DNA of 64,000 nucleotides from Ministeria vibrans ATCC 50519 (taxonomy: Eukaryota > Protista > Filasterea), in NCBI GenBank assembly GCA_943704425.1, contig CALSCP010000408.1, forward strand, positions 82,211-146,210, in the 5' to 3' direction. Shown in pieces: positions 1-64,000 of the stretch; position 1 is the first letter of the stretch, and each line of letters starts with the position of its first letter. The notes beneath the pieces are model-generated. The model had not been told where the DNA came from and did no database searches. It saw nothing but the letters and a program-made list of their open reading frames with translations. A program made the position numbers and the translations under genes.

Positions 1-1063
1 CTACGACGAGCAATTTTCGCGGCAAGTTGCACAATGAGTTCGTCGTCAGGTGGATAGTCGTCAGCATTGGTGTTGCAGTGGTGAAGTTTCGAGGTGAGCA
101 AATCGAGGATGAAACATTTGTAGGTGACAGTGCCACGATCTACATCAATCAAATAAAAGAACGGCCCGTCTTTATCAGTCGCGTGGTGCAAATAAAGAGG
201 GGAGGAGGGGGTCGGGAGGATGGGGTAGGGTGGAGGGGGGTGACAATAATGAATAAATACTAAATTTTAATACCTTGATTGTCGACCAAAAGCTGGTGGT
301 GGAAGATGGAGCGAATCACATCCCATAGACGATCCCGACGCCAGACACAGTTTTCTGAGCGGTAGAATTCGTCGGTGGGAAACTTTTTGGTGACGGTGAC
401 AAAGTTTTGAGGAGCAGTTTGGTCGTTGGGAACGGTTGCAGCGAGAGACGGCAGAAGAAAGTGATGGACAACAAAGTCTCTCTCCGGCTCGCGCAACTCG
501 TCGTTGGTGGCGCCGGGTTTGGGGCCCTTGCGAGCCTGAACGTACGTGTTGTCGATAGATGACCGCTGCAGGGCCGTGATGAAGGTGGGAATGCTGTCGC
601 GGGCGTTTGCGGGAACACATGCAACTGAGGCGGGCACTGTACAGGAACGGTACAGCGCCAGGTCGTCACAGCTGGCGACGTCGTGGTCGTGGTCGTCGGC
701 GTTGACAAACGACTGGTAGACGGTGATGTGGCTGTGGTCGGGGCTGATGAGCACTGCCGAGGAGTGGTGCTGGATGAGGAAGGAAACGCGCGGCACGACA
801 TGGGTGGCGAGAAACCCCCGCAGAGCAGACAAATCGTCGTGGATCGACCGGCTGCTGTATGGTGGTGTGGTGGCGTGCGAATGGACCGGCGATGAGCGGT
901 CGAGGTTGAGGAAAGCAAGCGGAAAGGCCTGTGGGGTCGAGTGCGGAAACATCTCGCAGAGGCACGGATCAGGCCGACGCGGAAGCGTCAAGTGCATCAG
1001 CTCGGTGCGGAATTGCTTTACTGCTTCGGAGTGCTTGATGGAGCACTCGGTGGGGTTGGTCAT
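1..1063 (-). CDS. DUF6606-like N-terminal region of a large protein (DUF6606/DUF3638/DUF3645-type family); runs off the window edge
   Basis: 267-aa ORF from ATG 1063 with HLTLPRRP, FLIQHHSSAVLI, ARKG...REPE and TKK..DE....WRRDRLW, resembling the DUF6606 HIFLPP / QNAAILI / KxG..E.RD / PWRRSPLW pattern from memory; GT donor near 274, so it continues in further exons. Confidence 0.5.
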
Positions 1064-1439
1064 GATAAATAAAAGTTAAAGGCGTGTTTATTGTGTTTTG
1101 TTGTGTGAAATGTGAAATAAATTATATTATTTTTCATTATTATTTTTCTTCAACTCTGAGCGATGAGAAATCGAAAGGGAAAAAATCAACTCCGAAAAAA
1201 AATTGTAAACAAAAAAAAATTGTAAACAAATCCTTTTCAACTAAGCAACTAAGTCAGCATGAGACTCTTTAGTCTTTTACTTTTGTGTCTGCAGTAGTGC
1301 AGGGTTATATTTTGACTTTCAACAGTAATGCCGGCGCCGCTGAATGAAAAGACCGCAAAGTGAAGGCCCAAGGAACCCTTTTCCGCATTTATTATATTGG
1401 TTGAATGTAGGTTCAGTTGAGTTTTATTGGTACAGGCAG

Positions 1440-1517
1440 GCTCTCCGTCTTCCTAGGACTTCCAAAAAAAAAAAAAGACTCTTCTCCGTCTTGAATGCAT
1501 CACTGCTTTTTTTTTTT

Positions 1518-1551
<34 letters not shown>

Positions 1552-2615
1552 TTTTTTTTTTTTTTTTGGAAGTCCTAGGGCAAAAGCTTCATTGTACAAG
1601 ACAATCTAGCCATCTAGGGCAAAAGCTTCACCATTGTATTTCACCCGGAGGCGTTCGCAGCTTTGCATTAGCCTGGGCTCGGAGATGTGCTTGCCTGGGT
1701 GCACCTTTTTGAGCGCATGCAAGTCTCGTTTTGATTACCGTTCGGCCCATGCGGGGATGGAGCAGCCGCTAGATTGTCGAAGCTTTCTTCATCCTAGGGT
1801 TTCAAAAAAAAAAAGTTGCCTGTCTTGATGCGGTTCTAGAAGGTACCACTCCTGCGCACCTTTAACCGCTTCAGTCGTCGCCTTTTTCAGCCTCTTCCAC
1901 TTGCTCCTAAGGCACTTCTGTTTGACTCCCATCTCCCAGTAACTCGTCGCCAGTCTGATCGCTGAAGGGCAGGCGAAGACGGCAGAATTTCGGCAGAATA
2001 AAAAATAACTGCCTAATATTTAAATACGTTTCCGTAATATTTAGTAGTAATTTTCGCCGTATACAATAATTCATACGAAAGGTTTTGTTTGTATTTCGCG
2101 TGATGTTATATGATGGTTGAAATAAATGCATTGAAATATGTACACTGTGAAATCAAATAACATTATTTACCATTACACGGCTTAAATTTTGTAGCTCTTC
2201 TCGTAAAAATTACTCACTTTTTATTCTTATTCATCACCATGTCCTTCAGTTCTTTTTATTCATTCAAGCTACAAGGTGTTTGGTGAATGGGGGTCCGTAG
2301 ATGAATGAATGGACTCCCACCGGCGTGCGGTATGAAGAGGTCGAGGGGTCTTCGAAGGTAGCGATTTTCTTCTTTCGAGAAGAAAACCGACGTCGTCTCA
2401 AGCGTCGCGGGTTGGTGAGTCTTCGCCAAAATGACTACAAGAGGGTACGTTCGTCGTTGGACAGAGTGCCACCTGTCGCGATTTTTTTTTTTTTTTTGGA
2501 AGTCCTAGGGCAATAGCTTCATTGTACAAGACAATCTAGCCATCCGAAGCGGCTGCTTCACCCCCGCATGGGCCGAAACGGACATTCCGAGAGACTTGCA
2601 TGCAGAGCTATTCAT
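1440..2615. mobile_element. Cluster of four poly(A)-tailed SINE/LINE-like 3' end fragments in both orientations
   Basis: cctaggacttcc(A)n on + at 1452-1476, a variant cctagggtttc(A)n at ~1793-1814, and the reverse complement (T)n-ggaagtcctagggcaa at ~1507-1630 and ~2482-2605; 1715-1790 and 2510-2605 are near reverse complements. Confidence 0.55.
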
Positions 2616-2781
2616 TCAAATAAACCGCTCAGCAGCTGAAAATGCCTCCTGATTTTAAACTAGGCATCTCGCATGAAAAAGGGAGAAGAAAAAGGGAAGA
2701 AGAAAAATGCAAAGGGGGAAAGGAAGAGAAAGAAAGAAAAAGGAAAAATGGGAAAAACAAACACCAGAAGCAGGCAGCAGC

Positions 2782-5284
2782 CTACTGGCGCCGCTGCCAC
2801 TCCCTGTAATGCTCATACGCGGCCACCAGGCACTGTCTCGCAGCCGCCACTGCATCTTTTCGAGCGTAGGCTGGGATGCGACGCGTCATGCATGGCCAAC
2901 GACCAGCAACAGACACCAAGTGCAGGGCGGATTGGTCATCACATTCCTGACCGACCCTAATGATCGGCTCATGTGGCGCCACTGGAGGAGAGAACGCCTC
3001 AGAGACGCCCGAATCTCTTCCGCACACGAGTTGGTGTTGGACAGGAAGGGTTGGGCACATCACTCAAAGATGTGCGCGGTGGTCTCCACTGTCGCACAGT
3101 ACTTACATACTGTCGACTGTGCAAGGCCCCTCCTGTGCTGTGCCCAACCTGGTGGGGCACGGGAGCATGAAAGGCAGCGGGCAGCGAAAGGGTATGGGCG
3201 CAGAAGGAGACGAAAGACGATCCTACTGCTCTAGGGAAACGAGAAGATGATTGAAGAGGAACGAGTGCGCGCCTGGACGCAAACGAGTAGCAACAAATCG
3301 GGATGACGACTCGATGTAATCGGACCACGGAAGCGAGCAGATGCTAAAGAGAAGCAGATGCGATGAGAAAGCACGGGAAGGAATGTGTCCAAAGAGTAAG
3401 AGAGAGACGAGTAGAGAGAGACGAGTAGAGAGAGACAAGTAGAGAGAGACAGTAGAGAAAGACAATAGAGAGAGACAATAGAGAGAGAGTAGAGAGAGAC
3501 AATTAGTAGAGAGAGGAAAATAACTTGTGGCGCATCGAGCGTCCACGAACCGGCAAATACGCTCGCCTATATGAAGAAGGCAAGAAATTCGAAAAGAGAC
3601 GCGCACAATCGAAAGAGAATTTTCATCATAATGTCTAGGGGTTTATACAGTGGTGGTGTGAATGCCGAGAATGTTCTTCTCCTTGAAGACGCGGTTCTTG
3701 TTGCGCCGCAGAGAAGATCCGTCTTCGGCGATAGAAGAAGGGCTGTCGGGGGTGGCAGGGGTGGCGGTAGGGTCTTCCTTGAGGACGGGGGTGGTGGGCT
3801 CGCCGGTGGAGCTCGAGATGCTCTTGCGGTCCTGCTCAGACTGAGACACGCGCCGTCTCGGGGTCGTGGGCAAGATGAGCATGGCGGGACCCGTACCCGC
3901 ACCACTCACCCCACTGCTACTACTAATACTGCCGCTACTGCTACTCGTGGGCTTGACCACGCCTCCCTTGCCCATCTTGCTCGTGTCCCCCCTAACCTTT
4001 CCCTCTCCCGCCCCTCCTCCTCCACCTCCTCCCACTTCCACCGTCTGCTGCTGCTGCGCGCCCATCTTATCCTGCTCCACCATCCGCATCATATCAGCCA
4101 GACGGGCCTTTTGCATCTCTTCGCGCAGTGTCTTTGCCAACTCAGCCCATCCCCGAATCTGTGCCACCTATCACTCACTGTCAGCACAACAATAAACACA
4201 ACACCAACAATAAAAAGAGGGTGGTACCTCGAGAGCCCGCTGACCCTTATCGTTGGTCGCAAAAAGGTCTGCGCCACTCTTGACAAGGAGAAGGGCAAAA
4301 TCAGTGAGACCCGAGTGAGCGGCATGGTGCAGGGCAGTGTTGTCGTGGCGGTCGCGCCGGTGCAGGTCACACGAGGCATCGAGAAGCAGCTTGGACATGC
4401 GCAACATGTCTGAGGCAACAGCAATAATCAGCGGCGTCTGGCCCAGCTTGTTCTCTGCGTTGACGTTGGCGCCCGCGTCGATCAAAAGCTGTGCGCATCC
4501 GCTGCGTCCTTGCTTGGCGGCCATGTGCAGTGGTGTGTTGCTGTCTGAGTCCCCCATGTTCACATATGCCCCGGCCCCCAGCTCAAGCAGCTGCGACACA
4601 ACCGACTCACGTCCTTCAAACGCAGCAAAGTGTCTAAAAAGGAAAGAGACACCCTCCGTTAGACCTGACTCAATCACACATTCACTCTCTCATTCCCACA
4701 CGACAAGCAAAATAATATTAAGTGTTACAGTGCGGTTGAGGCCTCGGCGTTGACCATCTCCAGAAGCCCTTCGTTCCCTCTGACACTCTGTGCAATCAGG
4801 TCCGACCGTCCGTGTTTGATGAACGTCACTAGCTTGGCAAATTCGGGCTGAAGCAACTCTCGTGCACTAATGTCCGTCTGCTTCGCCATCAACAGCTCAA
4901 GACACTCCATATGGCCCATGTCGCGCGCCACATCAATGGCCGTCGCGCCCTCTCGGTTGACTCGCGTCGGTCGTGCGCCCGCCTCCAGCAGCATCGACAC
5001 CACCTCTTGCTTGTTCCCTACACACACGCGCAGACGTGAGCACCTCTATCGCCGCATCTCTCTTCCACGAACCGTGCGCAGCCCACCACAGAGGCGTTCC
5101 CAAATCGTTGCCCGTCTGCTCCACCTCGATGGTCTTCACCTTGAGCAGTGTGGGCACCAGCGCAATGGCCGCCGGGCCCTGCACCGCATGAAGCAGTGCC
5201 GTGTACCCCTGGTCGTCGCTCAGGTTCACATCCGCTCCTACCCCCCCACAATACAGCACAACCATCAATACCATCATCTTCTTC

Positions 5285-5361
<77 letters not shown>

Positions 5362-5834
5362 TTTGTGTGTGTTTTTTTGTGTGTTTTTTTTGTTTGTCGT
5401 ACCGGACACTAAAAGCATCGCAACGACGGCCGTTGCGGACGATTTCACCGCTCGTATCAACGGAGTTGCACCCGTTGCCGGATCTACTGTGTTGATGATG
5501 TCGCGCTTGCCCTGAAGCAGCTCCCAGACCTGCGAACGAGGCGAAAAAAGAAATGGGAGGCGGAAAGGTGAGTTCGTTGATAAATCGCAAAAAGAGAGTT
5601 TCGCCCTTTCAAGAGACAGGTTTCTCTTGTGCGACGACTCCCGAGGTGCACACAGCAGCAAGAGCGTGGGCGCAAAGCACCAGCAGCGCCGCAGGAGCAT
5701 CGTGCGCGTGTGATGACGTCGGCGATTTGGGTTCTCGCACTCGCGCCCCTCCTCACCTGGTCTGCGTCCGCCAGCTCCGACGCCCGATGTAAATGAAGTG
5801 CTGTCGACGACAAAGTCGGTCGACCTCTTCCCAT
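2782..5834 (-). CDS. Multi-exon ankyrin-repeat protein with low-complexity C-terminal region
   Basis: Ankyrin repeats across exons (GATPLIRAV, GYTALLHA, GTPLWWAA, GATAIDVA, NTPLHMAAKQG, GQTPLIIAV, NTALHHAA); ATG 5834; 3' exon boundaries approximate. Confidence 0.85.
5287..5360. repeat. (GT)n microsatellite in an ankyrin-gene intron
   Basis: Direct dinucleotide run. Confidence 0.95.
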
Positions 5835-5960
5835 TTTTTTTTGAAAAAAAAAGAAAAGCAAAAAAAAAAAACTGTGTTTACACTACGTCTGTTTGGAAAC
5901 TCCCAGTGAGTGAAACTGAAAAGTCCCACGATGAAATATTTTTCACTTATTCACTTTTTG

Positions 5961-8749
5961 ATGGACTTCTTCTACGAGCGCATATGGAAGCACCGTCGAT
6001 CGCGCTATAGCGAGCAGGCGTCGTCTGGAGCCCTTCCCGACTTTGCCGACAACCCCGACTATGGCGCAGCGGCCTTCCCGCTGCCTGGAGGCGACGCCTT
6101 CCAGCATCCTCTGCTCCCTCCGCCCACCCGCGACAGCGCCAACGACCACGCGCCGCCGCCGCAGCAGCAGGACGGCGACGACGACGGCGTTGGCTTCGAT
6201 GCGTTTGACAACCCTGCCTTTGAAGACTTCTCAACCCTGACAGCCCGTCGTGGCGCAAGCGACGCTGCCCCGCCCCCCCCCAGCAACACACTTGGGGGTG
6301 CTGACCAATATGCTGCGCTGCAACGACAGTTGTCGTGGGTATGTTTGATTCTTTGTGTTTCAAGTGCTCATTTTGTTGTTGCTGGTGTTGTTTGTTTTAG
6401 GCGCAAGCACAAACACAAATGGCCATTGTCCCTCCACCAGTGCCCACCAACCCTGCACGTCCACCACGGGTACACTCACGCGAAGCAGCCAGCTCGCAGC
6501 ACAGCGAAGTTGGCGCCAACGACGATCCATTGTATGAAACGGTCGACTCAGATTTTCTTGAGGGCTACTACGACACCATTGTCGACTTGCCACCGCCCCT
6601 ACCCACCCAGCCACCTCCGCCATCCGTCGACACCACCACTGCAGTGACGGCGACGACGGCGACGACACCAACAGCGGCCAGCACCATGGAGTATCGTCGA
6701 CCTGCACCTGTCCCCGTCGACACCATCAACGCCAACCATGATTTACTCAGCAATGCGCTCTATGCGTCACCACGCAATGTTGTCGCCGACAGACCAACAA
6801 CAACAACAACATCAACAGCAATTGCATCACCAGCAGCAACACAAGGCCTGGCGGGACCACAACAGGACTTTCACGAAGATCAACCACTCGTTCCTTCCGC
6901 TTCTGCCGCTTTGCCCGACAGCCCTCGCGAACAGCGCAAGACATCCAAGAGCAAACTGCGTCTGTTGACAACGCGTGGCAGCACAGGCAACCTTATTACT
7001 TCCATGCGCGATGCAGTCAAACGTCGCGTCGGCAGCAAACGTGATAGCTCCCCCGCTGTCGCACTGCCCACTCATCCTCGTGTCTCACCCACCGGCTCAC
7101 CCACTCCCGACGACATCGTGGTCCCTCCTTCTCTTTCTTCGTTCTCCTACACACCTCTTTCAGCCACTACAGACTACCAACATGGCGTGCGCTCTGCCGC
7201 AGCCGCCGGTCCCTCAGCCATTGACGAGCACAATCTGCGCGTTGACTTTGCGCGTGCGTCTTCCTCCGTGGTCCATCCGGACGAGCAGCTTGCGCGTCAT
7301 ATCACGCTCAATGACGCTCTCGACGCCCGACGCTATCGCAAAGAGCAACAGCAAAACATCCAGTCGGACGCAGAGTATGCGCGCTTGCTGGAGCAGGAGG
7401 AGGCGGAGTGTGTGCGGACTGCAGCTGCGGCTGCATCGCGTCACACTGCGGAGACGTGCGATGCCGACTTTGAACTGGCTCGTAAATTGCATGAGGAAGA
7501 ACGTCGCTTAGTGTTGTCGTCGTCGTCGACGGGAGAAACTGAACCATTGAGAGGTGAAGAAATGGCGGCAGAAGAAGGCAGTGGGGTGCCTGTGGCGGAT
7601 AGAGAGGCAGAGGAGGAGCGGGCGCGACGGGAGAGACGGGACGCGCGACTCGCGCGGCAGTTGCAGGAGCTGGAGAATGAACTGGCTCGCACATCGCCCA
7701 CACTGGAGATGGACGACCCTGATTTGGTCAACGCAGCGGGCGACCGTGCGCTTGTTGTCAATTCAAGTGCAGCCAGTGTCCTCGACGACTCCGTTGACGA
7801 TGACCAAGTGCGTCTGTTCCACGCGACTGTCTCTCCCTCTGCCTCGTGCACCTCCGTCTCCTTTGAGCCCGACAGCCGCACCAGCAGTGCCAGCACGACC
7901 ACCGAAACACCCCTAGTTCCCCCCACAACTCCTCCCCCTCTTCAACACCAGTCTACGCGCTCCCGCCCTCCGCGCCCCCCTCCCCCCTCATCCATTACAA
8001 GCACGGCCGTATCCCCTCTACGTCTTTCTCGTGGTCCTGCCCCCCCTCTCAACGCCTCCACTCCTGTCCGTCGTCCAATTGTCTCCACTGCGTCCTCCTC
8101 TCCTATAACCACTACAACAGCAACACCCCCCCCTCCCCCCGTCGTCAGCGTTGCCGATATGACTGAGGAGGAGCAGCTTGCGCGCGCTCTTGAGCTCAGT
8201 CTGCAAGTCGATGAAACTGAGGAGGCCAACGAACGTCTCTTTCTCGAACGTGCCCACACATTTTTGTCGCGACCCACGCCCGCCCCACTCCCATCCGACT
8301 CAAGTTCCTACTGGAAACACCACTCACCTTCAGAGCAACTTCTTGAGCGTCGAATGCGCGACGGTCGTGATGTGGTCATTGCGACGTCGCTAGACCGGCA
8401 GCGCGAGTATACGCGCGAAGCCACGCGCCAGGGCCGTCGCGTGACCATTGTCGAGCTCGATCAAGTGCACGAGACTGTGGTGACAAGTTACCTCAACCAT
8501 CAACTTGGGTGCATTGAGCGTGAGCGGCGCGAGCGTGCCCGAGACCAACATTCAGCGCCACCGCGCCCACCATCACCCTCATCATCATCAACAGCAGCAG
8601 CAGCAGCAGTGCTCCGTCCACCCCACTCTCAGACGCCGTTTCACACACAGACTCAAGTGGGCGCCCCTGTCGGTGCCGACTCGTCCGCCCCACCTCCTTA
8701 CTCTGTCGATGATCCTTCAGCTCCTTCAGCTAGCGAATCACAAGTTTAA
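5961..8749 (+). CDS. Disordered ubiquitin-binding adaptor (UIM plus three MIU-like helices, Tyr motifs, PPxY); loosely CCDC50/Ymer-like
   Basis: ATG 5961, intron ~6339-6400, long exon to TAA 8749; UIM MTEEEQLARALELSL; MIU-like DAEYARLLEQEE, DFELARKLHEEE, DARLARQLQELE; NPDY, YETV, YDTI and C-terminal PPPY. Confidence 0.75.
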
Positions 8750-9789
8750 TAAATATGTACACAAAACAAATGTTTTTTTTTTCGGTATAAGTCCTCAGCG
8801 AAAGTCAACAGCATTGACAGAGCAACTGAACAAGCTTCCCCGAAAGAGAAGAGGGAAATCATAGCGACTACGATGATTATTATTCCGCCTTGTATTTTCC
8901 TTTTGAGATCAAAAAACTTACCTAAACAATAATATTAATAAGTAATAAACTAATAAAGTTCAATCTTTTGTCCTCTCTTCACAGCCGTCGCATACACACC
9001 TTTATTCGACAGAACAGTCCACCATGGCGAACATGCTCCTCTCCATCTTCTCGTTCCTCTCCTTGTACGACATCCACAAAAAGTGCTCTCGAAATAGTTT
9101 TTTGTGACGTCGCTGCTTGTTGGTCCTTCCGCCGCTCTCTCTGGCGCTCCTGCTGGCCTGCGCGCCCTCCCCCGCCCACCCTGTCTTAGGGCACCCATGT
9201 GCCTGCCTACCCTGCCCCTTGCCATACCCCACTCGTCTTCTAAATGGCTCTTTTCTATTTCAAAAAAAAACGTACACACAAAAAGGAAAGAAGGAAAAAA
9301 AAAAAGGACATTGGTCGTCTGTGGACGTCCAACGCACTGCACGGGGCACACGCATGGCCGGGGATGCTGTCGCGCACCCGCCGGAGACCCTGCGCACTTG
9401 CAGCGCGCCTGGGGATGCCGTGCATTCCCCAGAGACAGTTTGGTCTTTTTTAGTCGCTGTGTTTTTTTTTTTTTTTTTTTGGAAAAAGGGCTTTCCCTTC
9501 AGCTGATCGACGTGGATATGCGCTGCATTTGCTGCCACAGCGAACGCGACAGCGTGGGTGGTGTGCAGCAAAGCGCCGGAGCGTGTGGGAGCCGTTGCTG
9601 GCTCAATGTTTTGCGATGAATTTGAGGTTTTTTTTTAACTCACTCACTTTGGCTCATTGCAGCGTTGGATGGGGCGTGTTCCTTGCAGGGGTAAGAAGGG
9701 GATAAGAGAGAACGAATGCACGGGGCAACGGCTGACTTGTTTCCTTTGTGTGTGTGTAGTTCATTCTTCAGGGCGACTCGGAGAACTAC

Positions 9790-9965
9790 TACTTTGTGCC
9801 GCCAAGTACGGAAGCGAGAGAGAGACAAAGTGATAGAGTGATAGAGAGACAACGTGTAGAGAGAGACAAAGTGATAGAGTGATAGAGAGACAACGTGTAG
9901 AGAGAGACAAAGTGATAGAGTGATAGAGAGACAAAGTGAGAGACAAAGTGATAGAGAGACAGAGT
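9790..9965. repeat. Tandem agagagacaaagtgatag-type satellite
   Basis: Repeated units agagagacaaagtgatagagtgat and agagagacaacgtgtag. Confidence 0.85.
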
Positions 9966-10821
9966 GCGAGCGGTTGACTGACGATGATTGTTATGTTGGG
10001 TGTCTCTTGTTCCTTTTGACGACTCTCTTTGTGCTCTTCAGATGGTAAGCGCTGTGTAACTTGTTGACCTTTTGAATGACACTGACACACTGTACGCATT
10101 CTTAGGCTGTACTGGTTCGGGTTTGACAAACGTGAATTCATTTTCACGCACGTCACCTTTTTTCACAAGGCAAGCAGCAAAATGGATATGAAGATTTGTA
10201 ATAATATTGATTGTGTTGTAGTGGATGGTTTTTGGCTGTTGGTGGTGGTATTGTGTCGATTCTGTTCTTCCTGTGGGGATGTTGCCAGAACAAGTAAGAG
10301 TGACGCAAAAAGATAAAAGAGAGGGAGAAGTGGAGGCTCAAACGTGTTTGTGATAGGGTCACTGGATTCCTTCTGATCTTTGTGGGTGCACTGTCGATGA
10401 TCTTCTGCGGGGCAGTGACGCAGATGACGGGCTGGGTGTTCTGGGTTATCTGCTACAGCCGTCTGTCGGGTACCACTCGTACTCAGTGCGCAAAGAACCT
10501 TCCTACTTGGATCTCTCTCGAGTTTGCCGGTAAATGAATTATTAATGTTGTTAAGTTTTATTATTATTATTATTATTGATTGTACATTATTACTCTCACT
10601 CACTGTATTCCTCACTCGCTGCGTCTCATCTAATGATTGTTGTCTCACTCTCTTATTGTGTTCTGCTCACCACAATTTTTTTCTGTCCCCAGGTGCCTTC
10701 CTGTACCTTGTCTTCATGTCCTTCAACGTGGCGCTCATCTACCTTGCGGGTCTCAGTGACGACGACTAATTCCCTTCTGCACTTTTACTCTTCTTATTGT
10801 CCATTTTTTTAATTAAAGTCA

Positions 10822-11232
10822 AGATTTCCCCCATTGGCTACTCTCACATGCATTATAATTAGAATTATAATAATAAAAGAGGAGTGTAATATTATTAGGC
10901 TTTCTGGCCGGCATCGGCACCAGCCACGTACATGAAGCCAACGCAGAGGGACATGAAGGTGACATAGACTGCAAACTCAAGCGCTATCGACATGTGGGCT
11001 GCGATGACAGACATTTTTCTAAATCTTTCCCTCGTTGGCTACCCTCACATGCATTATAACAAGAATCATTATAATAATAAGAAAATAAAAGAGTAGTGTA
11101 ATATTATTAGGCTTTCTGGCCGGCATCGGCACCAGCCACGTACATGAAGCCAACGCAGAGGGACATGAAGGTGACATAGAGAAAGGCACCTGCAAACTCA
11201 AGCGCAATCCATGTGGGCTGCGACGACAGACA
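10822..11232. repeat. ~200-bp direct tandem duplication
   Basis: ttggcta(c/t)tctcacatgcattataa...ggctttctggccggcatcggcaccagccacgtacatgaagccaacgcagagggacatgaaggtgacatag...gtgggctgcga occurs twice (~10822-11012 and ~11022-11232). Confidence 0.9.
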
Positions 11233-11600
11233 CTCGTTGCGCGTCTGTCCGGTCAGACGTGCCTGGCAAATGACATAGTACACCCATCTAACATGAGAGA
11301 GCGTGTGAGTGTGTGTGCTCCGTAGACCGTATGCTTCTTACCCGGTCGACTGGAGGACACCGCCGGCACACGCGAGAGAAAGAGCAACCGAGAACAACAG
11401 AAGGAAGGCCAACCAACGCTTAGGGCAGCTGTGCACACCATAGTCAGCATCGCCATCATCAGGCATATGGTTGTCTTCTTACCAGCCCCACACGAAGAAC
11501 AGAATCGCAATGAAAGCACCCAGGCAGCCCAGAACCCACCAGCATGTGAAAAACGCTGAGGAAACACACAGCAGCCAAGTCAACAGCCATTCTGTGATTG
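11107..11600 (-). pseudogene. Frameshifted relic of a CaCA-family (NCKX/NCX-like) Na+/Ca2+ exchanger C-terminal half
   Basis: MAV....FLSVFHMLVGSGLP(W, frameshift) resembles the alpha-2 repeat MAV...GSNVFDILVGLGLPW; ends in a hydrophobic last TM GAFLYVTFMSLCVGF; stops and frameshifts present. Confidence 0.4.
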
Positions 11601-13009
11601 CACTCTTCATTCATTCTTACGTGAGCGAGTGTCGTAGTGGTTCAAAGCGCTCAGACCTGTTCCGGTACACGAGCCGGGTGGAGGCCTACGGGAAGCATGA
11701 CAATGAGATGGAGCACACCAAGCACATTCGACTTACATGTAGAAATCCTCATCTGCGTTGTCCTGCAGACCAAGACTAAAGGAGAAACATAAGAATTTAG
11801 TGCGAATGTATATTAAGAGAACAAAAAGTCTCGCTTACCCTGCAACAAAGACGGCCCAGGACACACTGAGGATTGAGGAGAGAGGGGCGAGAAGCACACG
11901 AAGGGTGAGTAATGAGAAACAACGGAGATGCGACGAGTGGTTTGTCGTCAAAAACAAACAGGTCAAAAAAAGATTTGTGACGTGGGAATTCGGCGAATCT
12001 GCAAAGAACGGCACGCAAACGGGCCTTGCGCGACGGCACGGGGCCCGCGCGATGCCGGCTGTGCGATAGGGCGCGCAACCCCAGTGCGACAAGAGCAGTT
12101 TGACAAACCGTTGACACAAATAAAAATACCAAAAAAAAAAAACTTGTCTCTAAAAAAGACTGTTTCTGCTCCCTACACAGACACAGTGGCCCGCAGCAGG
12201 GGAGCACGGAGCAACAAAAACACAAGAAGACTCCCCAGGGGGGTGTCGTGCACGCCAAACACTCAGAGATTCCCAAAGAAGAAAAGAAACAGCCCAAAAA
12301 AGACAAAAAAAAGAAAAGAGGGAAAGGCTCGTCATACGCCACACACAGGCCACGAGGCAGTCTGCTTTCAGGTGGAAACGTCTCGTGTGGCGCCCTGGGG
12401 AGGGTGTGCCGCCACCGGAAGCGAGGGGGGGCGCAGGGAGAGCGGCGGAGGACGTTTCTTGTTTGGGAAGCGGCAGCTTACAAGGCAAGGGTCGAGAAGA
12501 CGGTCACAAGCATGTTCGCCATGGTGACAGATGTAGGTGGTGTGTGCACGAGAGAAGATCAAACAAAGGGGAATATAAAAATATAGTAATAATGGTATAA
12601 ACTTATCAGAATATCAGTTATCACTATAAATATTCAAATTTCGATCAAACATCAGAGGGCACAAAGTGGGCACACACGACAATGGTTCGTATGGTTACGC
12701 ATGGAAGTGCTTATCTTTGCTTCTAATACCAAAGGGTGTGATATTTAGAGAACGAAAGCGATTTTGCAATGATTTTGCAGTGATTCACAACAAACAAAAG
12801 TTCATCTCTGAATGATTTTTGCGCTCTCTGCGTTTTTTGTCTCACACCATCACCAGGTTTTTACTACTGCAATGTTAAAGTCTTGACACAGGAAGAGCCG
12901 GGAAGAAAGTACTCGATCAATTTCAGCTTTCAGACTGTGAAAATTGTATAGTGTACAGCTCGTCTCTCTCGCTCTCGCTCTCTCTCCTGTCTCCTCTGCA
13001 TGCTTCTTT

Positions 13010-13391
13010 CTACTCGGGCCGCCTGTTCGGCGTGGGGGTGCCAGTGCCCCAGCCCAGCCAGGTGCCGGCGAGGGTCGCGCCCACGAGCATGAGACGGACC
13101 GTCGCACTGGGCGACTGCTTGGGCAGCGACGCAACCAGACCGGCTGCCGCACCGCCAAACACGCCGCTCTGCCACGACGAGTGCCCATGCGTCCACTCGT
13201 TCGCCGCCAGAGCCTCGACGGTGCCAAAGGCAAGGCCCGTCGCCGCCCCCGCCAGGCCGTACCGCCCCATCAAGTAGAAGCCCTCGTAGATGGAGCCCTG
13301 GATCGAGTTCATGCCGATCGACGAGGGCCGCGCTGCCATGCCCGCCTTCACACCCCCCACCACAATGCCCATGAACCCAAGCTCCTTGGCC
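13010..13391 (-). CDS. Tim17/Tim22/Tim23-family mitochondrial inner-membrane protein (3' exon; start exon unresolved)
   Basis: Gly-zipper TMs GIVVGGVKAG, GLAGAATGLAFGTVE, SGVFGGAAAGL, LVGATLAG; AG acceptor at ~13392. Confidence 0.55.
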
Positions 13392-13906
13392 TACCAGCAG
13401 CGGCGACAGAACAGATCAGAGAAATCAAACGGTGCGCTCAATTCAGACGCGAGCGGGGCACGGCGAGGCACACAGTAGAGGAGCGCCCTCACTGTGCAGC
13501 AACAGAGGCAAACGGGAGGCGCACTTGGTGCGTCGTATGCGTTGTGCAGAGGACGAGACGATTTTGCCTTTTTTTGACGTTTTCTGGTGGGTTGTGCAAT
13601 GCGTTGCGAGACGGACGTTCACAGAAGGACAGCAGGAGGTGTCTTAAGTTGTTGATTGTGGAACAGAAACAAGAAAACACGAGCGCGCAAAGGACGAGAC
13701 GAGAAAAAAAAAAAGAAAATCAACATTTTAACGCTCTCTCTGGCACATCACATGCCACGACAGCGCCGGGGGGGGGGGGGGGGGGTTGAATGAGGTAGTC
13801 AGTAAGGTGTGCGAAGGAAAGATGACGGTAACTATTCGGTCTTGAACCAGTATGATCACTCAAGAAGACTGAAGATTCACAAATTCTCAGCGCTTGATTT
13901 GTGAAC

Positions 13907-14629
13907 ATGACAGACGTGAAGGACAAGCGTATTGCGATCGTGGGATTGCTCAAGATGGAGCAGGGCGCATGCGCGAAGCTGGTCGAGGCGGCTGGCGGCG
14001 TTGCTCAGGCGTCGTGCACGGAAACGACCGATATATGCGTCGCTGGCACGCTTGACGACAAGGAAGCCAAAGTGGTGGAGGCGGCGCGTGCCAGAGGGAC
14101 ACCGATTTGGACAGAGGACGAATTTGTTGCCGCGACAAGCAGCGACAACAAAGACACTCTCTATCTGCAATACGACGCAGCCGAAGCAGTCCCCTTTGTG
14201 GAAGATGCGCTGGTGAACGCTGAAAGAACCTTTGGCGTCAAGCTCCCGGCCAGCTATGTGCGTGAGATGCGTGCGCACAACGGCGGCGACCCGACAACAT
14301 GTCATTTTAGTGGGGATTTTCTGCCGCTCACATCGGTTTGGGGTGTACCCGAGATTGTCGAACAGAACGACCCGCAGGGCAACTGGGTGGGCGAGTGGGA
14401 GTATCCGACGAGCAGCAGTGAGTACAAGCGAATTGTGTACTTTGCTGAGGATGAGTCGGCCGGTCACATTCTGCTGGGAATGGCTTGGAAGGAGCTTGAC
14501 GACACCTGTGAGCCGCAGATTGTATCTGTTGATAGCGAGGCAGCCGGGGATGAGTGTGCTGCTCGTGTCATTGCCGAGTCGTTTGAGGCCTTCTTGAAAA
14601 TGTTGCGAAAAGATTCGTATGATGAGTAA
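13907..14629 (+). CDS. Intronless BRCT + SMI1/KNR4 (SUKH) fusion protein
   Basis: N-terminal ligase-type BRCT (IAIVG..LVEAAGG..S..TDICVAG..AARARGTPIWTEDEF); C-terminal SUKH core (AERTFGVKLPASYV..NGG, EWEYP, EPQIVSVDSE, IAESFEAFLKML). Confidence 0.85.
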   Translation: MTDVKDKRIAIVGLLKMEQGACAKLVEAAGGVAQASCTETTDICVAGTLDDKEAKVVEAARARGTPIWTEDEFVAATSSDNKDTLYLQYDAAEAVPFVEDALVNAERTFGVKLPASYVREMRAHNGGDPTTCHFSGDFLPLTSVWGVPEIVEQNDPQGNWVGEWEYPTSSSEYKRIVYFAEDESAGHILLGMAWKELDDTCEPQIVSVDSEAAGDECAARVIAESFEAFLKMLRKDSYDE

Positions 14630-15129
14630 CAAGCAAGGGAGTAACAAGTAGCATTTTTGTTATTATTATTGGCTATCGACTCGAATTGTGTTGTATTTCG
14701 CCATAACAGTCCTGAAGAACAAACGTATTGCAAATTATTTACAATCGCTCCAGATAGAGGTGAACTTCGATAACGAGAAAGCTAGGAGAGCATCACTTGT
14801 TTAATTTGAGACCAGCACAGCTTGGTTATCTGTCTTATTGATTGATCATGCTTCGTCGCACGCCCCGTGGTAACCTGGCGCCTGGCGGTCTCACTTGTGT
14901 TTTTTCAGACTGTCACTTGACTCACTTCCGTTGTGGTGACGGCATCGCAAATATGAACGAAAAAATTAGAAACAGAGCAAAAGCAAACAAAAAAAAATAA
15001 TTATTATAATAATTATTATTGAATAAAATTTATTATAATAATAATAATAAAACTATTAATAATAATACGAGGCATTTACCTCCTCGTGTGCTCGACCTAA
15101 GTATACGCTGATGCAAAAAAAAAACACAA

Positions 15130-15202
15130 TGAGGGCTAGGCGACTCGAACACCTGACCGTTCGCTCTGGAGGCGAACGCTCTACCAACTGAGCTAAGCCC
15201 CC
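15130..15202 (-). tRNA. tRNA-Trp (anticodon CCA), intronless
   Basis: GGGGGCT/AGCCCTC acceptor stem, D arm GCTC-AGTTGGTA-GAGC, anticodon arm TTCGC-CTCCAGA-GCGAA, T loop TTCGAGT, followed by a poly-T Pol III terminator. Confidence 0.95.
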
Positions 15203-15561
15203 GGTTCATTCAAAAATTCTTCCAATTGTGCTATTTAATGGTATTTTCAAATTTTAAACTCAAACAGCTGCTTATTCACTCTCACTTTGATGTTAAAGTA
15301 AATAAAAGAAGAGAAAGCTGTTTGTTATAAAGAGGACGGGGGTTTTCGCCGTCATAGGTTTTTTTTACTCATTTTAAGAATACAGTCTCATTATCAACTA
15401 CGACAAATTGTCAGCGTCTGGCTATCTAGCCTTGGTCAGTGTACATGGCTGCTGCGCTAGGCTGCTTGTGGGCTGCTTGTCCTCACCAAGGTTGTAATTT
15501 CTAAATTTTCTATGAATAATCAATAATCAATTCTCACTTTTTTTCTTTTAATCTTTTTCGC

Positions 15562-16110
15562 ATGTCCCAAAAACAAGAACCACAGCCACAGCCATGTCGA
15601 TCGGAAGACCTTGGCGGACTTGAACAAAAGAAACGCACGGCGGCCCCTCTACCAGCGCAAAGTGACGCCGACATCGACGAGATTCGCCGGCGACGACTTT
15701 GCGAACAAATTGTGTCGACACGAGAGCACCACGCCCTTCTCCAAGCCCAGCTGGCGCTCGTGGAGCAGCACAACGTAGCTTACGAAGAGACCCAACCGTG
15801 GCTTTGTCGAGACACCCGCGCAGCCAGAGTTGGCGACGTACGATACACAATATAGTTTCGTGTTTATCCTTTATCTCTTCAACTCATTTCCGCTTCTTCT
15901 TCTTCTTCTTCGACTCTTTTCCTATGTGTGTTTTAGTCGGCCAACCGTGCTCGTGCTGTGCAATTGGTGCGCTCCATTGACGCCGGAGACATTTCCTATG
16001 AAGGTAAAGCTCTTTCTTTCGTTATGGTGTACTCTGACGCGATGTGTCTTTGTTCTTCTTCTCAGAGGCTGTGTCGATGCTTGAACGAGAAAGAGATGCA
16101 AACTTGACGT
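15562..16110 (+). CDS. Hypothetical multi-exon protein
   Basis: ATG 15562 ORF plus plausible in-phase GT-AG exons (SANRARAVQLVRSIDAGDISYE / EAVSMLERERDA); 3' end unresolved; no family recognised. Confidence 0.35.
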
Positions 16111-16528
16111 AGGAGCAAGATGGCTTGATCCTGAATTGTAGATGCGAGAGAAGCCAGGCGAGCACTTACTTTGCGCCCTCCGGTTCTCCAGCCGTTTTCT
16201 GACGACAGTGCAGGGCATCGGCTGGTTGTGATGTATCACGGTGTAGCCCTTGACCATGAGGCGAAATTCGATGCAAACGTTCGGGAAGAGCATTGAATTT
16301 CGCAAAAGTGCAAGGCTCTGCAGCAGACGAGCGAGTGTATATTAATAATTTATATAAAATTAAAGCACTGTAGCTGTGCTGTATATATCAACGCCAAAAA
16401 GTACAGTTCAACGCCGCGAGAGCAACACACAATTTCCGTTTCATATCTCGTCAACCGAAAGAAAATTCTCAGTCTCATTCATGTACACAAACAATACAAA
16501 CACACAGGCACAGAGAGAGACGCTCACA

Positions 16529-17636
16529 CTACTTTGTCTTGCAGGTAAAACTGGTCGTCAGGGCCCAGCGTACACCTCGCGTGACCCTCCGCACGCGATG
16601 GGGATTCTCATGGCCACTCGTGAAAAAGGACAGACGCCCCGCTTGCGGCGCCACCACCAGCGACGCCCCTTGGCCTTCATCAGACTCATCAAAAGCAAAC
16701 TCTCCTCCGTCAAAGTCCCTCCCTTGTGCGTTCAGGTACAAGAGTGCAGTGTACGTGAACGACGGGTACGTTACCGCGTCGATATGGTCGTGCCTTCGAG
16801 TACAAAAGCATTGTCAAACAAAACAAAAAGAAAGAAAAGACCGACCAATCGTACCAGTACTCATCATTCATTGTCTTGGCCGGCTCGCTTGTCATGCGCG
16901 AGAAGAAGGCGGGCGTCGTGAACGAAAGATCCGTTGTCAGCGCAAATGCCTCAACAACCTTCTGCCGGATTCGCTCTCGCACCGCCCGGTACACAGTCAG
17001 CTCGGATTCCGGTAGTGCCTCCGAAATGTTTTTCACCACACGATAGAGATTGACAAAGCGATCGCGATAGCTGAGCGCACCCGATTCAAGATCAAAAATC
17101 GACACACCGCCACTGCCACCGCCGTAAGCAAGCGCACGCTCCGCCAGGCGCACCAAACTCGCCGCCTCCGACGCACTCGTAAAGTTGTCCATCACATGGC
17201 GGCTGCACGCCACAGGCATGCATCCTACACGACGAGAGCGCGTTGACAGCAGACGAAGCATATCCTCCTCCTCCCTCCCTCCCTCCCTCCCTCCCTCCCC
17301 ATCTTTTCTTTTCGGGTGTATCTTTACCTGGAACAGCTGGCGTGTACGCACGGGGGTCGCATTCGACGGGGAATGCGCGATTGGTCGGTGTTTGAGCGGC
17401 CAACACAACTGCGCTCACTGCGGCACTCTCGCTCGCTGCGTCCAGGTCAACATTCGACGTCTGCACGTAGGCCACAACGACAGCAGCAACAACCAAGAGA
17501 AATGAAACATACAGAAGTGTTTGCGAGGAGGTAGATGCGCTGTGGGAGTGCGCGGTCGACGTTTTGCCCTTCCTGACAAAGAAAGTGTCAAGAGTAAACC
17601 AGCCATGTTTAAAAAGACGTGCCTCTTTGCGCCCAT
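16529..17636 (-). CDS. OGFOD3: 2-oxoglutarate/Fe(II) oxygenase, OGFOD3-like type II membrane protein
   Basis: GGGSGGVSIFDLESGALS, FFSRM, DEYWHDHID (HxD), TALLYL, FDGGEF, FFTSGHENPHRV, RWALT; N-terminal TM LLYVSFLLVVAAVVVAY. Confidence 0.85.
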
Positions 17637-18504
17637 GAGTGATCAGTAATGAGTGGTGAGTGATGAGTAGACGAGAGGAAAGAGGGAAGAACAGAAATAT
17701 TTTTTTGAAGAATGAAAAAAAAATCAAATCATCTGCGAACGTCTCTACAGAGTGGAAGGTGATCATCCACATTCCACAATGACTAGTCACTCTCAAACAA
17801 CAAGATAAGACCTAGGCTGTACGTAGACCGTTTGAACTGACTCTATTCGCCGTTTTCGACCATATTAACGAGTCGATTTTTTCGTTGCAATTCCTTGCAA
17901 CTCGTCCAATCTACATTCGTTTTAGTTTTCTGACTTCTCCCAAATTATTCACTCTATTTTCTCCTTTTTCACCAGTGAACCTGTGAGAGACTGAGAGTAC
18001 TGAGTAGTAACGGATTGCGTTAAGACCCGACAGACATTGAAGCTCTAGACGCACTGAGCACGTAAGGCTTAATTTTGCCATCACGACTTTTTTTTCCCCG
18101 TAACTTTTTTGATGGGAGAGACCTCCACACCCCTTCGCCTCTACGTTTCTACCAATACATGGTGCATTGGTGTTATAATGTTATTGGGGGTTTCTCAGAT
18201 TGTTTGTGGCTCTCTGTCAGCCTCATGTAACCGAATTTAGGTTATTGGGATGTTTTTGCCGTCCTTGCATATTTTTGCATTAATTTTTTCTCGTTTTTTA
18301 TATATTGAGTTTATTGACTGGCTAGTGTTGGGGAAAGGCCCCTTAAATCTTAATCCTTATTCCTTAATCCTCTTCATTCGCTCATGTAGTATCTACATCA
18401 ACCATTTTGTATTGCACATGCTTGCCCCACTAATTTTTATTATCTCTTCGAATAATTCTTTTATTGTTCTTTTTACAGATTTTCCTGATTGTCTTTGCCT
18501 CCAA

Positions 18505-21500
18505 ATGGTTGCCATTAATATTGCTTCTGTTGTTGTTGCGCTGCTGTGTGGCTCCATCATTCACGTGGGCGCCACGCACTATGCGGAAAAATCCACCACC
18601 TCTTCGTCGTCTCGGATGGACTCGGACTTGCCTTTCAACATTTCAAATGCTCGCTGTGTCTACTACACTCCCGGTGTCATTGGCCTCAACGGCGACAATG
18701 GATACGCCAACTTCTTCGCGTCTGCCTACTCCGATATTCACCGACGCGATTTGCGCGCCATTGCCTCGTTTGCAAACTGCATTCGCATCAGCGGCCTGCC
18801 TAACAAGCCTCCAAAGCCCTTTTTCCGCATCGTCGATACATTCAAGCTTGACGTCATTGCCACATTCAGCTCCTCAAGGTTCGAAGAAGAAAAAAAATCT
18901 CCGCAAAAAACAAAAAAAAATACCCCCATGGACATCTGTGGGTCAATAGGTTTGAGTATGGCTTCTTTCAGGACATTCCCGTCATCCCGTGTAGAAGTTT
19001 AATGTTTTATGGGCAAAGCGTTGTGCTGCCCTCTGCTTCGTATTTCGACTTTCGTCTTGTTTATGCTTTGAGCTTTCTACACACTTATTCATTTTTATTT
19101 TTGTAGATACGATTTGCTGTACTCAGAATCGCGCGGGTCTCGCTCCGTCCTTGTCCACGACTTCCATGAGTTTATCGGCCAATACCGCCTGCTGCCCGCC
19201 ATCAAGTGGTGGGCGCTGGTTGACATCGAAACGGCGCTGCCCACGTTCTCGCCGTATGCCGCCGCCCAGATGTTCCTCACCCTCTCCGCCTTGACCACAG
19301 CCGCGCGTGTGTATGATTCACGGCCCATCATCATGCCGGTGTTCCTCGCAGGCATCCAGAATTTGGATTACGTGGGCGACTTTGACACGCTCGACTTTGA
19401 CATTTGGCTTTTCAACATCGACAACTTGTCTCCCACAGGCTATATCGAGCGAGCGACAGGTGCGCTCGCGCACGCTCACCACCAACGCCCCGTTATCGTT
19501 CAATTCACCTCGTCGCCGTGGGACTTTGACACCAACATGGCGAATGACAGGAAGCAAACGACAACCATCCACGAGCTCCTTGCCGCAACCAAGTACATCA
19601 ATGCCCAGACCCCCACGTCGCAGGCCATCGTGGGCATCATTTTGCAGGAGTGGGCTGACCAGTGGTGGCGCAACGAGCCAACTTCGAGTATCAAGACGTG
19701 TCAGACGGCGCATCCTTACGTCCAAGCCCCCTGCGGCACTGCACAATTCCTCGCTTCCCTTGGCAACATCTCCCTCGCGTCTGACCTTACGACAAACAAC
19801 TACAATGGTCTGGCTGCCCAGTACAACCTCTATGGCTCCCATTGCCTCCGTGTGCGCCTTGCCGGTGCCAATATCAGTGCCATTTGGGCGCAGGAGACAG
19901 GTCGAGGTCCGCCCCTCAGCGAGAATCAAACTTTATGCTCGACACAAGTGTTCGCTCTCGTCGACTACGCAAACCCTCACATCGTCTGGGTTTGTCTCTT
20001 TCCCTTGCCTCTTCTGCTTTTCGTCTCTCTCTTCTTCTATTGTCGCAACGCCACTAAAAAAAGCAAACACGACCCCACCGCCATCGGATGCGATCCGCAC
20101 GACGACCGAGACGATCGTGACTTGGTGGTTCTGGGTGACTTTGACCTTGACACGGGCAATTTGGAAGCACTCTCGGGTACCCTGCAGGACTTGCGTGACA
20201 AGTATACATCACTCAAAGCGTGCCAGGACACACTTGTCGTGACCCTCTGGAGTAAGGATGGCTCCGACGCAGACCTAACCTCTCCGGCTTCAGTTCCACG
20301 CAACAGCGAACTCATGGACGCCCTGAGTCTCCTCGAGACTCGTTGTACGCGTACTGGCACCCCTACTTTGATTCCTTGCTCCACCGTCGACGACGACGAC
20401 GACGACGACGACATGCCATCTCCTCCTCCAACCACCTCAACTAACGCACCCAATGCGAAATTGCTACGACGTCAGGAAAATGCCCAGAATGCGCTCAGCC
20501 GAGCACGAGAGAACAACTACGAGCTCCTTCGTGGCTGGGCCAGTGATCTCGCTTCGTGTCGTGACGATATTGCGCTTGCTGCGAGGCTTCTCGACACGGC
20601 GGAGCACCAGCTCAACAATGTGTTTACCCACGAAGCTCACGGCGCCGGTATCTCGTCCGTGACTTTCAATGACATCATTGATGCGCTGCGTTCTGCCCGC
20701 GCATTGCTCAAGGAACTGCGGGGCCTTCCAGTTACCTTTGCCGAGACCATCAATCAACACAACCGCGCGCTCGTTCTTGCCAGTGTTCCCTTCGACGCGT
20801 CTCACCTCGCCGACTCTATCGGGCTTGTTCTCGACGCCAACGGCTGGTCTGTCAAGTGCAGCGTATGGAGACCTCGCGCCCTTGACGGCTCCATCAAGCT
20901 TCATCTTGGTGCGCACGACACCGAGAGCTACCTGTGGATTGGGAGTCACGTTGAGAACCAGCTGCGCCTTTGGCGCGATCGCATTCACTCTTTTTGCCTT
21001 CAACGCACAACTTGTGTCGCGCCTGCGGGCGCCGGTCAGGTCCGGCGCCTTCTCACTCCCTACGACCTCTGGCGCTTGCTTGTGATGCGCCCAAAGAAGC
21101 TGTACGGCCTTGACTTGGACTCTCTGTTGCGTGACAAGCTTCGCGCCAACACCCGCGACCCAAACGCCACTCCTGGCACATTATCCGTCGACAGTCCCGT
21201 TGCCTCTGCTCTTATTCTTCTCTTTGGCATTGTGGGCAGCGTTAGCGAGCAGATTATTTACTGTCCCGCCGCCCTCTGGTACAAGTATCAACAAATTCTG
21301 AATTCAGGCGATACGGTCATATTGGCTGATCGCATTGAGCTTGATCTCAAGCCATTAGTCGAGCCGTCGCTTTCAACTCCCGAGGCCCTTCGATCAGCCT
21401 CTTTGGGCACCGACACAGCAGCGAGTGCAGCTCGGCGCAACGGTTCGGAGGACGCCCCGTTGCTCAGGAGCACGCGCTTCGACGATGACTTCTTCCTGAG

Positions 21501-24500
21501 TCTTGAGCGAATTCACGCGCGCCGTACCTTTGACGACGTTCATTTTGACGACATTGACGACTTCTATGCCCAACTTCTTGGGCCGTCAACCGCAGGGGTT
21601 TTGGAGCAACGACCAACGAAGCACTTTCACGAGTCCCCCTCCATTTTTGTTTTGATCGATCTACTGCGCAACGTCTCGTCGCTTATTCTCATCAAAATGT
21701 GGGTGCTGGTGGCCGCTTTTTTTGCGTCCCTTGCATACCACATTGCCTATCCGGATCCCGTTGTTGTTCTGGCACTTACCTACGACGTTGTTGCTCTGTA
21801 CGGTGCCACCATCGACTTCTGTGCGTGGTTCGCCGTCGAACTTCTCTCTATCTTGCACTTGCTTGCGTCGCGCCGCACCAACCGTCATCTCTGGACAGCG
21901 CTGCGTGGCGCCTGGGTTGCCGCACCACTCGTGGCCTCCACTCTCAACTTTGCCTTTGGTTTGCTTGCCTTTTACCTTGCTCCATCAACTCTTCTTCAGG
22001 CGGCCTATCCCGCCTTGCGCGTCTCCTACTGTCTCATTTTTCAGTGCATTGTACCCCGCACCAAATTGTTTGACTATTTTGCCACGGACCGCGCGAAATT
22101 GACCCCGGTTGTCGGTCATACGCGGCGCCTTGCAATCCTCTGGTTTGCCATTCTTTGCACGTCTTTCCTCCTCGATTTTGGCCTTTTTGTGCCTAGCTTG
22201 CTGGGCGTAACACCCTCTTCGATGTGCAACCTTGCATGCCAGACGAGCACGGGTACACTCGAGTTTGTCTTCCACTCCAACGTGTGCATCGCGTGCACCT
22301 TGGGTGTCCTCTGCGTCTGGCTGTTGGTCGTGCTCTCCTCGTATGTCGCCGTGTTCATTCTCTACTCGCTGTTCATCAGTTGCTACGGCGTCATCGTTGG
22401 CTTCAATCGAAAACTCCCTGGCAGCGGCCTTCATGCCACCAAGGGCTCCTTTTCCATTGGTCCCAAGGGCGAACAGGGCGCTACCTTTGCGCGACACTTT
22501 GCCTTGCCTAGTAGTGATGGTTCCCGCTTTTGGGGTCCCTGTAATGAGATGTGGCGTGCGGCCATTCTTGACTTGCACGAACGTTCGTTGATTTTTGAAA
22601 GCGAAGCGCGCAGTCTGCTTAGCACCACGGGCTCCGTTGAGTTTTCCAACCTTTCAAATCTGTCAAGCGTGGCACAGCGTCGCCTCTGGCGCCTTTGTAG
22701 CGACAGCTACACTGAAGGAGACTCGCGGCGCATGCGTCTCCCGTCGCTCAAGTGCGACGCGCCCCTTGTTTCACAGATTGTGCTGTGCTACTCGGAGACG
22801 ATTCTGGAGGATTGGGCCAGCCTTGTTGACATGACCATGGGAGCGGGCGAGTGGTGTCGTTTGCATTTTCTTGTGCGCGAGGCCCCCGACGAATGGGCCG
22901 TCTTTTGTGAGCATCTGCAGAAGTTGGCAATTGCACGACTGAACCCCAGGTCGGCAGGAGGCGAGGGTGCGCCGTCCACGCCCGCCGACGAGTCGCTCGT
23001 GTTTGACCACACTCCTTGGTATGGCTATTCGGCGACGGCGAGTCCCGCCGAGCGCGACTTCCTTGTGCGCTTGCTCGGCGATGGCTCGCCCACGCACGCC
23101 TCACTCGCCGACTTTGCCACCAATCTTCTGCAGCAGATCCCGTACACCTCGCCGGAAGCTCTCGGTATGTTCCAGGACAAAATCCGCTTGTGGGCAAGCT
23201 TTCGCAGTCAGACCCTGGCACGCACCATCCGAGGCGCAGTGACGTACCAGAAGGCTGCGCGTGCTCGCGAGCATTCACGTCTCTGTGTGGCCAACAGTGC
23301 GTGGCGTCGCGCCGCTGATGCGCTGCTTGATCTGCGCAAGGACAACCCGCATGCAATCTGGTGTGCGCCGGCCTTTGACGAGGTGGTCAAGGACAAGGGC
23401 GAACTGGACGACGAGGGATTGTGTGAGTTTCGCAGTGTTGTCGAGCAGTTTGAGCCACGCGGTCAAATTGTCTTTTCTCACCAAACGTTTGGTAAGCGAG
23501 ACAACGACAGAGTGCGCGCCGACGTCTTGCGCGTATTGCATGAGTATCGACACTATTGGGTTGACTTGGTCTTCGACGTGGCGCTCGACGACGGTGACCG
23601 AAATCCACTTGTGCGTCTCATCAAGGCGCATCACGACAACCGCAACCTGAGTATTGGTGGCAACATTAAGTATGCCTCGTGTGTGGGACGCTTGATGCGC
23701 AACAAAGCTGGCAGCACTGTTGAGTGGAATGGACTTGATGGCAATGCCCTAGATCACTTCCAACTTGTCTCATGCGTGTTTCGCCGCTACCCCCTGCGTC
23801 TGGGCGACAGCAAGTTTCCTTTCCAGACGCAAGGCAAGCCGGCCAACCAGATTCTCGCGCTGCACGGCGTGTGTGGTCCAGCCGTGGTCTGCATGGATGC
23901 GAATCAGGACGGCTTCGTGAGCGAGTGTCTACGTCTGCCCGACGTCGCGTCATGCCTGTTCACAGTGGCGAAGAACAGCAAATTCGAAGACGGAGACGAC
24001 ACGCCAGTCATTGGGTCACGCGAAGATGTCATGACGGAGCGGCAGAGCCTTGTTGGCTGCTTGATGGCTCAAATTGAGGAGACCTTTGGCTCGCTGACCC
24101 AGCGGTCATTGGCCAGCCTTGGCATCCGCCTGCACTACGGACACCCGGACCTTCTCAGCCTTTTGTTTATCCTGAGCGCCGGTGGCCTCGCCAAAGGTTC
24201 GCCCGTGGTTCATCTCAGCGAAGATGTGACCACCGGCTACCGTGTGCTCATGGCGTTACGTGAGTGGTGTGGCCACTCGGATGAACCTGTGTGGCTAAAG
24301 GGGCGCGAGACGGCCTTTCGCGCGGCCACACAGTTTTTTGACAAGATCGCCATGGGCTCGGTGGTTTTGATGCAGACGCGTGAATTGCAACTTCTCTACA
24401 GCCGCATGGGTGTGTTGGGCTCGGCAAGCATGTTTTTCAGCACGACCGGCCACTTTATGTCGCAGTTTCTGATGGATTTTGGTATTTTTCTGTACGTGCT

Positions 24501-26033
24501 GACGTTCCTCTTTCTCTCGCTTGGCCAGATCAGCATTATGACTATTGGTCTCGTTGGATCCACTATTGCCGCCGAGTGGGTCATTGGCTTTGGTGCACTG
24601 CTGGCTGTTTCCTTTCTCTTCTACTCCGTTCTCGAGCGCCACCTCGAGGGTCTTTTCCCGTTCGTGGCCACCTTTGTGCAAGGATCGCTTTTCTTTGCAT
24701 TCAACATGCGCACCACTGCATCAGCTGTGTCCAAAGCGGTGCGCACGGGTCTCGCAGAGTACGTGAGCACGGGCCGTCCGCTGCCGTACGAGCGACCCTC
24801 GCTCGTCGACCTGTACCACTACTACCGCACGCCCGCTTACTGTCGCGCCATCAACATTCTCATCATGTACATTCTCTATCGTGGCCTCGTCGACGAGTCA
24901 GGCGGCTACCTTCCCATGTTCCTCCCACTCATCGCCGTCAGCACGTTGCTCCTTCTCCCCATTCTGTTCTCTCCCTTCCCCGCCTCCTCCATTTCCGCCG
25001 TCCAAGACGCCTTTCTCTTTCTTTTTCGCTACAACGCCAAGGACGACCGTGACAACGACGAGGTACCCAAACGCATTCGATGTTGTTATTATAATTATTA
25101 TTATTAATTTTATTGTTATTGTTATTGCATTATACTTAATATTATTATTATTGATTTTCTCTCGCATTGATTGGTGTTGTTTAATAGCAAAAGAAAGCGC
25201 GGCTTGCAAACGCGAGTGAAGGCGCCACTCTGTTTGAGAAGGGCCGGCGCGAGATGCGCAGTGAGGTTGCCATGGACCATTGGGTTTACTGGCCGACGCG
25301 AGTGCTCTTTGAGCTCGCCGCTTGTCTTGTGCTCTTTTCCGTCGCCTACTCCAGCTTCATTGACTACCTCTTCTTCTGGCTACTTGCTCTTGAGATAACC
25401 ATCATTGTGACAGTGCTTCGACGATTTCGGCCCAACTCGTTCACTCACTTGTTGTTTCTTCTCGCGCCCATTCTTACTCTGTTGTTGGCGCCCGTCAACT
25501 TTCTGGCCTTTCCCATTCTTGGCATTGAGCTACTCTACAGCGGTCTCCTGTACGCCTCTGCAACACGGCTGATCATTTCGATCTTTCAGCTGGTCCTCAA
25601 AGCGTTTGAATCCATCTTGCATCCGCGTCGCGTGCGCCAGCGACACGCCGCGCTCAACCAGTGCGATGGCACACTGCGGTACGTGACGCTAAACGATCTC
25701 CATGATGGGCTGGATCGTGCTGCACGCGAGGCGCACGAGCCATCGCCCCTTGTGCTTAGTGCCATGGACTTTGTCTTTGAGGCTAGCATGCTGTTTCATC
25801 TTGAGTGGCTCCGTGCTCTCGTTGTCTTCTCCATCCAGAGCGCCCTGCTCCTCGTCATGGCGCTTCTCGATCTGCTGCTAGGCCTCCCGTCCGCCCTCTA
25901 CTTCCACACTCCCTTTTTCCTGGGTGGCGCTCTTTTTGGACGCTTCTCCCTTGCTCCCCTCCGGCGTCAGGTTGCCGATGCCGCCGACGCGCGTGACCGC
26001 CGACTCCCCAAAAAGCAAATTGGAAAGCGATAA
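18505..26033 (+). CDS. 1,3-beta-glucan synthase (GT48, FKS/callose-synthase family) with N-terminal signal peptide and GH-like TIM-barrel domain
   Basis: GT48 motifs WASFRSQTLARTIRG, GKPANQ, MDANQD..SECLRLP, IGSRE, ETFGSLTQR, RLHYGHPD, GGLAKG...LSEDVTTG, KGRE, QFFDKIAMG; many TMs; exons ~18505-18878, 19107-25062, 25188-26033. Confidence 0.9.
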
Positions 26034-26663
26034 ACAACATAATTATTATTATTATTTTATTATTTTTATTCCCCTCCTATCATCAGAGAGAAAAGTGCTG
26101 TGTTCTCCTTCTTTCAGTTTGTAATCATTGCAATTGCCTCACTGATACATGGTTGTATCAATTGCACTTGTGCTCGCGTGAAGTGCCTATCAGACGTAAA
26201 ATATTGATTAGCAGAAGAACAATGCAACCAAAAAAGCTCGGATTCTATAGTAATACTAAGGAGAATTTGTTGATCTATAGGCACTCCATGTGTTGGGGGT
26301 TAGTCTACGGCAGAAGTATTACATTGCTCTTTATTGTAATGAATGTCAAGAAAAACTTTCATTTCACTTCATATAAACAAACAAAGATAATATTATAATA
26401 TTATAATTATAATACATTTCTATTAGACAGTGAGTATTAGTACTATTATAAAGTGTTGTGCTGCCCTTTGTGTTGTATATAGTTTTGTTTTGACATTGAG
26501 TACAGCTCTTGATTCTCTATTTATTTTCCTATTACAAAGAATAATAATTTTATTTGTTGTCTCTCCGTTCAGTCGTTCTCTTAGGTTCGATCTACGGTGG
26601 ACCAGCAGACGGCAACCGCGCCCTCTCCCCTCCCCCCCCCCCCCCCCCCCCCCTCTCCCCGCC

Positions 26664-27434
<771 letters not shown>

Positions 27435-27445
27435 TGATCTCTTAC

Positions 27446-28212
27446 GCGATCGTAGACGGCGTTGATGTAGAACATGTCGAGGTTTGCGTCAGGTAACAAC
27501 TTGTCGACTTCGCTGACAAACGTTGCGCCATAGTCGTCGCTTCGAAACAGCGTCGAATTCGCCGAGTCCCACGCCATGACAATGATCACCGACGAGTTTC
27601 CCACCCAGTCAATGTACATTCGTCGTGAGAGCTTATCCACAAACTCAAACTAGGAAAAAAAAACAAACCAAAATGAACTTGATGAAAATTGAACCATAAA
27701 AATACAGAGTGACAAGTCACCGCAAGCGGTGTAGAAGAGAAACAGGTCAAAGACAAGCAGCAAGACGCCATCGACAAACGGATTGGCAGCGAATGTCATA
27801 AATCAGACGTTTCGTGGGAAAAAAAAAAGAGAAAAAAAGGGCAAAAGTATTGAAGAAGAAACAATAGCAGGAAAGACGGGGCAGAAGAAGTGAGGAGAAG
27901 AAGGGCTGGAGGATGGGTTGAGGGTACCTCGTGTTCGGTGATGGCAACCGGGGCGCGCTGGGTGCGGTGTACGAGGGACGCGAAGGGTTCGACCAACGCG
28001 TCGCGGTCGTCACTGGCGTCGATGAGGTCGCCGCGGGCGGCATACTGCATGCGGTCGCGTGCGGTTGCGCCGTGGTGGATGGCAAAGGCTGCGCCGCTGG
28101 AGGGGGCCGATGGGGACTGCGAGAGAGGAAGTTGGACATATTCGGACGAAGCCGCAATTTGACAGACGAGAGCGAGTACACACGCAGCGCCCAGCGGGAT
28201 TGCGTGCCTCAT
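27446..28212 (-). CDS. VPS10-domain receptor (sortilin/SorCS-like), 5' exons only
   Basis: Signal peptide MRHAIPLGAACVLALV, furin-like RTQR, then IDWVGNSSVIIV and the BNR/Asp-box LFRSDDYGATF; truncated at a GT donor that runs into the microsatellite. Confidence 0.75.
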
Positions 28213-28457
28213 CGACTGTGGAGAAGTGATGATGAACAAGAAGAAGCAAAACTTGGAATGATCAATGACGAGGTGACGGACACAACGCTGTCAACGAGAT
28301 CGCTCCGCAGTGAATGAACTCTCTGATTATATTTTTGGGTGTCCCGATCAATTATCTAACTGTCAACTGACCTGATAAGTGATAACAGATTGATTCACAT
28401 TTATTGAGTTTGACGGTACAGCCTGAGTCCAAGAGTCAACCTGTTGTGCACGCCGTC

Positions 28458-31400
28458 ATGATGCCGTGGCCTGTCCTCCTGCTGGTGCTTCTTGTCCACG
28501 GCGTCGGCGCTGGCAATTGCGGTGCGCGACAAGTTCTCACCTCAACGCACGGCCTGCTCGGCGACGGCCCATTAAACTACGCCAGCCGAGCCGCCTGCGA
28601 GTTTCACATTGTTGGTGGAAGCTCCCTGGCGGGTGCGCCCAACGCCATTGTGCTCACTTTCGGCTCGTTTGCCACCGAGTGTGCCTACGACTTCCTCTTC
28701 GTGTACGACGGCGATACCTTTGGCGCTCCGCTCCTCGCCGCCTTCACAGGCAACCAGGTACGCTGCTGGTTCATCGCCACTACAGACGACGCGTTTCCTC
28801 CTCTCAAATTCTCCGTCGTGTGTCTTACTTTCGCTTCTCTCTCTCTGTATCACTTTGTTCCATTCTCTCTCTCACTTTGTTTCTCTCTCTATCACTTTGT
28901 TTCTTTCTCTCTATCACTTTGTTTTTCTCTCTCTCTATCACTTTGTTTCTTTCCCTCTCCTCTCTCTCACACTCTCTTTTCATCTTGCCTCCTTGCAGCT
29001 TCCGCCTATGGTCGTTGCGCGCTCAGGTCACATGCTCGTGTACCTGTACGGCGACGTCAACTACAGTCTTGACGGCTTCTCTGCCGAGTATTTTGTCTCG
29101 CCCTGTCCCCTCAATTGCTCCGACCATGGCGTGTGTCTGAGCAACGGTGTCTGTCAGTGTGACCCCGATCGAACAGGCGAAGCGTGCGAAATCGAGCGAT
29201 GTCCCAATGACTGTGGTTCGCACGGCGCCTGTGTGCAGGGTCGATGTTCGTGCCACGCAGACTATGCGGGTCCCTCGTGCAATGTGAGCGACTCATCCTT
29301 GTTTGTGTGGTCACCACTCATGAACGGTCCCGCGCGAGGCGACGCCGAATTGCCCGCGCGTGCTAAACACGCCATGACGTATCTGGACGCCGACGATGTC
29401 GCCATTGTCTTTGGTGGCCATGGTCTGTCGCAAACATTCAATGACGTGTGGATGTTACTTGTGAGCTCACTCAAGTGGCGTCTACTCGCGCCGACCACAA
29501 CAGCTCAGCCCGTCGCTCGTTACGCGCTCGGTTTTGCGCCGCTTTCAAGTCCCTTTCCCGCCTGGCTCGTGTCCGCTGCCACATCCTCGCCCACACACAT
29601 ATTTATTGCGTTTGGAGGATTAAATGGCACTGCATGGCCTCTGGGCGATGCCTGGCTCATGACACTGAGCGCTACGCCTTCCGCGAGCAGCGCCTCCTCC
29701 ATTGAGTGGCACGAAGCGGCGGCTGCGCCCGAACCACGGGCGGGCCACTCGTGCACCGAGGTGCCCGATGGCCGCGTCATTGTACTCGGGGGTTCGACAA
29801 CGCGCGCAGCTTATGCTTTTGGGAGCCTCGAGTACACACCGACAACGAACGCGTGGCGGTCGCTTTCGCCCATCGGCACTGGACCCGGCGGCCTCTATGG
29901 GCACTCGGCGTTGCTTGTCGAGCACTTGTCCGCCATCCTCGTGTTTGGTGGCGCATCGCCTGTTACCGCGTCCTTCTCGCTCACGACCGATGCTCTCTAC
30001 TTGTATCACTATGGCGAACACCGTTGGACTTCCATTGTCCCGGCGGGCGACACCTTCCTGCCTGTCACCAATGTGATGCCTACCGCTCGGTCGTTTGCGG
30101 CCGCAGCCATGCTGACACCAACGCGTCTGATTGTCGCCGGCGGCTACGAGCATCGGCATTGGCTTGATGAAACGTGCTATGGCAGTGACACATTCATGTT
30201 TGACCTCGCTTGCGGCACCTGGGTGAGATACTCGGAGCCGCTGGCGCGTACCATTTTGCCTGTCGTGCCCCAAGGATTCACCTTTGCCAACGGCACCCTC
30301 TCAAGCGTCCACTATGCAGCGGAGTGGGGTCGTTTTGGACACACGGGCTTTGTACGACAACGCTCGTCCGCCAATGGAGCAACACGGCCCGCACAATTTG
30401 TGGTCCTTGCCGGATTTTCGGGGGTTGCGCGGCACGATATTTCCTTCATGAATGTGCCCTTGAACGCCTCACACTCGTGCACACAGTTGCCGCCGACCGC
30501 ATCCAACTGCTATGCGGACACCGAGTGTTCGTGGTGTGCGCGGAACAGCTCTGATGTGGGCGTCTACACGAATGGAACGTGTCTCGCTGGCGAGACTGCC
30601 GCTTGGCTCGAATGCGATAGCGAGGCGTCCACCGCCAACACCAGTGTTGCGCTGCTGACGCGTGTGTGTGCCGATCCCTGCAGCAACACTCACTCGTGCA
30701 TCGAGTGTGCCCAGAGTGTTGCCTGCGGCTGGTGCGGTGGCTCGGCCACCTGCATGGCTGCGAGCGATCTGCCCACGGAATGCTTCAGTGTAAGAGTGAC
30801 GTCGACCGACGCTTGTCGTCTAGAATCGCGCACGAATGGCACATTGTCATTTGAGCGATGGGACAGCATTGGCGGTATTGGTATGTATGCGTTGCAGACG
30901 GCCGCCTCCTTCCCACTGTATCCAACGCTCACGGGTCGCTTGAGTGCCTACGACACAGGCACACTGCCGCAGAATACAGGCGCACGACTGCGCGGCTTCA
31001 TTGTTCCGCCCGTCTCGGGCACTTACACATTTGCCGTGGCTGCCGACGACACTGCCGATCTGTACTTGTCTTCAAGTCCCTTTCCGACTGCGGTGGAGAC
31101 AGCGACGGTGATAGCGAGTGTGCCAGGCTGGACACACGCGAATGAGTATGACAAGTACTCAGCGCAAATTTCACCTCCTCTCATCCTTCAGGCGAATCGC
31201 TGGTATTACACCGAGCTGCGCGTGAAGAATGGCGTTGGTGACGGGTTTGCCACAGTCGTGTGGACTGCGCCCGCAAGCAGTGGTATTTCGCCCGATTCGA
31301 TTGTTGGCAATTCGTACATTTGGCCGTGGACCAGTGGCAACTGTTCCAACTTACCTACATGCGGTGCGTGTGCCGCCGATTTTGACTGCGGTTGGTGCGT

Positions 31401-34400
31401 GACCACGCATACGTGTGTCGCACGCCTCAGCACGGCAGCGGAAACTTGCGGCACGTCGGCGCTGGCAATGGACGCGAGCGAGTGTGAATCGTGTACGCAC
31501 GAGTATCGTTCGTGCGACGAGTGCGCGTCGCGTCCTACCTGCGAGTGGTACGCTTCACGCGGCTGCCAACCGCGCTCGTCGGCTGTGGACGTGTCGCCCT
31601 CGACGGGCATTCGACTCATCTACCGTAACGTCAGTCAGTGTGAGGTGCCCTGTCGTCTGCGACCCAACTGTGCCTCGTGCGCCGACACGGCCACTGCATC
31701 GCCGTGCTACTGGTGCGAGAGTACCAACTCATGTGTAGATCAGGCTAGTTTTACATCGCTCTATCCGCTCGGCCAGTGTCGCAGCTGGGTGTCGACTGGA
31801 CGTGCAAGCCAGTGTCCCAATTGCACACGACACGACTCATGTGCGTCGTGTATCGACAACGAGCAGTGTGGCTGGTGTTTTGACGCCTCGTCGCCAGCAC
31901 GTCCAGGACACTGCGTCTTTGGTGCGCTTCTTGGCTCGACCCTCTGTCCGGCCACTACCACCCACACCACCGCCAGTAATAGCACAGCGATGGTGACAAC
32001 GACAATTGTGCGATCTTGGGCCTACACGTCGTGCCCCGACATTGATGAGTGTGCGGCGGGCCTGGCGCTTTGTCATGCGAATGCAACGTGCACGAATCTG
32101 CCCGGTTCGTTCTTGTGTGAGTGTCTGCCCGGCTACACTGGCACGGGTGTACATTGTGTGCCCGTCTGCTCGCAGGGATGCGCCAGTGGCGGTGGAGTCT
32201 GCGCGGCACCCGACGAATGTGTGTGTCACGATGGTTTCCACTCGGCCAACTGCTCGCAGGCGTGCATCTGCAATGGCCATGCCAGTTGTGATCCAGTCAG
32301 CGGTGTGTGCCATGCGTGTCGCGACAACACCGAGGGTGGTTCGTGCGAGCGGTGTCGCGCCGGGTACTTTGGAGACGCGCGTGCGGGCGGTACCTGCTCC
32401 CCCTGCGAATGCGGTGTGTACGGCGACGAGTTGTTGGGCCTGTGCTCGCCAGTGACTGGCGATTGTTTTTGCCGTGCACCCGCGACGGGCGTTCTCGGAT
32501 GTGATGCATGTCAGACCGGCTATTATGCCGTGCGCAATGCAACATCAACCCAGTTGTTGCGCTGTGTGGCGGCGTGCGACGAGCGGGTTCAATTAGTGCA
32601 GCAGTCGGGCTACTTGGGCACAGGCAAGGGACAGTACGATCCCATGAGAACGTGTCAGTGGGTAATTCAGCCGGCGGGTCGGGCCAATGTCACAGCAACC
32701 GCCTCCCAATCGACCGTGATACGTTTGACCTTTCGTCGTTTTGCAACAGAGTGCTCCTACGACTATCTCTTTCTCTTTGACGGTGACTCGGTGCGCGCCC
32801 CTCGACTTGGCTCCTTTTCGGGCACCGGACTGCCCGCGCCTGTTGTTGCCTACTCAGGCGCATTGCTGGTTCGCTTTTATTCAGACACGAACTTTGTTCT
32901 GGACGGATTCGAGGCGTTCTACGAAGTGGTTCCGCTCGCGAGCGTCGCCTGTCCTCAAGACTGCGGCAAGTATGACGGGCGTGGCGCGTGTAGCGACGAT
33001 GGTCAGCGATGCGAATGTGCGTCCGGATGGAGTGGTGCGGACTGTGGCACGGTTTTCAATGGCAGCACAGGTGGCACGGTTGCAGCAGCTCGCAATGTGT
33101 CCCAAGTGGGTGCTTGGCAGGCGCTCACCGTCGGACTTTTGGCTCGTGCGAGTCACACCGCCACCTACCTTGCCGGCGACGATTCGTTGGTGATCCTCGG
33201 CGGCTATCTCCAGCGATCACAGAAGGTGTTGTGGCACGCGCAACGGTACAGCTTTGCTCGTGATGAGTGGCAGTGGATTTTGCATGGTGCACACGAGCCG
33301 AGTGCGCGCTACTCGCATGCCACGGTGGCACTCGCTCCCACGCGACTTCTTGTCTTTGGTGGTGAAACGTCAAACTTGACGACCAGCGACGAGATGTGGA
33401 CGTACGAAGGTGGATCGGGCACGTGGAGCGACCACACGTCCACGCTGCCTCCGCTGGGTTCGCCAAATCGACCGCACGCCGTGTCGGGTCACTCGCTCAC
33501 GTATGTGCCAGCCAGCTCGAGCGTATACCTCATTGGTGGCACGTCCGACATCTATGGCTACACGGCGTCCATGTTTCACCTGGACACGGATCGGCTCGAG
33601 TGGACGCGAGTGCCGGAGCCCGTCTCGGGCGGACTACACCCGGGAGTGTTTGGTCATGCGGCGGCCGTTGACCTCGTCAGCGAGCGAATCTACGTGTCGG
33701 GTGGTCTGCGCTCATCGGGCACCTCTTCTTTCAATACCGATGCGCTCTTCATCTACGCTTATCGCACCAACGAGTGGCGTCGTGTAGCACCGCGCTCCGG
33801 CGACAATTTACCGCCACACTATCTGGCCACGAGCGTCTGGCACGACGGACGTTTAGTGCTTGCGGCCGGCAGTACGTTCTCGCACGGTCTTCAGTACCCC
33901 TGCTATGCCTCCGATGTACTCGTATACACGCCCGAGTGCAACTCCTACCAGACCCTAGCGCGACCGGCGAACGCGACGGGTCCCACGCTGGCAGGTAGTA
34001 TTGGCAGTGCGGGTGCACTGCGTGGCGACCAACTGATTGTCTCGGGGGGGTTTGCGGGCGTTTCTCAGGCAACCTCCTTGGCACTGCAACTGCCGCGTGG
34101 CGACGAGTGGTGCTCGACGCATGACGTGGCCACGTGCGCGACCAATCCAAGTTGTACGCTTGCCAGAGAACATGTCAATGGGACGCTCACGCGCCAGTGG
34201 TGTCTGTCGGTGACCGCTTCGCGTGCGCTGCCGTCGTCGCCCTTGCTGACTTTCTTGTCGTACGAAAATCAGACGGCGTGTGACCCAACCCCGTGCAACC
34301 AGTTGTTCTCATGCGACACATGCACCGCAGCGACTGGCGTCTCCTGCGGTTGGTGTGTTGGTGCTTTGGCGTGCATGGAACGTGATGGCGCAGTGGCGTC

Positions 34401-36546
34401 CGCCTCGAGTGTCGGCTGTCCCGCGTCAACCACGTTTGTCACGACACCTCAAGAGTGTTTTGACAGCGGGTCGTGTCGCACGTCGGTTGATTGTCGCGAC
34501 TGCAACGACCGCTCGGGGTGCATTGCGAGCAACCAGTTCCTATGCAGCTCGACACAGGAGACGCCCGCGCCAGTTGCCGTCACGTGTAACCCCACATGTG
34601 ATTCGCACGCGACGTGTGGCGAGTGCACGTCCGGCTCGAATGACGAGTGTGCCTGGTGTGATGCGACGTCCAAGTGCATTCGTTTTGACGGCTACCTCGG
34701 CCTTCAGGTGTACGGCCAGTGCTTGGCTTGGACCCGCACCGCATCCCAGTGTCCCAAGCCGTGCGCAACGCACACAGACTGCGAGTCGTGTGGCGAGCAA
34801 GCTGAGTGTGGCTGGTGTGCTGAGCCGGGAGTGTTGGGACGTGGTGTGTGCATGGACGGCGCGGCGAGTGGTCCGGCGACGGCAGCGCAGTGTACGACAC
34901 CCAACAACTGGGCGTACACCACGTGTCCCGACGTTGATGAGTGTCTGCTGGGCACGGCGACGTGCGCAATGAATGCGACGTGTGCCAACCTGGTGGGCAG
35001 CTACGAGTGCACTTGTGATGCGGGATTTTCGGGCGATGGACTGAGTGTGTGCGAGCCGGTGTGCTCGCAGGGCTGTTCGAATGGTTTTTGCCTTCAGCCG
35101 GACGTGTGTCAGTGCTTTCTGGGCTACCGCGGGTACAACTGCTCGGACGACTGTGGCTGCAACGGCCACAGTCATTGTGTGCGTGCTAATGAGTGTCTGC
35201 AGTGTCTCGATCACACGACGGGCGCACAGTGCGACGAGTGCGAACAGGGTTATTTTGGGACGGCCATTGGGGGCGGACTGTGCCAGTCGTGCGAGCAACT
35301 GTGCCATGGCAATTCTGCAAACTGTACGGGAGGTGCGAGCGGCGGTACGTGCGTGAACTGTGCGAACCAGTCTCGTGGGGACTTTTGCGACGAGTGTGTG
35401 GCGGGCTACACGCTGTACCGCGCGGCGCACATCAAGACGGTGCCGGGAGAGTGCCACGCGTGTCCATGCAATGGCCACTCGACGACTTGCGATGGGCGCA
35501 CGGGGGTGTGTTCGCAGTGTCGCGACGGCACTCAGGGAGTTCATTGTGAGCAGTGTCAGGAGTTGCTCGTGGGCTCGGCACTGAATGGTGGTCGGTGCTT
35601 TCGCACCTCCACGCAGGATGTTGCACCGAGCGTGGGTCAAGAGCTTCTCAATGGCGAGCAGATGTCGGTGGTTCTGTCGCCTCAGTTCCACGACACGCCT
35701 GTGCGCGTGACCGTCGATGTGCGGGCGGGTGGGCGTGTGGACTTGGTGACGGCGATGGACGCGCAGCTGTCGCAGGTGGTGTCGCGTCTGTATAATGTGG
35801 AGCGTCGCGTAGACACAATGATTCCGACGAGTGTCTTTGAGGGCGGTGGACTCGTCTTCGTCGATGTGACGGCGCTCTCACAGGCAACAACAGTGCGCGT
35901 GTACTTTACGCAGTCGTCCTCCGAGATCAACCTGGTTCTCTTCTTCACCGTGTTCTTTGCCAGTTTCTTCTTCCTTCTTCTTGTTGTGGTGGCCATGGGA
36001 CGCGCACAGATGCGCCGAGTAAACATTGCGCGTGCAACGGCGCGCGAACAGGCGATACTGCGGCTCGCCGAGCGGCCCATTGGCCAGGTGTGGCTCCTGC
36101 TAGGCAGTGCGTTTGACCATGCGCAATGGGTACATCGCTTGGGCTCGATGGCGCATCAGCCGCTCGCCAAGGACCTGCAGGTGGCAGCGCACACGTACTT
36201 TGTGGAGCACCCACATGAGAGAGCGAGTGCGCGGCCCATCTCTCTGGGCACGGCGCTGTTGCGCACGCCGCCACCGGGATATGGAGTCAAGTCGCCCATG
36301 ATTGAACGACGAGATATTGCAGTTGAAGAGGTGGCACGTTCACGACGACGGTTGAGTGCAACGGAGGCAGTGGCAGCGCTGGGCACGAGTGGCGAGGGAG
36401 ACGAGCGCCACCACGGAGAGCGAGACGACTTGGACGCGATAGATACGGGTGGGCCCTCTTCTCTTGTGGACTCTTCTGGCGACGACGCTGATCAGATGGA
36501 GTTGTCTCTTATTACCGGTGGGGACTACTACGAGTCGTCAGTGTAA
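28458..36546 (+). CDS. MEGF8: MEGF8/attractin-family type I receptor (CUB-EGF-Kelch-PSI-PA14-EGF/LE-CUB-Kelch-PSI-EGF/LE-TM)
   Basis: Two CUB domains (FATECAYDFLFVYDGD; FATECSYDYLFLFDGD), two Kelch blocks, many CGWC PSI repeats, Ca-EGF (DIDEC, DVDEC), laminin-EGFs, TM INLVLFFTVFFASFFFLL; a single intron ~28758-28998. Confidence 0.92.
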
Positions 36547-36684
36547 CATGATTATACTTTTGTATGAAAAAAAAGAATAAAAAAATCAATAATTTTTTCA
36601 ATTATTTCTGATTTCAAGTGAATTCAATGTGACTATTGTCAAGTGTCAACTTACAACTAACTTTTTTGTTGCTGTGTGATTGGC

Positions 36685-36896
36685 ATGCAAGTGCAAGCAA
36701 GAACTGCCTCGGTTGCTGTGATTGTCACGTTTGCCCTCGGCATGTGGGCTGGCTATCGTCTTGCGCTGCTGCGGAAGCAAGTACCGTTTCTCATTGAGCC
36801 GATTGTGTCATCTGACTCTCTTCCTCTCTGATTCTCCGTGTGCAGTGGGCCAAGGTGAAGCTTGAAAAGGCCAAGAAGGACTACAACCGACTCTGA
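36685..36896 (+). CDS. MTLN: 48-aa mitoregulin-like single-pass microprotein (2 exons)
   Basis: Exon 36685-36780, GT-AG intron 36781-36845 and exon 36846-36896 give MQVQARTASVAVIVTFALGMWAGYRLALLRKQWAKVKLEKAKKDYNRL, matching the mitoregulin pattern VxxRTxxxxVxVxFAxGxxxG[WY]xxxxLR plus a basic tail. Confidence 0.75.
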
Positions 36897-37299
36897 TCCG
36901 AAAGAGATTGCTCGTTTGGGTGTGCGAGCGCTGTCAAAAAGAGAATGTTCAATGAATGAATGTAACAATGTATCTCAGCGCAGAGCCCCATCTGCCCCCT
37001 TCCAGTCCCTCGGTTCCACTGCTAGCTCATCTCCTGAACGACCCTCCCTCACTTTCATGTCGGAGGGGGTTATATCGTAGCGCAGAGTGTTCTGATCGGC
37101 AATAAATGACATCTCATTAGTTAAGAGGGAAGAGCAAAAGACCATCACACCATTGCAGTCTCTGCAGATTCTGCCTTCGTGGATCATCAAATTAACTAGT
37201 TAATCGCTCGAGTGAGTCGAGTCTCGATCATCAGTCCATCTGTCGCAAAATTTACTGTGTTACATATTGTTTGATTCTGCCAAGAAGAATCTCGACACA

Positions 37300-37589
37300 T
37301 CAATAGGCACATAAATGCTTCGTAATGAGTCGACTAATAATCTTTTGGGCGGACATCCCGCCGATTTCGTCGATCTAAGGACAAAAATCTGGTGAGAAGG
37401 TAAAAAGACAAAAGCTGCTATGGTACAATAACAATAGTATTAACATGTAACAACGACACCACAACAACACTGACCTTCTTGCCAGCCTTATACACAAACA
37501 CAAGGGGCACGGCGGCTATGCAGAGATCACGGCCAAGTTTTGGAAGCTGCCCAATGTCAACCTGCAGACAAAAAGCGGTCAGAAAGAGT

Positions 37590-37626
<37 letters not shown>

Positions 37627-37872
37627 AGAAAGGTCAAGAGTGAAAATATCAAAATAATATCAAATATCAGAGAGACTCAGGAGGTGTCCTGGTGCGGATA
37701 CCTCGACGAAGGTGGCCTTGTCGCCGTGTACATCGGAAAGTTCGTCGAAAGGCTGCTGCATCAGCGTGGCGGGAGTCGAGAACGAGCCGGTAAAGCTGAC
37801 AATAACAAGATCGTGTCCGAGGATCAAACGATCAAACTCCTCGGCAGACGAACACAGCGTTGTTCCAGGCAT
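37300..37872 (-). CDS. Thioredoxin-fold protein lacking the CxxC motif (3 exons)
   Basis: EEFDRLI..DLVIVSFTGSFSTPATLMQQPFDELS..ATFVEVDI..AAVPLVFVYKAGKKIDEIGG; WCGPC is replaced by FSTPA. Confidence 0.8.
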
Positions 37873-38819
37873 ATGTAACCTGTAGAGAGAAGAAAACTGG
37901 ATGACTGGAAATAGTCAATAGATATTAGTGGAATATTGATTCTTGTGGGGTTTGTTGAGAATTGGTTCCAATATTCAAAGGAGTGTCTAAGTAGTCACAA
38001 CTCACAAACTTCAATATTTTAATTTCGCTAAGGAAAGGTGAAATAGACGTCTGCCCACTGGCTTGGTGCAGATCGAGATCGCGATGAATAGGGGTGCGGA
38101 CCAGAGACAACAGGTAAAAGCTATTTTTGGACGGAACCGAAACAAACGCCGATTGTCGTCCTGACCGCCCCGTGCGCGTAGCAGCAGCCCCATGGACAGC
38201 AGCAGCACAGAGCAGGCGCTGGCCAGGTATGGATCACTGCTGATTGTTTTTCCAGCGGTTTTTTTTTTTGGCCCTTTTTCTTCTTTTTTTTCGCATTCGG
38301 TTCTCATTCGCATTGCGCGTCAGTGTCGAAGCGGGCGTATCTTTGGGAACAGCCTTGACGTGTCAGATCCCGTGGGCTGGCGGCGGCCGGGGGGGCGCAG
38401 GGCCTGTGCAAACTGCTGTGCACAACTTGCTGACGCTATCGATTTCTGATTTCCGCCTTGTTTCGTCTCCGTCCTCTCTCCCCTTGCGCGCCACACCCTC
38501 TCTGTGCCTCTGTATCTCATTTCAACTTCTTGGTGGCAACTTTGCGTCTGGTGTAGTTCGCTTTGGTGGTCAAACAATCGCGTCCGAGGCGGAAAACGAT
38601 TTTTTTTTTTGTGTGTTCGTTTTGTGTCGCTCGATTCGCGTCATTTGCACGTTGCTGAGCGCCCGAAATGTGTCCTCTTGTGTCTACTGTGTGATATCTG
38701 TGCGCGTGTGGGGGTGTGAGAGGCGGGAAAGTCGCTGAGTTGGGAGTGGGGATGTTGTAAACGCCGATCTGCCGACTAACACGCTCATGTCCCCGCTCTG
38801 TTGCTATTCTCCACTGCAG

Positions 38820-41800
38820 GCGGTTGTGCGCAAGGAGTCGTTTACGATTACGGGTCAAGGACGCGGTGTAGGCGACTTTGTGTTGCTCGACGACATTGGC
38901 GAGGCGTCGTTTATGCGGAATCTCGAGGCGCGTTTCATGAGCAACCAGGTGTACTCGTTCATTGGCGAGGTGATTGTCTCGGTGAATCCCTACCGCGCGC
39001 TCCCTATCTACGGCATGGACTTTGTCCGGCGCTACCAGGGCCATTTTATGTACGAGAGACCGCCGCACATCTTTGCGCTCGCCGAGAACGCCTACACGGA
39101 CATGCGTCGCAATCGTGTCGACCAGTGCATTGTCATTTCGGGCGAGAGTGGCGCCGGTAAGACCGAGGCATCCAAGATCATTATGCGCTACATTGCCGCC
39201 GTCACCACAAAGACCCAAAAGGTACACTATTCGGACCGGTGTCTTCTGATTTTTGTGTCTTTGTATTGTTTTTTTTTATTGTATGTCTGTGTGTTTTAAT
39301 GTTTGTTGTCGTTTCAGGTGGAAAGAACAAAGGACACACTTTTATCAAGCAACCCAGTGTTGGAGGCGTTTGGCAATGCGGCAACGACGAGAAACGACAA
39401 CTCCAGCCGATTTGTAAGACATGTTGTCTGTCTCTCTGTCTGTCACTTATGCAGTTGTTGTTGTGTGTCTCTATGCATGGATTAGGGCAAGTACATGGAC
39501 ATTGCGTTTGACTTCAAGGGTGATCCTCTGGGCGGGCACATCTCCAAGTACCTCCTTGAGAAGTCGCGCGTGGTCAAGCAGTCAGTTGGCGAGCGCAACT
39601 TTCACATTTTCTACCAGGTGCTCATGGGCGGCGACCCGGGCATGCACCGCGCTCTCATGCTGCAGCCCAATCCGGGTCTCTTTAGCTTCCTCAATCAATC
39701 CGGCTGCACTGAGGTAATAATATTAATTGTCAAAGTTTTTTTACGGTATGTACTCACATCCTGTACCCATTTTCTTTCTTCTGTTTCTCTTCTTGTGTGT
39801 TGAAGGTGGGTGGCGTGAATGACGTGAAAGACTTCCAAGGCACGCTGGCTGCGATGCGGGGTCTTGGGTTTGCGCCTGAGGAGCAGAAGTCGCTGTTTGC
39901 GCTGGTGGGCGCAGTGCTGCACTTTGGCAACATGGACTTCGAGTCGGACGGACAGGACGGGTCGCGACTGAGCAAGACGGGCCGTGGTGCAACGGGTGCT
40001 TCGGCCAAGTTGATTCGTGTCAACACCAACGACCTGGCGCGCACCGTCACACACCGCATCATTGCGTCGCGTGGCGAAGTCATTGCCATGCAACACGACG
40101 TGAACCGCGCCCGTGACACTCGCGACGCCCTTGCCAAGGCTGTCTACGACCGTATGTTTGCGTGGATTGTCGAGCGTATCAACCATACGCTGGCACCTCC
40201 CGCCCCGGTTGGCGACGTCGCCGCGCACAAGGCTGGTAGTGTTCACCCCTCCGACCAGAATGTCATTGGTGTTCTCGACATTTACGGCTTCGAAATCCTG
40301 GAGAACAACGGATTTGAGCAGTTTTGCATCAACTACTGCAACGAGAAGCTCCAACAGCTTTTTATCGAGCTGGTGCTCAAGCGCGAACAGGAAGAGTACC
40401 GTCGCGAAGGAATCCGGTATATTGGAATACTTTTTATTGGTCAAAGGTGACTCAAACGCATATTCTTCACTTTAGATGGGAGGACGTTCAGTACTTCAAC
40501 AACAAGACAATTTGCGACCTGATCGATCAGCCGCGCGAAGGCATCTTTGCGATTCTGGACGAGGAGTGTTTGCGGCCCGGCAATGCGACCGACACCGACT
40601 TTTTGTACCACCTCGACCACCGTATCCACATGCATCGCCACTATTGCAGCCGCCACAAGGACAAGAGCGATCGCACGCTGCGTCCAAATCTCGACTTCCG
40701 TCTTATTCACTACGCTGGAGCTGTAAGCATATGATCAAGAGAGACAAAGACAACCCACTGACATGTACGACAATTGTGCTGTTTATGTTGTAGGTCACTT
40801 ACTCTATCCAAGGATTCCTCTTCAAGAACACCGATGTGCTCTTTCAAGATCTCAAGCGTCTGATGTATCACAGTGAGAACCCCGTAAGAAGATTGACAAA
40901 AATATTAAATAATTATAATTATTATTATTATTAATTCTTTTTTTTTATCTCTTAGATCATTCGGTCAATGTGGCCCGAGGGTGCACAGGATATTCTCAAG
41001 GTCAGCAAGCGACCACTGTCGGCGGGCACCAAGTTCAAGAACTCGATGGCGTCGCTAGTGCAGAACCTGCTGTCCAAGGAGCCGCACTATGTGCGCTGTG
41101 TCAAGCCCAACGACAAGAAGCAGCCTAACGACTTTGACAGTGTACGTGTGCTGCATCAGGTGCGCTACTTGGGTCTCGTTGAGAATCTGCGTGTGCGCCG
41201 TGCTGGCTTTGCCTACCGCATGGTCTACACACGCTTCCTGGCGCGCTACAAGATGCTCTGCGATGCCACTTGGCCCGTCTGGAATGTAAGATGATACCCG
41301 CAAAGAATTTGAACAATCGCCGAATTTGTGAGTTGATGTGTGTGTGTTGTTTTTTTGTAGGGTGATCCACAAGAGGGCACTCGAGCGATCCTGGAACACG
41401 AGAAGCTTCACCCGCCTCTATTGCAGTACGGACGCACCAAGCTGTTTGTGCGCACGCCCAAGACACTGGCGTTCCTTGAGCAGCGTCGCGAGCAGGAGCT
41501 GCCCAAACTCGTGCGAATGATCCAGACCCGCTGGCGCTCTCATCGCGCTCGTATGTTTGTCAGACGTCTGCGGGCTGCTCTCATCATCTCGCGTCGCTTC
41601 AAGTTCTTCATGGCGCGCAACTACATGAAGGTATAGAAAACAAACCAAAAGGAGTGAGCATTGTCTCAAAATATTTTTGTGATGTAGAAAATCTTCAAGT
41701 TGTTCCAAAATGTCAAGCAAGACCCTCAGTTGGGACGCGACGCACAGTGGCCCAAGCCACCGGCCGTGCTGGGAAACTTTCGACAGAAACTGACTCAGAT

Positions 41801-41852
41801 CCACCGAATGTGGCGTGCGCGACAGATTGTGATGCGACTCGGAGAGACTGAG
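38820..41852 (+). CDS. Class I myosin, MYO1D/G-like; start exon uncertain, tail cut by an assembly gap
   Basis: [85 protein letters not shown] motif [11 protein letters not shown]; ends in poly-T and an N gap. Confidence 0.93.
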
Positions 41853-41858
41853 GTGAGT

Positions 41859-41945
<87 letters not shown>

Positions 41946-41955
41946 NNNNNNNNNN
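41946..41955. other. Assembly gap between poly-T and poly-A runs
   Basis: N run; the myosin TH1 tail is not found after it. Confidence 0.95.
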
Positions 41956-42704
41956 AAAAAAAAAAAAAAAAAAAAAAAAAATTCCAAGAGTGTTGTGTGA
42001 AAGTCAAGTGAGAAACTCAACAAACGACTACGAGAAGGCAAGAAGACGGAAATGGCCGATCAGCAGTGCTTAATACGTATAGGTGATGGGCACAGCGCGT
42101 AAGAACAGAGGCTGCACGCACTCTGGATGGGGGTTTTGGGTTCGGAAGAAACGACGACAAATAAGGATGAAAATCATGCGCAGAAGCGTACGCACGCCAC
42201 AAAACTTCCGCAGCAAAGCAAAATAGACGTGCTAGACCGTCTCGGTCCGCATTTTGTCAGTACTTTTTACTATTGTTATCTTCTTCTTCATAACTATTAT
42301 TATTATTATTCTTATGTCACGTATGGTAAGATGACCAACACAGGACACACAGGGAGCGTTTGACAACGGCCGACAGTGCACAACACAACGACGCCATGTG
42401 TACGTACTCGTCTACCACGGCGATATCGCTCTGGAGAAAGCGGTCTTCGCGGGGAGTCGTGTCGACTTGGAAGGAAGCCCATTTGGAGTTTGGACGTTCC
42501 ATGGCGAAAGAGCGAGATCACCACTTCCCAACCAGAAGGCAGACCGAACACCACAGAGCGTGAGTGCCTGACTTGAATAAAAACAATGAAGACTCATCAC
42601 TCAAGTGAAGTAGTGATAATATTTTTACATCAGCCCGTTAAGCTCATTCCGAAGTTACCGATTTGCGTTAGACAGAGACAAGAAAATTAAAAAAAAAATT
42701 GTTT

Positions 42705-44322
42705 TTATTCGAGAAGTGGTCGCTGGAGCTCCTGGAATTTTGCGGCGGAGTGACGCGAGCGCAATTTCATAATGCCAAAGACGACGAGGGCAAAGGCAAG
42801 GACACAGCCGATGACAATGCCGGCAATCGCACCGTCTGACACCTTCTTCTTCTGTGGAACGGGAGCAATCGTAGGAGCAGGTCCAGTTGCACTTGCTGAG
42901 GGAACAGGGACGGCAGAGGCCGAAGCAGCGGTCGAGACAGAGGCAGAGGCAGTGGGAGCAGGCGCGATAGAGGCAGAGGGAGCAGGGGAGACAGAAGCAG
43001 AGGGAGCAGACGAGGCTGTGGTAGAGGAAGTCATAGAAGCGGATGAAGCAACCGAGGCCGAGGCAACAGAAGAGGCTGACGGGGCAGTGGAAGCAGAGAT
43101 GGAAGAAGAGGCGGATGCAGAAGCGGGCACAGTGGAAGCAGTGGCGGACGCAGAAGCGGGAACAGTGGAAGCAGTGGCGGACGCAGAAGCGGGCACAGTG
43201 GAAGCAGTGGCGGACGCAGAAGCGGGCACAGTGGAAGCAGTGGCGGACGCAGAAGCGGACACAGTGGAAGCAGAGGCGGGCACAGTCGAGACCGAGGCAG
43301 AGGCGGGCATCATGGAGACGGACGGGACTGGCACGGCGGAAGAGGCCAGAGCGGTGGGGTTCATGGTAGGAGTGGGCATGATGGGGGCAACATAGCTGTA
43401 AAAAGAAAGAGGTGAGAACAGAGAATCAATATAGCAATAGTACTACAATCATTAATAGTTATTCTTTGCTTTTTTGTTTGGTACGGAGGAAAACTGTTGC
43501 ACGGAATGGAAAGAGTGTAGTTGGACGAAGTTTGGCCGATGGTCGCGTTGATGCAGGTGTCGAGAGGAAGCGAGTAGAGGATGCTGTGTGATGTGCAATT
43601 CTCGTAGTCAAGCTCATTTGTGGTGGCGTTGTACGCGTAGTGGATGTCGCCAGGTGAGCAGGCGACGGAGGTGTCGAGGGGCACAAGGGCAATCGCCGAG
43701 GCGCCGCCCTCGTTGGCGTACGGGACACACGAGTGTTGAAAGACGGTCGACATAAACACAAGGGTGCTGTTCGCCGGCGGCGTGGGCACGTCAATCATGC
43801 AATGGTCGTCGCCGGAGAGGAGACGAAAGGCCAAGCGTGTGGACGCATCGGCAAACACACACTGACTGTCCTCCACAAGCGTGGTGTTGAGAACACATTC
43901 GGCGGGGTGGGAGATGGGGCAAGGAGGAGGCTGTTCCAGCGATCTGCATTGGAGAGAAAGGCGTGCGTGGCGTGTGTGAGACTTGGGATGAGTCGCGCGT
44001 GCAAACACAAAGGCATGTACCCACAAAAGCAGCCGTAATCGAGGTGCACGGCACCCACGCCCTCGGGGGTGATACGATAGTATGAGGTGGGGAGATCCAC
44101 GAGGTAAGGCATGGCATTCCAGGACGGCGTGACGGGCAGACGGGCGATGGTTATCTCGGTGAGATTGTTCGCAAAGGGGTTGAGGCAATCACCCTCGTCG
44201 CTGGCCCACGTGAACTGGTTTAGGTAGTAGAAGTCGCGGAGACCATTGTCATTGTCGGCCGGGATGGCAACGGCAGAGACGCACGCGAGAGCTGCAGCCA
44301 AGACAAAGACGAAGATTTTCAT
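42705..44322 (-). CDS. Type I membrane glycoprotein with Cys-containing ectodomain and Ser/Ala/Thr mucin-like stalk
   Basis: Signal peptide MKIFVFVLAAALACVSA; 3 exons; ASTVPASASAT repeats; TM GAIAGIVIGCVLAFALVVFGIM; short tail ending RPLLE. Confidence 0.8.
43120..43290. repeat. 33-bp coding tandem repeat (ASTVPASASAT)
   Basis: gaagcgggcacagtggaagcagtggcggacgca repeated about 4-5 times. Confidence 0.9.
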
Positions 44323-44532
44323 TTCGTAATGAAAATTGATTGATGATTGATATTTGATTCATGATTCTGAGAATGAGATATCATACATTCATACTTTATT
44401 CGACTTCACTGTTCTGAGTGTTCCTTTTGCACTTTGAAGTTGTGGCTTACCTATTGACGATCTGTTTCAGCACCCGCTCTGAAGGGGCAGCGTGCGAGTG
44501 GACGGCGGCGCTGAAGTTGTTCAGATTGTGCC

Positions 44533-45896
44533 ATGTCCAGTTATGAGAAGTCGCTCTCGTTGCAGACGACTCCGACCAACATTGCTATTGACACGTCGTT
44601 CCTCTTGCTATGCGGCTTTGGTGTCTTTTGTACGTGTTTCTCGCTCACTCTTGTTGCGCTGTCAAAAACTCACCAACTCAACTCCCCACTCGCACAGTGA
44701 TGCAACCGGGCTTCCTGCTGCTGGAAACGGGGTTGGTGCGCCGAAGAAACGCATCCCAGATCCTCATGAAGAACGTCCTGGACTTTTGTACGGCGGAAGA
44801 GAGATAGAGAGAGAGGGGGGGAGGAAACCCGCGGCCGTCACAGACTCACACCACCGCACAACGCGCGTTTTTAGGCGTTTCCAGCCTCGTGTATTATCTG
44901 TTGGGCTTTGCCTTGAGCTATGGCGGCACCGACGCCTTCATTGGCGTCCGCTACTTTGCGCTGCACCAAGTGCCCTATTCCATGTACACCTTTGCCTTTT
45001 TCCAACTGCTGTTCGCAACCACAGCCGTCACCATTGTGAGCGGCGCGGTTGCCGAACGCATGAAAACCTCCTCTTATCTACTGGTCACCGCGTGTGTGGT
45101 AAGCGTCCGATAAGCTCTCTTAAAAATTCCGATCTTGACAAAAAAAAAAACGTTATGACAGACGGGACTCATTTATCCTGTTGTTGTGCATTGGACGTGG
45201 GGCGGAGGCTATCTCTCGCTCAACCATCGCTCGATAGCCCTTGTGGTATGGCCTTGGCAGTCTGGTGTGTGTGTGTGTGTGTGTATTGATCGTAGACGTG
45301 TTGTGTTTACTCTTATAGGATTTCAGTGGGTCTGGCGTTGTCCATGTCACTGTACGTTTTTGTTGTGTGTTGCGCGGTGTCTAACTTATTTTCTGTCCCT
45401 GCAGGGCGGAACGGTGGGACTTATTGGTGCCATTATGGTGGGGCCACGAAAAGGGCGTTTCGATGAATACGGCGACGCAGTGACAGTGAGTGAATGAAAC
45501 ATTTTTGGAGAGAAACACTTAACATTGCTTGTTTTTTTTTTTCTTGTTTTTTTTTTGTGTGTGTGTGTGTCAGTTTGCCCCCAGTAGTATGGTTCTCACT
45601 GTGTTTGGGGCATTTCTTATGTGGATGGGATTCTTCCCGTTCAATGCGGGCTCAGTCGCATCGCTGACGGCTGACGTGGCGACGGGGGAGTTTTATGCGG
45701 CGCGCAGTGCTCTTAACACAACTTTGGCGGGCGTTGGTGGTACTTGGATGGTAATATATAATTATGAACCGGATGTGTGTTGTTAATATTTATGTTTGTG
45801 TGTGTTGTTTAGTCGCTTATGATTCACTATCCGTCGTTTCGCAAGTCACGACGCAGTCCACATCTAGTCGATATCATCAACTCAGGACTGGCAGGA
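44533..45896 (+). CDS. Ammonium transporter (AMT1-type), 5' exons
   Basis: MQPGFLLLETGLVR..N..ILMKNVLD, FFQLLFATTAVTIVSGAVAER, YPVVVHWTW, DFSGSGVVH, GPRKGRF, WMGFFPFNAGS, NSGLAG. Confidence 0.92.
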
Positions 45897-45928
45897 GTAA
45901 GATTGCGAGAGAGAGAGAATAAGTCTAA

Positions 45929-47469
<1,541 letters not shown>

Positions 47470-47706
47470 GATACAGACAGACAGACAGACAGACAGAGAG
47501 TGGCACATTGCTCATTACTAACATATTTTATGTCCTGTCTAGTGGAATGGTCGTTGAGAATGTAGTGACTCCCGACGAACCAAACGATCATCGCATGTGA
47601 TAATCTCACTCAATCACAGTTACTGTACATATCGTAGACACACATACACCCCAATAAAGAACAAAATAATAATGAACAGTTGAAGATTTTAAAGAATAAT
47701 AATTAG

Positions 47707-48752
47707 TTACAATTTGCGTCTTTTAATGACAAACTCGGTTTCCGCATCACCAGACTCCTCCACGAGCGACCCGTCTGCGCGCATTCCCGTCAGCCGTTCG
47801 CTGAGTTCTGCATTGCGCTGTGCTGCCAGCTGATACTTGGCTTGCTGCTTGGCTTCCCGTTGCGCAAACTGTGTGAGTGTGTGAGAAAGCGTGTGTGTGT
47901 AAATGAATGAAGCAAATAATTAATAAATTATATAAGTGTTGACAGATGGTTGTGAGTCGTTTGCGTACAAGCTTCTCTTTGTGCTGCTTGTAAATAGCAC
48001 TTGACGGGTCACACAAAGGATTGCGACACTTTTTGAGCAGTTTGACTGCGCTTTTGAGCGTCTCCTTTGCGGTCACCGGCGCACTCTCAAGGGCCCGAAG
48101 AAACACGGTGCATCGCTGAAACAACAACAGGTCAGCGGAGAACGCATACACATGTGAGTAAGAGTACGTCAAAAACTTCGTCAATGTCCCCAAAGGAGCC
48201 AAACTGATCACGGAAGAACCTATCACATAAGATGAGTTGTGTGTGTGTGCATCGTTGCTTCCTCTTCTTTTCTTTTTGTACTGTTGAAGGGGCTCCACCG
48301 TGGTCGCGTCCATCTGCTGCGCTGCGCCCAACAGAGCAGCAAGTGCAATCTGCGAGGGAGGCACCGACAGGAGCAGCTCAGCAGGGGACAGCAGCAGCGG
48401 ACTGACGAGTGCCTGTGCGCGTCGATCCAGCTCGCCCACATCCAGTGTGTCGTACAGTTGTGTCTGTATACGGCAAGATATAGACACTTACTCACACATT
48501 CTTTTCAACTCTTTGTTTACCTTTAGATCGAGAATGAGTCCTTTAAGTGCGGTGAATGGAGAGTGAACGATCAGCTGGAATTTGAGTTTGCGCAGCAATT
48601 CGATTTCCGACGCGTGAATTCCTCTGATCATTTTTTCGCGGTGTTCGCGATCTTCTTCAGGCGACAAGTTCGCTTTAATAAACGGGTCGATGAAGTTCGC
48701 CAGAGTTATATATATTTCGTCTATTTTACACGCCAGGAATATCGAAGCAAGC
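47707..48752 (-). CDS. CCNH: Cyclin H, 3' exons (5' part missing at the CT repeat/N gap)
   Basis: IFLACKIDE, E.ELLRKLKFQLIVHSPF.ALKG..DLK, PSQIALAAL, KKCRNP. Confidence 0.85.
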
Positions 48753-48812
48753 CTGAAACACATACAATATTTGTCACTGAACTCTCGCTCACTTGTTCTT
48801 CCTCTCACTTTG

Positions 48813-48819
<7 letters not shown>

Positions 48820-48866
<47 letters not shown>

Positions 48867-48872
48867 NNNNNN

Positions 48873-48966
<94 letters not shown>
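48820..48966. repeat. (CT)n microsatellite containing an N gap (48867-48872)
   Basis: Direct; separates a cyclin H intron from an AMT intron. Confidence 0.95.
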
Positions 48967-48970
<4 letters not shown>

Positions 48971-49047
48971 CTTTGTTTCTTTCTACCTCCCTCCATCCTT
49001 CCTTTCTCTCTCTACCTCTGTGTTTTGTCTTTCTTGGCGTTACACAG

Positions 49048-49888
49048 TTGGTGGCAATCTGTGCCTCTGCGGCCACGGCTGAGCCCTGGGCTGCTTTTGT
49101 GATTGGGGCCATGGCGGCTGTGACGTACTGTCTGTACGCCAAGGCACTTATTCGGTTGCAGATTGACGATCCATTGAATGCGGTCGCAGTGCACATGGGC
49201 GCAGGCCTGTGGGGTCTTGCGGCGTATGGTCTATTGGGTGCTCCCGCTCACTCTGTGTTCTATAGCTGGACCAGACTCCATTGGAACCAGTTCGCCATTC
49301 AGATTGGTACTATAATTATGTTTTTTTTTGTGTGTGTGTGCTCATTTGATATATTGTTCAGGAGGTGGGTTGTTGATTGCGACGTGGGCTGCTGCAGTGA
49401 GCTTTGTATTGTTTTTTGTGCTTGATGCACTGCATCTGCTACGCTCCGACGAGCCCACGGGCTCTTCTCGCCTGTCTCTCGCACAGCGCCTGAGGCGCCT
49501 TCTCTTGCCCTATTTTCCTTACCGGCGCGAGCAGCACTCTGCTTCTGCTTCTGCTTCTGCTTCTGCTGCGGCGGGTGGTCGTGTATTGTTCTTGCCTGGA
49601 CCCAATCCAGCCAGTGAGATGGCTTCCACTTCCATCGAAATGACAATGGTTCCGTCGGAAATAGCTGATGCGCCCACGGCATTGTCACGGCACTCCAAAA
49701 AGGTGACGTTTGGTCGTCCCAACTCATCATGCCCGCAACTACCCACGCCGTTTCAGCATCACGAGTCCGTCTCGACCGCGTCCATGCCCCACCTTAAATT
49801 CCTCTCCCATACTTGCGACCATAGAACGCGCTCACCTCCGTCGACGCGCTCCGACGCCTCTTCTCCTGACTCCGTCTCCTTTGCGTAG
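49048..49888 (+). CDS. Ammonium transporter, 3' exons
   Basis: LVAICAS...PWAAFVIG, IDDPLNAVAVHMGAGLWG, then a long cytosolic tail; the phase-0 acceptor completes LAG|LVAI with the donor at 45897. Confidence 0.9.
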
Positions 49889-49998
49889 CTCCCTGGTCTT
49901 ATATTAATTATGTACATCACCTGTATGATATAGTGCACAACAACAACGATACAATAGGAACAAATGAAGTGAACTTTTATATATACAATAATGGTAAT

Positions 49999-50463
49999 CT
50001 ATCTGTGAAACCCGCCGAGACACTTGGGCGAAGGGTCAAATGAGCCTCCCTGCTCAGTCCATTCAGAGGGCGTCTTGGCGACAATCGACAGCGCATGCAC
50101 GCCCGAGGCAAGCTCGTGTGCGAGTGTCTACATGGAGGACAGGCAGACGAGAGGGAATGAGTGTGCATAATAATGCATGTCGATCACCCTTTGGCTTGCG
50201 CGTACGGCGTTCACTTTGCGATGGCGCTGAATCAACTTGAGCCCGTCCCACACGTCGGAGACAACAACCACCTTGAAGTGTGTCTCCGACCCGGGCGGGA
50301 CGTTGTGTCCCGACGATTCATTCATCACTTCGAGATGTGACGGCGCAAACGCATCGCGCAATTTCTCAGCAATGCCACTCGCAACCGGTCCACGAGCACT
50401 GTCCGACATGTACGATCGAATAAAGGTAGTGCTGACAAGAGGTCTGACAAAAGCACGGAGCAT
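49999..50463 (-). CDS. BOLA1: Mitochondrial BolA1-like protein
   Basis: Presequence, LEVMNESSGHNVPPGSETHFKVVVVS, QRHRKVN, VHALSIVAKTP, SPKCLGG. Confidence 0.92.
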
Positions 50464-50695
50464 ATGGTCAAAAAAGTGAATTATTTGACGTGCAATTCAA
50501 GTTGCAAAATCAATGCTATTTTGCTATTTCGTGGGTTACAAGTCTCACTCACAACTCTGCAAACGTCTGAAATCCGATCACAAATTTACAAGTACAAAGG
50601 GCTATTCATGCAGTGTGTCTATTGTTGTCAATTTGATCTTGGTTTACTGTCCCTCAATGATTCATAAGGTGAAGGCAAAAATAATAAGTATTATT

Positions 50696-51563
50696 TTACT
50701 TCAGGGTAAGCGCAGCACCGAGAACAAAGGAGAGACCAAAGACAAACCAGCCACTCTTGTAGAGAGTCGGCAAGTCAAAGCCCTTTCCCGAGTCCCACGC
50801 CAAGTGGCGCATGCCATTCAGCGTGTGGTACGCCAGCGGCCACATGATGCACGCCTTGATGGGCAGCGCAAGCCCGCCCGCCTACCCAAGCACAAATGAA
50901 GTTGGATGAGTGGGATAAAGGCGGTATGTGTTATTGTTTTCAATCTTACGTGTGCATTGAAGGTGGCGGCAAACTCGGCGGCCGGCACGCCCGCCGCGAC
51001 ATACCCCATGGCCAGGGCACTGACGGCAACGGAGAGGCCGGCGCCTGTCAGTCTGTGTGTGATCGACAGCATCGACGTAAGCTGTGGCTTGTAGATCGTC
51101 AGATGCGGCGACATGGGTCGGCCCAGCGCGACGTTCTAAGCAAAACACACACGACAAAGCGCGTAGGTGAATGAGTGAGTGAGTGTTGTCGCATACCACG
51201 CCAGTCATACACGCTAGCACGACACATGCAGCTCGTGCACGTCAAGCTTAGAGGTGCATTGTGTTGTGATCAGTTGCATTAGAGCAACGAGGAAAGGCGA
51301 GATTATGGAGAACGAGCAAGCGCGACAACTCATTTTTTTTTTTTTTTTCTAATTCGTGTTTTGTCGCTTATACGCTCCAGAATTGATACAAGACCACAAT
51401 GGCTCACCTTGTCCCTGAACGATGTATCATATGCGGAGCTCGAAGCGGGTGCGCGAAGCGACGCGGCTCCTCCAGCGCACGACAACCGTGAAAGAGCGCT
51501 TTGCGAACGCAGCAGCCCGACCTGTCTGCTGGCAATTCCTCCAAGACGGCCCGCAAGAAGCAT
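50696..51563 (-). CDS. SDHC: Succinate dehydrogenase cytochrome b560 subunit
   Basis: Presequence; RPMSPHLTIYKPQLTSMLSITHRLTG; YHTLNGMRHLAWDSGKG. Confidence 0.93.
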
Positions 51564-51741
51564 AGTGATGTACAAGTCAACGGATGGGTGAGAAAAAGAT
51601 TAAAATTTAAAGATAAAAAGATAATAATCAAAATTAATATTATTATAACTGATTTTTACTTCTTAATTCTTATCAGCCTATCAGGTATCACTCATTCACT
51701 CTTCTCTTCTCTCTCCACCTCTCATCAATTTGCATTTTCGT

Positions 51742-52200
51742 ATGCTCAGGATCATTGCTGGCGATGGATCGCATGTGGACGTGGCAGTGGCGCTCGCCCA
51801 GGAGAGCAATGTCTTGAAGGGGCTTTTGGAGGATTTGAATGTTGATCTGACAGTCACAACGGGCAAACTTCCGGCGTTACCGGTTCAGCGCGTCCCCAAC
51901 AGCGCCATCCTTCGTACCCTATTTGGCTTTATTGAACGCCACCACGCGGGGGAGGCGCCCTCGGCTATCCTTGGCGATGTGTGCCCGTCCTTTGACGTGC
52001 TGCTGCAGACAGCCTGCGCCAGCGATTATCTCGACATCCCGGCGCTCTATGCTGCGGCGACGCAAGCCATTGCCAAAGACCATTTTGCAGGCAAGACAGA
52101 CGCGCAGCTACGCGCATTGTTTCACTGTGAGGATGCGCCTGTCAGCAACCAGGAGCGCCAGTGCGTCCTCAGTCAACATCCCTGGCTTGCCGATCAGTAG
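51742..52200 (+). CDS. Divergent intronless Skp1-like protein
   Basis: DG..V..A.ES..LKGLLED, LPVQRV.SAIL, ASDYLDIPAL, GKT..QLR.LF, E....HPW. Confidence 0.8.
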   Translation: MLRIIAGDGSHVDVAVALAQESNVLKGLLEDLNVDLTVTTGKLPALPVQRVPNSAILRTLFGFIERHHAGEAPSAILGDVCPSFDVLLQTACASDYLDIPALYAAATQAIAKDHFAGKTDAQLRALFHCEDAPVSNQERQCVLSQHPWLADQ

Positions 52201-52609
52201 TCTGATCACGCGCGCATGACGAGTTGACGGCCAAGCATTGGTGATTGCATTGAGATCTTTCCTAAACAGCCCCCAGAGGTGCGACTCCGGATGAGTAGAC
52301 AAAGTAGTCCGTCCACCCCCTACTACCTCTGTCGAAGTGGGTCAAGCGACAAGCAAAGTCGCATTGTGCGCTTGCGAGTGAGTTGCGATTTGTGAGTTGT
52401 AGGATACCCGATACACACATTACACAGAGATGAGGGAGTATATAATCTTTGTTCTGCTTCGACTCGTTACACCAAATTACACTACAATACAAAATTAACA
52501 ATTCACTGAATTCTGAAATCGAAATAGTAGTGAATACAATAATAACTATTAATGGTTAATACTTAATACACCTTTTTTTAAGTTTTTTTTTAACATTCCT
52601 TCGTCGACC

Positions 52610-53181
52610 ATGCTTAGCTTGAGACTTCTGGCATCCGGCGCGCGCCAAACCCGATCGGCCCTGCCGCGCCTCGCAGCCGTACCCGTTGTGTCAACTCAAA
52701 ATTCACAGCGATCCATGAGCTGTAAGCGACCCTTCTCCTTCTCTTTCCCGACAGCGCCAACGTCCCTCTACACACCGATCCTTCTCTCTATCCTTTCATC
52801 TCCAACCAGCCGCTCTACTTCTGTTTTTGCAGTGTGAAAAACGATATCTCAAAAATGTCCTTTCCCTCCTCCTCGTCGTCTTCTTCTGCCCCATCCCGCC
52901 CTCCCCTCCCCCTACCACTACTGCTACCCCTCTATCGACCCTCCACCTTTGCGTTTGCCCGCCCATTCGTCCTGTGCGAACATTCAGGCTTCGTTTTGAC
53001 ACACGTCGTTTTCGCTTCTTTCCCCTAGCGAGCGCCTCAAAGCACTGGGCACAAGAGCGCTACGTCTCCGTAGGACTGCTTGCTCTTATTCCCGCCGCTG
53101 CCGTAGTTCCTGGGAACCCTGTGATCGACTGGAGTCTGGCAGTGATGGTACAGACTTGCGATCAGACAAGATTGCCCTCAT

Positions 53182-53212
<31 letters not shown>

Positions 53213-53573
53213 GTCTCTCTCTCTTTCTCAACTTTCCGATCCAGCTGCCCGTCCACGCTCACTGGGGCATGCAAGAAATCATCACAGACTACATTCCCAA
53301 CCCCACAGGTAACCATAATAAGAAACACACGTCAAACTGACCTCTGGTCTCTCTCTATCACTCTCTCTGTCTCTCTTCTTTGTACTCTCGAATTTCCTCC
53401 TTTTTCCTCACTTCTTTTTCTCTTTGTGTTTTCTCTTGCCTTCAGCGCGTACAATGACGATGGGTTTGCTCTGGGCAATGACTGCCGGTACCATCTTTGG
53501 CCTGGCGAAGCTTAATCTCTCCGACGACGGTGTGTCGACCTTTGCCCAACAACTTTTCTACCCAGAGAAGTGA
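52610..53573 (+). CDS. SDHD: Succinate dehydrogenase small cytochrome b subunit (CybS)
   Basis: Presequence; ASKHWAQERYVSVGLL, DWSLA, HAHWGMQEIITDY, LN..DDG. Confidence 0.93.
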
Positions 53574-53629
53574 TAATAAAAGAAAAAGTATTGTTTTTTT
53601 TTGTCTCCACTTCCATTTCACTCCATCTC

Positions 53630-54683
53630 TCAAACAGTCTTGCGCACAGCCAAGGCCCGCATAATGCTGCCCGAACCACCGGCCGCAACCGCAGCCGCGT
53701 GCCAGGCCAGCAGTGCACCGCAGTTGCGGTCCTTGGGTTCCGCCATGGCCCGGTACAGGTACTGCACAAGCGTGTCCACGAGCGCCGGGGGCAGTGATCG
53801 CACGACAGCGTCCACTTCTGCAAGCTTGAACGAACTAATGGCCGTCAGAACAGTCTCCAGGTTTTCGTCCTTCTCTGTTTGCGACGTCGACAGAATCGGC
53901 GGGTCCGTCAGTGCAATCTGTACCAAACGAGCAACGAGCCTTGTCAGATAGCATTTCTCTCTATCACTTGGTTCTCACTCTCTGTCTCTCTTGTCAGATG
54001 GCATTTCTCTCTATCACTTGGTTCTCCTCTCTGTCTCGCTCTGACTCTCTGACTCTCTCTGCCCATACCGTCAATGCATCCGAGCCTTTCCCACTGTTCA
54101 ACGCCGAACGCACATCAGCTGCTCGCTGCTTAACCTCCGCTGCAAAATCCCCAGATGCGGCCTCCTGCATGCACATTGAGAGGAGAGGGGAGAGAGAGTG
54201 AGAAAAAAAAACCTTAATCGCTCGACACAACTCCAAAACCAGCAAGGAAAACAACGCTTCAAACGTCGCTTAGGGCTACGACAGCGCGTTTACACCGATA
54301 GAGATGCCTTGCACGCCGCAGAGTTGTGCGAAAACAAGAGGAGTGGAGGAGAGCCAAAAAAAAAAGGTAAACGCCATCCATACGAACGCAGATGCACGAG
54401 ATTCAACGCCACGTCCACGCAGCATTGATAATCCAACGCGGCAGCATCGATTGGCATGCCTCACGTTCGCTTGAGAGCACAGGATTTATTTTTTCAAGTG
54501 TGTTGCACAAAAAGTGGGTTTCTCCTTCTTGCGACCCCTTACGTCCTCAAAGCGGTCCGCGTCGTAGGCATCAATATCAATTTTTCGGTAGGCCGAGCTG
54601 CAAAGGGCGGGGTGGGGTGGTCAGGGGGACGAGAGAGTCAAAAGAGCACTTTTCATTTTTTACCTATCTGTATTTTTCGACAT
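53630..54683 (-). CDS. ARPC5: Arp2/3 complex subunit 5 (p16-Arc)
   Basis: Spliced N-terminus MSKNTDSSAYRKIDIDAYD; DTLVQYLYRAM, LLAWH, GGSGSIMRALAVRKTV. Confidence 0.92.
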
Positions 54684-54867
54684 GTTTCTGTGTGTGTCTA
54701 TGTGTGTGTGTGTGTGTGTGGGTAGGTGGTGGTGATGAATAGCTACAGAAAAGTATGTACTGTCAACTATGAAGTGTGTTAATAATGTTGAATGTTCTAA
54801 CTTTAAACTTTTACGATTCAAGATGGTACTTATATTTTTCAGTCGTATCGCCCGTTAACGAAATCAA

Positions 54868-57307
54868 ATGCTTCACACGGCGGTTTTCATTGCCATAGTG
54901 GTCTTGACAGGCCGACTGCACGTGTGCAATGCCTTACCAGACGCCGTGCAGATCGCCAAGTTCAACGATTCCATTGGAATGTGCACCGACTCGCTCCTGC
55001 TCGCGCCGACCGCCGCATGCCATCGTAGCACCGCCTCAATTGAGATGGGCGACGGCATCATTCGCCTTCACAACGAAACCATGTCGGCAGAGTGGATCCG
55101 GAGCCTCCGTCGAGAGAACACTGAGGTCTGCCCGAACTCTTCTTCTTGTTGTTGTTGTTGTTTTTTTTTTTATTTTTTTTTTTTAACTCTTTTTGTAACG
55201 CTCCCTCCTTTCTCTTTGCGTGTAGCTACGTACACGTCTCGACGCTGTCGAACGCTCGTTGACCTCTCTCAGCGCCTTGGTGGTTGCGCTGTCTCCTGGC
55301 CGGCCCACGGAGACAGTGCCTACACCAACAGCTATGCCAACTCCCACCGCAAATGCCCCTCCTGTGTGCGCCTACGACGGCTGGTCCAGCTGGTCACTCT
55401 GTACGGAGGCATGCGACGGTGGAGTACACACTCGTACGCGCGATCTACTGACGCCCTCGTGCGGAAATCCGGGGCTGCTCACTGAAACGAGTGCGTGCAA
55501 CACACACACCTGTCCCGTTGATTGTCGCGTCTCAAACTTCACCACCTTTGGTCCGTGCTCCACCACCTGCGGCGGTGGTGTGTCTATTCGCTCACGGGTG
55601 GTGCTTGTTCCACCCATCGGCGGCGCTCCCTGTCCGGCCCTGGTTGAATCAATCGATTGTAACACGCATGTGTGCAACGTGTCCACTTGCGACGGCGGCG
55701 AGTTTGCCACACTCGCCGCGCTCGCTCGTCTCAGCTCCTGCGACATTATCAATGGAAATGTGACTATTCACAGCATTTCAGACGCCTACCAGCTCGCAGA
55801 TTATGTACCAGTCCTCACCCAAATCAACGGTGCGCTCTCCCTCTTTTCCACGTCGGGTCTGACCGCATTTGGGCCGCTCGCTCTCACTCATGTTCTTGGT
55901 TCCCTTGAACTCACCAATCTCGATGGTCTCCAGTCACTGGCGGGCCTTGAGGCTCTCCGTGTCATCGGCCATGCGCTGGCGATCGACGACTGTCGCAATC
56001 TCAACACGCTCACCTCACTCGCCGCACTCGAGTCCATCGGTAGTCACCTCATCGTCAACTCCAACGACAACCTTCTCAACATTGGCGCTTTTCCATCGCT
56101 CTCCTCGGTCGGCGGCAATCTTACCATCTCCGACTGTCCTCTGCTGGTTTCCACAGAGGGTCTATCGCATCTCTCGTTCATCACCGACTCCCTCTATCTC
56201 CATGACAACCCATCGCTGGCTACACTCGGGAACTTTTCGGCACTCACCACAGCCGGCTCCCTCTCCTTCTCTCTTCTTCCCGCCCTCCTTGCCATCCCAC
56301 CTACCGCCTTTCCCGTCCTCACTTCCCTCTCAGGCAGTCTCGTCATTGACCTTGCGGGCCCGAGACTTCCACAGCTCTCCGAAATCGTCTTTCCCACACT
56401 ATCCTCCATTGCCAATGCCTTCTCTCTCTCCTCGCACACCGAATCCTCATGGGGACTCAACTCACCGCTGCACACACTTGCCTTCCCGGTGCTNNNNNNC
56501 CCACAACTCGCCTTTGTCAACGGTTCCTTTGCCATTAACTACGACGATCTCGTGGCCGCATCGCTCTTCACTACCATCGACCTGCCCTCCCTCGTCCGCG
56601 TCGACGGCTCCTTCTCCATCGCAGGCGTCACCACCGCCAGTCTCCCTCTCCTGCACTTGCCCACTCTCCCCTCTCTTCAATCCCTTTCGGGCTCCTACTC
56701 CATCTCCACTGCCTTTCTCGCCAGCCCCGTCAGTGCTCTCATGCCCAATCTAACCTTCATCGGTGGCTCCTTCACCCTCTCCTCCATTGGCGGTCCCCTC
56801 CAAATCACTCAGGGCCTCGCGCGTCTCGAGCGTCTTCTTCCTCCCGCCACCTTTACCCTTACCAATTGCAACATTGGTTCGTTTCCGGTTCTCTCCGCAC
56901 TCATCTCGTCCGNNNNNTCCAAATCACTCAGGGCCTCGCGCGTCTCGAGCGTCTTCTTCCTCCCGCCACCTTTACCCTTACCAATTGCAACATTGGTTCG
57001 TTTCCGGTTCTCTCCGCACTCATCTCGTCCGGTTCCATTACCATTCACATGACTGACCTCACCTCACTGAATCTCTTCTCTGTCATTCAGCTCAGTATGT
57101 CAAACAACACAAAAACTCTCTATTCACATCACACTCGTCGATAATAATTACTATCTCATCTCTATCGCTTGACTTGTAGTCGAAGGGGATGTGACACTCA
57201 CTGACAACAGTCGGGCCACCATCTGCCAGTCGTCTATTGCTCGATACACTGCTGCCGCTACCGGCACAACCACCATTTCCGGCTACGCTCTTTCTGGTTC
57301 TTGTTAG
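54868..57307 (+). CDS. Secreted protein with coiled coil, two TSP1 domains and receptor-L-domain-like beta-helix repeats
   Basis: Signal peptide; WSSWSLCTEACDGGVHTRTR and FGPCSTTCGGGVSIRSR; CDIINGNVTI followed by LxxLxxIgGxLxI repeats; two N gaps inside. Confidence 0.8.
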
Positions 57308-57584
57308 TACAATTATCGTTGGTTATTCACTGTGTCACATCATATTAAAGTTTCCAGCAACGCCAGCATAGCAGAAGAAAGTTCATTGGTACTTTTTGAT
57401 TTCGTTTTTTTTTGGAAGGAGGGGGGGGGTGAAAGAGTTTCGCCGGCACACACACACGCACACACACAGACAAAGACACACAGAGACAACAAACCATTCC
57501 CATTCGATGAACATTGCGCCAGCACAACACACATACAAACAAGAGAACACATACACACACAAACACGCACACAACAAAAAAGAA

Positions 57585-60500
57585 TCAAGGGCGAGGGGGG
57601 CGTGAGGGCATTGGGCGGGGAGCACCAGCGCCAGCCGGAGCCGGGGCAGGACGGTGCGCCGGTTTCGGTGGCACAGACGACGTCGGACGTCCAGGAACAG
57701 GCGGTGTGCCACCACCACCACCACCACCAACACTGGGACGGGGAGGAACGCTACGCGAAGGAGCAGGACGAGGCTACAACGAACCAAAAAATCAAAAAAA
57801 AAAATATTAATAATTAATAATAATAATGTTTTTTTTTTTTTTTTTTTACCTGGTTGGGACGCTGAGGGGGAGGAGGGCGCGCAGCCGAGCCAATGCCGGG
57901 GCCGTCATCGTCGGTGGCGATAGGAGGCGGGGCGGGCGTGTAGGTGGTGGAGATGTTGACCTCGTTGATAATGTCCAGCGCCTTCTTGCTCATGTTGTAC
58001 ATGGTGAGAATGTCCTCACGACGCTGAGCGGCGTCCGGAGACTCCTCCATGAGTTTAGCGGCGTCGGCACCGCTGCGGTACAAAGACGCAATAAGGTCGC
58101 TCTTGATGCACTCCTTGAGCTTGCCAACGACCAGTGCCATGATGGACTTGGGCACGAGATCGCGCACCGTCTTGCTGACAATGCTCATGTACGAGTCCAC
58201 AAGGTTGCGAATGGTCTCCACCTGACGCTCCAAGGCCGGGTCAAGACTGTCGTCGGTGGCCTCCTCCTCCTCCATATCGGAACCCTTCTCGGGGTAGACA
58301 CCGGCGCGCAGGAAGGACGCCTGCCAAGCCTCAAGCTCCTCGGCACTCGACGTGAACAACTCAAAGGTCTTGAGGTCACGAATGACATACTTGGTGTCGG
58401 GGTTGAACAGCTGAATGCCGTACTTCTTGCCGCCACCAATGCGGAAACCGCCCGTCTCGGTGTCACGCGAGCGCAGACCGTCGACACGCAACACGTATTT
58501 TTGGTCGCGCTCTGAGTCGTCCTTGAACCAGGTGAGCGCTTCGGCCGACAGCGAGAACCAGTACTCCTTGGTCTGGCCCAGCACACCGCCAGTCACACCA
58601 AGCCAACCCTTGCGAATGACTTGGTTTGCAGCTGCCTTGCCACCGCGCGTCTTGGATGCGTTCGCCTCCGCCTGACCAAAACCAATAAAGTCCTGGTGGT
58701 TCGTGTTCATGTACGCCAGCTCGAGTCTCAGCAGCATCTCCACCTGCTCATTTGCATTGAAGTGGCAATCACGCAACTGCTGTTTCACAATCGACTCAAC
58801 CTCCTCACGCAGGTTCGGGAAGATGGCAATCTATGCAAAAAGAAACAAACAAAACAACTGTGAGCATTGAAAACAGAACAAAAAAAAAAAGTCCCACCTT
58901 CTCGCCACATTGCGTGACCACATCACTAAGCTCGTTGACACACATGTCGACGCACTTGAGGGACGGTTCGCGCATGAGGTTGATCAGTTTCTTGCAAATG
59001 GCCTCAAAGGCCATGTCGGGGGTAAACAGACCGGTGCGGATACCGTGAATGTTGCGAATGGCAAAGCTGATCTCACGTCGCAGCGTGCGCTCGTCGTACT
59101 CCATCTTAACCAACTCGTACGGAAAGCGTTCGTGGAAAATGCGCGCAATACGTGCACCTCCTGCGAGTTCATTCAGCGAAATGTCATCACCCGAACCCTA
59201 AATATTGTTTTTTAATTTTAAAAAAAGAGTTGTTCAATTTTGAATAGAGAGCTTTTTTTTTTCCTTCTTTTCTTATACCTCAATCTTCTGCTCAAAGTTC
59301 TCGGCAAAGGACTGCACAAGTTGGAGCATGGCCTTGGTGGCACCGGCGGGATCTCCGACGCCGCTCGACTTGAAGCCCTGAACGTCCTTCTCGAGGGCCA
59401 CCAGCTGGTTGCTGAGCTTCTTTTTCAGCTCGGGGAGCGTGTCGCGAATGTGGTTGGTGAGCTGTTGGTTGAGCACCCGCTGGAGGTAGGGCGTGCCCAT
59501 CTTGCCGGCGAGATGGCGGTACGCTGGGTGCGACAAGAAGTATTGACGTTCCGACGCGAGCGCCACCTTGATGTCCTTGTTTCCGTCAATGTCCTTCTGG
59601 CTACGGTTGACAACGCCGACAAAGCCACGACGCAGCGGAATAACCTTGTTCTCGAGCGCATCACGCGCGTCAGTACCCTCGTCCATCAGATCCAGCTTGG
59701 TAATGACACCGATGGTACGGAGACCTTGCGGGTCGAGCTCCTTGGCCAGCTTCAGCGCCTCCGAGTTGGCCAAATCGCTGTTGGCAGGCGACACAGCCAG
59801 AATCAGACAGTTGGGCTTGGTCACATACTGCATGAGCATGCCACGAATCAATTGTTCAATGTCTAAAAACGTTTTTTTTCCTTCGTTTTAGTGCTGCACA
59901 ATGATAAACTTACAAATGTCATTTCTTATTTACCCTTGGGTTGGTCACCGACAGCAACCTTGGTGAGACCGGGAAGATCGACGAGTGTCAAGTTGAGCAC
60001 GTTGGGAGAGTACACCTATAAAAATTCAACGAATTGTGAGACAATTGACTGTTTTCTTTTTTTCTTCTTTCGTTGCAAGCAGGCGAGCGATACCTTGAGT
60101 GAAATGGGGATGGGTGAAATGCCCTTGTTGGTACCCGTCGTACGGTCCGTTTCGTCTTCAATTTCTTTGCGAATTTGGTCAAAGTCGGTGAACTTGCGAC
60201 CTTTGCAATGGAGAAATTCGCCGTATTCGGGTCCCTTGGTGTTGATGAGTTGCAGAATCAGTGGCCGGCGTGTCACAATGCCACTGCCTCGAGGAAGGAA
60301 ATCCCTAATGAAAGAGAGAGAATAAGAAAGAGAAAAAAAAAGTTTTAGAACTCATCATCAAATTAAGACAAGCAGGAATTCGACAAACAAAGCGCCAATA
60401 CAAAAGAAATATAGCATGCGTTTGTTGAGTGAAAAAACTCAAGGGTAGAGAGAGGGTAAGGAGTGAGAGTGAGTGAAAAGGAAAAAAAAAGACCACAACT

Positions 60501-61163
60501 TGATGGGGTGCCCTCTAGAGTGCGTGGTGATCTCGCCCACTCTTTACAGCAGCAACAAAGAGGAGATGCACAGCCGGAAGATGGCGATTAGTGAATTGCG
60601 AATGTCTCACAGAGAGCAAAAAAGAAAAAAAAGTTCAAACGCAAACTAATCGAGAGACCCCCGCCCCAGAGCGCGTGTGGTGCACACAAGGATAGCGCGA
60701 AGGGCCGTCCATAGAAAGGATGCCGGCAAGGGCGACCAGGAAAGCAATGAAGGAACGCAAAGTTTTTTTTTGGGCAATGAAATGTCCGTCACAACAACAG
60801 CAGAAGCAAAGCGGGGCATTCAGCGACCCCACCAACGCACACATGCTAATAGCCATTACACACACACACCCGGGGTCGTCCCAACAAGCGGCCCCCTTTT
60901 TTTTCTCCTTTTCCTTTTTTTTCACTCAGGCGATGAAAATGATGTCCAATATCAGACGCAGGGGGCCTGCGCGAAGCGCATCCCTACACCCACATGTACC
61001 TTCCAACAAAGTTCTCGAGGACACTCGACTTGCCGGCGGACTGGGAGCCGATGACGGCGATCTGGGGCAAGTCGAGGGGGTTGTCGACGCCAAGGTGGGC
61101 GAACGCATCCTGCAGGCTGTTCACCACGGGGATGAGTGCAGACATGCCCTCATTGGTAGTCAT
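57585..61163 (-). CDS. DNM: Classical dynamin (GTPase-middle-PH-GED-PRD)
   Basis: [58 protein letters not shown] domain [30 protein letters not shown], Pro/Arg-rich tail. Confidence 0.95.
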
Positions 61164-61398
61164 CGCGGAGCACAAACGAGAAAGCAAACAAAAAAAATCA
61201 GTGCTAAGTTACTAAGTTATTATATTCATTATACATTCAAATGAAAAGTTCGCAAAAGTCCCGTCTTTAGAATTTCGATGATCTTTCGCTCGACCGACCA
61301 ACAAAAAAAAAATCTTTGTTGACACTCACGCCAAAGGTTAAAAGGTAGGGGACGCCATTATGCCAAAGATTGAAAAGGAGTAAAGTTTAATATTAAGG

Positions 61399-63329
61399 TC
61401 AGGGCAAGGAGAAGTGTGACTGAGTTGCAAAGCGAACTTCACTCAGCGCAGAGTCGAGCGAAGAATCGTCCCAATGATAAAGGATGGCGGAGAGAACGGT
61501 CGGTGTTGGACCTCCACTGATATGGTTCGTAATGAAGATGGTGACGGAGCGCACAGGAGAGGGGGTCTTGAACGAGAAGGGAACGATTTCTTTGCTACCA
61601 AGAGTCGTGAGTGAAATGTTGAGCTTCTCACCAGCGACACTCTCGATTAGAACGAGATGCTCGACAATGACCTGGCCGTCAACAAGACGTTCTTTGAGAA
61701 CAAGAGCGCCGCGCGTGAGGGAGACGGTGGAGTCAAGGGGAACTTGGAAGGAAGGGCCCAGTTGCGGCTCATCAGTGTGGCCAATGGGCCGACTGAAGAG
61801 CCGCGCAATGGCATCGCCAAACTGCTGATAGCGCACCTGGTCATCCATGGGCACGAGTCCCGTCGTGTCTGGGTTGAGGTCCAGAATCAGATTGCACCCA
61901 CGCCCGACCGACGTCATGTACTCATTGACCAGCGCCGACAGTGATTTCACCGTGCCCTCCGACTCGGGTGCCCAGAACCAAAAATGCTAACAGTCACAAA
62001 GATGCCACTTTGTAAGCATGTATGAGGACTGAGGGGAGTGTGTACGTGTGTAATTGTAGTATGTTTATGTACACCATGTGTCGTACCTCGCGCAGGACAG
62101 TGTCACAGGAGGCAGGGCAGAAGTCGCGCGCCAGAGGATTGCCTTGGAACCCATTGCAGTTGGTGGCAGCACCCCAGTTGGGCAGAGGCATAGCTGTAAA
62201 GAACGGGAGAAATAGAGAGAGAGAAAGAACCAAAGCGAATCAGTAAAGAGAAAGCGAAAGTATCATCTATATAAAAATTTATTTATTATTATTATTATTA
62301 AAATTATATTATTTTTATATTTCGTGTGTGTGTGTACCGGCATTTTCATTGCCCATCCATCGCACAGCGTGCTTTGTATCACTCGTTTGACAGCTGTGTA
62401 AAAAGAATGGAGAGGCAGGTTACTTCAGCTGCAGTCAATCTTTTACACAAACACAAATACAAGTCAGTCGGAACCTGTGGCAAATAGACGTTGAGTAGAA
62501 ATCTGTGATGGTCGGCCCAATCAGTGGATTGACGTTTGATTGATAACCAGCGTCAAACCAAATCTCCGTCCAGTTGGTGTACTGTGCCAGTTCTTGAAGT
62601 TGCGCCACTGCGTACGCATTGAACGCCGCTTGCTGAGACGGATCTTTGGTCGTAAAGGAACAGACTCTGCACACAAGCAAGTCGGAAGAGAACCAAGTTC
62701 AAGTTTAGTAATTAATAGATTACATTCACGATTAAAGGTAAAAGAGAAAGAGCAATTGAAAGGCAATCAAAATATAATTCTCCCTCTCCGTACCACAAGT
62801 AGTAGTATACAATAACAATCCAAACTTACGTTTTGTACCAATTCTCGTGCACAGAATAGTACACTCCAGGGCGAAGCCCAAACTTCTCACAGGAACGTAC
62901 AAAGTCTCGTACAATGTCGCCTGTTCCATTGCGCCACGACGTCGCGGCAACGCTAAAGTTGGAGCCCACCCTGGATGGCCACAGAGCAAACCCTAACCAC
63001 AGTACCCTTCTTGAGTACACTGACTCCCCTTCTTCTCTCATCCTACCGCTGAAATGATCGGCTACAAGAACTAGATACTCGGCTCCAAAGGACTTGGCAG
63101 TCTCAGCCCACTGATCCGTATCAAGCAGCGACGGCTGGAATGCGTTGGGAGATGGCAGCGGGTGTTGACAAGTTCGTTGTGATTTTGGAATGAACGTTTG
63201 CAAATTGAAGTGAATCACACCGCCCACGCCCATTTGCATCCATTCCACTTGACGAGACGATGGACGAGCCACATCGTCTCCCAAACAAATCGCAACCACA
63301 AGTGCTACAAATGTCAGATGGCGGATCAT
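61399..63329 (-). CDS. Secreted alpha-L-fucosidase (GH29)
   Basis: Signal peptide; PS.RQ.EW, IHFNL.TF, FQP..LDTDQW, H.SGFALWPS, GDIVRDFV, EIWFDAG, VRWMGNE, SVGRGCNLILDLNPD.TG. Confidence 0.9.
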
Positions 63330-63939
63330 TGAAGATAGACCATTAATAATAATAATTAGAAGAATACAACCCATTTATTTATGATACAAATTACTATTAT
63401 TATTATCTGTACACACTCTAAACCGAGATTCAAAGACTGATCATTTTGATAAATAATTCATTCATTCATTTAGTCAATTCTCACCCTCATTCATCATTGC
63501 CGTGAATAACAGTACTAAGACGAACAGAACGGTAAGTCTCTGCTTGGAGGGAGATGAGTCGTCTCTGGTTGAGAAGAGCGTCACACGATCGTTTTCTCTG
63601 AATCGCCCTTTGCCGTGTGAGTGGAGGGATAGTCTGTTGTGTGTGTTGACTGTCTGGCGGGGTGGATACCTGAGGTGTGGCCGACTGGCTGAGGGTTAGC
63701 GTCGTGTTAGGAATTGTTTGATCAGCTCTCGTCCAGTCAAAATATAGCGCTCGTGAGCGTCACGAACACCGTGGCTGTCTCAACTCTGAGCATGTGTGTG
63801 GTGTGGTGGCGGAGGTGGAGGTGATGCTGAATGACAGCAGTTTAAGTGAGCATTGGGTCTCGTTTTGCTTTATCATTCGTCCGAAATGACAATAATAATA
63901 TTGTTTGCTGCGGTTTCGACTTGGCTGCGGCAATCTGTG

Positions 63940-63994
<55 letters not shown>

Positions 63995-64000
63995 GCACAC

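Follow-up and report, generated by a model that had tools for sequence, protein, structure and literature searches.

A candidate two-exon gene for a membrane microprotein, with a sub-threshold resemblance to mitoregulin

We asked whether a short spliced reading frame, lying in a gap of ~700 nt between two convergent genes of a non-vertebrate eukaryote, is a real gene and, if so, whether its product belongs to the mitoregulin family, as an earlier note on this DNA had proposed. Mitoregulin (also MTLN, LINC00116, MOXI, or MPM) is a much-studied protein of disputed mechanism, placed by some in the inner and by others in the outer membrane and credited with many partners, and in reviews it counts as an innovation of the vertebrates. 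The vertebrate protein, Mtln, is 56 aa long; its N-terminal transmembrane segment is hydrophobic and conserved, its C-terminus carries positive charge, and its gene is held to be restricted to vertebrates, invertebrates being believed to lack it (PMC11920140). The protein likely forms a hexamer, and two of its tryptophans, Trp25 of the helix and Trp37 of the tail, fall at the interfaces predicted between the subunits (PMC11732159). The frame was analyzed within a window of 64,000 nucleotides, by which we mean the whole stretch of DNA under study.

The reading frame and its surroundings

The frame comprises 48 codons in two exons (Table 1). On re-reading the sequence, the exon and intron boundaries proposed in the earlier note proved exact, and both translations were reproduced. 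The frame is also, as had been claimed, missing from the ORF track: the bacterial-style list holds at this place just an unspliced 51-aa frame at 36676-36831, so the spliced model is hidden from it. Because of an in-frame TAA at 36658-36660, 27 nt 5′ of the start, the ATG at 36685 is the first of its frame, and since the length of the candidate intron is not a multiple of 3, exon 2 is read in a different genomic frame. Two branch-like motifs lie within that intron, CTGAC at 36812-36816, with its A 30 nt ahead of the acceptor, and CTGAT at 36828-36832. The predicted product starts with a short N-terminus (MQVQART), continues into a moderately hydrophobic helix that includes the aromatic residues Trp21 and Tyr24 (best 19-residue Kyte-Doolittle mean, 1.69, at residues 10-28), leaves exon 1 through a juxtamembrane RLALLRKQ, and ends in a tail with 9 Lys/Arg vs 2 Asp/Glu among the last 25 residues.

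Table 1. Features of the candidate gene and its neighbors, in positions of the window
Feature	Position	Strand	Description
MEGF8-like gene	28999-36546	+	Upstream neighbor; stop codon 36544-36546
AT-rich spacer	36547-36684	+	138 nt, GC 0.254; between MEGF8-like stop and candidate ATG
Exon 1	36685-36780	+	ATG at 36685; 32 codons; translation MQVQARTASVAVIVTFALGMWAGYRLALLRKQ
Predicted transmembrane helix	36706-36771	+	About residues 8-29, ASVAVIVTFALGMWAGYRLALL; boundaries from hydropathy alone
G19xxxG23, small-xxx-small motif in predicted helix	36739-36741, 36751-36753	+	Codons of the two glycines
Candidate intron	36781-36845	+	65 nt, GT..AG; GTACCG donor, CT-rich tract, CAG acceptor (36843-36845)
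Exon 2	36846-36896	+	16 codons and TGA; translation WAKVKLEKAKKDYNRL; basic, probably amphipathic helix
AATAAA hexamer	37101-37106	+	~205 nt 3′ of the stop; possible poly(A) signal
Thioredoxin-like gene	about 37300-37872	-	Downstream neighbor; at least three exons

Introns typical of this genome were inferred from HSP70 paralogues (contigs C324, C2846, C2779, C1920, C515, C1646, C1887, and C2677) by means of abutting profile coordinates and reading frames, an approach used in place of a naive ORF-join scan and a count of donor enrichment, both of which were too noisy. These introns have the donors GTATGA, GTAAAA, GTAATA, GTAACG, and GTAAGT, T-rich tracts, and TAG or CAG acceptors, and, apart from a few of 470-600 nt, most of them measure 76-130 nt. 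Their donors are of a GTA type with little conservation past position 3 and no strong G at +5. The gene for ATP synthase subunit e, discussed below, has the donors GTACAC and GTACGT. Given the similarity of the HSP70 and subunit e introns to the candidate intron, its GTACCG donor and CAG acceptor are typical of the genome, and its 65 nt are slightly short against the prevailing range.

The frame could nonetheless be open by chance, as a piece of intergenic sequence or of the 3′UTR of the MEGF8-like gene whose hydrophobic stretch scores by accident against a small transmembrane family and that a GT..AG pair extends by luck, a reading that we take seriously and regard as rather unlikely. Comparable structures speak for it. 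Across the 64-kb window, we counted 27 two-exon models, which use 20 start codons, when each was required to begin with the first ATG of its frame, to have 20-60 codons in exon 1 and at least 10 in exon 2, a GTA donor, and an intron of 45-150 nt with at least 17/25 pyrimidines followed by YAG, and to total 40-70 codons. By the same criteria, the ATG at 36685 has one acceptable splice model. Because of these 27 models, the gene model alone, without other evidence, is not beyond chance. Simple arithmetic adds that 48 stop-free codons are expected ~10% of the time, and the frame begins just 139 nt past the MEGF8-like stop codon. Against chance stand the makeup of the intron, with its branch-like motif at -30 and its long pyrimidine tract, and a choice of codons closer to the coding than to the non-coding distribution. 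The synonymous-codon score of the candidate is 0.124 per codon, compared with 0.148 +/- 0.131 for 48-codon windows from long exons and -0.028 +/- 0.162 for 323 non-coding ATG ORFs, and it exceeds the score of 85% of these null ORFs. Codon usage is thus mildly coding-like, with an estimated likelihood ratio of ~2. This synonymous-only score replaced one derived from MEGF8 codon frequencies, which was uninformative because a Cys/Gly-rich protein biases them.

If the candidate is a gene, the AT-rich spacer upstream would need to hold the poly(A) site of the MEGF8-like gene as well as the small gene's promoter and 5′UTR. Past the candidate's stop, GC content remains close to 50% over 200 nt, so the frame does not form a sharp coding island. 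A scan of 36300-37400 against Rfam returned no RNA family that accounts for the region. The MEGF8-like gene has an unbroken exon of ~7.5 kb within an otherwise intron-rich genome, and the closest relatives of its product are a JGI metagenome protein (38% identity) and then a protein of Monosiga brevicollis (36%). Synteny via MEGF8 orthologues was uninformative, the contig of the closest one (38% identical) ending 120 nt past the gene. The thioredoxin-like protein on the other side lacks the active-site cysteines (VIVSFTGSFSTPA), and its gene has the donors GTATCC and GTCAGT and, in its first intron, a (GA)n microsatellite at ~37590-37625.

The match to the mitoregulin profile

For Pfam and database searches, each exon was queried separately or the unspliced frame was used. 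Exon 1 alone matched a single Pfam family, PF22002 (Mitoregulin), with an E-value of 2.9e-4 and 21.1 bits. The curated gathering cut-off of this family is 27 bits, and exon 1 alone falls below it; judged on that exon by itself, the proposal currently fails the refuting condition set in the earlier note, namely the lack of a significant profile match. The alignment has no gaps and is anchored at the N-terminus, with residues 2-31 of the candidate on positions 3-32 of the 56 in the profile. This is the register (residue i at profile i+1) in which the earlier note had placed the candidate on human mitoregulin, recovered here independently by Pfam, if below threshold. The unspliced 48-aa frame scored 19.8 bits against PF22002, and exon 2 alone (as a 20-aa reference) had no match in Pfam. 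When all six frames of the 29.7-Mb genome were searched with the PF22002 profile, the candidate locus ranked first, at 17.9 bits and an E-value of 0.094; exon 2 was not separately picked up in that search. The runner-up lay 1 bit lower, at 16.9 bits and an E-value of 0.19. That second locus (G000:C2037:11502-11558, minus strand) is a poly-leucine/proline low-complexity segment, a typical false positive of small transmembrane profiles.

As a calibration, we drew from the six frames of the window 20 segments of 32 aa that look like transmembrane helices and share the geometry of exon 1, and 19 of the 20 had no match to any Pfam family. The remaining control, at 42759-42854 on the minus strand, matched six families of small membrane proteins, including Syndecan and DUF2273, with E-values of 0.006-0.4. 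This segment (QKKKVSDGAIAGIVIGCVLAFALVVFGIMKLR) lies within a 256-codon open frame, apparently that of a neighboring gene, and resembles the stretch that anchors a type I surface protein in the membrane. Since an apparently real membrane anchor thus reached 0.006 against other families, E-values for transmembrane queries look ~10-fold optimistic in this small control. The E-value of the candidate is ~20 times better than that of the best control, and unlike that control, the candidate matched one family only. We conclude that the PF22002 match is real but without genome-wide significance. It bears on the chance reading in both directions: a genome-wide E-value of 0.094 is compatible with a frame that is open by luck, whereas the blank results of 19 controls and the anchoring of the match at the N-terminus, on the first ATG past an in-frame stop, speak against one.

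The same results qualify the claim that the candidate resembles mitoregulin. What stands is that PF22002 is the sole Pfam match of exon 1 and that this is the genome's best PF22002 locus; the score of exon 1 by itself stays below the 27-bit cut-off. The boldest reading would go further and make the candidate a true PF22002 orthologue, predating animals and presumably resident in a mitochondrial membrane, associated with cardiolipin, and self-associating. We regard this as doubtful, and as less probable than a chance frame. The ungapped, N-terminally anchored match to a single family speaks for it, as does the low-complexity nature of the next-best locus in the genome. The general description of Mtln also fits the candidate, with a length of 48 compared with 56 aa, a hydrophobic N-terminal segment at about residues 8-29, and a basic C-terminus (PMC11920140). 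Both would be microproteins of ~50 aa in which a single transmembrane helix at the N-terminus bears small-xxx-small glycines (predicted in the candidate) and has an aromatic residue at its end, and in which the C-terminal helix is strongly basic. The interface tryptophans of Mtln are not kept in place, the equivalent of Trp25 being Tyr24 and the candidate's own tryptophans falling at 21 and 33; an aromatic residue is nevertheless retained at the first position, and the tryptophan that starts the candidate's tail is near Mtln Trp37 (PMC11732159). As a conservative aromatic substitution, Tyr24 for Trp25 is weak evidence either way.

Other observations weigh against orthology. In addition to the score below the cut-off and a genome-wide E-value 1 bit above noise, the match does not extend past the transmembrane exon, where E-values look optimistic, and exon 2 is blank; the tail of the candidate is like that of mitoregulin in composition alone, and Trp25 itself is not conserved. 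An anchor at the initiating ATG, a length of this order, and a basic tail are to be expected of any N-anchored membrane microprotein, and they are also what the locus was selected on for the earlier note. Unlike mitoregulin, the candidate would have a coding sequence interrupted by a putative intron and a host outside the vertebrates, the only group from which the family is reported. Mtln is held to be vertebrate-only (PMC11920140), and a mitoregulin outside that group has a low prior probability. A protist copy more recognizable than that of any invertebrate would make for an awkward history, although spliced genes of 50 codons are routinely missed in annotation.

Relatives and similar architectures

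Searches for relatives of the candidate returned none. A word-index search of 5.8 billion proteins with the unspliced frame found no candidate relative, phmmer with exon 1 against 1.84 billion representative proteins gave zero matches, and none of the 599 pattern matches that the unspliced frame of 48 aa produced in a scan of JGI metagenomes was confirmed. Against all PDB chains, including the small subunits of solved mitochondrial complexes, phmmer with exon 1 returned only a chance match to a GPCR (E-value, 9). The ESM Atlas, searched over all clusters and over named clusters only, held no relative; the nearest entries were unrelated bacterial DUFs at no more than 0.83, and the recognition value was low (2033, below 2300). 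There was no paralogue or haplotig of the candidate in the same genome, and the literature searched contained no paper that brings mitoregulin and non-vertebrate taxa together. Because a 32-aa query is weak in databases of this size, the blank searches rule out close relatives only. The organism itself is isolated in the protein databases, since no other protein there exceeds 38% identity to its MEGF8-like protein and the next best matches of its cytosolic HSP70 are ~73% identical, many of them from animals. One gene, on the ENA metagenome contig ERZ23497041 (SCHR19-1_SAMN09406010_METAG-scaffold_8778), matches that HSP70 (intronless, 637 aa) at 100% identity. With MEGF8, the gene content has an animal-like character, and the window is not human.

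The want of homologues in the word, phmmer, metagenome, and PDB searches and the low recognition value speak for a chance frame. For orthology with mitoregulin, they mean that phyletic continuity toward the vertebrates is missing from the word, phmmer, and metagenome searches, although a query of 32 aa has low power and microproteins are rarely annotated. The earlier inference that the family predates animals is therefore not established: the match is sub-threshold, with a genome-wide E-value of 0.094, it covers the transmembrane exon only, and it comes without intermediates. The locus is at present a lead drawn from sequence, and neither homology nor a pre-animal origin of mitoregulin is established by it.

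We also considered whether the candidate might be ATP synthase subunit e or another known small subunit of the respiratory chain or of a translocase. Subunit e is a small mitochondrial protein with an N-terminal membrane helix that carries a GxxxG motif, followed by a charged helical tail. The candidate is like the subunit e family (PF05680) in just this arrangement, with a predicted N-terminal membrane helix, a GxxxG packing motif, and a charged helical tail. Its tail may be similar to that of fungal subunit e, and the distance of its glycines from the conserved Arg is presumably ~6 residues greater than in subunit e. This general agreement of architecture is what recommends a known small subunit; we nevertheless consider such an identity very improbable. 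An exon of subunit e was found elsewhere in the genome (G000:C1478:65657-65776) at 33.1 bits, above the cut-off for PF05680 and the only match to that family in the genome. The subunit e gene has multiple exons. Its detection indicates that exon-by-exon family searches are able to find small mitochondrial membrane proteins here. With a gene of its own on contig C1478 and PF05680 blank at the candidate locus, subunit e was rejected as the identity of the candidate and can be considered effectively refuted, and the presence of this similar-looking family elsewhere lends some support to the mitoregulin reading. For the other known subunits, the blank phmmer search of PDB chains with exon 1 and the listing of mitoregulin alone by Pfam argue in the same direction. 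The earlier note had named a better match to another small mitochondrial transmembrane family as evidence that would overturn its proposal, and neither Pfam nor the PDB chains gave one with exon 1.

The candidate can be compared as well with the signal-anchored proteins of the mitochondrial outer membrane, in which a moderately hydrophobic N-terminal anchor is followed directly by basic residues. Like proteins of the Tom20/Tom70/OM45 type, the candidate has a predicted anchor of moderate hydropathy (mean, 1.69) with basic residues at once after it. Those proteins, however, are large and have cytosolic domains, whereas the corresponding "domain" of the candidate would be a helix of ~20 residues; the likeness proposed here is one of architecture.

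A predicted membrane microprotein and its possible meaning

Taken together, the evidence leads us to favor, tentatively and with somewhat less than even confidence, the reading that this locus is a real small two-exon gene for a 48-residue, N-anchored membrane microprotein whose family is unassignable. We favor it on account of the splice anatomy, with a single acceptable model for this ATG, the place of the frame between convergent genes and behind an AT-rich spacer, an intron like those of the genome, codon usage that leans toward coding, the coherent design of the product, and the sole Pfam match. The design, to which we give modest weight, consists of a 7-residue N-terminus, one helix, a juxtamembrane RLALLRK, and a lysine-rich helix, and such a succession of a helix and a basic amphipathic tail also counts against a chance frame.

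We infer the expression, splicing, topology, localization, and function of the candidate from its sequence. As a small gene of this kind, it would encode a protein whose N-terminal helix, at about residues 8-29, inserts as a signal anchor and crosses the membrane in a single pass. By the positive-inside rule, the short N-terminus would then lie on the far side, and the basic tail would face the cytosol or the matrix. The face of the helix formed by G19xxxG23, together with W21 and Y24, may pack against another helix, either in self-association or with the membrane helix of a partner, while the Lys-rich amphipathic tail may lie on the membrane and bind acidic phospholipids. Since moderate hydrophobicity with an adjoining basic cluster is the signature of outer-membrane signal anchors, a mitochondrial membrane would be the likeliest address of the candidate. 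Whether or not it is a member of the family, this predicted design is one that the candidate shares with vertebrate mitoregulin.

Should the candidate prove to be a true homologue of mitoregulin, the origin of the family would be pushed back by hundreds of millions of years, and the family would have been missed in invertebrates and protists only because spliced genes of 50 codons go unannotated. Trp25 would then not count among the truly essential residues, which would instead be the glycines, the Arg-Thr that precedes the helix, and the basic cluster next to the membrane, and the organism would offer a simple unicellular setting in which to study mitoregulin function.
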